Source: Paramecium tetraurelia
Lineage: Eukaryota
Direction: 5' to 3'
Length of the DNA stretch: 64,000 nucleotides
Assembly (NCBI GenBank): GCA_000165425.1
Contig: CT867986.1
Location: 186,001-250,000, forward strand
A program made the position numbers and the translations under genes. Shown piece by piece: positions 1 through 64,000 of this stretch. The notes beneath the pieces were generated by a model. It made no database searches. It saw nothing but the letters and a program-made list of their open reading frames with translations, and was not told where the DNA came from. The stretch's first letter is position 1. Every line of letters begins with the position of its first letter.

Positions 1-74
1 TCGCATATATGGCATAAATGAATCCAATAATTACACCAGAATGGGAAAATCATTAACCAAGTTAAAAAGATTGA
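1..74 (+). CDS. Probable 3' end of a gene entering from outside the window
   Basis: Code-6 frame AYMAQMNPIITPEWENHQPSQKD-TGA followed by AT-rich sequence; too short to identify. Confidence 0.3.
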
Positions 75-1169
75 GTATTGTATTCGCATTTCATAAAATA
101 AATTAAATTATTTACTTATTGCATTCATTTAAATTTCGTTAGATTTTCTTTAAAATAAATAATCTATATATTTTTTATTCGTGTTTAAGATCTTTGTTCT
201 AAAATACTTGTAACCCAGGTGAAATTGAATGATATGCGTAATCATAAGTATAATTTAATTAATTTCATCAAGAACAAAAAGAATAAATAAAAATAATAAT
301 GGTTTACTAATTTCTAGTTTCATAAATCTCTAATTTGCCAAAAGTTACTGAATTCCAAAAATACAGTATTACAAGTATAAATATTTTTGATTTCTCAAGG
401 TCTTATTCTTTGTTTAATAATTTTATTCGGCTATATTATTATTTTGAATTAAATTATAAGAATCTCTTTGAAACTATGATTTTGATACTATGCAAATTTC
501 TTGAATTCTTAATATAAAGTATTTTCATTAATTTATTAACTTTATTTGCTTTCCATTTATGCATTTGAAATGAGTTAAAATACCCATTTATATTAAATTC
601 AGTCAAAATAAATTAAATATTCTTTTAATATTTTAACAATTTTAATGATTTAGATGTTATTGTTTGAATTATTTAGAATCAATCATACTAAATCGTTGTA
701 GAAATCAAAATTTATTTTCTTTTTGAATTACGATTGTTACATCTCATATTTTATGTCATTCTAAAGTTAAAGTAATGAGTATTAATATATATCTAATTAT
801 AATAATCAATTAAAATAATTTGTTATTCTGTTAACTTATTTATCTAATTATCAAAAGATCTATTAGAAATTCTTGTTATATATAGATTTAAATCATCAAG
901 AAAAGCAATCCTATCTAATTTTAAGGCTTTTGCACTAAAATTGGAAAATTTTAAATTTAACACAACTTTATTTTTGGGCTTCTAGATTTATTATTTTTTC
1001 AGGAAAATTGTAAAAAATTATTATGAATGAGATAAAAATAGAAGAAAAAGAATTTATAAGTGTTTGTTTCGAAATTCTATAATAACAGTCTAAATATATT
1101 AAAAATAGCAATTAAAGAGTCAGTGATTTAAGAGTAATTGTATATACTAAATACATAAAACAAATGTGT

Positions 1170-1602
1170 TCAATCACTCTGAAATTCATCTTCAGAATGT
1201 ACTTTATTTTCGGAAAAATATTATCTCATTATTTATTTGCTTCTCAATACAGGTTTTTCAATTTTAGGCAATTTTTTCTTTTTATGATTCCTTCTAAGGC
1301 GGGGATTGAAAGGATTGAATTTCTAATGGTGAGATCTTCAATAGATAAAATAATTACCTACATTAACTTGGACTTCTTGTACCGATAATCTAACTCATTC
1401 TTTTAAATAAAGGTTGTCCCTTTCTTTATGAATCTCCAGAGCCTTTGACTCTCAGTAAAAATTGAACGTATTATTAATGCTCTTCTTCACTCCAATGACC
1501 TGATTTAATAAGGGTACTATTGCTTAAATCTTATTATTTTGAATTATTTAAGTTTAACTCGAGATAATCTGGGTGTAATGATCCTGAATTTTCAGATTTC
1601 AT
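1170..1602 (-). CDS. Myb/SANT (SHAQKYF-class) DNA-binding protein
   Basis: GHWSEEEHQQYVQFL...FKRMSQIIGTRSPSQCR|SHHQKF across one 22-nt GT-AG intron; basic tail; TGA at 1170-1172. Confidence 0.85.
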
Positions 1603-2640
1603 TAATTTTTTCGATTTTGAATCTTAAAATAAATAATACTCTGAACCTAAATATAAATAACGATTTTAAATATTATTATTAATACTTTTATTCACTAAAT
1701 TCTTAATTTACTGAACCTAATGAATCCTAAATGGGAAGGTAATATCTTAAAAAATTAAAGAACAGAAATCCGGTTTAATTAAATCAAATTTTCTTTCAAA
1801 AGGCAAGTAGGAATAATTTTATCATGTTAAGTCAAATTTCTATTATAGATTAGGGATTTGCATATAATGAATACATATCTTGAACTTCAAAATAAATTAG
1901 TTGATATTTAAATATATTTTGAATTATAATTTATTTCCACAAAGTTGCAAAGTTTATGATTTAGTTTTTTGAGAATCAATAATAAGTCTTTTTGGTTGAT
2001 ACTTGATTGTCAATCTTGAGAATTATGATTAATTTATAAAAATATAGATGTTATGATATAATAAATTATTATAAAATTAAATTTAAAAAAAAGAGGATGT
2101 AATAGTCAAAAAATTAATAGATATATCATTTTTTTTAGAATTTTGATGATCACACAATCAATAATAATGATATATCAATAATTTTGAATGTAAATTAACT
2201 TATAAATATTTCGATATTCTTAATTGTTAAAGAGATATCTTATAATCTGATTGTGAATGGATGAAAGAAATAATTCAATGATATTGTATTCAATTGTGGA
2301 GTATAATGGGTTTTTGAAACATCGTGTTGTTTGAGTAGATTATCTATTATATCATTTATAACCTGAATATTAGTTTTGTGTTCTAATAAAGTGATTGAAC
2401 TCTTATTAGAGTCATTTATAATAGAGTGATTAAATGTCGTAAATTATTAAGATTATCCTCTTTAGTAGACAGATTTAAGAAAGGGAAATTTTTGAATTAA
2501 ACAAGATTGAGGATTGAAGAATAATAAAATAAGAATCAATAAATAAAAGTTTAATGTATGTTCATAAATGAATAAATATAAAATGAGTATTAATTCGAAA
2601 AGGAATTTAAAAAAAATTCAAAGATTTTTTTATATATTAA

Positions 2641-3874
2641 ATGTCTCACAGAAAGTTTGAAGCACCCAGACATGGAAATCTTGGATTTACACCAAGAAAG
2701 AGAACAAAGCATCACAGAGGAAGAATCCGAGCTTTCCCAAAAGACAATAAATCATCTCCAGTTCATTTGACAGCCTTTGCAGGATTCAAGGCTGGTATGA
2801 CACACATCTTGAGAACTGTTGAAAGACCAGGATCAAAATTGAATGGAAAGGAGGTCGTTGAAGCCGTCACCATCGTTGAAACCCCACCTTTGGCTGTCGT
2901 CGGTATTGTTGGATATATCGAAACACCAAGAGGATTAAGAGCTTTGACCACTGTTTGGAGTACAAAGATCGCAAAAGACACCTTGAGAAGATTCTATAAG
3001 AATTGGATCAACTCAAAGAAGAAGGCATTCACCAATTACAATAAGGCTAATGCTGAGCCAAAGAATTTGGAAACTCAATTAAAGAGAATCGTTAAGTAAA
3101 AATAATTTGCAATTATTTAAGGTATTGCTAAGTTGTCAGAGTCATTGTTCACACTTAAATGAGCAAATTGAACTTAAGATAAAAGAAGAATCACGTCTTT
3201 GAAGTTCAAGTCAATGGAGGCACAACAGAATAAAAAGTTAACTATGCCAAGGGATTATTAGAAAAGGAAGTCAAAGTAGATTAAGTCTTCAAATAAAACG
3301 AATAAATTGACGTTCTCGGTGTTACCAAGGGTAAGGGAGTTGCTGGTGTCATCAAGAGATTTGGTGTTAAGCATTTACAAAAGAAGACCCATAGAGGTTG
3401 GAGAAGAGTTGGTTGTATCGGAGGATGGCATCCAGCCAATGTCAGATACAGTGTTGCCAGAACTGGTCAATTGGGTTACCATCACAGAACTGAAATGAAC
3501 AAAAAGATCTACAGAATTGGTGCTGCTGGAGACAAGAACACTGCATCTACCGAAGCCGATTTGACTTCAAAGGCAATCACTCCATTGGGTGGTTTCCCAC
3601 ACTATGGTGAAATCAGAAACGATTTCCTCATGCTCAAGGGAGGTATTGTTGGACCCAAGAAGAGAGTCGTCTTGTTGAGAAAGTCTCTTGTTCCATAAAC
3701 TAGCAGAAAGGCTTTGGAAGAAATCACTCTCAAATTTGTTGATACATCATCCAAAATTGGACATGGTACTATCTTAATTCTATTTTATTAGGACGTTTCT
3801 AAACTCAAGAGGAGAAGGCCAAGTTCTATTTCACTAGAACCCAAAGAAAATTAAAGCAATAGTAACAATAATGA
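2641..3874 (+). CDS. RPL3: 60S ribosomal protein L3 (uL3)
   Basis: [16 protein letters not shown]...[16 protein letters not shown]; two 26-nt introns (~3096-3121, ~3766-3791); TAA/TAG read as Gln. Confidence 0.98.
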
Positions 3875-3947
3875 TGTATAATTATAAAAAGAAACAAATT
3901 TCATAATCTTTTTATATTATATAAATCTTTACTATACTTTTAATATA

Positions 3948-4480
3948 TCAGAATCTCAACTTAGAAAACAGGAATCTTGATTAAGCTTTTTTGTCTGCTA
4001 AGCTTCCAGCTGGTAAGGTTCTGTACTTTTCAGCCAAATACTTTCTCAAATTCTTTCTCAATTCCTTTCTTTTTTCAACATTCTTCAATTCAGATTCTTT
4101 GACTCTCTCAATTCTATCTCTGACTTCCTTTAATGTTGATTCTTCTAATCTATATCTATATTTAGGTAGTTATTTGTACTAACCTTGTTGGCATAATATG
4201 ATTTAAGTTTAATTGTTTAATGAACACTTTTAATGTGGTTCGCTTTCTAATTTATTTTTATCCCATTCTCTTTGTTACTTTTCTAGGATATCTTTGTATT
4301 CCTACAACCAAACCATTTGGGAATTTGCAGTCCTAAACCATTGTTTTTATATATACTTTTGTAGTTTCTTCATTAGCCTTAATTAAAATTGCTTTTTTTC
4401 CAGCATATCTGCCTGCTAACAAAACAATCAATCTTCCTGGCTTTAAACTTATATAAGAGCAATTCTTACAATTTTCCCAT
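3948..4480 (-). CDS. RPL27: 60S ribosomal protein L27 (eL27)
   Basis: MGKFLKPGRLIVLLAGRYAGKKA...NHIMPTRY...FLFSKLRF; three tiny introns. Confidence 0.97.
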
Positions 4481-4588
4481 TTCAAAACTCTAAATAAATC
4501 TTTTTAATTATTTAATGCAAATTCTTTAAATTTCATAAACACAAAATATTCCATCTATAAAATTATACATTCACACAATAACTCAAAC

Positions 4589-7287
4589 TCAAATCAACAA
4601 CATCAGTAAACTAACAATCAAGAAAGTCACACTATCAAATATATACTTAAATTGGACATCAATCAATCCTCCAGCATTTTCGTAACTGTGAATTTGTGTA
4701 AATTAAATTTGGATATAAAAATTAAACAAGAACATTAATTTGAACAGATTATTTGAATTCTTCACTAGATTAATATTAGTATCGAATAATTACCTTATCT
4801 TTCATTTAGCTCTCCATGTTTACATAATTTTGGCCCCATATACCTAATAAAAACTAAGCCAGCCAAATAAGGTCCCAATAAAAACAGAGTCAAAATTAGA
4901 GGGTTTAACCATAAGTGGAATTCTTTGACACCCACAAAGGCTCTGTCCACTTTGATTGATGAAATCGTGCATCTATTTCCAAAAATAAACCAAGTTATTT
5001 GGCAAATTAAGGTCATCATGGCAAAAAATGACAACATCGAAAATTTCAACAAATTCCTCCAATGAAAGTATAAAAAGATAAAAATTAATATTTCATATGA
5101 GTAAATGGCTAACCCATATTTGTCTGATACTACAATGCATGAAAATAATAAAAAAATTGGATCCCTTGAGAAGTAATAGTATATAGAAATTGCATAGATG
5201 ATTTTTGGAATGTGTAGGATTACAAATTCTTAATATGGTTGATCTTATATAGTTGTATCAGGATAAATGTAAAACATGTCAATAAGAATTAATCCAAATT
5301 ATCCTATTATTTTATCTAAAATATTGTTCTTTTTCTAATACATAAATAAACAACTATGTAGAAATAATGCAGGCAAGTATAGGATATATTCTTATTCAAG
5401 TAAAAATTCATAGTTTTATTATGCTAGATAAAATTATTCAAAATTTAATGCATAGTAAATAATGATAGCACTTACACATGAAATAACACCGTCTTTGATT
5501 TTAGTTATACTTGTAGCATCCTCTTAAGTATCAGCTAATCTTGAAAACAAATTGAATATACAAATCACTGAGCTTAAAACTAATAGTTCGATGATTTCAT
5601 TATACAAATAACTTTCCTCAAACTTTTTTTGTTGAATTGACAATAATAATTGACCTTGAAGGATTACTTTGTAAATAAAAAAGAGCAACAGTAACAGTTA
5701 AAATAATTTAGAGAATCGATTAGTATTTAACCTAATTGTATTTGGTTTTTCTATTAAATCCCATTGATATTAGTTTTGGTTTTAAATGTGGTTCTTTTTG
5801 ATTTTGATGAAAATAGCAAAATTAATATATATCATTAACAAAATTAGTATTATTGTTATTAAAATTTCTATTTCATAGAATAAATATAATAAGGCTGATG
5901 AGATGGCTAACATAATTGTTACTTACTTATTATTTGAAAAGATATGCTTAACAGCTGCAGCAATTTATTATATTGTTAAGGGATCATCATCTTCTTAGGC
6001 TTAAAATACGATGATCATAACAAAAATAAAAAAGATAATTATTAAGAATTGTAATACAAAACTTAAATTGAGTAATGGAATATCATATTCATTCCATATT
6101 TTTCTAGCCACAATTTAAATGTCATTCATAAGAATTAAAGCATCTCTGCATGTTTTAACTTCTGAATACTGATTTTACCATTAATTTTTCTAAAAATAAC
6201 TAAACTTCCCTTGTCGACTGTGCACAGTTTCAACAAAATGCCATACTTATTTCAGATTATTAAGACAATGCTCTTCACTATTAAAAAATTCATTCATCAG
6301 ATATCCTAGATTACTAAAAGGTATTGGAATTCCTAAAAGAGTGGCTAATGTAGGTACAATATCAATTTAACTAATCTTTCTAATATATTCAGATTAGTTG
6401 ATTAAGGTTGATTGATAGTTATCTTTTAGCTCAGGAATGTTTTCCATATACCTAGGATAAAACTTTCCTTATTTCCTAGTTGCAAAAAATAATGTGTTAG
6501 TTTCTTCTGTGCTATTTCCACCATGATTGCCATCATTAGCCATCCCATGATCACCTGCAACAATTAGAACAGTATCATTTGACATTCTTTAGTAAATTAG
6601 GTAAATGATTTAATCTAATTGACTTAATTTTTAATCTAAATTAGGATTATTTAACACTCGATTATTCTTATGACCAGCATGATCCAAACCCAAAAAATGA
6701 GATACAATCAAATCATACCCTTTATCTAAATTCTCCAATATTTTATCGCAATTGAATTGATCAACAGAATGCATATCTCCAATATTAAATGATTTTTGAG
6801 GAAACTACAGTGTAAATTAATCAGGATAGAGTCCTATCCAGGTATCATCTCCTGAAAAAAGAGTCTTCTTATTAAATTTCTTCATTTGAAACATTATATT
6901 GTCTTCTTTAATCTAGATTAGACTAATACATACCTCTGAAGCATGAAAGTTATCCAACAATTTGGATAAGGGGGGGAAATTACCACTTGTCATTGCTTGT
7001 AATCTTGGACCTGTTACAGTAGGGACTTCTGCAAAAGATAAAAAAAATAAGGATTAGTCTGGGTGGCTTTAGGTCATATTTTTGATAAAAGTGAAATGTT
7101 CACTCACTGCTAAATCAATGCGGAATGAATCAATAACTAAAAGTATTACAGGTTATGTAGGTTTCATAGTTCCTTCAGTTGTATCCAGTAAGTATCTACG
7201 ATCTATGAAATATCCTCTAAAAAATAAAAGTAAACCAAGCAAGTAGAAGACTACAAGAGTAATTATCAAGCATTTTGTTTATTTCAT
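4589..7287 (-). CDS. GPI ethanolamine-phosphate transferase (PIG-O/GPI13- or PIG-G-like)
   Basis: N-terminal TM; LLVIDSFR, PTVTGPRLQAMTSG, GDDTW, HFLGLDHAGH, GDHGM..GNHGG, QIDIVPTLATLLGIPIPFSNLG; multi-TM C-terminus with FGNRCTISSIKVDRAFVG. Confidence 0.9.
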
Positions 7288-7395
7288 TTTTAATTTAATA
7301 TTAAAATTAACAATAATATATATATCTACAAGAATAAAGTTTGATTCCAAAATCAACAAACATTTATAACATATTTATAATATTGTACTTAAATC

Positions 7396-8012
<617 letters not shown>

Positions 8013-9122
8013 TGAATAATATATAATTTAATTTATTTTAAATCTAATTTCAAATTTAATTATCCTTATTCACTTGGAACACTTCATTGATTATAATGAA
8101 ATATCAGTCTCTATACGCAAACCTTAATCGTTAACTCTCCCCTTCTTCTTTTAGTTTTCCAAAGGATATTTGAAACTGTTCAAATTAATATTAACTTATA
8201 AATGTATGTATCCACTATTCAAATTATTCGATATTTTCAATAAGGTTTCGAATTAGATTTAGGATATATCTAGAATTGGCTTCTCTAAATGAAATACCAA
8301 TAATCTTAATACCCCATAGTCAGTATCTAATATTAATTTTATTTCCATATTAATTAATGTAATTAAACCCAGTATTTCTGTTGTTATCATGGAATGGCCA
8401 TTCATACAACTACTTGATAATCAAAAACAATTGGAGAAATGAGTAAAAATTTTAAGGCTGTTATTTATCTCAAAAAGTCATTTATTTGTATGACTACATT
8501 CTTGATGTTTTATATCATATTGTCATATACTAATGATGATGATTTTTATAATAATATATTATAATATCACTCTATTTTGATGAATCAGAGATTAGCTTAA
8601 TATTAGCATGCTTCCAGTTCTATTTAAACATTTGTTGTATACATAATAAGATTTTTCTAATATTGTGAGAATTTGATAAGCATGATAGCTTTATTTTACA
8701 GGATGCTTTTTCAAAATTTTCAAAATTTGTAAAATCTTCCCTTTTGTTTCTCCTTTTAAATTGATTAATTCTTTAATATCTATAATCTTCCCTTGCTTCA
8801 ACATTATTCTTTATACCAACTGAGTATTCATTCTTATATTTATAAAAATTACAAATTATCGGCACATGAAATTTACTCTGTGGATTAAAAAATACTCTTT
8901 ACTCATTATTTACATTTAAAATTCACTATAACTCTTAATTCTCAAAAATTATAGTATATTCCCTTTCATTAATTTATAATTTAGTGTTCTAAACAGGTTA
9001 ATGAAGAAAGTTCACAACTAAAATCTTTTCTTTCAGGGCATTATTTAGATTTATGAATAAATGCATATAATTCCAAATAAAATAACATAAGTATAAACTC
9101 ATAGATAAAGTTTGGAACCTCT

Positions 9123-9351
9123 TCAGCTATTACATGTATTTGTTTAAGTGGTGCTTCTTCTTCTCATAATGGTACTATTAACTAACTTATACATTCAAGG
9201 ACATACCTATTGACTATAAATTAATTTCCCCCCATTAGTAGATTAACATTTTTCTTGCTCCTTAATTTTTCAATTGATATATATATTCTTTGTTTTTTAC
9301 CTCTGACTCCAGGATAATTGGCTTCTCTTATTTTCTAATATGACAACCCAT
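9123..9351 (-). CDS. Small (~67 aa) putatively N-acylated protein
   Basis: MGCHIRKQEKPIILESE...SIVNSTIMRRRSTTQTNTCNS-TGA; one 25-nt intron restores the frame. Confidence 0.6.
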
Positions 9352-9469
9352 ATGAGTAAGTTTTCTATTGATAATATTAAATAAGATTTATTGATTAACA
9401 ATATAAATTTCCATTATGTAGTGTAAATAATGAATATTGTTTACTTCTGAATTTTTCAAATTATTAAGA

Positions 9470-10260
9470 ATTTCTTACTCTACATGACTTAAATAAAAAT
9501 TAAAGGTATACATAGGAAAATAAAACATAGAAGTTGCCTAAATTTAAATTGAAAAATTTCTTTCAATTGTCAATTCGACTTGTAGAGATTTCTGTGGAAG
9601 CTCTCGATGGTCATATTAAACTGCATAAAACTCTCCTTAAGTGAAAAACAAAAAATCAATCGATAAAACTGAATAAAAAACAATAAAAACAAAGAAGAAA
9701 TTAAATATTATCGTGATAATATGAAAATTAAAATCATTAATTGTATTATATATCTTCAAAATAAAATATTCATGTTTTTTTAATAAAGTTTATAGGGAAC
9801 CTCTCTTTTGATTTTGATCAGAAAGTTATTTCCAATACTGTGCTCCAGAGATTCTCAATCTAAAGGTTATTATTGCTAACCTGGACGTCTAATTTACGTA
9901 TGTTTCAGAAATTAATGATTTCCTTTTTATAATTTGATATTTTTATAAATTAGTGAATAATTGTAGATTCTTTACATAAAGTTAGAATTCATTTACATAA
10001 TAACTGTTCAATATTTTAAAATGCTAATTTAAATTTAATTTATTCTAGGTATTTATTAAAATAATTTTTAGCAATTAGATACTGTTTCAAATCAATAGGT
10101 TAACTTCCATAAAATTTCTCCTATTATTCAAATTTGTTGCCTCAATTATTCCACCCTTTTTGGAGTTATTCATATTTAAGTTCATTTAAGAAGCACTATA
10201 TTACTATAAAATACAGAATTTAGTTTTTCAGGAATATGCAAAGGATGCCATAATAATCTT
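9470..10260 (+). pseudogene. Possible decayed protein-kinase relic
   Basis: Disconnected kinase-like fragments in catalytic order: LH..IHRKIK (~9480-9525), FCGS (~9590), YCAPEIL (~9836-9856), PPF (~10151); no continuous frame. Confidence 0.3.
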
Positions 10261-10341
10261 GTGATCAAGAGTGTTTTATTTTAATAATTAGAGTTTATGC
10301 TTAAATTGATCAAAAATTATCAAATATATAATTATTTATTT

Positions 10342-10842
10342 TCATTTTTCTAATATGCCTAATCCAGTGCACATTCCAAAGCATTATAAACAATATAGTA
10401 TCATTGCAAATATAAAATATAGGATTGTGAATTTTCTCAAGTTTCCACATGGTTCATGAAGGTAAAGTGCGTACTAAAAATAATTAGATAAAGTACAGCA
10501 ATTAAAAAGGTAAAAATAATTCCAATAATTCCAGAAATGAGTTAAATCTGATCAACTCCAATCATACAGCTTTTATCTTTCAAGGCAACTGAGGCAAATA
10601 AGAATAATCTATAATAATATATGTGAACTAACATTAGCAAAGCTGCTATTGTAAAGCAAAATATCCCATAATAATGTGAATATGTTCTTAATAAAACGCA
10701 ATCACTACTTTCTAAATCAGATGAACTAATAGATGTTACCGAAATGCTTTTCCTTAGAACTCAAATACAAAAAGGATCCACCGATCACAGAAACAACGAT
10801 TATTGTTAATACTGTGATGTTTTGCCTTGTTTGGGAATTCAT
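10342..10842 (-). CDS. Small four-TM membrane protein, unknown function
   Basis: MNSQTRQNITVLTIIVVSVIGGSFLYL...; four hydrophobic segments; three 23-28 nt introns. Confidence 0.75.
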
Positions 10843-11530
10843 TAAATAAATTTTAATAATAGAAATTTTAACAACTCAAAAATTCTAAGATAGAAACCTT
10901 AATGGTAACCCTAAGCTCTTTATAAACTCAAACTAACTGTTCAATTAAAATTAATCTATATAAATGAGATTCCTACAAAAAATCCAGCATTCATATGGTA
11001 ATTTTAATAAAATTACAAAAACTTTAATATCAATTAAAAACGTATTCGTTTTAAATATAAGGTGCTTTAATAGTAATAAGAAACTCAATTAAAAAATTAT
11101 AAAGTTGAATTGCAAAGTAGTCTAGCTTGAAATCTATTGTAGTTCAAATCTGAAATTGGAAATGTATTTAAAAATAGGAATTTGAAGATTTTGTAATGAT
11201 TTAGTGATTTTTAATTTATTTCCAAACCGAAAATTAATAAATCAATAATTCAACGAATTATCATATTAAATTAAGGTAGGCTTCATAGAATAGTATTATA
11301 AAAATTTGATTAAGTCAAATAATGGTACTGCATCAATTAATTAATTTATATTAGTGTTTAATAAAAATTATTTAATTTAACTTAAATAGTTTACTTGAGG
11401 CAGTTAAATATAATGGGTATTTTGTTCACTTGATATATGTGTGTGGATTGAGATTGCATATTTTGATATAAAAAACAAATAATATATAATAATAATAAAA
11501 TAATGATAAGAATAGAAAGTAGATGTATGT

Positions 11531-11955
11531 TCAAATTTAGTATTAATTAAGAGGGACTTAAGGCAGTTCTTATGTTTCTTTAATTGAGTCAAAATTGTTA
11601 GTAATAGGTGATTAATGATCAACCTACTTTTCATTCAATAGATATGCTAACAAGCTCCCTGGTGGTTATACTTCTTTTCTGTTGTTGTTATCTAGTGATT
11701 CGTGCTTCTTAAGCAAAAATTAATTTGTATTGTAAGGAGAACCAAGAGACTCCCCATTAATGAAAATGATGTAAATTTTTTTTTTGATTTTTTTCTTTAT
11801 ACCTAAGACTTTCTTTGACTTCATTTAACCTTCCAATGTTGTAGTTTTCGAAAATGTAGGTATATTGGTTGATTTCTCTCTATTTTATTTGTTATTACAA
11901 AAATGAGTTGTCTGCGTTTTAAATCAGAGAAAACCGAGGGGGGTATGTAATTCAT
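11531..11955 (-). CDS. Small protein with basic tract and HEXIM-like PYNT motif
   Basis: KSKKVLGIKKKIKKKIYIIFINGESLGSPYNTNQFLLKKHE...PPGSLL; joining the 5' exon needs a 23-nt intron ending GAG or an indel, so the start is uncertain. Confidence 0.65.
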
Positions 11956-12277
11956 TAAAAGGTTATAATATTATAATATGAAATTTAACAAATACTAGAA
12001 TTCTAAGTTCAATTTTGAAAAGGCATAATAATTAAGTTAGGAATTAAACAAGCAAGGAAACAGAAATTATGTGAAAAGTAGTGTGTTGTATATTTTGTTT
12101 TTGAAATATTAATGAATGTGTTAATGAGTACTTGAATAAATTCTGGTAATTTAAAAGCTTGCGTAATGATTCTTGAAGGCGATAATGGAATTTAGCAGTA
12201 ATTAAATTAAAAATTTAGATCATGGATTCTATCATCAAAATAGTATTAAAGGTTTAAAAGTTGTGATTAAATTCATT

Positions 12278-13729
12278 ATGTAATAATAATAAAAGAAACC
12301 AAGTTGGATTCAATAATTATTTTGTGGGTGCGTTCGAGAAGAACCTCTTCATTAAGACCAGAAAATACAACGGTTGTCCAGTAAAATGGAAATTCAAAAG
12401 CAGAAGCCTGTGAATCTAATATCTATGTAACAACAATCCGAAGGTTGGTTGAACAAGACTACATCACAAGAGGTTGATTATTCAGCAGATGTAGAAAGGG
12501 ATGCGGATTTAGATGAGGATCAGGAAAAGATTTATAAGAGACATCTATCTTATTTGGAGCAAAATTCTCAGCTGCAAAAGACAAGCTTTTCGGATGTAAA
12601 TATTATGGAATAAAATAGGAATTCAATTCAAATAATATTGAAATGAAGTTATTGCATCGGATAGGTGGGTTATTATCAAGATAAAGCAATATCTAAATAG
12701 AGATTTAGTCACATTTATGGATAATGAAAATATTCAAAGACGTCCAATTAGTTGTGCAAGACAAGGAGTTCGAATAAAAATTTAAATCTCAATTGATTAA
12801 TTCTGCTATCGTTGACATCATGAACTAGAGAATTAAGACGAACACTATTTTATTGGCTCATGATCCAACAGGATCCATATTACTTAAATTGGCAAGTCCA
12901 AGTAGAAAGATCTAATACTTATAATAGGATAAGACTTTCTCAAATATCATAGATAGAGGGATTTGTATGTTGAAAGTGAAAGTGGATAAAGTTTTAAAAA
13001 TGGATTTGGATTAGAAAGTAGATGTTGTCATTGTTAATTTATATTATGTTGATTGCAAAGATAATCTAAAGAACATTATGTATGAGTATCTGCAGTATGC
13101 TCATGACATTATTATTCTTTTACAACCAAACATAGAAAATTCCATAATCTATGATTCTGCTGAGTAAGCTATCTCATTAACTGAACAAGCTAATTAAAAT
13201 TGCAGTGTTGAACTGTAATGTCTGACTGATAGCAATAACAATAATATAGCTAAATTGCTATATTACGGTGACATCACGGAAGTACTTATTTTGGTGATTA
13301 TCTTAGATTACATTAAATGACGAATTGAACTTTGTTTACTCATGCATTGATTCCTCAATCAAGAAACAATATAATTATAAGCTCATGCTTAGAGATTTAA
13401 GAAATCAATTGGGTATGAGCAAACTCATCAGAAAACTTAGTCAATCTCAGATCATTTCAGGTATTGGATCTTTTCCTGATTTTGTCACTAGTATAAATGG
13501 AAGCATCAAAAAATATTAGTTGATGAATGTACAAACTAAAGATTTTGAAAATGAGAATCAAGATGCAAAACATAAATTAAGTGAATTGCAGTCTTCATCC
13601 TCATCAACCGAGTCAGAACCTGAAGATTATTAGGATAAAATTGGTTCATTTAGTGAGTCATATAATCAATCTTAGATATTGGAACCTCTTTAGTCCAAAC
13701 ATTGCAATTCATAACACTTTAATATTTGA
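12278..13729 (+). CDS. Protein with degenerate TGS1-like (trimethylguanosine synthase) methyltransferase fold
   Basis: Long code-6 ORF with one 25-nt intron; TILLAHDPTGSILLKLA, KVDVVIVN, IILLQPN, CSVELQ..KLLYYGDI occur in TGS1 motif order; N-terminal WIQQLFCGC. Confidence 0.6.
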
Positions 13730-13764
13730 TTCATATACATTGTTTATAATATTCTAAAATTAAA

Positions 13765-14618
13765 ATGTCATATAACTCTGGGTTTCAAAATAGATAATAA
13801 CTACAGTAATACGAACAACTATTATAATTGCTTCTTGTCACCTTAAACAAGAGATTGGTCAAATTTTATTCAAATGAAGATTGTGATGAATTCGCATTTC
13901 GTAATATTTTTCAGAGAATCATGTCTGGCATGAAATCATTAGAGAAATAGTATATATTAATGACTTAATCAAATAGAAAATTTATGCCACCTCGATTTAG
14001 TGAGACAGTTAGAAATTTATTTGACCTTTTGAAATTAGAAGAACAGCATGAAGTATCAAAACATCTATTTAGAGTGAAAGGTTATACATGAATCCATAAT
14101 TTGATTTAATCTCACGATAAACAAATATTATTATGAACCATGATAAGAAGCCTACCTAAAATCTACAATACTAATTATCAGAAGATCAATAAGAGATGCC
14201 ACCACATCCATTAATGCAAATAGACTAGAGATAAGATTCGAATAAGTTAGATGTAGTTTTTGAGAAAGTGGATAAATATGAGAAATTCGGTAAACTAGAT
14301 TAAATTGATAAAAATAAAAAATATGAAAGTGGTATAACAGAAACGACTACTCCTAGAAAAGCTAGGGAATCATTACAGCAATAGCAGATGTTTTAATAAC
14401 AATAATTCAATTTGATACCAAGGGATTTCATTAATTAACTAGAAGAATGTGTCACTAGAAATGTGTTAGATAAATTGAATATACCAAAAAAATCTAAGAA
14501 AAAGAAATAAAGATCATCTTCTAATTAATTTTAATTCAGGTAAGTTCTTTTGTCAGCAAATGATAAATAGAATTCATCTTTTTAATCAACTAAGAGAAAA
14601 TTTAATAACTTAATATGA
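13765..14618 (+). CDS. Hypothetical protein
   Basis: MSYNSGFQNR... open frame with one 20-nt intron, ending KRKFNNLI-TGA. Confidence 0.65.
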
Positions 14619-14670
14619 ATTCAATATTTTATATTTTTGTCTTCAATTATGTGAATGATATAACTCATTT

Positions 14671-15576
14671 TCAAATTGGCAATAGCCAATAATACCATTC
14701 AGGTCCCAATATTTCCATTAAGTTGTCCCAAATATTGATGTAAAATGGATTTGTCTTCTATTTCTTCTCATAATACTCAATAGTCGTTTGATTATTGGCA
14801 GCCAATCTAAGCATAATGGTCAAAATCTACCTTACATGATGTAAGAAAAAGGGGAAGAATAACATGAACAGCGTAAAAATACTGTGATAATATGTGAACT
14901 TAGCTATTAATTGAAAATCGCTCTCTTCAATTGCTAATATGTATGTCTGGAAGTATGTGATCAAAACTAGTATTATACATAGATCTTAATGAATGATATG
15001 ATTTTTACTTAGATAGAATATCAACATCATAAAGTATTTATAGTTCTACATACCTATGCAAATGTTTAGCCACATACAGTGATGATCCATCCTAAATACA
15101 CATTATTTGCATTGGCTACAGTGATGCGCTCTTAATGGTTTGTATGATTAGCAAGTCTTACATATTTTTATCCCCTTGCTTTCTAAGACCTTAATGTTTA
15201 GCATATGTATCAACTATTCCTCTGATAATGGTTGATTGCATTAATTCTAATCTAAAAAGTCAAGCAGTCTATCTTCACTCATCATCAACAACTTGAGCTC
15301 CTCTTGTAACTCATTAAATAACTATGTTTCTAACTTATCCTTTATGCTCTCGACTTCAATTAATACTTACTTGATCAACGTATCCAGGACCAAAACGAAT
15401 TACTTAGATTGCACTCATAACCATTAAAAGGACAACACATCCAACTATTAACTATATGTACACTCCTTGCATTGACAAGTATGTCTATAAGATAATATGC
15501 ATACAATATAATAGAATGAGCACATCCCAACAAAAAACATTGAGAATAACACAGGTGGCAAATATTTTAAAAACAT
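14671..15576 (-). CDS. DHHC palmitoyltransferase
   Basis: [30 protein letters not shown]; TM segments; TTIEY motif; ends WLLPI. Confidence 0.95.
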
Positions 15577-15716
15577 TAATTATTATTTCGAGTAAATTTT
15601 CAACATAATATATTTTCACATTCAACCAACTCACAACCATCTAATCCATACAAAAATATATTGGATTTTGCCAAAAGTTATAATAAATAATGAAAAAAAC
15701 ATTTTATTTGATATAA

Positions 15717-17334
15717 TCACAACAAAAGCCCCTTTAAAGTAAATAAATTTTGCTTATGCGCTCCCACTTGAAATTCGAATTACCAAAATTTAAAAACTAT
15801 AATCTTATTCTCTTGAGATTCCTTGTAATAATGGAACAATATATAACACAAAGCAGTCTACTAATATTATCTAACTAAAACCTTCAAAATTATGTTAAAA
15901 ACACAAAAAACTAGTGTCATTCTAACAATAGGATCACCTGCCTCACCCCATGTTGGCAGAGTTTTATCAGTGCCACTCCACCAATTCTAATATTTAATCA
16001 AGAAATACTTTGTAGATGCTAATCCACACGATATCATATATTACACTTAAAATAGTTAAAGCACCTACAATTTTAATATAGGTAGACTCCAAACAGTCTC
16101 TACATACGATTATCATATACAGCATTGCTAGGATTATCTAACTATATTTATATTTTTACATCTAAATAATCTGGACGAGCAAAACACTAAAATAAGGCCA
16201 AAAGGAGCATTACCATATATAAGATAAACCCATAATATAATTCATCCGATAATTCATCTTAAACAGTAGGATCAGGTTGATGAATTTGAATATTTTATTA
16301 TTGTTGAGGTTACATCTGAAATGTTTTCTATTAAGGAATAAAATTCTATTGTTATTGATATAGAAAAGCTTGATTTTGTTGGGGCAAAGAACTGTTTTAA
16401 GGTTACTTTAATGATTATTATAAATTATTTCTAAGATTGTTCTCCAAAAATGGCTATTGAATTGTCAATAAATCTCTTTAGTAATCATCAATGTCAATTT
16501 AACTCTATTAAATAGTTTGTTCGTATTTAAGAATCATCTCTTAGTGATATTTTAACTAATTATAACAATCTTCATACTTTGTTGTGAATCCATTGAGATT
16601 CAATTTATAAATATGTTTGTAATTGTTATTATCTCTCATTAACCAATTATAATTGCTAAGAATGAACTTATTGATCATGCATTTCACCCAAATCTAAATG
16701 ACTTTACCCAATTAATATTCTTTTCTGATTTCTATCTTATACAAATAGTTTTATTAAAATCTCTTCAGAACCAGTTTAAATTTGACTTATTATTAAATTA
16801 ATCATACAAATTTAATTGTTAGTTAAAAGTCGGATTATATTTATCACCTGTCGACATTTAGGTCTAGACTTCAGCACCATCTAAAGCTATCATAACAAAA
16901 CTATATTGATAATCAGAATATTGAATATTATGAGCCTGTTTAATCACTATTATCAATTGAGAGTCTCTATCTACTCCCTAAGGGTTGAGTTTTTAATTAT
17001 CTTTTTATAAATATCTAATACATTGTAACTCTTATGCTAATTGTTGGCATTCTTTCAACTCTTCTCTGTATTATTGCATTTGCTATTCTGTCTGATTTAT
17101 TTTTTTCTTTAGCACTTTGTCTGCTTCTATAATAACTTATGCAAAATCTTCTAATTAGACCTGGCCTCTTTGATTTGGTTAGCATTGTTCAAATAATTGT
17201 TAAGCAACATCTCGATCATATAATTATCCAGTCTATCCTATAAATCTTAATACTTACAAGCTTGTCAAGTGCAGAAAACAATTATTCTTTTTAATAAGCT
17301 TATCCTTATGATAATCCTGTTCTTTAGAAGCCAT
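15717..17334 (-). CDS. EF-hand-like/coiled-coil + C2 domain + C-terminal multi-TM protein (one apparent +1 frameshift)
   Basis: C2-like SQLIIVIKQAHNI...NPTFNQQLNF...QWIHNK; Q-rich linker; TM block ARPDYLD...YDIVWI; several tiny introns; extra T in the run at 16446-16450. Confidence 0.8.
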
Positions 17335-17889
17335 TCAATATCAAATTAATTGTTGGGATATATTGCAACGACATATTATATTTAAATTTTTATATATAAA
17401 TAATTATATTTTTGTGCTTTTATTTATTACATCGCAACAATGTGATAATGTATGAGATAGATAAAAAGATTCATTTTTTGAAAGAAGTTAGATTAACTTT
17501 ATTTCAATAACCTTTTCATGTCTATATCTTAATTATGTAATGAGCTATTTAAGTTCTTGGAATAAGTCAATATTCTTTCTACAACAATGTTTGGTTCTAA
17601 GGGTTTATATGTATACAATTTATTGAAAAATTTGGAATCAATTAATTAAGCCAAATCAATTCATGACTTTTTGATGCTTTTCATAAATCAGTAAAATTAT
17701 ATCCAAATAATTTGAATTTACATATTCAATTTTGAGATACTTATTAATTTTGATATGTATTACTAATATAATAATACAGAAATATTTGAAATTTTATTCA
17801 AGGATTATAGGTTAAAGAAGAAAGGAATCAAAATATAATAAAATTACGTTCTCAGACTTTATTATTATGATTTATATTTAATATATATA

Positions 17890-18566
17890 TCAGATTAATG
17901 CTACAGCTCTATTTAATAATTGATCATTGACATCATGAACCACCTCATTAATTCGCAATATTGTGATCCTTTATCTATGTCCTTAAGATTTTTAATATCT
18001 CTTTCTTCTCTTTTTTTTATAAATGAGTTCTTTTTCACTTAATGTTTATTATTCTACTGTTGCTAATATTTTTGCATTTTCCACAAATGGTCTTCCCAAG
18101 ACTGTGTAATCTTTAGCTCCAACCATCAATACTTAATCTAATTCAATTGTTGTGTTGATGTCTAATCCCTCCATGTATTCTGTGATGATTTAATCATCCT
18201 TGACCACTTTATATTAGCTACCACCAATCTTGCAGACTGCAAATTTAAGAGATGTTGGCAATTCAATTCCTTTCAATTAATCATGCACAATGAATTTGCA
18301 TTCCTAAGCCACAGGAGGTGTCTATTAGTCAAATTAAAATAGCAAAATACCCTTTGTCTTTCCAATTCTTAATGTCGAGCTCTACGTTTTGCTTTCTTCT
18401 CTAAATCATTCCTCCATTTTTGAGTATACATGATGTATCTCTTATCAGTGAATTTGTTATTGTAATATTCAAATATTTCAGCCTTGTCTCTCTCTTTAAA
18501 GTACTCGCTAAAAGAGAAGAGTCCAGGTTGAATAGTCAAGGACCTTCTAAATAATTATTTGATCAT
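17890..18566 (-). CDS. MRPL21: Mitochondrial ribosomal protein bL21m
   Basis: FAVCKIGGSQYKVVKDD...LGRPFV...YKKKRRKRYQKSQGHRQRITILRINEV; N-terminal extension resembling a transit peptide. Confidence 0.92.
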
Positions 18567-18707
18567 TAATTAAAATAATTAAGCAAGTTAGTAAATAGAG
18601 GGTTTGATATTTTATTTTTGTGTTTCGAATAATGAAATTGAGAATAAAAAATCAAGTTTTCCTACTCTTTATATTAAATTAAAGTTGCATAATCATGATT
18701 GAATAAT

Positions 18708-19760
18708 ATGTCTGGAAAAAGTATTGCGCAAAAATAATTAAAATCTTTTTTTAATTAGTTAATAATTGAGAAAGAATGTCTGGTATTTAATCAAAGTATA
18801 TAGGAAGAGGAATCGCAATATTCTGAACATCCTGGAGGTTGGATTGAATGGTTTTGCGCTCATGAAGATCATTAATTTTTATGTGAAGTAGATGATGATT
18901 TTATTCGTGATCCATTTAATTAAATTGGAATAAAGGGAAAGTTTGCTTTCTATAGGTAAAAATCACAAAGATATCTTAGTGAAGCCATCAATATGATTTT
19001 GCAATCTACCTCACCCGAAGATTAAGACTTAGAAGATGAAAGGTTTTCTTATTTTACATCACAAAAGATTTTTAGAGGTTTATTAAGAAGCATCCGACAT
19101 TTATGGTCTGCTTCATGCCAGATTCATATTTACTTCGAAAGGATCGGCAATAATGCGGGAAAGATCTTTTGTAGGGAAAATTTGGTCATTGTCCTCGGAT
19201 ATATTGTGAGAAGCAGAATGTCATTCCAATTGGTTTGTGTGAAGATTTAAAAACAGCAAGAGTCAAGGTTTAAAATTAAATTAAAGCATATAGGTGTTTT
19301 GTCCACGTTGTGAAGAAGTTTACATGCCAAAAAAAAAGTGTGCTGATATTGATGGTGCATATTTTGGAAAGTCATTCCCATAATTTTTGTTGATGGTTAA
19401 TATATCTATTAAAATACTTAGACATATCCTGATTTACATCCTAAATATCAATTATTACCAGACACTTAAATAAAGTCTAATTTTGAACCTACTCTATTTG
19501 GATTCAAAATTGCTGGTAAATAAGGAAGTAAAATTAAAAGGTTTGAATAATAATTGTAATTCAACCAAATTATTACTCAACCTATTGTTTAATCAACTGA
19601 GCAAAATATTCTTTTATAGGAACATAAATAAATTAGAATATAATAATCATAATAATAAACATAGTAAGAGTAATAATAATAGTAATAATAATAATCATCA
19701 TAAGAATAGAATTCAGAACATAATCATAAAAAAAAAAATAAGAAAAAGCATAAAAATTGA
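18708..19760 (+). CDS. CKB: Casein kinase II regulatory subunit beta (one apparent +1 frameshift)
   Basis: WIEWFC..FLCEVDDDFIRDPFN, IYGLLHARFI, FGHCPRIYC..VFCPRC..DIDGAYFG..PTLFGFKI; extra base near 19166; start could be 18708 or ~18777. Confidence 0.93.
19640..19705 (+). repeat. (TAA/TAG)n tract encoding poly-Gln in the CK2 beta tail
   Basis: taataatcataataataaacatagtaagagtaataataatagtaataataataa in frame = QQSQQQTQQEQQQQQQQQ. Confidence 0.8.
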
Positions 19761-19835
19761 TATTCAATAGATTTGGTATTATATATGTAAATGTTAATAT
19801 ATTTATCCATGTATAAAAATTATACAAAATGCTAA

Positions 19836-20571
19836 TCAAACAAATTTACGTTGCACTCCAATAATTCTTTTTATATAAAATACCTGCCATATACTAACAA
19901 ACACTATAATTAAAGTTTCAACAATAGTGTAAATGAAATACTTGTTATTGTTATCCCTCAGAAATTGATATCCTCCCTCCCTTTTTTATTATGAGAATTT
20001 AGTGTCAAACATTAGATCATTTAGTCCAGTATATAAACTAGAGAGCTTTTTCTAAACTGGATCTAGGTCTGCTTCTTTTATATGCTCATATGTAGCATTT
20101 CGAACATCAATTGCAAAAGTAACTACATGATTGCTTTTCCCCTCTGAATTAAATGAGTATTTACATTTGCATTGCTGAACACAAATTTGTAGTTTCCAGG
20201 ATTGGTGATATTTACAGAAAAAACGGCTTCTTTCTTCTATTACTTATTGTCAATAATCTTTCCTCTTGGATCTTTGATCTAATTGAGTTTAATGGCTATC
20301 ATACACTGAAATCAATTTTGTCCTTGTTCATAATTGATAAAAAGAATGCTCCTCTGATATTAGTTGGGTGTTTAATGTATTATTCCAAGATTTCCACTTC
20401 TCCCTTTTATAACTCAAATGATAACATGTCATCTGGAATGAAGTCAGCCATCTACCCTTCCCAATCATCCATTAATTATTTCTTCTCCTCATGATCTGTA
20501 TTGTTGCCATTAGTCTCATTAGAGGCCAATTTACAATACGCAGATATTATGAATATTAAGAATAATTTCAT
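19836..20571 (-). CDS. emp24/gp25L/p24 (GOLD/TMED) cargo receptor
   Basis: Signal peptide; GOLD domain (YKFVFSNA..HVVTFAIDV); coiled coil; C-terminal TM and short tail ending KFV. Confidence 0.9.
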
Positions 20572-20611
20572 TTATTATAATAATTATTTTTTAGTCATAA
20601 TATAAATTATT

Positions 20612-23600
20612 ATGCAGATTAAAAGGAATAGGCCAAAAATAGGTGTTCCTAAGTCAACCATTCTGAATACTCCATAATCTACAAATCAGACGTTGCGTAA
20701 TTCATTCATGACATAATATCTTTCTTAGCAAGCAATAAATTGATTGGATAAAAGACAATACATGAACCATTCATAGATTAGAGCCAGAGTATAAATTTAC
20801 ATAAATAACAAAAAGAAATGAGGCAAACTTTCAAATTATCTCCTGTTTAATAATTGTTAATTATGTATTTACAACTTTTAGATCCCCTTTCAATTTGGAT
20901 TCCACTTTCCGATAAAAATCACACATTTAAAAGACTGAAGGTAGTGCATCTGAACCACTTCTTAAAATCAATATGAAAAATCTTGAAATCCCTAAAGATA
21001 GACTCCTCTTTGCAACAGAAACCAAACATATTTCTAAATCTCTCGTCGACCTAGATGATGTTAAATATTGTTTATATTTTTTAGCAATACGATTACATTA
21101 AAACCTTTAGAGCAATACCTCTGTAAACGATAAAGGAAATCTATGATACTGACCGCAAAGAGATAGAAAGGTTATCTTCAGCAGAGAGACATATCCCCAT
21201 TGATTCAAGGTTAGCTCCAATCAGACCATAGTTATAATACCCAAATATTCCAGAATTTCGTAAATATTTTAAAGAAAATGAAAGATATTAAGAATTGCAG
21301 CAATTTTATTAAATTGATCCAAATATTTATTAAAAAATGACTGAAAAAGTATAGTATATATTCTAAAACTAGATTAAATAAGAGAAATTAATGCCAAGAG
21401 AAATGAAACTATTTACTAACAATAATAATGACAAACTGATAGCAAATAATTTGTTAGGATCAGACATGTATGTAGATTTGTTCTCTGAAGGATTATCATC
21501 ATCTCATTTTAGTAATTTAAAATCCCTTTAAACTGAAAAACAATAAGTTAAACAATAATAGAATAACTATGATTGCAAAGAATTTACCAAGTAGCATTAT
21601 CGATTTAGATTTCAGTAATAATGCTATTGGTAACGGTGGAATTGCTAGCATTTGTGATTTCTTAAACTCTAAAAATTGCTATCTACAAATATTGAATTTA
21701 GAAGATAATAAATTGCGAGATGGACCTATAATGACTATTCTTAAGACTCTTTAATAGAGTAAAACAATTAAAGTCATTAAATTCTCAAAAAATTACATTA
21801 CTGATATTAGTATGGATTAATTTGGAAATCTATTGAAAACAGTAACTAAATTTATAAAAATAGAGTAATTCATTGTAAGAAGTATACTTGCATTATAATT
21901 AAATACGAAATCAAGGAGGAACTGTATTCTTTAGGGCTTTTCTGAAGAATTAATATATGAAAGTGCTTGATTTCTCTTTTAATAAGTTAGGATAGCACAA
22001 GGAATGTGTTTAGATGATATCTGAGTAAATATTTTTATCCATAAAGTGTTTTAGGTAAACCACATTCAGAATTATCTCATCTTGACTTATCGTATAATAA
22101 TTTCAATAATGAAGATTCAAAAATATTCCATTAAGCTATAATGTTTAATTAAATAATATACGGATTTCATTTTGAAGGCAATGGAGATTATTGCACTAAT
22201 ACAAGGGGTTTTTTAGTAAATCAGAAGGAGATAGATTAGGAATATGATGCTTTGGTTTCAAAATAATCAATCAGACTGTCCACACAACAATTTGTAGATT
22301 AAAGTTTGAGTAGAATAGATTTGAAGAATAAAATGAATAAGTTGGATTAACATTTTCAATTAGCAGATCCATCCTTATTCAAAAGAATCTAAAGCACAGA
22401 TTATAATAATAATAAATCTAAAGATAATTGCTGGTTGTGTGAGGGTTGGACAGAAATCAGATTTTAATATGTGGTTGGTAAATCAGGGAATATAAGTGAT
22501 TATCCAATCTATTTACATTTAGACTTTGAAAATTATAGACCTATGATTATGGAATAGGATTAATAAATCTTTTTTTTATTAAGAATGTGTCCACCAAATA
22601 GAAAAATTAGATACTTTTTTAGTAATCCTTTTTTGGATATTTAATTTACGGCTAAAGATCAACGCATAACAGCATTAGACGATTTTGAGCCAATCAAAGT
22701 TCAAGGAATTCCTATGATCTATGCTGATACTTCTGTTGTATATAGTTAAAAAATTTCAATTGTAAATTATTTGTCAGCAACAATCAATAAGAAAGTTCTT
22801 GACTCCTAAAAACATTATATTCCAACTGTGCTATCTAGACCTAGAGAATAAGAGAAAATAGTTTATATAGATCCTAATAAAGAAAAAGAGAAATCATGGT
22901 CAATTGAGAATTCAATCTTTCGAGATTTCTAAGCAGATACAGAAGGTCATCTTTTAGATTGCTTCGATTTTGATTTCGAATGTGGAAGACTCTAAAAACA
23001 TATTCCTGATCCTGAAGATCTGGAAGTATTAAAAACAAAGGTGAAAGTATTCTACAAAAATATTTTGGCTTGTTATAAGTATTATTGTGCTGAAACTTTG
23101 AATTATGAAACACCTTGTTTAAACCAATAAAGCTTTATTGATTTCATATCCCAAACAAACATACTTTCGAAGTCAATATTAAACAATATTGATTTATAAT
23201 TAACTTATCTATCGAGTTATGTGGTATAGAAATCAGCAGAATTTATTCATGTTTTAGATAAATGTTTAGTTAGATATCAATTTCTTGAAATCATTATTCG
23301 TTTGGCAAAAGAACAATACTTGAGAGCAAATCTATGTAACAATATAACTGATGCTTTGGATATGTTGTTTAAGTAGGACAAAGTGTTAGATCTAATCCAG
23401 GAATTCGGAGTTCCCTAAGATTGGCGAGATACCAGATATTGGACTTAGTTGATGGATTCAACTATTAAAATGAAGATATAATTCATATAGTTAATGTATG
23501 ATTATGTATCAAAGATAACATTCAAACATAATAAATATGTTACTTTGACAGATTTCAAGTTGTTTATTGAATAACTGGATTTAGGAAGGTATGTTTCTGA

Positions 23601-24359
23601 GAAAGAACGTTACTTAATATATCTGCAAAGCATGCAAACGTAAAGAGATGAATTGAGAGAGTCAAACCATATTCAAATGCAATTTATAGAATTTGTAGAG
23701 GCTATAGCAAGATTAGCAGAGAAGATATCCCCAATCTCACCTATGTATGCTGTTCGTAATCCAACTGTTAATAAAATAACGAGGAAATCGTTGCCATTAT
23801 TTGTTAAATTTGAGGGACTTCTCTACATTATATTTTAAAAAATAAAATAGGGAATTACAACTAAAACAAACGATTAATAAATTTAGGATCTAGAAAAAAA
23901 TGTTATATCTAAAACTATATTAAAGACTGTTCAAGCAAAGAAACTGGGAGTATTCGGTAAGTCTAAATAAATTATTATATTTTAGAGGAGGATAGAAGTT
24001 CAGACGAAGAAAGGGAGAAGGAGTCGAAAAATGTACCATTATTACCAGATGAGAAAGATTAACAAGAGGTGAAGGAGAAGAAGGTCGCTGGAAGTGGTTG
24101 GAGCAAATTAAGGAATTGGGCAAATAAAAAAAAGTTGCAGAGACAGGGGAATCCAGAATAGATTAATATGTTAAAACAATTATAAACTTATTAAGATGAA
24201 GAAGAAAGATATGTGTAAGTGGAATATGAATAAGCATCAATTTATGAGAAAATGGAAATCAAACAAAGATAAAAAATGAAACAAGAGTTTCAAAGAACTA
24301 AATTAAATTAAGATCCTACATTCAAATTTGAAGAGGACGATGAAATTAAACGATTCTGA
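20612..24359 (+). CDS. Large leucine-rich-repeat (RI/NLRC3-like) protein (one apparent +1 frameshift)
   Basis: Repeated LxxLxLxxNxI units (LDFSNNAIG, LNLEDNKLRD, LDLSYNNF); later CWLCEGW and MQFIEFVEAIARLA motifs; several tiny introns; extra T at ~21528. Confidence 0.88.
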
Positions 24360-24400
24360 ATTACAGAAACACACAAAAACTATATTTATTGTTATAACAA

Positions 24401-25033
24401 TCATTCCCATCCATTAATAAATGAAAAATCAGATGATTAATGTTCATCTACAATTATTTGTAATTATTCATTAACATTTGGATTTAACCTTTTTTTTAAG
24501 TTAGATTTTGTTTTAGTATGAAACGAGATTCTGCTTGCAATTCTAATATCATCATATTCTACTTGTTAACGATTTTATAATTATTATAATTAAAGTTTGA
24601 TAAGTCTATTTTTTTTGTTTAAGTATGGAATTTTCATTGTATCTGGGATTTAAACACGATTAAACAATCTCGATTCCCTTTTATTATCCCTCTTATTTTG
24701 ACTTGATAGATTCCTATTGTTTTCAAAAGGATAAACAAAGTATGATGTATTTACTCTCCTTCGGTTATACTATTTTCTTGTTTATTCATTGTATTGATCT
24801 TTTGAGATCTCTAAATTATACAACCCTTTTTTCGCCATATCCTAGGTGTGGTTTCCGAAATCAAGGTTATAATTAGTGAATAATAGATGCTCATCTATTT
24901 CTTTAATTTGAGAATACTTGAATTAGAATGAATTCAAAGTCTGATGGAATTGATGGCCATTATAAAAAGTCTTGTTATTATTGTAATTATCAGTTTTGTG
25001 ATGTGAAGATACTTTTTGAGTATGAATTTTCAT
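24401..25033 (-). CDS. Hypothetical protein ending ...INGWE
   Basis: Uninterrupted code-6 ORF MKIHTQKVSSHHK...FINGWE-TGA. Confidence 0.65.
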
Positions 25034-25055
25034 TTTCAGAAATTATATTAATCAA

Positions 25056-25675
25056 ATGCATAACTATAATCTAAGAAACTCCTCTCAGAAATAATTGAAG
25101 ACACTGTCAAACTAATTTTAATCTGCCCCTGTTTTAAAATCTATTGAATAACTGAAAACAGAAGGAATCTAATATTATTATCATTAAGGATATGAAAGGA
25201 AGGCTCTGCATTAAATGTTTAATCTTAATACAAAAAAAAGACATATCTAAAGATATATCAATCAATAGCTTACTAATGCAGATTTAAATGGAATTTCTCT
25301 TAAAACAAGTCAAATTGATAGATTTAATTTGTATTAAAAAGGCTTAACGGAGTATTATATAATTCATGATAATTTAGTGAATTACAGGCAAATTCTAAAA
25401 GCTATAGTAATTTGAATCGCTTGAAAAAAACAGAATTTTAGGCTAACTCTACAGAATAACTCTTTGAATACAAAAATTCACAATACAGAGATCTACGAAT
25501 TACTATAGGTAAGGGAATCCAATCTATATAACCTGAAAATAATTAAATCAATTAGAATAGGATTCAGATGTCAAAGAAATTAACAAAACAAAAAAGAGAA
25601 GAACAATTATTATAAGCTATACGAAAAGATAATTTATTTCCAATTGTTTAAAAGTCCAATATTTTTTCCAATTGA
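25056..25675 (+). CDS. Hypothetical protein
   Basis: MHNYNLRNSSQKQLK... open frame ending DNLFPIVQKSNIFSN-TGA; middle not fully traced. Confidence 0.55.
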
Positions 25676-25699
25676 AATTATTTACTAATTAAATTATTT

Positions 25700-28585
25700 A
25701 TGAATTTTAAGTTCAAAACCATCAGACGAACCAGAAATGCTTTGAATGCTCAATAAATCTATTGGGAAATAATTAAATTAAAGAAATATTTCAGAATGAG
25801 AACTATCTTTGGAGAAGAGAAAAAAGCAGAGATTATTATTCATAGAACACAATTGCCAAACAAATATAGAACTCAAGATATGAGCTTATTTATTGAGCAA
25901 CATCAAGAAACATAGAATATGTTCTACTACATAGCAATAGGATTATTTAGCTTTTCAACAATGCATTTCTATGCAAAAATGCTATATGATGATGATACTC
26001 GATATTGGGTCAGCATTCGATATCCAAATCATATGAAATAGTTTGATATTTTCAACGGTGAAATTTAGAATCAATATGATAATGTTTTAGAGAAAGTATA
26101 CATAAGAATAATAAAATTTAGTTACAATTAAAGAATAAAGACTTGAGTGGAGCAGTCGGCTACCATAATCTTAAACAAGGAATTAAAGATTTATTCAAAA
26201 GGGAGGCAAAGATAATTGATTTTGAAACTACAGACAAATCCATAGAAGGATTAGATAGTTTTTTATAAGAATAGGATAAAAAAGTACTTAAATCAATTAA
26301 ATGAATTTTATATTTGATCAACTTAATCATTAAATCGATGATATCATAAATCATTACAATCTATCCAGAATCCCAGCCTTATAACTTATATCTGTGATCA
26401 TTAATTATTTGGTCGGAGATACCAGACAAATCTGTAGCGTTGATAAAAAAGAAGACATTTATAAAACCATTTTAATTATCAAAAATCACCTAAAAAACGA
26501 TCCAACCTTGAAAATGAATTTATACAATGCTGATCAAATAGTTAGCAAAAATGATTTAGCATTGAAGGATATTGATATACATTATAAATGCAAATTTGAA
26601 CTGAATGAAATTAAAGAAAAAATCAAGAATAGAGATTAAAAGCTAGCAGATACAACTTGTTCTTATCTTAGAGATTTATAAGGTCTAAGAGAGTAATTGT
26701 ATAGGTAGGCTAATGTTCAAAATTACGATTATTCAGATCATAGACATTTTGATTCTTTTGAAGTAACTGATCCAAAGTATAGAGAATTGTTGAATAGCAA
26801 ACTTAACAATGTTAAGATTGACTATGAACAGAAAATTAAATATCTTACATAAATAGCAGAATCTTAGAAAAAAGAAATAGGAACCTTAAAAACCCAATTA
26901 TAGGATTATTAATTTAGAGCAGAACACTATGAAAATCCTGAATTTTTAGTAAGGAAACTATTTCACATAGAGAGAGACCCTTATGAAGTGTGGAGACTCA
27001 TCCAAGATAATTAAGGAAATCCTTTTTTTTTTTAAGTTTTTTCAGTTTAGAAGAAGGGTTATGGAATTGATTATATAGAAATCGATTAATTATTGATGGC
27101 CGTCAAGGTTCAGGATAGAATATTTGAAAGATAGAAACAAACATTGGATTAACAACTGGCTTAATTTATGGAAAGAATCTTGGAGGATGTTTACGACCTG
27201 CGGTAGAAAGTATTGGATAAGGAATCAGAATTAGATACACTTTAGAAAAAATACACTAGAAATCTGAATATTTTGAACAAAATTATTCTAAAAGCTTTCA
27301 ATAAAAGTAATTTAATAATTATTATTAAGTTATAAGTTCATATAACTAGTTATTGATGAAAACTTCATTTAAATTATGGAAGGACTAAGAACTTAAATTG
27401 GCTCCTCTACTCAAAGATCTATCTCAATTCTAAATTAAAAATCTTGAGCATGATCTATTCGATTTTTTTATCGAATAAATTCATGAAATGTAAGATAAAG
27501 TAACATTTTTAGAATTGAAACTTAACGGTTAAAAATTTTTAAGTAAAACTTTAGAATCTAAAAACTCAATTATTACAAACACATTAACAATATTAAAATG
27601 TCATTTCAATATCAAAAATTATGATTTGGATTTAGAATAGAAGCTATTAAAGTTAGATAATTTCTAAATTAGATTCTGTTAAGAACTATTAGATTAATTA
27701 ATTCGTTAGAAAATGACTTATTAAAAGTATTTATAATCAATTCAAAAACATGATAAATATGTACAAACAGATTGCACGGAGATTATTAACTAATCTCTTT
27801 AAACTAAAGAAATTATGGTTGATAATGTTTGTTTGATTACATATATAAAGGAGAAGTATCAGGAAAAAAAGGATAAATTATTATATTAGAGTGGACTTCA
27901 TAACTCAAACAGATCGAATTCTATTCAAGAAAATCATAAATCAAATTTTGATTAATTACCTTCATTAAAGTAATATAATCGAAAAATGATTTAAATTGAT
28001 TCAAATAACTTGAAACAATCAAATCATATCAATGATTTATAATAGGATTAATCAAATAATATAACTAGGAAAACTTCTTTAAGAGAATCAGAGATCACAG
28101 ATAAAAGATTTACCAAACATAAAACAGATCTATAGAGTCATTCCCCTAATAATTATTAGACTCAGAGAGTTAATGCAACTAGTCTATCAATCGAGAATGA
28201 TGGTCTATAAATGAGGCCAATAATCTAAAACTAAGGAGATTTTTAATTAGATAATTTGGATAGTAATTTATTATTTCCTAATTAAAAAAATTTACTGCCC
28301 CAACTTCAGGTTTAAAAAGAAATAAAATAGAATATCATCAAATAAATTAAGTAAATATAAAATAGTTAATGTATTCAATGTGAGAGTGAACCAGAAAAGT
28401 TAAAGAAAAGTAAAGAAGGAAAGAACAAATCCAAAAATCATAAGTATAAAAATAACATCATCATATAATATGAAGACTATCCTAAACATGAATAGCAAGA
28501 ATAATTATACCTATTTCTTAATTAATCTAGTTGTCAATCAAAAAAGAATAAAACAAAATTAACATAATTTATCTATAAGGTGTGA
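25700..28585 (+). CDS. Large coiled-coil hypothetical protein
   Basis: MNFKFKTIRRTRNALNAQQIYWEII...; long E/K/Q-rich frame with tiny introns; low-complexity C-terminus. Confidence 0.75.
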
Positions 28586-29182
28586 GCAAATCGTAATGAT
28601 TTTCTAATTCCTTATAATATGTTAATTCAAATATACAATTCTTATAATTTGATATAATTTTTATTAGTAATACATATCATATATGTAATCTCAAATAAGA
28701 AATAAAACCAGAACATTTTTTATAAGTGAATATAAAACTAAATAAACTTTGAGACAAATTCTATTTATAATAAGATCTTAAACGTTATAAATGTTATAGA
28801 TAACGTTTTTTGAAGCTATAACAATTTGTAATCTTAATAATTTAAATATTTTATACTTATTACGATATAATTTTAGATATAATAATGAAATATTAATTTT
28901 TTGAAACTCTCCCTTATTGATTATTACATTTAATCTGTTAATTTACATTTATTTAATACTTACCTTTTTAATCAGATATGAGAATTCAAAACAACCTAAA
29001 ATTTCTAGATAATTAAGAAATGTCCAAGATTTCACACTTAAAGTCTATCTCAACAAGTATTGATCAAATGCACACATAAATTTAATGTTTGATAAATGTG
29101 AAGTATATGAATACTGAAAGCAAAATTAAATTCAAACAAAGTAATAAATAACAAAATTATTTGATTAAAAAGATGATTATTA

Positions 29183-29557
29183 TCAGAAGATCTTACAAGG
29201 ACAACATTCATCAAGATCTTATGGAGGTTCCTTTATATAGTATTTTATTTCTTTTAAAGATTAACCCGGGATTTGATCTCGAAATGTTACTTTATATTTT
29301 TGTTTTCCCTTTTAAGTTAATAAAATTTCCCTTCTTTAATCTGTATCCTTCCTTATCCTTTCAGTTTCTGGGTTGATTTCAATGCAATCACCTTGAGCTT
29401 TAATTAAATTTTCTAAATTCTGTTGACATGATGAGACTACAATGTTATTTTAAGGAAATGAAATTTCAGGCAATGCAGATTTTTAAGTTCTAGATTGATT
29501 TCCACTTAAGTCAGTATATTCTGAGTTCCTGTCCCTAATACTAAATACATCAATCAT
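29183..29557 (-). CDS. Small protein with RVxF-type motif and C-terminal CaaX box
   Basis: ...KQKYKVTFRDQIPGQSLKEIKYY...DECCPCKIF-TGA; one 28-nt intron. Confidence 0.75.
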
Positions 29558-30204
29558 TATTGTTATTTTAATTTTTCGTGTGAAATAATTGATATTTTTC
29601 ACTAATAAATACTCAGAATATATGATATAATTTAAGAAAAAAGTTAATAAAAAAAATAAAAGAAGTCTATAATTAATCTTCTTTACAATTTCATTAAATA
29701 TGAAGTGATAGGGGTTATCGTAATTTTTGTATAAAAATCTCTAAAATCAAAATAGAAATTATCCAAGTTAGGTAATAATTTCAACCTTCTAATCCCCATT
29801 TTTGAAATCAATTTCGAAATTAAGAATAAGCATTATTTTTATAGTAATAGGGATTTCCAATAACTGAAACAAAAAAATTAATCGAGTTATATTGTTATAA
29901 GATTACCTGTTTGAATAGTTCTTCTTTATTAGATTCAATTAGAATTTGGGTAATTTAGATATAATATTCATTATTGATGGCATTTTAATAAATATGATTT
30001 CACTTGTTAATGTTAATTGTTTTTTCATGAATTCTTAAACTATTATTAAATTTAGATTTATTGGTATCTAAAATATATAACCATGAACTGAAATATTTAA
30101 TTAAAAAACTACTTAACTATTTTACTTTCAGTTCAGACTCTTGTGCTAATGAACAAACTCCATAGAATAAATTTAAAATTTAATGATATTTATCAATATA
30201 TATA

Positions 30205-31472
30205 TCATAAATCTGATTTCTAGGTATTTAACTTGGGTAAACTTGATAATGACTAACCTGTTTCAGTTTTCTTTATTACTCCTCTTACGAATTCATTTAA
30301 ATTATCAACTGTCAGTTATTTTTTAAATCTAAAGTATTTCTTTGCATTAAAATCAACTGCAACGACTTGTGGATATCTATATAATTGATATAAAATAATG
30401 AGATACCCTTCTCCGATAACACTCAACTCTGCCTCAAAATCATCAAATTATTCCCCAACAAACCAACCTAAATTAGCTCTACCGGTTAAAGATAATTATG
30501 TCTATTCAATATTTATAGATTATTACTTTCTTTAGAACTTAAATTGCATCGTCTTGTTCTTTCTTATCACCTGGTAAGAATCCCAAAACGCATAGAGCTT
30601 ACAAAATATTTATAAATCTTACTGTTGCAAATTGAATTTAATTTTTCATCAGAAGTTATTTAAATAACATCTGTAACAACGGTTTAGCCATCTACAGGTT
30701 TCTATTCTTTAATGTATTTCAAAAGAGCATCCAAGTTTCTTTCTCCTTCATACTTCTTATGTGTTTCCTTCTTGTTTCCTGCTGGGAAGAAGTAAATGGT
30801 CGGATATGACTCAATATTAAACCTTTTTGCCAACTCAGTTTGAGCTGTGGCATCAACTTTGGCTATTGGAATATCAGCTTAATGAGATAATTTATTCCAT
30901 TCCGGTTAAAGTTACTTACAATGTCCACACCAAGGGGCATAGAATTCAACAAACCAGGCTTCTTAACTATTGATCACTTGTTCATCAAAATTAGCATCTG
31001 TAAGAACAACAACTTTTGAATCATCATTTGAAGGTTGTGGTTTGATTTCTACTCCTAATCTATTTAGGGCAATCTCCCTAGCTCTATCCAAAAGATAATC
31101 TACTATTCCATTCTTCTTCCTTTCTCCTTCATATGCTATAGGGTCTGCTTTATTTACACCAAAGAATTTAATTGTTGGATAACTATTAACCCCGTAAGGC
31201 TATCCAGCTTCTCCATCAGTAGTCATATCTAATGCACCTATTTTAATAATTCCATCTAATGCTTTAGCTGCCTTGTTATACTCTGGGGCTAAAGCCTTAC
31301 AATGACCACACCAAGGAGCAAAGAACTCAACTAGCCAAGGTTCACCTGAATCAAGGACTAATTATTTGAAATTATCTTTAGTAAGTTTGATGACTTTGGA
31401 ATCTGCATCATATAATGCCAAGGATAGTGTAATCATCAAAGACAGGGTAAGTAAGGAGCAACAACTTTTCAT
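30205..31472 (-). CDS. Protein disulfide isomerase, P5/PDIA6-like
   Basis: Signal peptide; two WCGHC thioredoxin domains ([22 protein letters not shown]); C-terminal KSDL. Confidence 0.95.
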
Positions 31473-31701
31473 TCAGATGTTATTTTTAATATCGTGTAGC
31501 TTAGAAATATTCTAGAATTTATAAATCTACACGTTATATTTATACTATTTAATTGTTAGATTAATTATTATTTTTTAGATTTTAAACTCATTTGGTTTTT
31601 GTATCGATGCAAGCCCTAAATAAAACAAAACACTAAAGATTATTATAATATATGAAAAATCTATTTATTTTATTATTTATTATTTAATATACTAATATAT
31701 C

Positions 31702-32314
31702 TCATGCACCAATTGCTAATTTAGATCTAGCTGCTTGTTTTCTGGATTAACGAGCAACAACTTTATTATTGGCTTCCTTTTTAACATTCTCATCTCTTTA
31801 AGCTGCCCAGATTTCAATATGTGCATTTGATGATAGGAATGCTATATGAATTATAAGTATGATAATTTTACGGTTGATTCTTCCGTGAGCTCTGTATGTT
31901 CGACGTCTTCCCTTTTGAGCTCTGTTAACTTGAACATGATTGATGATCAATTTTTCATTACTCAAATTTTTAACTTAAGCATTTGCTGCTAAATTTTATA
32001 AGAGAGACAATACAATTCTAACACTTTTCTCTGGCCATCTACCTAATCATTGATTTTAACACTCAAATACCTTGGGATCTGCCAAATTCTTTAGCTTATC
32101 CTGTTCTACCAACACCACCATTGAATCTGGTGAATGGAACGCATCTCTTATGTTAAAGGACATCTTGCATGTATTTAAGAGCCTAAGCAAGTGTTTATCC
32201 CTTGATTGCTCTTGCTACTTCATATGTGTTCTTGAAATGAGTTCTTAAATCACTAGCTTTGGCCTTGGCTGATTATTTTGCAACTGCAGGTTCTCTGGCA
32301 TATTGTTTTCCCAT
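31702..32314 (-). CDS. RPL17: 60S ribosomal protein L17 (uL22)
   Basis: [18 protein letters not shown]...GRWPEKS...[11 protein letters not shown]; two introns. Confidence 0.97.
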
Positions 32315-32413
32315 TAAATTATATCCTTTTTAATTTATTTAATTTTTTTTCAAATTTTATTAAGAATTGAATAACAATAATGTTTTATATATTGATATTT
32401 AGATGCAGCCATT

Positions 32414-33743
32414 TCAATTATTTACTATAGCATATCTGACTCTATATCCACCTCCAAACTATTCAATGTTGCCATTATCAAATAACTCTTTTGGTTGACT
32501 TTTGAATAAGAATCCTAAGTTCCTTTTCTATTATGGTATGACAAACTCATTTGATGTGTAAAAGTTCTTGTCTTCAATATAATTAAAAGATGAAACCTGT
32601 TAAAATTGCATAACTGTTATTAGAGGCAGAGAACTTGAGTATCTTTTCATCCTTAGGTAAATCAATGGGTCTTGGAACATAGCTCTCATCAAATCCTGAT
32701 AAATAGATTCTATTTTGGTCTGTCAAAAATAAGGAAAGATTATATCCAAGATCAAAATCAATCACTTTTTCATTAGGTTAGAAGTATTTCTAATTAACTG
32801 GAGTGGGTGTATAATTTTCCTATACAATCTTTTAAATATCTTACTAAATCTGTAACAACATATTCTTATTGTCTGACTCCCAATGAACCATAATAGCTTC
32901 TACCCCATCCAACAACTATTCCCTCATCTGATAACATATATTATAGAATATACTTAATAAGGCTAATGTTCCAGCAAAGCAGGATTTGATCTTCTAGATG
33001 GTGTAACCAGATTTGCTCAATTATTCAAATATTGGATTAAGTTCTGGATATTTGAAATTGAGACTGCATCCATTACCTAATTCTCCTCTCTTTCCTGCAC
33101 CCCAGACATAGACTTAATTGCTTTCATTCACAACAATAGAGTAATCGATGCCAGCACTAACAAATTTACCTTTTGGAGTGCCAACTAATTTTTGAACTGC
33201 TTAAGGTGTTGCAATATTATTCTAATAGTTATCTCCTAATCCACTAGCTTTACCTTAGAATTAATCCCAAATTGAGTTGTTTGCATTTCCCCAAGTATAA
33301 ACATTTCCATCAGCTAAACTATTAACATTTATTGATAATACAAGCCAAAGCAACTGCATGATTTGATCCCAAAGCCACATCGGTCACTTTTAATCCTTTA
33401 TCTCTGAAGAATCTAACCAATTGAGGTGTTTGATTTTCTTCTGTGTTGCCTAAACCTAATTGTCCATAGTTATTGTGGCCAAAAGTATATAAATCACCAT
33501 TATCTTATAATTTAATATGAAATGAGTACCTGTAATGACTGCGGTAAAGTATTCACTTGGATATACCTTAGCCACATTACCATTAAAAGCATCTATTCTT
33601 CTTGGTCTCAATTGATCTCCTTATGAATCCTAATTGATTCCACAGCCCAAACTATGAACTCCCCAAGTGTACAAATTGCCTGCTCTATAAATTGGACGAG
33701 TCCATAATGATTTGAAAAGACCACTATGTGTTAAGCAATTCAT
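32414..33743 (-). CDS. RCC1-repeat protein, possibly mitochondrial
   Basis: Repeated LYTWG / LYTFGHNNYGQLGLG / VYTWGNANNSQFG / VYVWGAGKRGELGNG; basic N-terminal leader. Confidence 0.9.
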
Positions 33744-33968
33744 AAAATATTATTTCAAGATCTAATTAATTATTTATATACAAAGATTCAAAACTCTCTT
33801 TTTTATCCAATCACTTATATTTATACACTCAAAAGACACTGCATTCTAAGTTTACAAGTCGTAATATTGATTGAGAAACTTATTCTTTTTAAGGACGTAA
33901 GAAACCTATTATTTTATAAACAATGAAACTCAAGATTTTATTTATTATTGTTTTAATAATTAATTTGC

Positions 33969-36347
33969 ATGAGTGATTTAATCCCTGAAACTGAATATAG
34001 GATTCCAAAAATAAACTCATACCTTCTCGAAATCAGAGAACCAAACAAAAATGTTTTATTAAATAGAACCATCTAATCCAAATCATAACATAAAAAGCAA
34101 CAACTTAATGCAACATCATCTAATCACTCTCTTCCATACACTGGCACTGCTTTATAGTCTTCTATTGGATAAGGTAATCAATCAAAGGATAATGTATCAA
34201 TCTAACGGACTAGTTAATTGAATAAAATAACTGAATAAAAAGATATTTAGAACGATATGATCAACATTAATTAGTTTATTCATTAAAAAAAGAAAGAACA
34301 ATTAGTTCAAAATTAATATTTTCTCAAAGAAATCAGTAGAATTAGATGTATTTACTTTCTCTTTTTTTAGAACATTGCAAAATGAAGGCAAACATTAAGA
34401 ATAAATTAGAAAATGAAAGAAAATCTACTACTTCATCATAGGATAAGTACGAGAAGTGCTGGGATGAAACTTTAAAGGAAATGAATGAAGATCCTAAAAC
34501 TTGTGATGTGATTGGCGATTCATCTAGCAGAAATAATGAAGAATAATTTAAAAGGATTAAGAAACCAAAACGTTTAAAGAGTCAAGTAACGTGATCTTTC
34601 ATTGTTTAGATATTTTCTAAAATTAGAGAAGCAGAGGATCAGTATTTTAAGGCTCAGTCTAAATCTATTATCAAATTGATGAAATAGAGATCTTTGCAGA
34701 TTGTAGATGAAGTTACTGCTCAAATAGAATAAGAATAACTATTAAAAAAAGAATAATAATATTAAAGATCCAAAGAAAGAGAAGAGGGAAAATAAGAAAT
34801 TATCAAATCCTTGAGTGGCAAAGAATAAGGCAAGTTACTTAAATTACTCTAAAATAAGTAACCCAATCTTCAAATCCAACCATCTAAATAAATCAATGAT
34901 GTTTCCAATTCATTTTCTAAATACAACAAGCACAGATCTAAAAGCTTTAATTCTGCTCTTCCCATTTTATAAGATAAAGGATAACTTTAAGTTCAAAATT
35001 AGATATAAAATCGGAAACCCTTATTATTTAATAAATAAAATCTAATTGAAAATTAGGATTTTTCTAGACTACTTTGAAGTTCATGATATCTTATTATCTC
35101 ATAATTCAAGCATTTATATTTTAATTAGATCAATCAATTAATCTAATAAATGATGTTTAATTTTCATCGTCATTATTATTAATTCAATTAAAGAATGAAG
35201 CTGAGTTAATCCAACAAATTATTAATTTCTCCTCTCAATAATCAATAGCCCATGTTTCCTACTATTTCTTACAAAACTTCAGAGTCTCCTTCAAAAATTG
35301 TGATCCCTCTTACTAATTATTTGTTATTTGAATAACAACTGGATTAAATAAATGTTAATAAGATAAATAAATAATAAAAATAAAACAGAGTAGATACTAT
35401 CTATAAATATATTCGTTAATAAGTAGTTAAAAAGAATGATAATAATCAAGAAAAATCTAAGACACAAACCACAACCGTTGTAAACGAATCTGAGGATAAA
35501 ATTAAAAAATCCAAAGAATAACCTTCTAATTCATATTCACTAAAACAAATACAAAAAAAACAAAGCTAATAAAGTATTTTCATAAATACTATTATTAGAA
35601 CTCTAAAGGATGAGTAAATCCTATATTGATTTGCATACTTCAAATTTATGTAATTAAATACAAAACTAATGCATTTTTGAATTAGACTAAGAATAGGAGG
35701 ATGGTGAACATAATTTATGTAGTATAAGTTAGAATCAAATAAATAAATCACCAAATTTATATTGTAATTTAAAAAGTAAAAAAAATTGCAAGTTAATAAA
35801 TCAATCAAAAGTATCTAATTTTTGTATAACTATAGGTCGTCTTGGACTTTAATTAATAAAATAAAAAATATAAAGATCAGAGCTTTCAAATCATTCACTT
35901 GATTAGTAAGGTATAACAAAATCTTTTAAAACAAAAGGAAAATGATAGACAGTAATAGGAAAGAGAATATAAATTGAAAAAATGTCTAAGGTAAAAGGAA
36001 AGATTAGAAGGAATGTATAATGCATAGTTAGGCTTGAAAAACAGAAGATTAAATTCTCTATTGAATGCTTTAAAAGGAACTGATGATAAAAAGATTGAAA
36101 ATGATATAGTCAATGATATTAGAAGAAAATATTAGATACAACGAAGCCAGTCTACAATTATGACTAGAAAGAGTTCTCTTTAATTATCGAACCCAAGCTA
36201 TGTCCCTGATGAATAATTTGAAGACAAGCTGATCAGAAAATTTTCTTAAGTTTCTGATATTTGTAGTTCTGAAAACTCATTAGATTAGACATGTAATTTT
36301 TTGTTAAATTTATTGTAGAGTTCCCTATTAAATAAAAGGCTACTTGA
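33969..36347 (+). CDS. Coiled-coil, Q-rich hypothetical protein
   Basis: MSDLIPETEYRIPKINSY...; long code-6 frame with tiny introns; TGA at 36345-36347. Confidence 0.7.
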
Positions 36348-36435
36348 TTATTTGAATATAGTTCTATAGATTATATCAAATTCTTTATTTATTTAATAAT
36401 TTTTTTGGATTAATTGAAAAAAAATAATATAATAA

Positions 36436-37190
36436 ATGTCTGGAGAGTTACCAAAAATCGCCTCTATGAGTTTATTTTCTACCTATGTTCAGAAAAAGAA
36501 TGCAGAAGAAGAAGCCGTGAAAATAAGGAATAGAATTGATTAAATAAGACAAGAGCGAGAAAAAATATTAAAGAAGATTTAGGCAGAAGACTTGAAGGCA
36601 GAGCAAATTTACAAACACAGATTGGAATTACAATTAAAAGTAACTCTTACCTTAAATAATAGAAAGAAGAGAAGATCAGACAGAAGGTTGAAGCACCACC
36701 TCCATTCTCTTTAAGTGTATCAAGGGCCCAAAAAGAGACATTAAAGAAAATAAAGGAGGAATTGCTATATAGGAAGAAAACAGAAGTGAAGGAATTTAGA
36801 AGTTGGCATAGATAAGATTTGTATGGAACAAAAATGCAGAAAAGTTTAGATCATGAAACTTATCGACATAAAGTCCTTTAAGGAAAGGAAGAAGAGCGAT
36901 AGGCTAATTTGAATACATTGGCTAAATTGAAAGAAAGAAGAGATAGGATCAGATATGAAGTGGAGGTTGAAAAGGATAGAGTTCTAAGAGAGAAGAATGA
37001 ATACGATTAGAAAATATACGAATTAGAATAATTAGAACAATTAGAATTAGCGAATTTATAGAACACTCTACAGAGATAAAATTAAGCAAAAGAAAAAGTG
37101 AATTTGGCTTAAAGTCTTCCACCTAAAGAATTTGAAGTTAAATTTGGCTATAATTCAACAAAAAACAATCAAAATTCAACAAGTTCATGA
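36436..37190 (+). CDS. Coiled-coil hypothetical protein
   Basis: MSGELPKIASMSLF...EEEAVKIRNRIDQIRQERE...; one intron. Confidence 0.8.
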
Positions 37191-37492
37191 AATATTTATA
37201 AAATATAATATATCCATTCATGAGTTGAGTGTACTTTCGATTATCTAAATATTTTTACATGTATTTAAATTAAGAATATTAACTAATAATTATTTATTAG
37301 AATAATAATCTTTTTTGACTATCTTCAACTTTTAAAGTATTATTATTGAATAACTATTTTAAGTAAATATGACCACGTTTAGAAACTTAACTCTCCATTT
37401 AACTATAGGTTATTTATATTTTTTATTTATTTAATTCTACAATATTATATTTAATTTTTTATAATTTAAAAATCCCTAATTATATATATAAA

Positions 37493-38280
37493 TCAATCAA
37501 CTAACATATAAGTATTTACACCCTATCCCGATTAGATATTCCCACTATCTAACAATTGTCTAATTGATTATCTTTGAAATAGAGAATTAATTACTTAATT
37601 TCTTATAATTTATCGGTTTATGAGAATTCATTAATAATACTTTATTAAGTGATACTAACAGGCCCTAATTATTGTGTTTATGCTTTGATAAAGTTTAAGA
37701 TCTAGTTTAAAGTAATAATTACTCTTGTTGATAAACTTAATTAGGTAAGTCTCTACTATTCCTCTTCATCAATTTAAGTATTTGCTTATACAAAATTCGG
37801 ATTTCCTATTTGATTAGATTTAATTGCCTATTGTATGATATTTAGCATATGGGAGACTAAATAACCATGTCCTGTTTTTTTTATATTCATAATATCAAAG
37901 CAAATTGTATCTTTGTTGACTCTAGCTCTAAGTAAAAATTAAAAATAATTAATTTTTGGTTCTTCTTCTTTGAATATATCAAACATTTCTCTGATGTATG
38001 TCCCTTCAGAAAATAACAGACTAAGTTTTAGATACCCGCTGTCATCATTAATTGTTATAAAACCCTTGCCCTCTGCTTCATTGGTTTATTCAAATCTAGC
38101 TACTAATTGGATTAATGTTATTTATTTATCAAAGTAAAGGATTTCATTTCTATCAGTAGTCGATTATTTAATTTTCTTAATCATCTTGATGGTCATATTT
38201 GTAACTTGTTCATTGTAATTATTTCCTTGCTTGAATCCTGATTGATTTTTTTAATCACTAAATTAGGATTATTAAAACAT
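37493..38280 (-). CDS. RPA2/RPA32 (Teb2/Stn1)-like OB-fold + winged-helix protein
   Basis: VTNMTIKMI..QITLIQLVARFE..FITINDDSGYLKL..YLVSHMLNII, then QLLDSGNIQSGQGVNTYMLVD. Confidence 0.7.
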
Positions 38281-38432
38281 AATTAAATTAATAATAAGCG
38301 CCAATTCTAAAAATTAAATGATTTTATATAAATATATTTATAGCAAACATTCAATCAAGATAATTACATAAAAATATACATTTAATCTTTATTTGTTGTC
38401 ATCCCAAATTATCAAATTTATTAATTTATGTA

Positions 38433-39720
38433 TCATTAAATTACTTACTGAATTTGGTTGCCATCCCCTTTTATAAATCCTTATACCCAATCTGTTATGA
38501 CTTAGATAACCCATATATTTTTAGATCTTATTTCTCTTCTCGCGAGTCATGAGAAAGCTAATTGATCTATTCCCCATTGCTTTCTGATTCCACTTTCAAA
38601 AATCTGAAATCATATTCCTACTAATGAAAAGTGGTCTCATTTTACCTTGAAGTTAACATTTATCTATTCTATTAAACACTACATAATTCACTTTAATATG
38701 TTTTTGTCTTATCATCCATATGAATTTTGTCCATTGTATCATTATACATAAATTAAATCTTTTATTGGACTCTTTACTATTAAACATTGGAAGGCACTTC
38801 ACAATACACCTATGCTTCCATATAAAAATACTTATTATGTAAAAGATATAAATTAAGATCGAATTGGTTTTAATAATTTTTACCAAACCCCTTGATGCCA
38901 TCTAGCCAATCTTCTCTGTAATAAAATGCCTTATCCTTGATAAAATAATAACTTATGATGATTTATCACAAACCTATTTATAGTCAAATATTCATATGTG
39001 GTCTTATTAGCAAAAATAAAATAAGTATGCAAAACCAATAAATAGGTTGAGAACACAAGAAATCCAAAGGTGTTTAGAGCATAAATAAGTAGCTCTATTA
39101 TGAGGTAATCATCCGTATCAGCCAGATGTTAGATTTGTACTATCAAAAATAAAGTAAGCATAATGGTTAAGAACAAAATAAAACAATAGAAGTACCGATA
39201 ATTTCTTTATCCAATACATTAACCTAACCATACGCAATGATGATCAAATCCCTAAACACAATTATCACATCTCCGACAATGTGCTGTGGTGCTGGTTTTA
39301 TAAATTTTACATGTGTCACAAAACTTGAATTCACATAATTTTGTTTAATTCACTATTATTAGTTCAGCTGTAGATTTTGGTTTCAGTGGTATAAGATAAC
39401 ATTCAGTATACCTTAATCTTTTAATACATTACCTTTTAAACTTAAGAATTGAGTCTCGGCAATATACCTGGGTCGCTGAAAACAGTTACTATCATGAACA
39501 TATCAGTCAGAAATATTAATATTATTTCTGCAGAAAATATATCCCATTTTGGATCTATTCTGAAAAGTTGCACCAAAGAGAGACCATTCAAAAATACAAA
39601 AGACAATGTAAACATTATTCTGGAATAGCCCATTACTAACCTTCCTTTTAAACAATATTTTGACCTTCCTAAATAAACTTAATAATAAGGAACTGTAGAA
39701 TCCTAGCTGTGTACTTTCAT
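38433..39720 (-). CDS. DHHC palmitoyltransferase (ERF2/ZDHHC9-like)
   Basis: [59 protein letters not shown]. Confidence 0.95.
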
Positions 39721-40129
39721 TTTGTTAATTAAATTTAAATTTATTTATTATTTGAATACCTTCCGAATTTAGATACAGGATTAATAAGTTTCTGGTGTAA
39801 AGAATAATTGCTTTAATTTTTCAGAGTGATTTCTTACTTTAAATTTCAACGTATTTCGAATAGATATTTTTGTAATATTCAAAATAATAATCCACTAAAT
39901 ATGAAATTTCATAGTTCTATAAATAATTGGAATTTTAGACTTTTTAAATCATATATTGTTCAAAAACAACTGATTATTTTATAATATTGTCATAAAGTCT
40001 TTTTAGTCCTAATTAAAATTATTCTTTAAGTCTATTATAAGAATAGAGCTAGTTAATTATATGAGCATTTAGAAAATTCATAAAGGATAAATATTTTAAT
40101 TGATATTTGTATAACTTAATCTAATATTA

Positions 40130-40577
40130 TTTAATATCTTAAAAATTAGTTATAGAAGGCTTGCTTTAATTTGTTTAAGTTATTGCAATCCCAGTAAATG
40201 TGCATTAAGTTCAATAATTTAATACATGCTGTTATATTAACAATAAAAAATTGCATTGCAATAATTATATTGATGAAACTTAATTAGAAGGTCTGTTAGA
40301 TATTGTCAACTTAGACAAAAACACAAAGTATAGAATGTTACATGGTATTATTACAAATATTAAAGAACCTAATGATGTAATGTATCATATGTAGATAATA
40401 TGATATTTGATGACGAAATAATTTAATTGTGATATATTTAAACAATGGATATTTTAATCTGAATTTTTCAAAACCAACAAGTCAAATCTCATTATTATAT
40501 GTAAATCTGGTAGTACATTAGATTCTTTAGGAGAGTCATGTATAAACTTAGGTTATTGCAATATATTTATAATTTGA
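40130..40577 (+). pseudogene. Possible rhodanese-like ORF remnant with in-frame TGA
   Basis: Ends NLIIICKSGSTLDSLGESCINLGYCNIFII-TGA; in-frame TGA at 40401-40403; no clean start. Confidence 0.3.
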
Positions 40578-40590
40578 ATAATAATATTAT

Positions 40591-41022
40591 TCAGACTAGT
40601 TCTTAGACGCATTCGCATTCAGGATGTCTTTCGAAGAAACCAAAGGCACATTGGAAGTTGCTCAATGAGTTTTGATCAAGGCACTCTTCTTTCAAGACGG
40701 CAGCGCAAGAAGCAACATCACAACCTGATGAGAATTAGAAGGATGGGTAACAATTGGCCACACCGCATTTACTCCTAGGTAAATAGATTATAAAATGATA
40801 CAATGCAATAAGCAATTTATTTCCTGATTTGTTAGCACATTCAATCAAGCAATCGTAATCAGCAGAACATTTGTTTGAACAATTAGTTGCGGCAATAGCA
40901 CAGAAGGCATTCTTCTCACAAGCAGCCACTTCATCTGGGCATTTCTCTCTGACGCACAAATCGACGGGGTCATCTTAAGCAACAGCAAAAGTCAAAAGAA
41001 CAACTAACAAAAATGCTTTCAT
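40591..41022 (-). CDS. Secreted 16-Cys protein, copy A
   Basis: Signal peptide MKAFLLVVLLTFAVA; CVREKCPDEVAACEKNAFCAIAATNCSNKC...FFERHPECECV; one 27-nt intron. Confidence 0.9.
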
Positions 41023-41072
41023 TAAATATAATAATACTTTTGTAAGTATAAGATTGGTTTTATAAAATCCAG

Positions 41073-41079
41073 ATGACGT
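41073..41079 (-). promoter_or_regulatory. ACGTCAT (CRE/bZIP-like) element upstream of copy A
   Basis: ATGACGT on + strand, 51 nt upstream of the ATG; same 7-mer upstream of copy B. Confidence 0.45.
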
Positions 41080-41181
41080 TATTTGGAAATTTGAGAAAAA
41101 CTTTATATGATATTATTACAAATTAATAGATACATGCATAAAATCACATTTTATGCCTATACCCTTGATATTTATACTCCC

Positions 41182-41601
41182 TCAGAACTCACTAACGCAT
41201 GAACATTCTGGATGTCTCTCGAAGAATGATGAAGCACATTAGAAGGATTTCAATCCCAAAGTTTGAGTGCATTCGCTCTGGAAATAAGCAACACATCCTT
41301 CAACATCACAAAATGAAACAGCAACATCTTTGCAATTTTCGTGTCCACATTAAGCCCTTAAAATAGATTATAAAGTATACAATGCAATCAATTTGGCATT
41401 CTTTGAGGCTAAAGCACAGTTCAACATGCATTCAGCGTCTTCACCTCCACATTGGTTTTTGCATTTCATTGCGGCAGAAGCACATCCGAATACTTCCTTT
41501 TAGCAGGCGGCGTATTCATTTGGGCATCTCTCTTTCAAGCATTATTCTGGGTCTGCAGCATATGTGAGGGCAAGGAGAACTACTATAACAATTGCTTTCA
41601 T
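41182..41601 (-). CDS. Secreted 16-Cys protein, copy B (tandem paralog)
   Basis: Signal peptide MKAIVIVVLLALTYA; CLKERCPNEYAACQKEVFGCASAAMKCKNQC...FFERHPECSCV; 24-nt intron at the same position as in copy A. Confidence 0.9.
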
Positions 41602-41661
41602 TTGGTTATTTTATTAATGATATTAAACAATTATTATTACCATCCTTATATAATCATTTTA

Positions 41662-41668
41662 ATGACGT
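41662..41668 (-). promoter_or_regulatory. ACGTCAT (CRE/bZIP-like) element upstream of copy B
   Basis: ATGACGT on + strand, 61 nt upstream of the ATG. Confidence 0.45.
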
Positions 41669-41712
41669 AGATAAAATAAATTGCTAATCAACATATATTA
41701 GTTTTTATCACA

Positions 41713-42361
41713 ATGAATTTTATTTAATTGGGTAAACTAAAAAATCAGTTGGCTAATTCTAAATCAAATATTCCAAAAATCTAATAAAGAAGATACTCCA
41801 GAGTTAATTCCATTGAATAGTTAATTTCTTATCAAAATTATCAAAAAGAAAATTTGGAGTAGATTGATAAATATCCATTTAAAAAGTATTTCTTGATATT
41901 TTAATAGAATTACACAGGATCAATCTTCTCAAATTGATAAACCTGAATAAAAAGAGAGATCCCAATCTCTTACTCATATTCAATAACAATACTAAATTAA
42001 TTCTCACAGACTTATCAATTAATAAAAAATTACAAAAACAACAAATAATATAGAAATCAACTATTCTAAATAAGGAATCTAACTCTTACAAATTCACCAA
42101 AAAAGGTAGAATTTGAATGAAGCTTTAAATTCCATACTTTAATAAAAAATTAACAATTTAAATGCTCGTAATTTTAGATCTAATTCAAATCTACCTGCAC
42201 TAAATTCTTAATAAGGGAAACTATCTGACTAATCCAAAATAAATCAATTCAGAAAATTAAAGTAGTATGATTTTGAATCTCAACTCCCAGAAGGTCCCCA
42301 GCTAAGCTTCAGATAATTCGCCAAAATGTAAGGGTTGAAACTACCCTAATTTTTAGAATGA
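41713..42361 (+). CDS. Hypothetical protein
   Basis: MNFIQLGKLKNQLANS...; likely end YDFESQLPEGPQLSFRQFAKMQGLKLPQFLE-TGA (alternative TGA at 42338). Confidence 0.6.
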
Positions 42362-42570
42362 ATATAATCCTCTTATGTATATTGATATAAAATTAAAAAA
42401 ACCTTTATATATACCTAATGTGAAATTTACAAATTATTTTTATTGTTTATCTATCTGTGAACACACACAGATTCTCATTCTAAATCTTATCATGCAACTA
42501 CCCTTGAGATTTCAAAATTTGGAATTATTGGAATAATAAATATTTATAAAGAAAATAATTAAAACTTAAA

Positions 42571-45500
42571 TCAGTAGACCAGTTAGGATGAGGACTGACC
42601 AGAAGTACTTTTTTATTCAAGTTATTACTATATTCTGGTTCTGAATTTTTGGGGAGTGGATTACATTTATGAATTTCTAATAGCATTATTAAAAACTCAT
42701 ACTTTCTATTATTAACTGTTAGAGATAGTGAAGCTCGACTATCATTTAAAGCAGATTATCTGATGCTTCGTTAAGATTCAAGAAGAGATTTTTGTAATTC
42801 TACTTCCTGAGTTTTTAATTTTTTATCGTTTTTTATCTGGCTGCTAGGAACAGTTTTCAATAAGCATTTCCATGAATCAAGAGGTTGCAAGGAGTTTAAA
42901 ATTACAGTCAATTCTCTTTTATTTAAATTGCTGTGAATTGATCTTATTAACTTAATGATATAACAAAATAAACTTTCATTGTAACTGTGACTCTTAAATC
43001 CATTTGCATAAAACGTTGTATAGGCATTATAAAGCGAACTAATTAATCCAACATTGAACAGTATATTTTAAAGTAGGTAAGCAGGAGCGTTTTCAAAGAT
43101 AAAATTAATGAATTCAACAAAGTAATAATGATATAAAGTATTTTATTTGCTCTTAAAAAAATAAATAATGTATAAATGGATGACTGTTTCATTTAAGAAT
43201 TTGTAGATATTTTTATTTAATCTAGTCACATCATAAGGTTCAAAGATCTCAAACCCATTTTTTATTGTTTAAAAAAAGGTAAAATGCTCAGTTATACTCA
43301 TATCAGAGTTTAATTTATTTGCATTAATGATTATTTTATTCAAGTATTCCACTATTTAAAAAAACACATCCTTTAAAATTAATTATTCTTCAACATTTCC
43401 ATACCTTTTAGCAAGATAGTATATTGAATTTATAATTCTCCCACATTAGAAACTAATTTCTTTATTCAAATTGATCTCATATAAATAAAATTTATATAAG
43501 GAAAATACTAAGTCTTAATTAAAAAACAATTTGCAAAAGCTCTCGTTTTCTAAATTGATGGGTTTCCTCACTTAATGAATTAGAGTAACATTCAGTATTT
43601 TCTCCAATATGTTTATTAGATACTCAAATGTTGTTGTATTATAGTAAAATTGCGATTAATCTAATTCGAATTGACTCGGATTTGCTTTAAGATTGCTTGA
43701 AGGATAAAGCATTACTAGTTTACTACTTGAAAATCCTGAGTCGGATGATATTGAAATTCTAGAACTTTATAATAATGTTAAGTTCATTTACGAGGTTTTA
43801 GAAATTGCAGTTTTTTCAGTAGTTTCAAATTTATCAACACTCCCTCTTTTTTATTTTGAGTCATTAGTAACAGTGCCTATTGATTTGATTGTATTAAATG
43901 AAGTAAGTGAAGGTAGTGTTACATTACGATTATGAGAAATTACATTAGACCGATTGGTAGCAGTTAATGATTCAATTCTTCTACTTTATTTTCTGCTATA
44001 ATTTATGGAATTGCGTGTTCTTCTCTCCTCTAAATAATGTCGAATTGCATCTACATCCTACTCTAATAATTAAGCATATGATAAATTTTCAGGTAGTTAT
44101 ACATACTCCTCTTGATTTTGCTAAACAGACGAACCTCCTAAATGTCCAATGTATTCATCCAATATGTTTATCCTTACAATTTCAATAGGTTTTTAAACAT
44201 CTTTAAATTTTGATAAAAGATTGAGGATTTTTGATTTTTAATCATTCTCTTGAATTATTGGAAATTGTTGGTTGCTAAAAGTAAGATTTTATTAGAAGAT
44301 ATGATGGTGCAGATAGTCTATCCATTTAGTTTCTATGAGGTATGTCCAAATCTATTCTTAAATGTAATTACCAAATTTAAATTTATCCACTGTTAAATCT
44401 AAAATATCTATTATCAAAGATTCAATGAAAGTATTATTAGAATATTACAAGAAGAGGTATAAGAAATCCAATTCAATGATCTTTAATATACTAACTTTGG
44501 GACAAATAAGTAATAATTAATCGATAAGCATGGCTAAATGATTTAAATTCAATTAAATTGACTCATTGTTAAGGCTTTCTAAAATCTTCTCAACTACAAC
44601 ATATAAATTGCACAATACATATTATAGGCATCATTTCTTATATCGTCTGATAATATCTAGAATGGTTAACCTTTTATATCAAAAACTACAGACTTTTGAA
44701 GGATCGAACAGTGTTCAGATAATCCATGGGTATAGTACTAGATTTGAATATATTTTTGTATTCACTGTTTCCTATTTCCTTCCTTTAAAAGAGTAAACCC
44801 TATGTATAGTTGTTTAGGTAATACCCAATCATCTATGAGTTCTTCTGATAGAGGATTTATTATAAATTTGATCAGTATTTCGATATTATCACTATTATGT
44901 AATTGGAGTAGATCATGTTGAGTAACCATTTCAATAGGCTTGCAGATCATCTTCTGCATAATCTCAATGTAATCAGCTACAGACTCTACTTTACTGGCAG
45001 GTGTTAGATATTCATCATCCTATTCAGTTTTGATCTTGTTATCTGTTCCAATATAATTAAATGAAGACATAGACTACTTTCTATCTAATATCCATTAAGG
45101 AGCAATCTCAATAGTCCATTTATTGCAAACTTTAAAATTAATTATTAATTTTACAATCATCCAATTCTTAATCATATTTATTCTTCCATGAAAAATTATA
45201 AAATATACTCTATTTGCAATCGAAGAATTAATCAATCAATTATTGCTAAAATTTATGGTTTCGAGTATGCATTATGAATTGTTTAAAAATTATTGACATT
45301 TCTTCCAAATCTACATTTAATTCAATCGCCAATAAAAAGAATCTCTTCAAGTAAGAACAAGCGAATCTTTTGGCTATTAACAATTTCTCGATAACTTATT
45401 TCGAAAATGGAATAGACCCTTATTTTTATTATTCTCCAATAATCTTATTAACATTTCCACTATGAATTTATTCTCTATTTATTACTTAATTGCCATTTTC

Positions 45501-45852
45501 AAACTTCTGGTGCTTCTGTTTCCTAAAAATTCTCTGTATTCTTATAATTCACTTACTTCTTACAGTGCCCTATAAAAAGCCAAAAGAAATAACCGATGTT
45601 TGAAATAATCAAAGAAAGCAGACATAAGCAATTCTATGCTTGCCATTTAAAAGGGATAGGAGCAAATCACTTAATATAAGGAATAAATTGAAACTTGATT
45701 TTAAGATGTTATGATCTGTGATAATTTACATGTTTCTTAAATTAAAAGAAACCTCCTTAATTCCCAAACTTATTTTTTGAAGGCGAACATATTCATCGTC
45801 TTCTCCTAACTAAAAAATTTATTAATAATGTTACAGCTTCTGCAAACATCAT
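42571..45852 (-). CDS. Large helical-repeat protein, possibly PH-like + SAPS (PP6 regulatory)-like
   Basis: Long code-6 frame with tiny introns; RVYFIIFMEE..IKNWMI (PH-like C-terminal helix) and IEILIKFIINPLSEE (SAPS-like); domain calls tentative. Confidence 0.6.
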
Positions 45853-47152
45853 TCGAGTGTGTTAATTTTTAATAAATGATTGTAAAAATAAAACAGGTTT
45901 CTTTATAAATCAAATTATTATTATCAGATATGTCATACTAAATAGGTAAACCATTTTTAGACAAAGAAATTTCCAAAAATATATAATTTAAAATTAATTA
46001 TTTAGAGACCTTTCTTAGTTTCATCTCTCTTTCAATCTTATAGTTTATTTATCTCTTAAAAGTGGAAATTAAACATTTGAGATATCTAAAATTTTGTAAA
46101 GTACTAGGAGTAAAATTTATTATAATGTGACTATAAATATTGTAATATTTCAATACATTTAATTTATTTTATTAAAATTAAATAAATAGACAAGAATAGT
46201 ATTATATTCATTCTTTCATGGTGATTATCAAATATTTACTAATCTAAATATGCATCCTAATATCACTTATGAGTTTACTTAAGCTAATTAAAACTATCAA
46301 ATATTTGTACTATGATGTAACTATAATTGCATTTTATATGAAAGATTGAACATATTACATTAAGTTTTAAAAATAAAAAAGAATTACTATTTAAATTAAT
46401 ACTTTTAAAGCCTGGAAATTAAAATTGTTGCTCAAACGTCTTTTATAATTCTTCAGAATCTGTTAACAGAATATGAGAATTAGATGTATATTAAAAGCTA
46501 CACAAAAGCCTTAAATATTTCCTTTACATAATTATCTTAATTAGATTGGAATGAGAACAACTGCAATTTCCTGACTTAATTGCTTAAAATCTTGATAGAA
46601 CATTATTAAAGTACATAATTTGAAGCCTGAAAAATATAGTGATGTTATGTGTATTATTTATTTTTGCATGCATAGATATCTTTAATAATTATCAATAATA
46701 TTAAAATTAGGAACTGAAGAGATGTAAGTATTTGGTTCTATCTTTGATTATGATTATTGAAATTGTAATTCTATACTGAAATATATGTAGAAAAAGAGGA
46801 TATCTTTCAAATTAATTTAATTTTATTCATCACTTTTAGCATTAAATACCTTGATAAATGATTAATCAAAATTATTTTTAAAAATAAACTGATTTTATTT
46901 AGCAATATTCAAGCAGCAAATAATCTTTTTTTGATTAGCAAAAAGCCAACTTGATTGAATAATTTAATTCAGATATTCTATTCTAATTCATAAAATATCA
47001 ATATATAAAAAAATCTTATGATTATTTGTGAGATATACATTATTCATTTTTGTTGGTTTTTAATATTTCTTCATAAGAAACTTAAAGAATAATAAGTGTT
47101 TGTATATAAATATAATAATAAATCTGAGTAATAAATTAATCATATAAATCAA

Positions 47153-48682
47153 ATGTCTTTCCAAACAGATAATAGAGCTCTAAATATCAAATACACAATT
47201 TTTGAGCACTTTATATTTCCATTCAAATTGAATCCATAGATTCTAAATTCAGTTAATAGCCCAAACATATCATTTGAATAATTCAGAGACATTGCTCAAA
47301 AATGCTAAGTTTCAAATATAGAGGCGGATATTATGTTTACATTCTTTTAGTTGGCTTTAGACAATTAGCCAGGAGTAGAACGCAAAATGGTGGATGTTAG
47401 ATAATTAGGTTTATTCTTGTCTTTACAAAATTTTAATCATGCGGGAAGACATTCAATTTTTGAAAACGTGAACATAAACGATGTAAAATATTAAGAAAGA
47501 TAAAGATAACCAATGAATTCTTATTCTCCATTGAATTCCCCTAGGGCAAAAACAATGAGAGTACAGAGTCAATAGAATGAAGTGCAGTAAGTAATCTAAT
47601 TCGTAAAATCGAATGTGAAGGATTGGATTAAATTGCTAACAAATAGTTAAGAGACAATAACAAATTAAGAATACAACCTATTATCCTTGATTTTGTTTAA
47701 TGAATAGAAATCTATAAGTTCATTGATTTTTGATCGAACAAATAAATTGGGCAAAGAAATTGTATCAGAATGGACAATTAAGAATATTCAATGCTAGGAA
47801 TACGGTACATAAATTAAATATATACATAGCATCAACGATCTGTGGATTCACAAAGTCAGTTACAGTTAAAAATAATGTGGGAGAGGATTTAAAAATAACT
47901 CAATGTGATGATTCCATGATATACATTGATTGTTGTGTAAATACATTATCAATATCCCAATGTACTAATTGCTAAATCTTCGTTGGATCTGTGAGAATGA
48001 TAACCAGTATAACCTCATGTGAGAAGATAACTGTTTGTGTGGCATCAAATTATCTTAAAATCAGCAATACAATAGACTCAACAATCCATTACTATGGTTC
48101 ATATTCTCCCATTCTCTATGGTGATTGCAGATCCATCATACTGGCTCCCAATAATTCGAATACAGAGAAGTCACTTCAAAGATTAAGAGAAGCCTCCATT
48201 CCCATTAATAAAATATGTAGGGATAAATATCAGAAACCTTTAATCATCGGATAGAGTAAGATTGATTGGTCGCTATTACCTATTGAGGAATTTAGTAAGT
48301 TTATATTGCCAGAATCCCATTTTGGATGCATTGACTCACCATTGATTTTAGAGTGTAATTTCGATATTGAAAGAATGAGCAAAGAAATCACAGAAAAGAA
48401 GATACTGTCTTAATAGATGAATTATGAAAAGTAAGAAATCCTATTTTAAATAAGAGAATCGTTCTTCCACTCTTGGCTCCCCCTGAATACATTAAGGCTG
48501 TTTATGATAGATACTAATTGTTCGCTGGTATTCAAGCTTAAATCAAACAATCCAATCTAAAAGAGGAGAATCAGAAATTACTTTAGAATGCCATTTAAGG
48601 AAATTTCAGAGAATGGCTAGTATCCACAGGAACTATTAAAGGGATCAGTGATCTAGTTAAATTAATTGATTAAGAATAATGA
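47153..48682 (+). CDS. TBCC domain-containing protein (TBCCD1-like)
   Basis: Beta-helix LKITQCDDSMIYID..LSISQCTNCQIFVG..CEKITVCVAS..SPILYGDCRSIILAPNN; C-terminal QGKFREWLVSTG. Confidence 0.88.
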
Positions 48683-48706
48683 AATATATAAAATATAATT
48701 TATTAA

Positions 48707-49052
48707 ATGGGTGGTATTTATAAAAGAAAAGGGAATTCAGCAAAGAATAAGCAACATCATCGTATTTTGAAAACAAAATCCTTTAAAAGAGCTAATGATT
48801 AAATTCACGATGATATTAAACCTGAAAATATATAAAAATGGTAAAATCAACCTATCGATGAAACTTTACCTGGATTAGGTTAATATTATTGCGTCTCTTG
48901 TGCAAGGTACTTTGTTAATGAAGAATCCATTAAAAAGCATTAAATTAGCAAATAAGTATATTTATTTAAGAGTATTTTAGCATAAAAAGCAAGAAAAAAG
49001 AGCCAAAGAAAAACCATACACTCATATGGAAGCAGAATTAGCTGGAAAATGA
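48707..49052 (+). CDS. BUD20: C2H2 zinc-finger 60S biogenesis factor (BUD20/ZNF593)
   Basis: DQIHDD..DETLPGLGQYYCVSCARYF..HKK..EKPYTHMEAE; one intron. Confidence 0.92.
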
Positions 49053-49068
49053 TTATAAATTATTATCA

Positions 49069-51027
49069 TCATTCAATCTGATTAGCCTTACTTTGAAATA
49101 GTAATTTTGTATTTGTTTTTCTGGGATTGAGTACAGAATTATTTAGACTTTGGCATAAATCCTACTATATTTTGGAACCCAATAAATACAGTTTCCTCTT
49201 TTCAGTTGTTGATCTAGTCTAACTTTGACTGTAAATACTCTTACGCAAACCACTTTGAGACGATGTTTTAATACGAATCGATTTTCTATCATCCAATACC
49301 AATTATGGTTTTAATTTCTTGATAGGAGAATCAAATATATTACTATTGTCATTCTCATTTCTCATTTGATAAATTAAATCATTCAACATCTCTTTGCATT
49401 GTTCTTGGGAATAAACCTATCCATTATATTAGACTTCCTCTTAATTTTATTGAATCATAAGGATTTGACATTGTAATAGCTTTTGAATACTTTATTGCTG
49501 TTATTGTTGCACTTCATTTAATTCAGTAGTTAACAATGGTATGTTATTAAACTGATTTATTAAGTCAGTCATCTATTGAGTGATTTGGTTGACAGATTCA
49601 TAATTTTGAATCTTAATTAATTCAAAAGATTTGATCATCTAGTCATGTAAGACATTGAATTGCTTATCTAAATAGTCTGCAGTATTCTACAAGAAACTTA
49701 CATCCTTCTCAAGGGCCAATTTAAATTCGTTGAATTTATTTTGCAGATAAAATTCCATTTAATTTCTATCAATTTTTAAATTTGTCCCATCTTTGACTCC
49801 CACTCTTTCACTACTGTCATCAGATTTGGGAGTGATTGGAATTTCAGAAATCTTTGAAGAAATATCCTCTTAAATTGGAGTATTGACCTAGTTAGAACTA
49901 ACCTTCTAATCTCTAAGAAAGGACATATTCTTTTTTAGTTGTTTTTCTATAAAAGAAGTATATTCATTGATTTTTCGATCTAAATTTGGAACTCCATCAT
50001 CACTTACAATAACTCTATGTAATTCTGTAAACTTCATTTCCTCAAATTGAGCCAACTTAAACCTATCATTTTCTGAGAGACAATTGTGAAGTGTATCAGA
50101 CAGAGTTCCTTATAAGAAGAGTGGAAAGTATTTTTCTATGTAATTTTCAAAATACTGCAATTTATTATTCATCAAACCCAAATCATTTTTGACTGATCGA
50201 TCATACGATAGCAATTCATCTAATTTAGGAAACCTTTTGTTTAGTAACTCCAGACTCTGTTGATTTTATTGACTCTGTGCTATTTGTAATAACAACTTGT
50301 CTTGATAGGACTGCAAAATATCGTAATTGCTATCAATTTTAACTTTAAGATCCTTTTATACACAATCTTGTTTGTCTAGATAGAGATTCATGGATTATAA
50401 TTTATCATAAACAGTAACAATTGCAATTTAATTATCTTTTTTAACTTACTCTAAATTGTCCAACAAAACTTATTTGAAGTCTTGGTTTTATTGTCTGTAC
50501 TTTTCAATCTATTCTGTCCATTGCATTTGATTATTCTCTATCATTTTCAATTGATGATACTGTTGATCTCTTAAAAATTGGATCTAATCTAACTTTCTGT
50601 TATTTTCATTAATAGTAAACAAGGATGTTTATTATATGTTTTCAAACTTCTCCTACAATTCTAACATTTGTTATCTCAACTGTTAAATGATGGGAGTTCC
50701 TTTGCCATTTTAAAAATATAGAGCCTTGAATTCCTCATAATTTTATATGTATTTGTCTAGTTTGAGTGATACACTTTGTTGCAATAATAAATTAAAAATA
50801 CGTCTAATAATCTGATCTCTGCTCCACAAATTCCTTTAAATGTGGTTCCAGCAATTCATGAACCAAAATTCGTATTTTATTATCTAACTCAAACCATTAA
50901 AATTCATGAAGCGGTTAGTTATTGACTGTCAATGAGTGGTTTTGCTAAATCATATTTGAGGGAATACCTGGTCTATCGATTTAAGTAATTCTAAAACCAA
51001 AGATTTCCTTTCCTATTATGATTGCAT
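49069..51027 (-). CDS. Coiled-coil hypothetical protein
   Basis: MQSQQERKSLVLELLKSIDQ|QNHS..WFELDNKIRILVHELLEP...; long Q/E/K-rich frame. Confidence 0.75.
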
Positions 51028-51045
51028 TATATTTAATTATTATAT

Positions 51046-51613
51046 ATGTAGAAATAGCAACCATAATAAGAAACCTAGAATTTCAAGCCTCAAATAAAGA
51101 AAGCCAATAGTTTCGATGAGGAGGACAAACTAGAAGTACATAACAAGACTATGAACCTAGATAATCAAACAGGGATACGGCATTAATGAGGCCTTAAAAC
51201 TAGATATCCTCGAATACTATAAATCGAGTCGACAATAACAAGAATTTAAAAATCCAGCTGATTTCATTAAGCATCGACTCGATAATAAATATGGGCCTTA
51301 TTGGTTCGTGTTTATGTGGGATCGTAAAGACAACCTGAATGCCTAATTCAGTTATTATAATAATGACGATAAAGTCTTTGAATTTGAAGTATAAATCCTT
51401 TGCTATCAAGCTTAATGGATGGCACAATTTAATTTATTCATTCAATCAAGGTCCCCCTGTTAAATACTAGCCTCAATCAAATGGCCCAACTCTACCTTAA
51501 TATAATATGTATTTTGAACTCGTAAACTTAGGCAATACAACATGTAATCTTATGATCATAATTATCCACAATAAGACTAACAATATAACGGACCATCATA
51601 ATGGTAGTACTGA
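51046..51613 (+). CDS. Dynein light chain LC8-like protein with Q/P/Y-rich tail
   Basis: NPADFIKHRLDNKYGPYWFVF (LC8-type A.FIK..LD.KYG..W); three tiny introns. Confidence 0.7.
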
Positions 51614-51714
51614 TTTTAATAATATTTAAAAAATAATATGTTTTAATAGCTAAAGTGACGTACATCTTCAGCTTAAATGAAAAATATAAAATAAAAGAGG
51701 TGGAAAATAATAAA

Positions 51715-52351
51715 ATGAGAAAACCTCCCTTTGAGCATTGTTTGGATTGTCCTATCATCATAAAACTGATGGATGCATGTCCTCTCTCACCTTTCTGGCA
51801 GATAGTCAAAGAAGAAGGGTTAAGTGGCTTGGCAGATGCATCTCTACTTTATGAATTATTCATGGTCATAATTTCATTGGTGCCTTGGATTTGCGGATTG
51901 ATATTGGGAATATTACTATTGAAGAGACGAGACATGAGATCTTTAATCCGTGTTTTGACACATTTGTGTGCTCACATGTAAATAGCAATATTAACTCAAT
52001 CATAGAACTTGTGATGTTGTCAAAGTCGTTTATTTCAAAGAGGATAGACCAGATGGATCCTGCTCTTTAAAGTATGGACTACCCTCTTGTCATTCTATAT
52101 TTGCAGGATTGTACACAAGTTGGGTTTTAATTGAAATATTCGTTATTGGAATGAAACTAAAAACTAGACATATAATTGCAGTGATTTCTATGCTAATAGT
52201 CCCATATTCAAGAATTTACTTGATATATCACACACTAAAATAATGTATCTATGGTTGGACTATTGGCTTGGTGTTTGCCATTGTAGGTTTGACATTCCAT
52301 CATCAATACAAGAAAAGCAGAAAGAATTAATAAGTTAAAGTCAAACAATGA
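51715..52351 (+). CDS. PAP2-family membrane phosphatase (dolichyl-diphosphatase-like)
   Basis: K....EDRPDGSC, YGLPSCHS, SRIYLIYHT motifs with TM segments. Confidence 0.88.
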
Positions 52352-52913
52352 TTGTTTATTTATATGTGTCATTAATCCCATTATTTAATGTAGAAATCTT
52401 GCAAAAATTGAAGTGTGCAAACTAATTTTACCATTCTCATAGATCATATTATTTTAGATTTCCAGAGATTGTGTATTTATCTCAACTCTATAAGGCTTAA
52501 TGTTAAGAATATCTGGTTGAATTAGATTAAATTAAATATGATAGAATTTAATTGGCAATTTATTAAATGCATTTTATAATCAAAATATTGAGTATAAGAA
52601 ATGTATTAAATTAATTGTACATTAAAAAAAAGAATAATATAAAATGGAGACAACTTATAAATGTTCATTTTGTTAAAACAATATCTAAATGAGTCAATAA
52701 TCATTTCATAAATATTTATGCTTAGATTATTAAATCACTCATTTTGTCTCTAAGATTATTAGATTGGAGAAACACAATAAACTGTCTTCAGATAAATGGG
52801 ATTTCATTAATAAGTACATAGAATTGCTTTACAACCATTACAGAGAAGAAGTTATTCAAAAAAGTGTGTTTATTTCAGAGATATAAAAAGAGGAATGAAT
52901 TATTAAATTATTT

Positions 52914-54117
52914 ATGTTATCATATTATAGTACAGGACAGTTTCCTAAATCTTTAGATCCACCCTCTCGTTTCAAGCAACGATAAGCAAGCAAAGTATTC
53001 GATCTATCATTTAATCAAGGGAGATGGAGAATCTATGTACAAAAGAAACTTTGAAGATCCCCAGAAACATGATTTCAAACAAAGTGCTCATGCTTTGAAT
53101 TAAGAGTTCCATCATAAACAATACCATAAAATTAATGCTGACTATAAGTATTTCTCTCAATCTAAATTACAAAGGGATCGCTTCTTTGATACTATGCATA
53201 ACACTACAAATCAATAAAAATAGGAAGATAGGCTATTTTATGAAAGTGCTGCACGACAACAGAATCTAGATTAACCAAATCATTTGCATAATTGGAAAAT
53301 TGTAAAGGAGAGACAATATGCAGAGTATGTAACTGCAAATATTTAATAGACGAGTGCAATAACAATCTAAATGTGATCAAGGGAAACTTGTAAGCAAGAA
53401 TGAATATTAAGCTACTCAATCATCAAATACTGAATCTAAGACCAATACCTTGGCTAGATCAAATATGTTCGAAATATCAAAGCCTTTATTAAGAATTAAC
53501 AATGATCTCAAAAGCTAATAATTGATAAAAAATGTGTAGATCGTATCTGATGATATCCCCGATTGGTGTTCCTCTACTAATAAATATTATACTCCTGAAC
53601 ATATTGAAGAAATTAAGAAGTAAAGACAGTAACAATTAGCTAAAGCTGACATCTTGGGTAATTTTATTAAGGAACCCAAGAAGGATCCCGATAATAAAGT
53701 TTATCAAGACAATCCCTTTGTTGGCTAAAGATATGTATTTAATTGCATTCACTTAATTTAAGGAACCTAAACGCATGTGTTTATTTTATGACAAACCAGA
53801 TCATGTGAGGGGATAATAATGTGCTACTTAGGATTTAAGCAAATCTAAAGTGAATTTAACATGGAAAGAGAATGTTTCATCCTAAAGATTTGAACCGAGA
53901 TTACCAGTGTCCATAGGAAGAACAGATTAACCTGTGATTAAATCCCTTAATTAAAAAAGAGATCCCAATTTTCCAAAAGTAGAAAAAATTGGATAATCAG
54001 ATGTGTATCTATCTATTTTTAATTTTATGTAGTTATAAAAAAATAGAAAAGGATAAACCAATCCAATTAAAAATTGGCCATGGTTCTCCTTCTACGTTGA
54101 ATCCAGTCAAATATTGA
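52914..54117 (+). CDS. Hypothetical hydrophilic protein (start uncertain)
   Basis: Frame STGQFPKSLDPPSRFKQRQASKVFD... through four tiny introns to LNPVKY-TGA. Confidence 0.7.
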
Positions 54118-54208
54118 CATATTTGTTACATAATTTAATTGTTTTAAATATAATACTATTTATTCTATATAAAAATAAAGATTTTGTTATAAATATAATA
54201 TATTGTAA

Positions 54209-55756
54209 TCAACAAAATTGCAATAATACAATTAGATTAGTCGTTTCTTAAGCCACTCTATCATTTTCATGCATACTGAGGTTACTTAATTAATCCTATA
54301 GTTAATTTGGAATCAGCTTAAGAACTTCCGTTTAATAATGCATATCTTCTATCTACAATACATTTGAAAGGGCCTCTATGAAATACAGTATCTATTCCAC
54401 TTTAATGCTTACTTACTCCAAAGCCTGTTCAATCACTCCAAAGAATTTCTAATAAATATCAATATTGCATTACAATATAAGGTTCTGGATTAAATTATTA
54501 TTATTCTTGTAGTCTAAATTGAATATGCTTTTGGCAATTAATCAGTTTATCTAACACTTTTACTTTATAAATATATGCAAAATTAGACTGAGCATAATAC
54601 TCTACAAATTTATCAAGATATTCCATTAGACATTTTTAGACATACTTGTTGAGAACTTGATCTTCAATTACACAATGCAAATTTGTATAAGTTTTATAAT
54701 AACAAGATACCAATTTTAATAAGTCTTTTCCTGCTTGTTTTTCTAATTTATAGGCCAAATTATATAGTATTTCCATTATGTTATTCTTGCCAATTAGGGG
54801 GAACAACAATTCCGACATTTTCTTAATACAAATCTTCAGTGTCTTTTTAATATATTAGAGTTATTTACTTTAAAAATGACAATGTACTCAAAATGCGAAA
54901 GGTCTTACTCGAGATAATCGACAATGATGTCAGATATAGCATATATTTGTTAAAAAAATGTAAATTCTTATTCGCTTAAGCAATTGGCTAATAGAACTGA
55001 GCCATAAATAATTTAGAGATCCTTAGATTAGATCGCTCTATTCAGTATATCCAAAGTAATATTATATTAATCTTTAATTTTTAATTCTCTTTTGGATTGT
55101 AAATATAAGGATAAAAATTCAGTAAGAGCCATCAAGTATTCATCAGTGGCCAAATCAAATGCCTGATAAACAATTTATTCTAATAATAATTTTTCTTGTT
55201 GTATTATATCTAATAGTTAACTCTCTTGTTCTATTAATAAATTCAGAGTATTTAAAGCATCAACATGCAATGATTTCCATTCTGCAGATTACAAAATTTT
55301 CATCAATTAGAATAATAGGGCTAAATCAAGTTTATCTTTTTCATCTGATAGGATTGTTTTAACAATTTTTGGATTGACTATAATGCAATTTTTCAATAGT
55401 TGTAACATCTTATTGAAATGTGATTGATGATTCAATGGTTAAATGAGATAATATTTAATATCAATAATGAATTAAGAGACTTCATAGTATGCTTCAAATA
55501 AATCTTTTGAGTCAATCAGATTGCAAAATTGATTCAAAGTTTCGATGGTATCAGATTTTAAGAATTCCTATAAGTAATCAAGGATATTTTAATTGGAAGG
55601 GACTTTAGAATCCCCTAATCTATGAATTCCTCTATTTTATCTGAATAGACTCTCCAACTTATTTTTCCTGATGTCCATTCTGAATTTCTCTCTTTTCATT
55701 TGATTTATGCTCACACAATCATTAGCTATGATATTAATCTGAGGAGTGTCTGACAT
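54209..55756 (-). CDS. Divergent importin-alpha-like protein (IBB + ARM-like)
   Basis: N-terminal REKFRMDIRKNKLESLFRQNR resembles an IBB domain; helical repeat body. Confidence 0.65.
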
Positions 55757-55798
55757 AAAAATATAATTTAAAAATATTGCGGCAAATATATTTAAATT

Positions 55799-57416
55799 TC
55801 ATTATGAAAATTATTTCTTCACTCTTTCAAATGTTTTTAATACAATTGATTCCCCATATACTAAAGTCTTGATTTCTTCAAATAGATTTTCACAAACTAA
55901 TGCATATGTAATATTCTCATTAACAACATTATTCTAGTTCAATAAATAAAGGACATATCTTATGGCTCTATCAATCAATTTGTTATTTGTTGGTCGAACA
56001 TAGATCATGATATTACTTTAATATCTACCTATTCTGCCCATCAATAAAGTCGAATGGATATTAATAAGACATTTAAGAACAATATTTTATCCCAAAACAT
56101 CATTAATAGCGTTGATCTTTTCAAAATGTATTCTCTCTAATTAGGGTGACACAAATTCCCAAGACATTTCTAATTTATCTTGGTCATAAGCAATCCTAAA
56201 TTAGTAATGATTCCCTCCAGCATATTTGGTTCTCCTCTCTACTTAGTCTTAACTTATATCATGAGAGAGCACTTGAAATATGATAATGAATTATACATTT
56301 CTCTAATCCAACCTTATGTTAATATTTATGCCAATAGTTTGATGACAAGGCCCTTGGTTATCTACCATATAGTAATGATTCCCAAGCTTATAGAGAGTTA
56401 TTGTATTTTTATTCAGAATCATCCATCACAAAATACGACCAGCTGGGATTGATTGGATTATCTAATATACTTTCAAAAGGATGTAAACTAAAAGTTGGAC
56501 ATCTTAATTATTATTTATACATCTATACCTTTCAGTAGTATCAGTTAAAATGTTAATAGCAATATTAGGCTTAGATCTATAGAATACATATTCTTTCCTC
56601 AAATAGCAATCTGCTTCTAATTCAATGAACTTTGCAATAAATTGATAAGCGTCTATGGATTCATAATATTGTCTAACATTTTTGATTGAATTTGTAGCAT
56701 AATCAATAAAGTTTTCTTTGCATAAAATGGCCAATCCAATTGCATAAGTCAAAACAGTAGAACATTACATTCTTGTACTTCCAGTGATAGCTTAGTGGCC
56801 AACAGAGAGATTTATTTTATTAATATTTGGATTGTTAAAAACATCTTAACTTCTTTAAACTGTCAATACTTCATCTGGATTGCAATATAAGAAAAATGGT
56901 TAGCCCAATTTTACTTGCTTCTTAAGCAGCTCCAATAACCCAAGGGGTTTCTCCTCCTTCTGTCGATGATATTAATAAATCTCCCTCTTTAAAGCCCAAT
57001 TCATTTAATTGCTAAGCTCCAAATTCAGGATGATCTTCAAAATCTTCTACTGATGCTATAATAGCCACGTCCCCTCCAGCCATAAAAGATATTATATTAT
57101 CTTGCTTTGTAATTTATCTATATAAGGTTTCCAATGTTAATGCTAGTCTTCCAGTAGATCCACATCCGCAAATGAATACTCTATTACCTTTAGACCAAGT
57201 ATCCAAGACCATCTGATTCATGTGTGCCAATTAATCCAATTTATTCATCAATACATCGAAAACAAGCATATCCAAGTCTTTCATTCTCTAGATTCCAGTT
57301 TTTAAATCATTTTTGGCAAATTCAGATAAACCAACTGTGTGAGGATGAGCTTATTCAGTTATTAAACCTCCCAAACTAAATTATGCACTAATTTCTAAGA
57401 AATCTTTATAATTCAT
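55799..57416 (-). CDS. MurQ/GCKR-family SIS-domain protein (MurNAc-6-P etherase-like; one apparent +1 frameshift)
   Basis: LITEQAHPHT, RVFICGCGSTGRLA, FMAGGDVAIIASVEDFED, EGGETPWVIG, VGHQAITGSTRMQ, STLLMGRIGRYQSNIMIYVRPTNNKLIDRA; extra base at 56904-56906. Confidence 0.88.
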
Positions 57417-57435
57417 AAACTTTATTTATATAAAA

Positions 57436-57968
57436 TCACAATGAATATTTTTTGAAATTGTCATAACTAACTCCTTTAGGATCGCCTTATGACATTCTGT
57501 TGAATATTGCTAACATATCTGCTTCAGTTAAATGACTATCCTTATAATTCTTCATTAAAAATACAAATTCTAACATAGACTACTTTAAAAGAGATTACCT
57601 TATTAATTCAAAAAGCCATCTTTGTCAGAATCATGTCTTTTAAATATCTTTTGTAAAAATCTATCCGTAGTTTCTTCATTGATATACTTTTCAACTGAAT
57701 TCATAGCATTACAAAATGATTCCTCATTAATCTCATCCTTATAACAATGACTTTTAAATGATTGGGTTATAAGATTTTTGAAATTCTGTTTAGCTTCTCC
57801 ATTTTGATCATTAGGGTAGAATAAGGAACTCACCATTTCTGCAATTAAATCAATTTTAATTCCTAATGAATCCTATTGTTGGAACTCAAAGGCTAGAATT
57901 CTGTAGATTTCCTTATTAGACATCGTCTTAGTTTTATGTGCCTTCTATTTATTTTACTTGCTATCCAT
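57436..57968 (-). CDS. EF-hand calcium-binding protein
   Basis: IFKRHDSDKDGFLN..EF loop plus degenerate EF hands; one intron. Confidence 0.85.
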
Positions 57969-58027
57969 GTATTGATATGAAATATATTATAAACAGTTAT
58001 AAATATTAATGTATACTTTGTAACACT

Positions 58028-59244
58028 TCATTCAAATTAATGTCTAATGGAATCAAAATATTGGTGCTTTAAAGCATCCTTTGGAGTGATCCTTTTTTTC
58101 TAGTTTAAATTAGAATCAATTATTACAGCATCATACTACATCAATTTCTACAATAGATCCAATGCATCAGATTAACAATACTATGAATTGTTAGCATTAA
58201 CGAATTTATTCAAATTGACAGGTTCATAGTTTGGAAAATCACTAAAATCAAAATTTACATTGATCTTCTAAGCAACCTCTTTCAATCCTTCCGTGCCAAA
58301 CACTCTCGCTATACGATGCATATATTAGACTTTCTCCTTCCCCAATTTTTTGGTCCCTTTAAATGGGTTGCTCTCTTTAAAGATCTTTTAATATTCATAA
58401 ATAACATGATATACCATCTAAGCAAACATGAATCCCACTGCATAGACATCTATTTAATAATCATAATACTGGTATCTCAACAATATTTCTGGAGATTGAT
58501 AAGATCTGTGTCATTAATAATTATACTTAGTTCCAACTGAAGGGTTTTTTGGTCTACCTGGTACATAATACATACTCAATCCCCAATCTATTAATTTATA
58601 TAGTTTAGTCTTTGGATTTGCGATAATGTTGGCTGGCTTAATATCTCCATGAATTACACCTTTGGAATGAACGTAATCTAATGCCTGGATTATATAAATC
58701 AATATACTTTTAGGGTTTGATAAAGAAACAACTTGTTACCATTATCAGTCATTGTCTTTATCAATTAAGATGTTGGAAAGACTATATATCTATTATATAC
58801 TAATGATACAGAATTATTGTTTCTTATAACATCTACTAATGGAGAAATTAAGTCATGACCTTATACTGTTTGCATAAACACAATTTCTCTTTTAATGCTG
58901 TTCCATTTCAGACTCTTGAAAGTCTTGATCACAACCTTATTCTTTGTTGATTTTTATAATCCTAAATAAGCATGTCCTGAAGCTCCTTTGCCTATATAAG
59001 TCTAGAATTCGTAATCGCTATAATTCCCAAAATTGATTCTCAATTATTTATAATCAAGATCTTTTTCAGATTTTCCTTGATTTGCAGTAGCGTAATACTT
59101 AGGTAAGATGTGTACTACGCTAGCTCCAGTTTCTTTTAAGCTAACTAGATTGCTGTCATATTTATTTGTATTGAGGACAGAAACGTAGGAAAAAGCAATT
59201 ATCATTAATCCATAAATCTGAATATACTATTCAAATTTTTTCAT
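58028..59244 (-). CDS. Divergent CK2 alpha-like protein kinase with N-terminal hydrophobic segment
   Basis: GKGASG, VVIK, IKREI, ALDYVHSKGVIHGDIKPAN, LIDWGLS, SPEILL..YYDY..D; two introns. Confidence 0.9.
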
Positions 59245-60002
59245 TAAATAAAAAAATGCTTTATAATTTGATCAAAATATGACTAATTGAAATGCTCAAA
59301 AGTATATAGGGATTAATCATTATTCTTTAAATTTCAACCCATTCTTCATTCAATCAAGGAAGAATCAATCTCGATTAGGTTTTCTGCATTTGATATATTA
59401 ATCTATCCATATAATAAAATGATAAAATACAATTATAAATCATACTAACTCACCTTATATTGTCACATTTTAACTAAAGAATTACGAAAAATATACATTT
59501 TATCATCATACAAGAAAATTCAAATCTTGAGAATATTAAGATATTAATATTATTTGAAATACAAAAAAAGACATGAAGTAAGAACTACTTCCAAATCTAT
59601 AGATTGGTTTATTAACAATCCTTATATATTTGCGGTTAACTGCAAAAGATAATCTTAGAGTAGAAATTTTTTGGATTATATAATTGTAACTAAGTATATT
59701 TATTCTCAAATTTCTAATAGTCTATCTAGCAGTCTTTTAAATTAGGCAGCATCTCTCTGATACTAGATTAGAACAATCAATTTAATATATCATTCTTGAA
59801 ATTCTGAGCAGAAAAAATGCTTAATCTGCTGTAATATCATAAACCATATTGAGTTTGAAGTTTATTGGAGAGGATCTTAAATGACTCCTTAATATGAATA
59901 ATCATAATTTGAGTGAGTTACTTGATGATACTGTTTAACAGGGGAATGAATTAGATCAAGTTTTAGAAAGTTAAGATTAATGGTTTATAATAAAATTAAA
60001 TT

Positions 60003-60908
60003 ATGTAACAGGAAAGCATATACAACTTAATTCCAAAAGAGTATGTCCCTCCACCTAAGGAGCCCATGTATAGATCTGCATATCCTTCAAATCTTGTTCC
60101 TACTGGCAGCACTTTTAATAACTACACAACAAGCAGACCAAAAGTACTTTTGTCGGTTATCTTTTAAGATTAACAATATCAATGGAGAATTTGAATTAGT
60201 CAAAGGTCCTCATTCTCACAAAGGATAGTCTAATTCGTTGGGTAGACCCAAAGGTAAATTGAATATGATGATGAGATAGGCTCATATAAACCTGATACAA
60301 CTATGTTCAGATTGAAGAACACTGGAACCATGGGATCAAATTAATTACCTGAGAGTATCATAGCATTGTTAAAATTTAGTTCAATCTTATAAATATCCAC
60401 CCTCTGTCAAACCCTAAGTCCCTAAAAAGGATGAGAAGCCAATACATGGTTTGAAATCAAATAAAAACTTTATAATAACGAATGCTGTTGAAAATATCCT
60501 ATCGGCCCCAAAGTAAATTGTTGAAGATGTTGCTTGGACATCCAAAAAGGATTATGGGAAGGTTCCAGATTATTTAACCAAAATAAAATCAAGCATTTCT
60601 AGTGAATATGAAATCATAAGAAACATGCATATTAGTGAGGCAGAAGAAATGGACAAATAAAAATATCTTATGTCTTTGGAAGAAGTTCAATAACTAAAGG
60701 AAGGACTCAAAAAGAAATGGGAATCAGTCAATAAAGAGTATTAATCAATTACTCATATCAGAATGATTGACACCGTTGGTTTGAAAAGAAAGTATATCTA
60801 ATTATGACTATTACAAGGAAGGAGTAATGTGAAAAGGAATTAGCCTAATTAGAAAAAGATATAGAAAAATTAAACAAGAACTATGTATTTGTTGATACAT
60901 AAAAGTGA
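60003..60908 (+). CDS. ENKUR: Enkurin (axonemal protein)
   Basis: MQQESIYNLIPKEYVPPPKEPMYRS...KNFIITNAVENIL...DYGKVPDYL...GLKKKWESVNKEYQ...LEKDIEKL. Confidence 0.92.
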
Positions 60909-61018
60909 TTCCATTTTATAATATCAATAGCAATTTTAGTATATTTCCAATTTATTATTTTCACTTATCAACTATCTTAAATCTGGAGTTTTGGTATTTA
61001 AGTAAAAAAATAATATTA

Positions 61019-63305
61019 ATGGATAAACAATCTTAAAAAGTTAGAAAATCTATTTCTAATTACACTTATGATTTGAATGACTTGATTGGCTAGGGCTATT
61101 CATCAAAAGTGTACAAAGGACTTAATACCCTCACGAATCAAGTCGTTGCAATTAAAGTCATAAGTATATAATAACTAATCACTCCAATCTCCAAAAGTTT
61201 ACTGAAAAATGAAATCAATGTATTGAAATTAATTAATCACCCAAATCTAATGAAAGTGTTTGAAACCTTTGAAACCCAAAACAACACGTATTTGATATGC
61301 GAGTATTGTAATGAAGGTGATTTAGCAGATATTTTGGAAACATCCTCATTCTCAGAAAATGACGCTTTAAAAGTTCTACAGCAAATCCTCCAAGGAGTCA
61401 AAGCATTACATGATCAAAGTAACACCTTTTAAGTAAAATTTCTTAGAAATAATACATAGAGATATTAAACCAGCCAACATTTTGAAATCTGATGGTATGT
61501 TCAAATTGGCCGATTTTGGGTTTGCAGTTATTGAAAACCAATATGAAAGCATCATCAAAAAGTTTAACGTTGGAACTCCAATGTACATGGCACCTGAAAC
61601 AATTTAGTACAATGAGTATTCAGAAAAATCAGATATATGGGCTTTGGGAGTTGTCTTGTATCAAATGATTTACAAACAAATGCCATAGAATTAAAAATTA
61701 GAAAATGACATTGAGAAGAAGCATGCAGCACTAATTAATAAAATTTTAACTGACAATCAAACATCTCAAAAAACGAAAGAACTCATTCTAAAAATGCTTA
61801 GCATGGATCCAGAAAAAAGAATTTCTGTTAATGACATTATTTAACTACTCAATCCTCCTCCAAAAAAACTAACTACCATCTCCCATCAGAATATTTCTTT
61901 TAAATCCATAAAATCAATACCTGCATCTTTAGACCTCCATTCCTCTAGAACTCTATTTGATGATAATTTACTATCCAAATAAATCATAAAAAGTTAACCT
62001 GATGAAGTCGCAGAGAATAATTAAATATTTTCTAAAACCTAAAATTGTAAAGATCATGCAAACCCTAGAATCATCAAAGTCAATTAATTTAGTTCCTTCA
62101 AAGATCTTAAAATTACCAAAAGTCCTATCAAAACTATATAGACTTAGACCTAGTAAAATCCATGTATTTAATAGCAACCTTAATAAACATCAAAGCCTTC
62201 TTACAATCTAAATTTGCAACCTATAGGTAAATCGTTTAAAGAATCTCCTCTTAAACTAAGGGAATAACAATAAACAAGAAGGCTTAAAACTTAAATTTCA
62301 AATGAATTTATTGACCCAACTGAAAAAGAATCAAATTTCTTGTCAGATAAGGCAAGTGTAGTTAAAGTACCTCAAACCAATATTAATCCGAATCAAACTC
62401 CGCTAAAAACTGTTTAAAACAAAAAGTCAAGTCACAAAAATGCTAATGCCCTTGATGAAAGTGAATGTATCTAAAGTAGTCATCAAAATAGTACCAATGA
62501 TACTATTAAACAAAATTAACTTTCTAATTGTTTATAAATTTTCCAGGAAAGACAGAACTTACAAGAAAATCATTCAAACAATCAAAACTAACTTAACAGT
62601 CATTTTAAAAAAATTAAATCACCAATTAGAATTATTCATTCATAAAAAACTATTGTCACTCCACCTTTTAAGTCCTCCGGTATTAGCGAATAAAAGAAAT
62701 AGTAAGATTCTAAACCCAACTATTATTTATAAACCAAAGGGAATTCCCCCATCTTTTAATAAGAATCATTATCATAATTGATATAAAATTTATCCATAGA
62801 AAAAATTATCACCGATTTCTCATCCAAAAGGCATGAAGAAAAAGAAAGATAACCACCTGCAAAGATAAGGCCTACCTTTAAATTCCTTAATTATCTGAAT
62901 TAAATAATTAAAAACTTTGACAATATTAATACAGAAGACAAATAAAAATGCTATTTTCTCTTAAGAAAACTTTTAGGAATCAAAGCAACATATGTATAAT
63001 AATGCTATCCATAATATAAATAAGAATAAATATAAGTATACATTGATAATTTCTTGTCTTATTATGCTAAAGTTGAAACAATATTTTATACTTCCCCTGA
63101 TAAATCATTTGAATAATTTTTCAATAAAGATTTAACTTAATATAGTATTAGTTTTTCATAACTATTGTTATATTATCTTTAAAAGATTTCATTTAGCAAA
63201 TGGAATTAAGATATTCAAATAATTTCAGAAATTATTTCTGAAAATGTAAGATAATCAAATGATCCAGTGTTATTTGCTAGAAGATGGGAAAATGATTAAC
63301 CATGA
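61019..63305 (+). CDS. Ser/Thr protein kinase (ULK/CAMK-like) with long C-terminal extension
   Basis: IGQGYSSKVYKG, VAIK, HRDIKPAN, DFG, GTPMYMAPE, DIWALG. Confidence 0.93.
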
Positions 63306-63397
63306 TTCTTATAGTTTTTATTTTAAATTAGAAAAACAAACGTTTTTATTAAGATTATAATTTACAAATATCAATATTTAATATATATCAAGGTATT

Positions 63398-64000
63398 ATG
63401 GGCATTTGTTAAAAGAAAAATGTAAAGGACAATTCTTAAAAGCACACGGGATACGAGTCAGAATAAGTTGTAGTTTTGACATGCATAAAGAGCCACATCG
63501 AATATTTCGATTAAATAGATTTAGAACTCCTTAAATATCCTGATGTTTCGCTGCTATTGCGAAAACATATCAAAAACTATAAATTCATAGAGGAGGGAAA
63601 GACTTGGGTAGTAGTAAAAGAAATCTAAAGTTTCTTAAATAATAAAATAACAATATTGATTAGAAATTTCAATCCTGAAACTGATGCCGCCTTGTAGTTG
63701 ATATAGATTTTTAAGAAATTAGTATCTTCAACCTAAAAGTTATTGGAATCTTCTGTTAAGTTTAATGAAGCAAAGGTTGAATTATTTTAATCATTCCAAA
63801 ATTAATTGGTCTAAGTAAAAGAAAATGATAATTTTAGACTTCAATAGAATGCCTTATTATTGTAAATACATTGATTTCAAAAAAATTACAATGGTGGAAT
63901 GATGAATATTTTTAATGGAGGCAGAATCATTTAATTTAGACGTTTCTCATTAAAAAAATAGATAAAAGTAATAAAGAGATTATAGGATCCATATATGACT
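63398..64000 (+). CDS. Hypothetical protein with MGIC N-terminus, truncated by the window end
   Basis: MGICQKKNVKDNSQKH...; one 22-nt intron; frame open to the window edge. Confidence 0.7.

Follow-up and report, generated by a model that had tools for sequence, protein, structure and literature searches.

A spliced SIS-domain gene read in the ciliate code

The window, by which we mean the whole 64-kb stretch of Paramecium tetraurelia DNA analysed here, carries on its minus strand a MurQ/GKRP-like SIS gene at positions 55799-57416, extending from an ATG at 57416-57414 to a TGA at 55801-55799. The gene uses the ciliate genetic code (code 6), with 25 in-frame TAA/TAG codons (22 TAA and 3 TAG) read as Gln, and under this code the uncorrected span falls into three ORF pieces in two frames. 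Removal of one surplus G and two introns, 52 bases altogether, yields a CDS of 1563 nt, that is, 521 codons followed by TGA, with no internal stops. The corrected product is identical to the Paramecium pentaurelia protein P0003 at 494 of 521 residues (94.8%). The parts of the gene, in the order of translation, are:

56529..57416, minus strand: exon 1, codons 1-296, with the last codon split into AG and A; covered by RNA contigs of the sequencing runs X17 and X20; encodes the N-terminal helices and SIS domain 1 (GCGSTGRL, E96, E124, GETPWVIG, CNPDE, TGSTRM, TDTTE-R)
57131-57129, minus strand: codon of E96, in exon 1
57047-57045, minus strand: codon of E124, in exon 1
56904, minus strand: surplus G in a GGG run, causing an apparent +1 frameshift at codon 171/172 (between SKIG and QPFFLYCNP)
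56503..56528, minus strand: intron 1, 26 nt, GTATAG...TTAAG, phase 2, within codon 296
56297..56502, minus strand: exon 2, codons 296-365; encodes part of SIS domain 2 (CPTFSLHPFE, WESLLYGRQPRAL)
56272..56296, minus strand: intron 2, 25 nt, GTATAA...TCAAG, phase 1, within codon 365
55799..56271, minus strand: exon 3, codons 365-521 and the TGA stop (55801-55799); encodes the remainder of SIS domain 2 and the C-terminal lid helices (STLLMGRIGRYQSNIMIYVRPTNNKLIDRAIRY)

Both introns start with GTA and end with AAG; they are absent from contigs of X20 (RNA-Seq) and X17 (presumed RNA) and retained in those of X15 and X2, and the P0003 protein runs uninterrupted across the junction of intron 1. A previous sequence-only reading of this DNA had taken the gene to be intronless, with a product of ~538 aa and a span of whole codons plus 1 base. 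The two tiny introns (26 and 25 nt), spliced out in the RNA contigs, contradict the first of these claims, and because the gene has introns, their absence is unusable as a sign of recent transfer. The product is shorter, at 521 aa, and comparison with P0003 shows that the middle of the single frame then followed is in the wrong frame. The extra base is the G at 56904, and the frameshift that it implied is not real: in all four runs (X20, X15, X17 and X2, comprising DNA and RNA), one contig per run is missing this G, so that an assembly error in the window is its most likely source. Deletion of the G makes the frame colinear with P0003. Even the 14 best-matching runs contain at most 0.96 of the words sampled.

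Two further candidates for features within this span were rejected. The TGA at 56426-56428, which might have been recoded or have ended translation early, is in the wrong frame and lies between the two introns, and a 40-nt GT..AG intron (~56876-56915) that might have explained the frame change would remove the conserved CNPDE strand, in a region where, moreover, the RNA contigs deviate from the window by one base only.

The window as given, with one extra base at 56904 breaking the frame, could be taken to contain a frameshifted pseudogene, but this is very improbable given that the base is missing from all four runs, RNA included, that the protein downstream of 56904 is still ~95% identical to P0003 and stop-free, and that a spliced transcript exists. 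The gene is nuclear, intact, spliced and transcribed. Even less credible is bacterial contamination of the assembly, which we exclude: the nearest non-ciliate relatives of the protein are indeed bacterial, but the gene contains two spliced GT..AG introns and 25 in-frame TAA/TAG codons for Gln, has a GC content like that of the window (30.5% vs 27.2%), and is flanked on both sides by ordinary ciliate genes within one 64-kb stretch. In its GC content and its TAA/TAG codons, the gene is fully ciliate in character. With the apparent frameshift being, in all likelihood, an assembly artefact, other frameshift-based findings in the same assembly merit a read-level check.

GKRP-like architecture and MurQ-type residues

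All six motifs listed in the sequence-only reading are present in the stated order (LITEQAHP, GCGSTGRL, AGGDVAIIASVEDFED, GETPWVIG, TGSTRM, STLLMGRIGRYQSNIMIYVRPTNNKLIDRA). Its description of the protein as bacterial-type and MurQ-like holds as far as the relationship to MurQ is concerned, but not for the architecture, which is GKRP-like, with two SIS domains and a lid. Within NCBIfam, P0003 matches three MurQ models and no other family (E-values 2.9e-40 to 1.8e-30); the scores fall below every curated MurQ cut-off (106 vs 302, 138.2 vs 168 and 115.1 vs 255), all three of which are exceeded by the control, E. coli MurQ (515.4, 443.7 and 422.4). The top PDB sequence match is the MurQ entry 4s12 (4.2e-22), whereas matches to vertebrate GKRP are weaker (1e-08 to 1e-04).

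MurQ converts MurNAc-6-P to GlcNAc-6-P and D-lactate, and its catalytic pair in E. coli is, we presume, E83 and E114; a literature search for a paper confirming Glu83/Glu114 returned none. These glutamates, located in the DASEC and VEGAED motifs of MurQ, align with E96 and E124, respectively, so that the proposed check of the catalytic Glu positions against E. coli MurQ finds both of them kept. An alignment of 14 sequences shows an invariant E124 and an E96 conserved to at least 90%. The match to the MurQ model consists of two stretches, residues 17-221 and ~431-484, separated by ~210 residues, and the C-terminal one (431-484) maps to exon 3, part of which is also matched by the NCBIfam MurQ models. 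The parts of the ciliate protein that align with MurQ are thus SIS domain 1 and the helices at the C-terminus. MurQ, however, consists of one SIS domain (~300 aa) and forms a homodimer, whereas the ciliate protein, at 521 aa, contains ~210 additional residues that make up another SIS domain within the single chain.

The Pfam family PF22645 (GKRP_SIS_N) is matched by both the window piece P0001 (53.6 bits) and P0003 (51.4 bits) above the cut-off of 27. The lid model PF20741 matches residues 450-479 of P0003 with 15.7 bits, below its cut-off of 27.7 (E 0.022), and PF22198 (GKRP_SIS_2) has no match at E <= 1 in any of three named ciliate proteins, P0003, P0051 and P0123. In the AlphaFold2 (AF2) model (pLDDT 85.6, pTM 0.89), SIS1, SIS2 and the lid are combined in one chain as a GKRP-type three-dimensional architecture. 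Residues 6-520 of the model superimpose onto residues 6-583 of the GKRP chain in entry 4bb9 with Z 31.2 and an rmsd of 3.3 over 444 residues, and Foldseek ranks 1 to 7 are all GKRP. Other double-SIS proteins score at about Z 21, so that GKRP leads the next fold class by ~10 Z units; many of the SIS proteins at Z ~20-21 are isomerases or deaminases, and MurQ aligns with the model at Z 19.5 over 206 residues.

The three-part layout (SIS1, SIS2, lid) is identical to that of vertebrate GKRP (PDB 4BB9, 3W0L, 4LC9), but the identity to the ciliate protein is just 14-19%, the ciliate proteins are unmatched by PF22198, and the lid model stays below its cut-off. Furthermore, the first of the two Glu positions, kept in the ciliate protein, is occupied by Ala in Xenopus GKRP. 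A glucokinase-regulating role of the ciliate protein is not expected.

Bacterial double-SIS relatives and the origin of the gene

The nearest relatives of the protein form an unnamed bacterial family of ~516 aa, annotated as 'SIS domain-containing protein' and represented in Bacteroidales, Bacteriovoracaceae, Halobacteriovoraceae and Verrucomicrobiota; membership in this family bears out the earlier suggestion of a subfamily longer than MurQ. Identity to the bacterial relatives is 37-46% over residues ~1-520 of the query, and the alignment is colinear in all 80 loci kept. Relatives occur in the genomes of at least 572 bacterial species from several phyla, and in a profile search, 544 clusters (50% clustering) match at E <= 1e-30. 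The motifs TDTTER.P, EGGET, GSTRMQ and N.KL.DR are invariant across the ciliate and bacterial proteins, whereas a few extra insertions, the W in GETPW, introns and the ciliate code distinguish the ciliate members.

In all five genomes examined that carry the double-SIS gene, no canonical MurQ scores above the cut-off, and the MurQ model finds its highest-scoring match in the double-SIS gene; in a sample of Bacteroidota, canonical MurQ is present in 23 of 41 genomes. The neighbourhoods of 14 bacterial loci (85 proteins) show no conserved operon with a MurNAc kinase, NagA or a transporter. Among single cases, the adjoining gene is a GH20 gene at one locus (L056) and a D-lactate-dehydrogenase-like FAD/FeS gene at another (L078), and one bacterial member (P0232) is fused to a PIG-L deacetylase.

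A protein search with a 330-aa piece, from which the 516-aa family was excluded, revealed a second bacterial family of ~600 aa. Profile alignments of either bacterial family with GKRP run without a break through GKRP residues 30-353, extending past SIS1. For both families, the chordate GKRP cluster has rank 16 in the Atlas, behind bacterial clusters, a rank that does not separate the two families by closeness to GKRP. Bacteria commonly have proteins of the full GKRP architecture, and the ciliate version is much nearer to these than to vertebrate GKRP, which bears on the question of where the domain duplication happened.

In trees rooted with MurQ, the ciliate sequences (9 rows, from Paramecium, Tetrahymena, Pseudocohnilembus, Cyclidium and Nyctotherus) form a clade with support 100/99, which is nested inside the bacterial family under branches supported at 93/91, 84/85, 92/97 and 92/96 and adjoins the predatory Bacteriovoracaceae and Halobacteriovoraceae; a 70-row tree recovers the same nesting. 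All 8 of 8 members of the ciliate clade have common insertions that are absent in the bacterial rows. A constrained tree in which the bacterial rows make up one clade is worse by 17.05 lnL (p-AU 0.038), a marginal result for a group that was named after the tree had been seen. A very long branch (3.4 changes per column) leads to the MurQ outgroup, and the trees comprise ciliate, bacterial and MurQ sequences, without GKRPs of Naegleria, apusomonads or animals, none of which is among the matches listed in the protein and profile searches.

The horizontal acquisition suggested in the sequence-only reading is therefore upheld in that the nearest relatives are bacterial, with 37-46% identity over the full length, and the ciliate clade is nested among bacteria, but not as an event specific to Paramecium: because the gene is common to ciliates of at least two classes, any transfer must be ancient. 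We infer that transfer was from bacteria to ciliates; a shared eukaryotic ancestry, in which bacteria were the recipients or the gene was exchanged several times, is a less probable alternative. The gene would have been acquired once, from the bacterial double-SIS family of ~516 aa, before the split of Oligohymenophorea and Armophorea, and would have been inherited vertically in ciliates after this single uptake.

Predicted role in digestion of prey cell walls

The explanation that we favour, with a probability of roughly 0.55, is that the gene encodes an intact, cytosolic, GKRP-built etherase of 521 aa that acts on MurNAc-6-P from prey cell walls and was taken up once from the bacterial 516-aa family. 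The protein is most likely a cytosolic MurNAc-6-phosphate etherase, and the substrate, pathway partners and cellular location in the following scheme are predictions. The enzyme would combine a MurQ-type SIS domain, with both catalytic glutamates, and a helical lid, and the second, diverged SIS domain would stand in for the other subunit with which MurQ pairs as a homodimer. Prey peptidoglycan would be cut in the food vacuole, and MurNAc or anhydro-MurNAc would reach the cytosol and then be phosphorylated. The enzyme would take the D-lactyl ether off MurNAc-6-phosphate, and the resulting GlcNAc-6-phosphate and D-lactate would be passed on to amino-sugar catabolism. No partner gene of the MurNAc pathway lies within the 64-kb window.

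Prey-wall digestion has already been proposed in publications on Naegleria, Entodinium and anaerobic ciliates. In a preprint (bioRxiv 10.64898/2026.05.08.723886), lancelet GKRP is described as an active etherase, and MurNAc-6-P etherase activity of the Naegleria gruberi GKRP homolog is cited from Veiga-da-Cunha 2009, a paper also cited in PMC3613411. Like the Paramecium protein, the Naegleria homolog is a protein of the MurQ/GKRP superfamily, longer than MurQ, in a bacterivorous protist, with a proposed role in wall digestion; its sequence, however, is said to resemble vertebrate GKRP more closely than MurQ, the reverse of what we find for Paramecium. Among ciliates, murQ is listed among the lateral-transfer candidates of anaerobic species (PMC13198582), and MurNAc-6-P etherase transcripts are reported in Entodinium caudatum (PMC6925433). 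In the passages available, these genes, too, are annotated as MurNAc-6-P etherase and read as genes of bacterial origin for the breakdown of prey peptidoglycan, and Nyctotherus, an anaerobic ciliate, belongs to the same clade as the window gene; the difference is that these passages mention neither Paramecium nor a double-SIS architecture. Literature searches on Paramecium in combination with MurNAc and etherase topics found only PMC13198582, and found nothing specific on bacterial GKRP-like proteins; another preprint (10.64898/2026.05.05.723016) contains no mention of ciliates, protists, Naegleria or bacteria.

The same architecture could serve another job: the protein might bind sugar phosphates as a regulator, as vertebrate GKRP does, or might be an isomerase, deglycase or lyase of the SIS superfamily with a different phosphosugar as its substrate. 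Failure at all three curated MurQ cut-offs, an overall fold nearest to the non-catalytic human GKRP, the many isomerases and deaminases among SIS proteins at Z ~20-21, and the lack of a MurNAc operon around the bacterial relatives at 14 loci would all fit such a protein. We nevertheless consider it unlikely, given that both MurQ Glu positions are kept, the first of which is Ala in Xenopus GKRP, and that all five host bacteria examined are devoid of another MurQ. In addition, according to the same preprint (bioRxiv 10.64898/2026.05.08.723886), lancelet GKRP and, by citation, the Naegleria homolog are active etherases, and glucokinase regulation reportedly arose only in jawed vertebrates.

Just as doubtful, in our assessment, is the possibility that the gene descends vertically from an ancient GKRP lineage shared by eukaryotes at large, in which case slow evolution, or transfer from eukaryotes to bacteria, would account for its resemblance to the bacterial proteins. 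The fold equals that of GKRP over the full length, both bacterial profiles reach beyond SIS1 in aligning to GKRP 30-353, the gene is old within ciliates, and the AU test is just marginal for trees built without eukaryotic GKRPs, all of which is compatible with vertical descent. On the other side, relatives populate at least 572 bacterial species genomes in several phyla, the ciliate clade lies several branches deep among bacteria, P0003 matches MurQ (4.2e-22) far better than vertebrate GKRP (1e-08 to 1e-04), three of three named ciliate proteins have no PF22198 match at E <= 1, and the eukaryote cluster in the Atlas comes 16th, after bacterial clusters.

If the protein is an etherase, as we favour, Paramecium, a model organism with routine RNAi by feeding and defined bacterial diets, would have in it a concrete enzyme, accessible to testing, by which muramic acid from ingested bacteria is used. 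We can envisage a broader scenario, which we put forward only tentatively, as less probable than the account of the Paramecium gene itself: the two-SIS 'GKRP' architecture may have arisen in bacteria, where it would replace MurQ in certain lineages, bacterial predators among them, and may have been captured by bacterivorous eukaryotes more than once, by ciliates from a Bacteriovoracaceae-like donor and separately by the line leading to the GKRPs of Naegleria and animals. If this is true, the human glucokinase regulator and the ciliate enzyme would be parallel captures of one bacterial prey-wall-digesting enzyme.

Structure of the gene and the surplus base

The gene under study had been described from sequence alone as intronless, with a product of ~538 aa. 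Read in the ciliate code, in which TAA and TAG encode Gln, it falls into three ORF pieces in a window with a GC content of 22–31%. The best protein-search match by a wide margin was a 521-aa protein of Paramecium pentaurelia (P0003; E 6.5e-166), which shows 94% identity to the N-terminal piece and is nearly identical to the remainder, except for the middle part, where the originally chosen single frame is wrong. This comparison predicted a pair of very short introns and a single surplus base.

Features of the gene:
56871-57464, minus strand, first ORF piece
56426-57004, minus strand, second ORF piece
55799-56422, minus strand, third ORF piece
56503-56528, in the minus-strand gene, 26-nt intron
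56272-56296, in the minus-strand gene, 25-nt intron
56904, in the minus-strand gene, surplus G of a GGG run

We aligned contigs from four public sequencing runs over 55700-57520. Both the 26-nt and the 25-nt stretch are absent from one contig each of X20 (RNA-Seq) and X17 (taken as RNA by guess) and are retained in contigs of X15 and X2; the gene thus contains two spliced introns. Base 56904 is missing from one contig in each of the four runs, so the apparent frameshift disappears, and the surplus G, peculiar to the window, most probably arose as a homopolymer error of the assembly. In the public data, the 14 best matches each shared 0.96 of the sampled words with the window, and not one shared more. 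Other apparent frameshifts in the same assembly may also be artefacts. Both introns start with GTA and finish with AAG, departing from the TAG with which Paramecium introns usually end.

Removal of 52 bases yields a coding sequence of 521 codons plus TGA, with no internal stops, 22 sense TAA and 3 sense TAG codons, and 30.5% GC. Its product is colinear with P0003 and identical to it at 494 of 521 positions. An in-frame TGA at 56426 was rejected as a meaningful stop, lying in the wrong frame between the introns. The gene itself is real, and all the MurQ/GKRP-family motifs listed in the sequence-only reading were found in the order given there.

A second contig in X15 and X2 spans 57285-57520 with 19 differences and 3 gaps (in X15 also 57178-57314); all 9 differences within the coding sequence between 57315 and 57405 fall at third codon positions. 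These substitutions point to a paralog evolving under purifying selection, possibly a twin from whole-genome duplication.

Ordinary ciliate genes surround the locus, encoding ribosomal proteins L3 and L6e, two DHHC palmitoyltransferases, CK2 beta, a thioredoxin-domain protein, RCC1, TBCC, protein kinases, and enkurin, with no amino-sugar genes among the 75 ORFs scanned in the window. Tandem paralogs on the minus strand (40594-41181 and 41185-41763) encode small proteins that resemble each other, are rich in Cys, and begin with a hydrophobic N-terminus; neither ORF has a Pfam match.

Domain architecture and active-site residues

The N-terminal piece (P0001, read from the ATG at 57416) matched the Pfam model GKRP_SIS_N at 53.6 bits (cut-off 27) and three NCBIfam MurQ models, each under its cut-off. 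For P0003, the NCBIfam matches were to MurQ models only, all three below cut-off (138.2 vs 168, 115.1 vs 255, and 106 vs 302), and the E. coli MurQ control passed all three. The MurQ match on P0003 is split between residues 17-221, the SIS domain, and ~431-484, the C-terminal helices, with ~210 additional residues in between. The Pfam model GKRP_SIS_2 found no match in P0003, and the lid model scored below its cut-off (15.7 vs 27.7).

With an AlphaFold2 model (pLDDT 85.6, pTM 0.89) computed from a 14-sequence alignment as query, Foldseek placed glucokinase regulatory proteins (GKRP) at ranks 1–7 (E 1.2e-13 to 2.5e-12, 573–639 alignment columns), followed by MurQ (234–293 columns). In VIA-align, residues 6-520 of the model superposed on residues 6-583 of the human GKRP chain 4bb9 with Z 31.2 and rmsd 3.3 over 444 aligned residues, compared with Z of ~21 for other proteins with two SIS domains, the GlmS isomerase domain among them, and, for MurQ against model residues 15-235, Z 19.5 and rmsd 2.1 over 206 residues. 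Based on these Foldseek ranks and the VIA-align score for 4bb9, the predicted structure has the GKRP architecture, two SIS domains plus a lid, the layout given for GKRP in the Fig. 1 legend of a bioRxiv preprint (10.64898/2026.05.08.723886).

In a phmmer alignment with MurQ 4s12, E96 (TLETL) aligns with the DASEC Glu and E124 (SVEDFED) with the first Glu of VEGAED. Both glutamates that the sequence-only reading had proposed to check are therefore kept; their E. coli MurQ counterparts are E83 and E114, which we take, from work of the Tanner laboratory, to be the catalytic pair. Conservation over the 14 aligned ciliate and bacterial sequences is complete at E124 and at least 90% at E96. Xenopus GKRP has Ala at the first Glu position, whereas the window protein retains Glu. 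The assignment to a MurQ-type protein thus stands as far as homology and both glutamates are concerned, but the curated MurQ cut-offs are not reached, and the architecture is that of GKRP. In the second SIS domain, the 14-sequence alignment shows an invariant TDTTER.P motif, which we infer to be the counterpart of the domain 1 GSTGR loop.

Bacterial and ciliate relatives and the origin of the gene

Bacterial relatives of ~516 aa, with 37–46% full-length identity to the Paramecium protein, occur in Bacteroidales, Bacteriovoracaceae, Halobacteriovoraceae, Silvanigrella, Verrucomicrobiota, and others. In contigs from one genome per species, relatives number at least 572, being encoded by 572 of the 588 pattern matches listed. 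A second, large family of ~600 aa (35–37% identity) is found in Verrucomicrobiae, Armatimonadota, and Acidobacteriota; its members (P0240-P0344, ~590–630 aa) also have the TDTTERSPT motif and branch outside the 516-aa family. A profile of eight ciliate-clade sequences matched 3676 representatives at E<=0.001, 1800 at <=1e-10, and 544 at <=1e-30. Named eukaryotic members come from Paramecium pentaurelia, Tetrahymena thermophila (583 aa), Pseudocohnilembus persalinus (595 aa), Cyclidium porcatum (P0124), and Nyctotherus ovalis (P0346, cluster mate of P0127). Some bacterial double-SIS proteins are fused to a PIG-L deacetylase (P0232, 799 aa), and others (P0233, P0234, P0231, P0238) to S1/P1 nuclease (849 and 858 aa), DCC1-like (646 aa), or methyltransferase domains (725 aa); a double-SIS region also lies inside an 885-aa ORF of locus L072 (4858-7512).

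Tree rows were picked by hand from ~345 proteins and 80 loci. The larger set, of 70 rows, comprised the window protein, 4 named ciliates, 19 unlabelled top hits, 31 named bacterial loci, 9 members of the 600-aa family, and 6 MurQs (E. coli and 5 Bacteroidota); the 50-row set omitted five long-branch rows (L077, L079, L080, L042, P0238) and others. A nine-row ciliate clade received SH-aLRT 97 in the 70-row quick tree and 100/99 in the 50-row tree (IQ-TREE, LG+C20 PMSF), in which the MurQ branch is 3.4 changes per column long and the composition of several rows is unusual. Within the clade, the sister group of Paramecium consists of Cyclidium and a Tetrahymena–Pseudocohnilembus pair (92/85), the accepted order, and the remaining rows are a Nyctotherus pair (P0346, P0138) and an unlabelled pair (P0028/P0061). 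Small insertions are common to all eight clade members and absent from the bacterial rows. Together with Bacteriovoracaceae, Halobacteriovoraceae, and an unclassified bacterial group, the ciliates form a 20-row group (93/91), and their clade is nested beneath nodes of 84/85, 92/97, and 92/96; the 600-aa family and MurQ lie outside. Forcing together the 516-aa family's 31 bacterial rows, a group named post hoc with the tree already seen, cost 17.05 log-likelihood units (p-AU 0.038).

The trees were built without GKRP of Naegleria, apusomonads, or animals, none of which was among the matches listed from three protein searches and the profile search. Profiles of the 516-aa and 600-aa families match vertebrate GKRP (~1e-18 to 1e-16) in one stretch reaching residue ~353, past SIS1, which suggests a single origin of the two-domain layout; these matches and Atlas look-ups do not discriminate which bacterial family is nearer to GKRP.

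Functional hints and a putative role in prey cell-wall use

None of five genomes with a double-SIS gene (G001-G005, with loci L023, L010, L068, L037, and L013) contained a canonical MurQ over cut-off, which suggests that the two genes may replace each other; in all five, the best MurQ-model match was the double-SIS gene itself. Canonical MurQ was present in 23 of 41 sampled Bacteroidota genomes. No conserved MurNAc operon surrounds the bacterial genes (14 loci, 85 proteins). Single cases include a GH20 hexosaminidase directly downstream in Cerasicoccus maritimus (L056, 7611-9305), an FAD/FeS D-lactate-dehydrogenase-like gene directly downstream in a Silvanigrella MAG (L078, 5105-8062), and a PIG-L deacetylase 1.6 kb away in L007; the first two fit substrates or products of an etherase pathway. 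In three of the five Bdellovibrionota loci scanned (L013:5607-5972, L016:5194-5565, L042:5574-5972), the gene immediately upstream, on the same strand, encodes a stand-alone response-regulator receiver; this receiver gene is absent at L023 and L078.

Taken together, we put at slightly better than even, about 0.55, the reading of an intact, expressed gene whose product is a cytosolic MurNAc-6-phosphate etherase with GKRP architecture. The gene would have been gained from a bacterial double-SIS family before the sampled ciliate classes diverged, and its product would serve the use of prey cell-wall sugar; we infer the substrate, the pathway partners, and the direction of transfer. The concept is already in print for other protists. 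According to the bioRxiv preprint (10.64898/2026.05.08.723886), which cites Veiga-da-Cunha et al. 2009, the GKRP homolog of Naegleria gruberi is an etherase about as active as the bacterial enzymes, with bacterial cell-wall digestion as its likely job; the preprint itself measures etherase activity in lancelet GKRP. In Entodinium caudatum, PMC6925433 reports transcripts of MurNAc-6-P etherase and of two kinases, for GlcNAc and anhydro-GlcNAc, and interprets them as prey peptidoglycan sugar use. For anaerobic ciliates, PMC13198582 counts murQ among the candidates for lateral gene transfer. Literature searches combining Paramecium with MurNAc or etherase turned up no further paper. The window gene adds a member to a known kind. 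Less ordinary are the by-products of the analysis: bacteria commonly encode proteins of full GKRP architecture, and the ciliate genes are placed amid those of predatory bacteria; the ciliate gene may be a capture separate from the line leading to animal GKRP.
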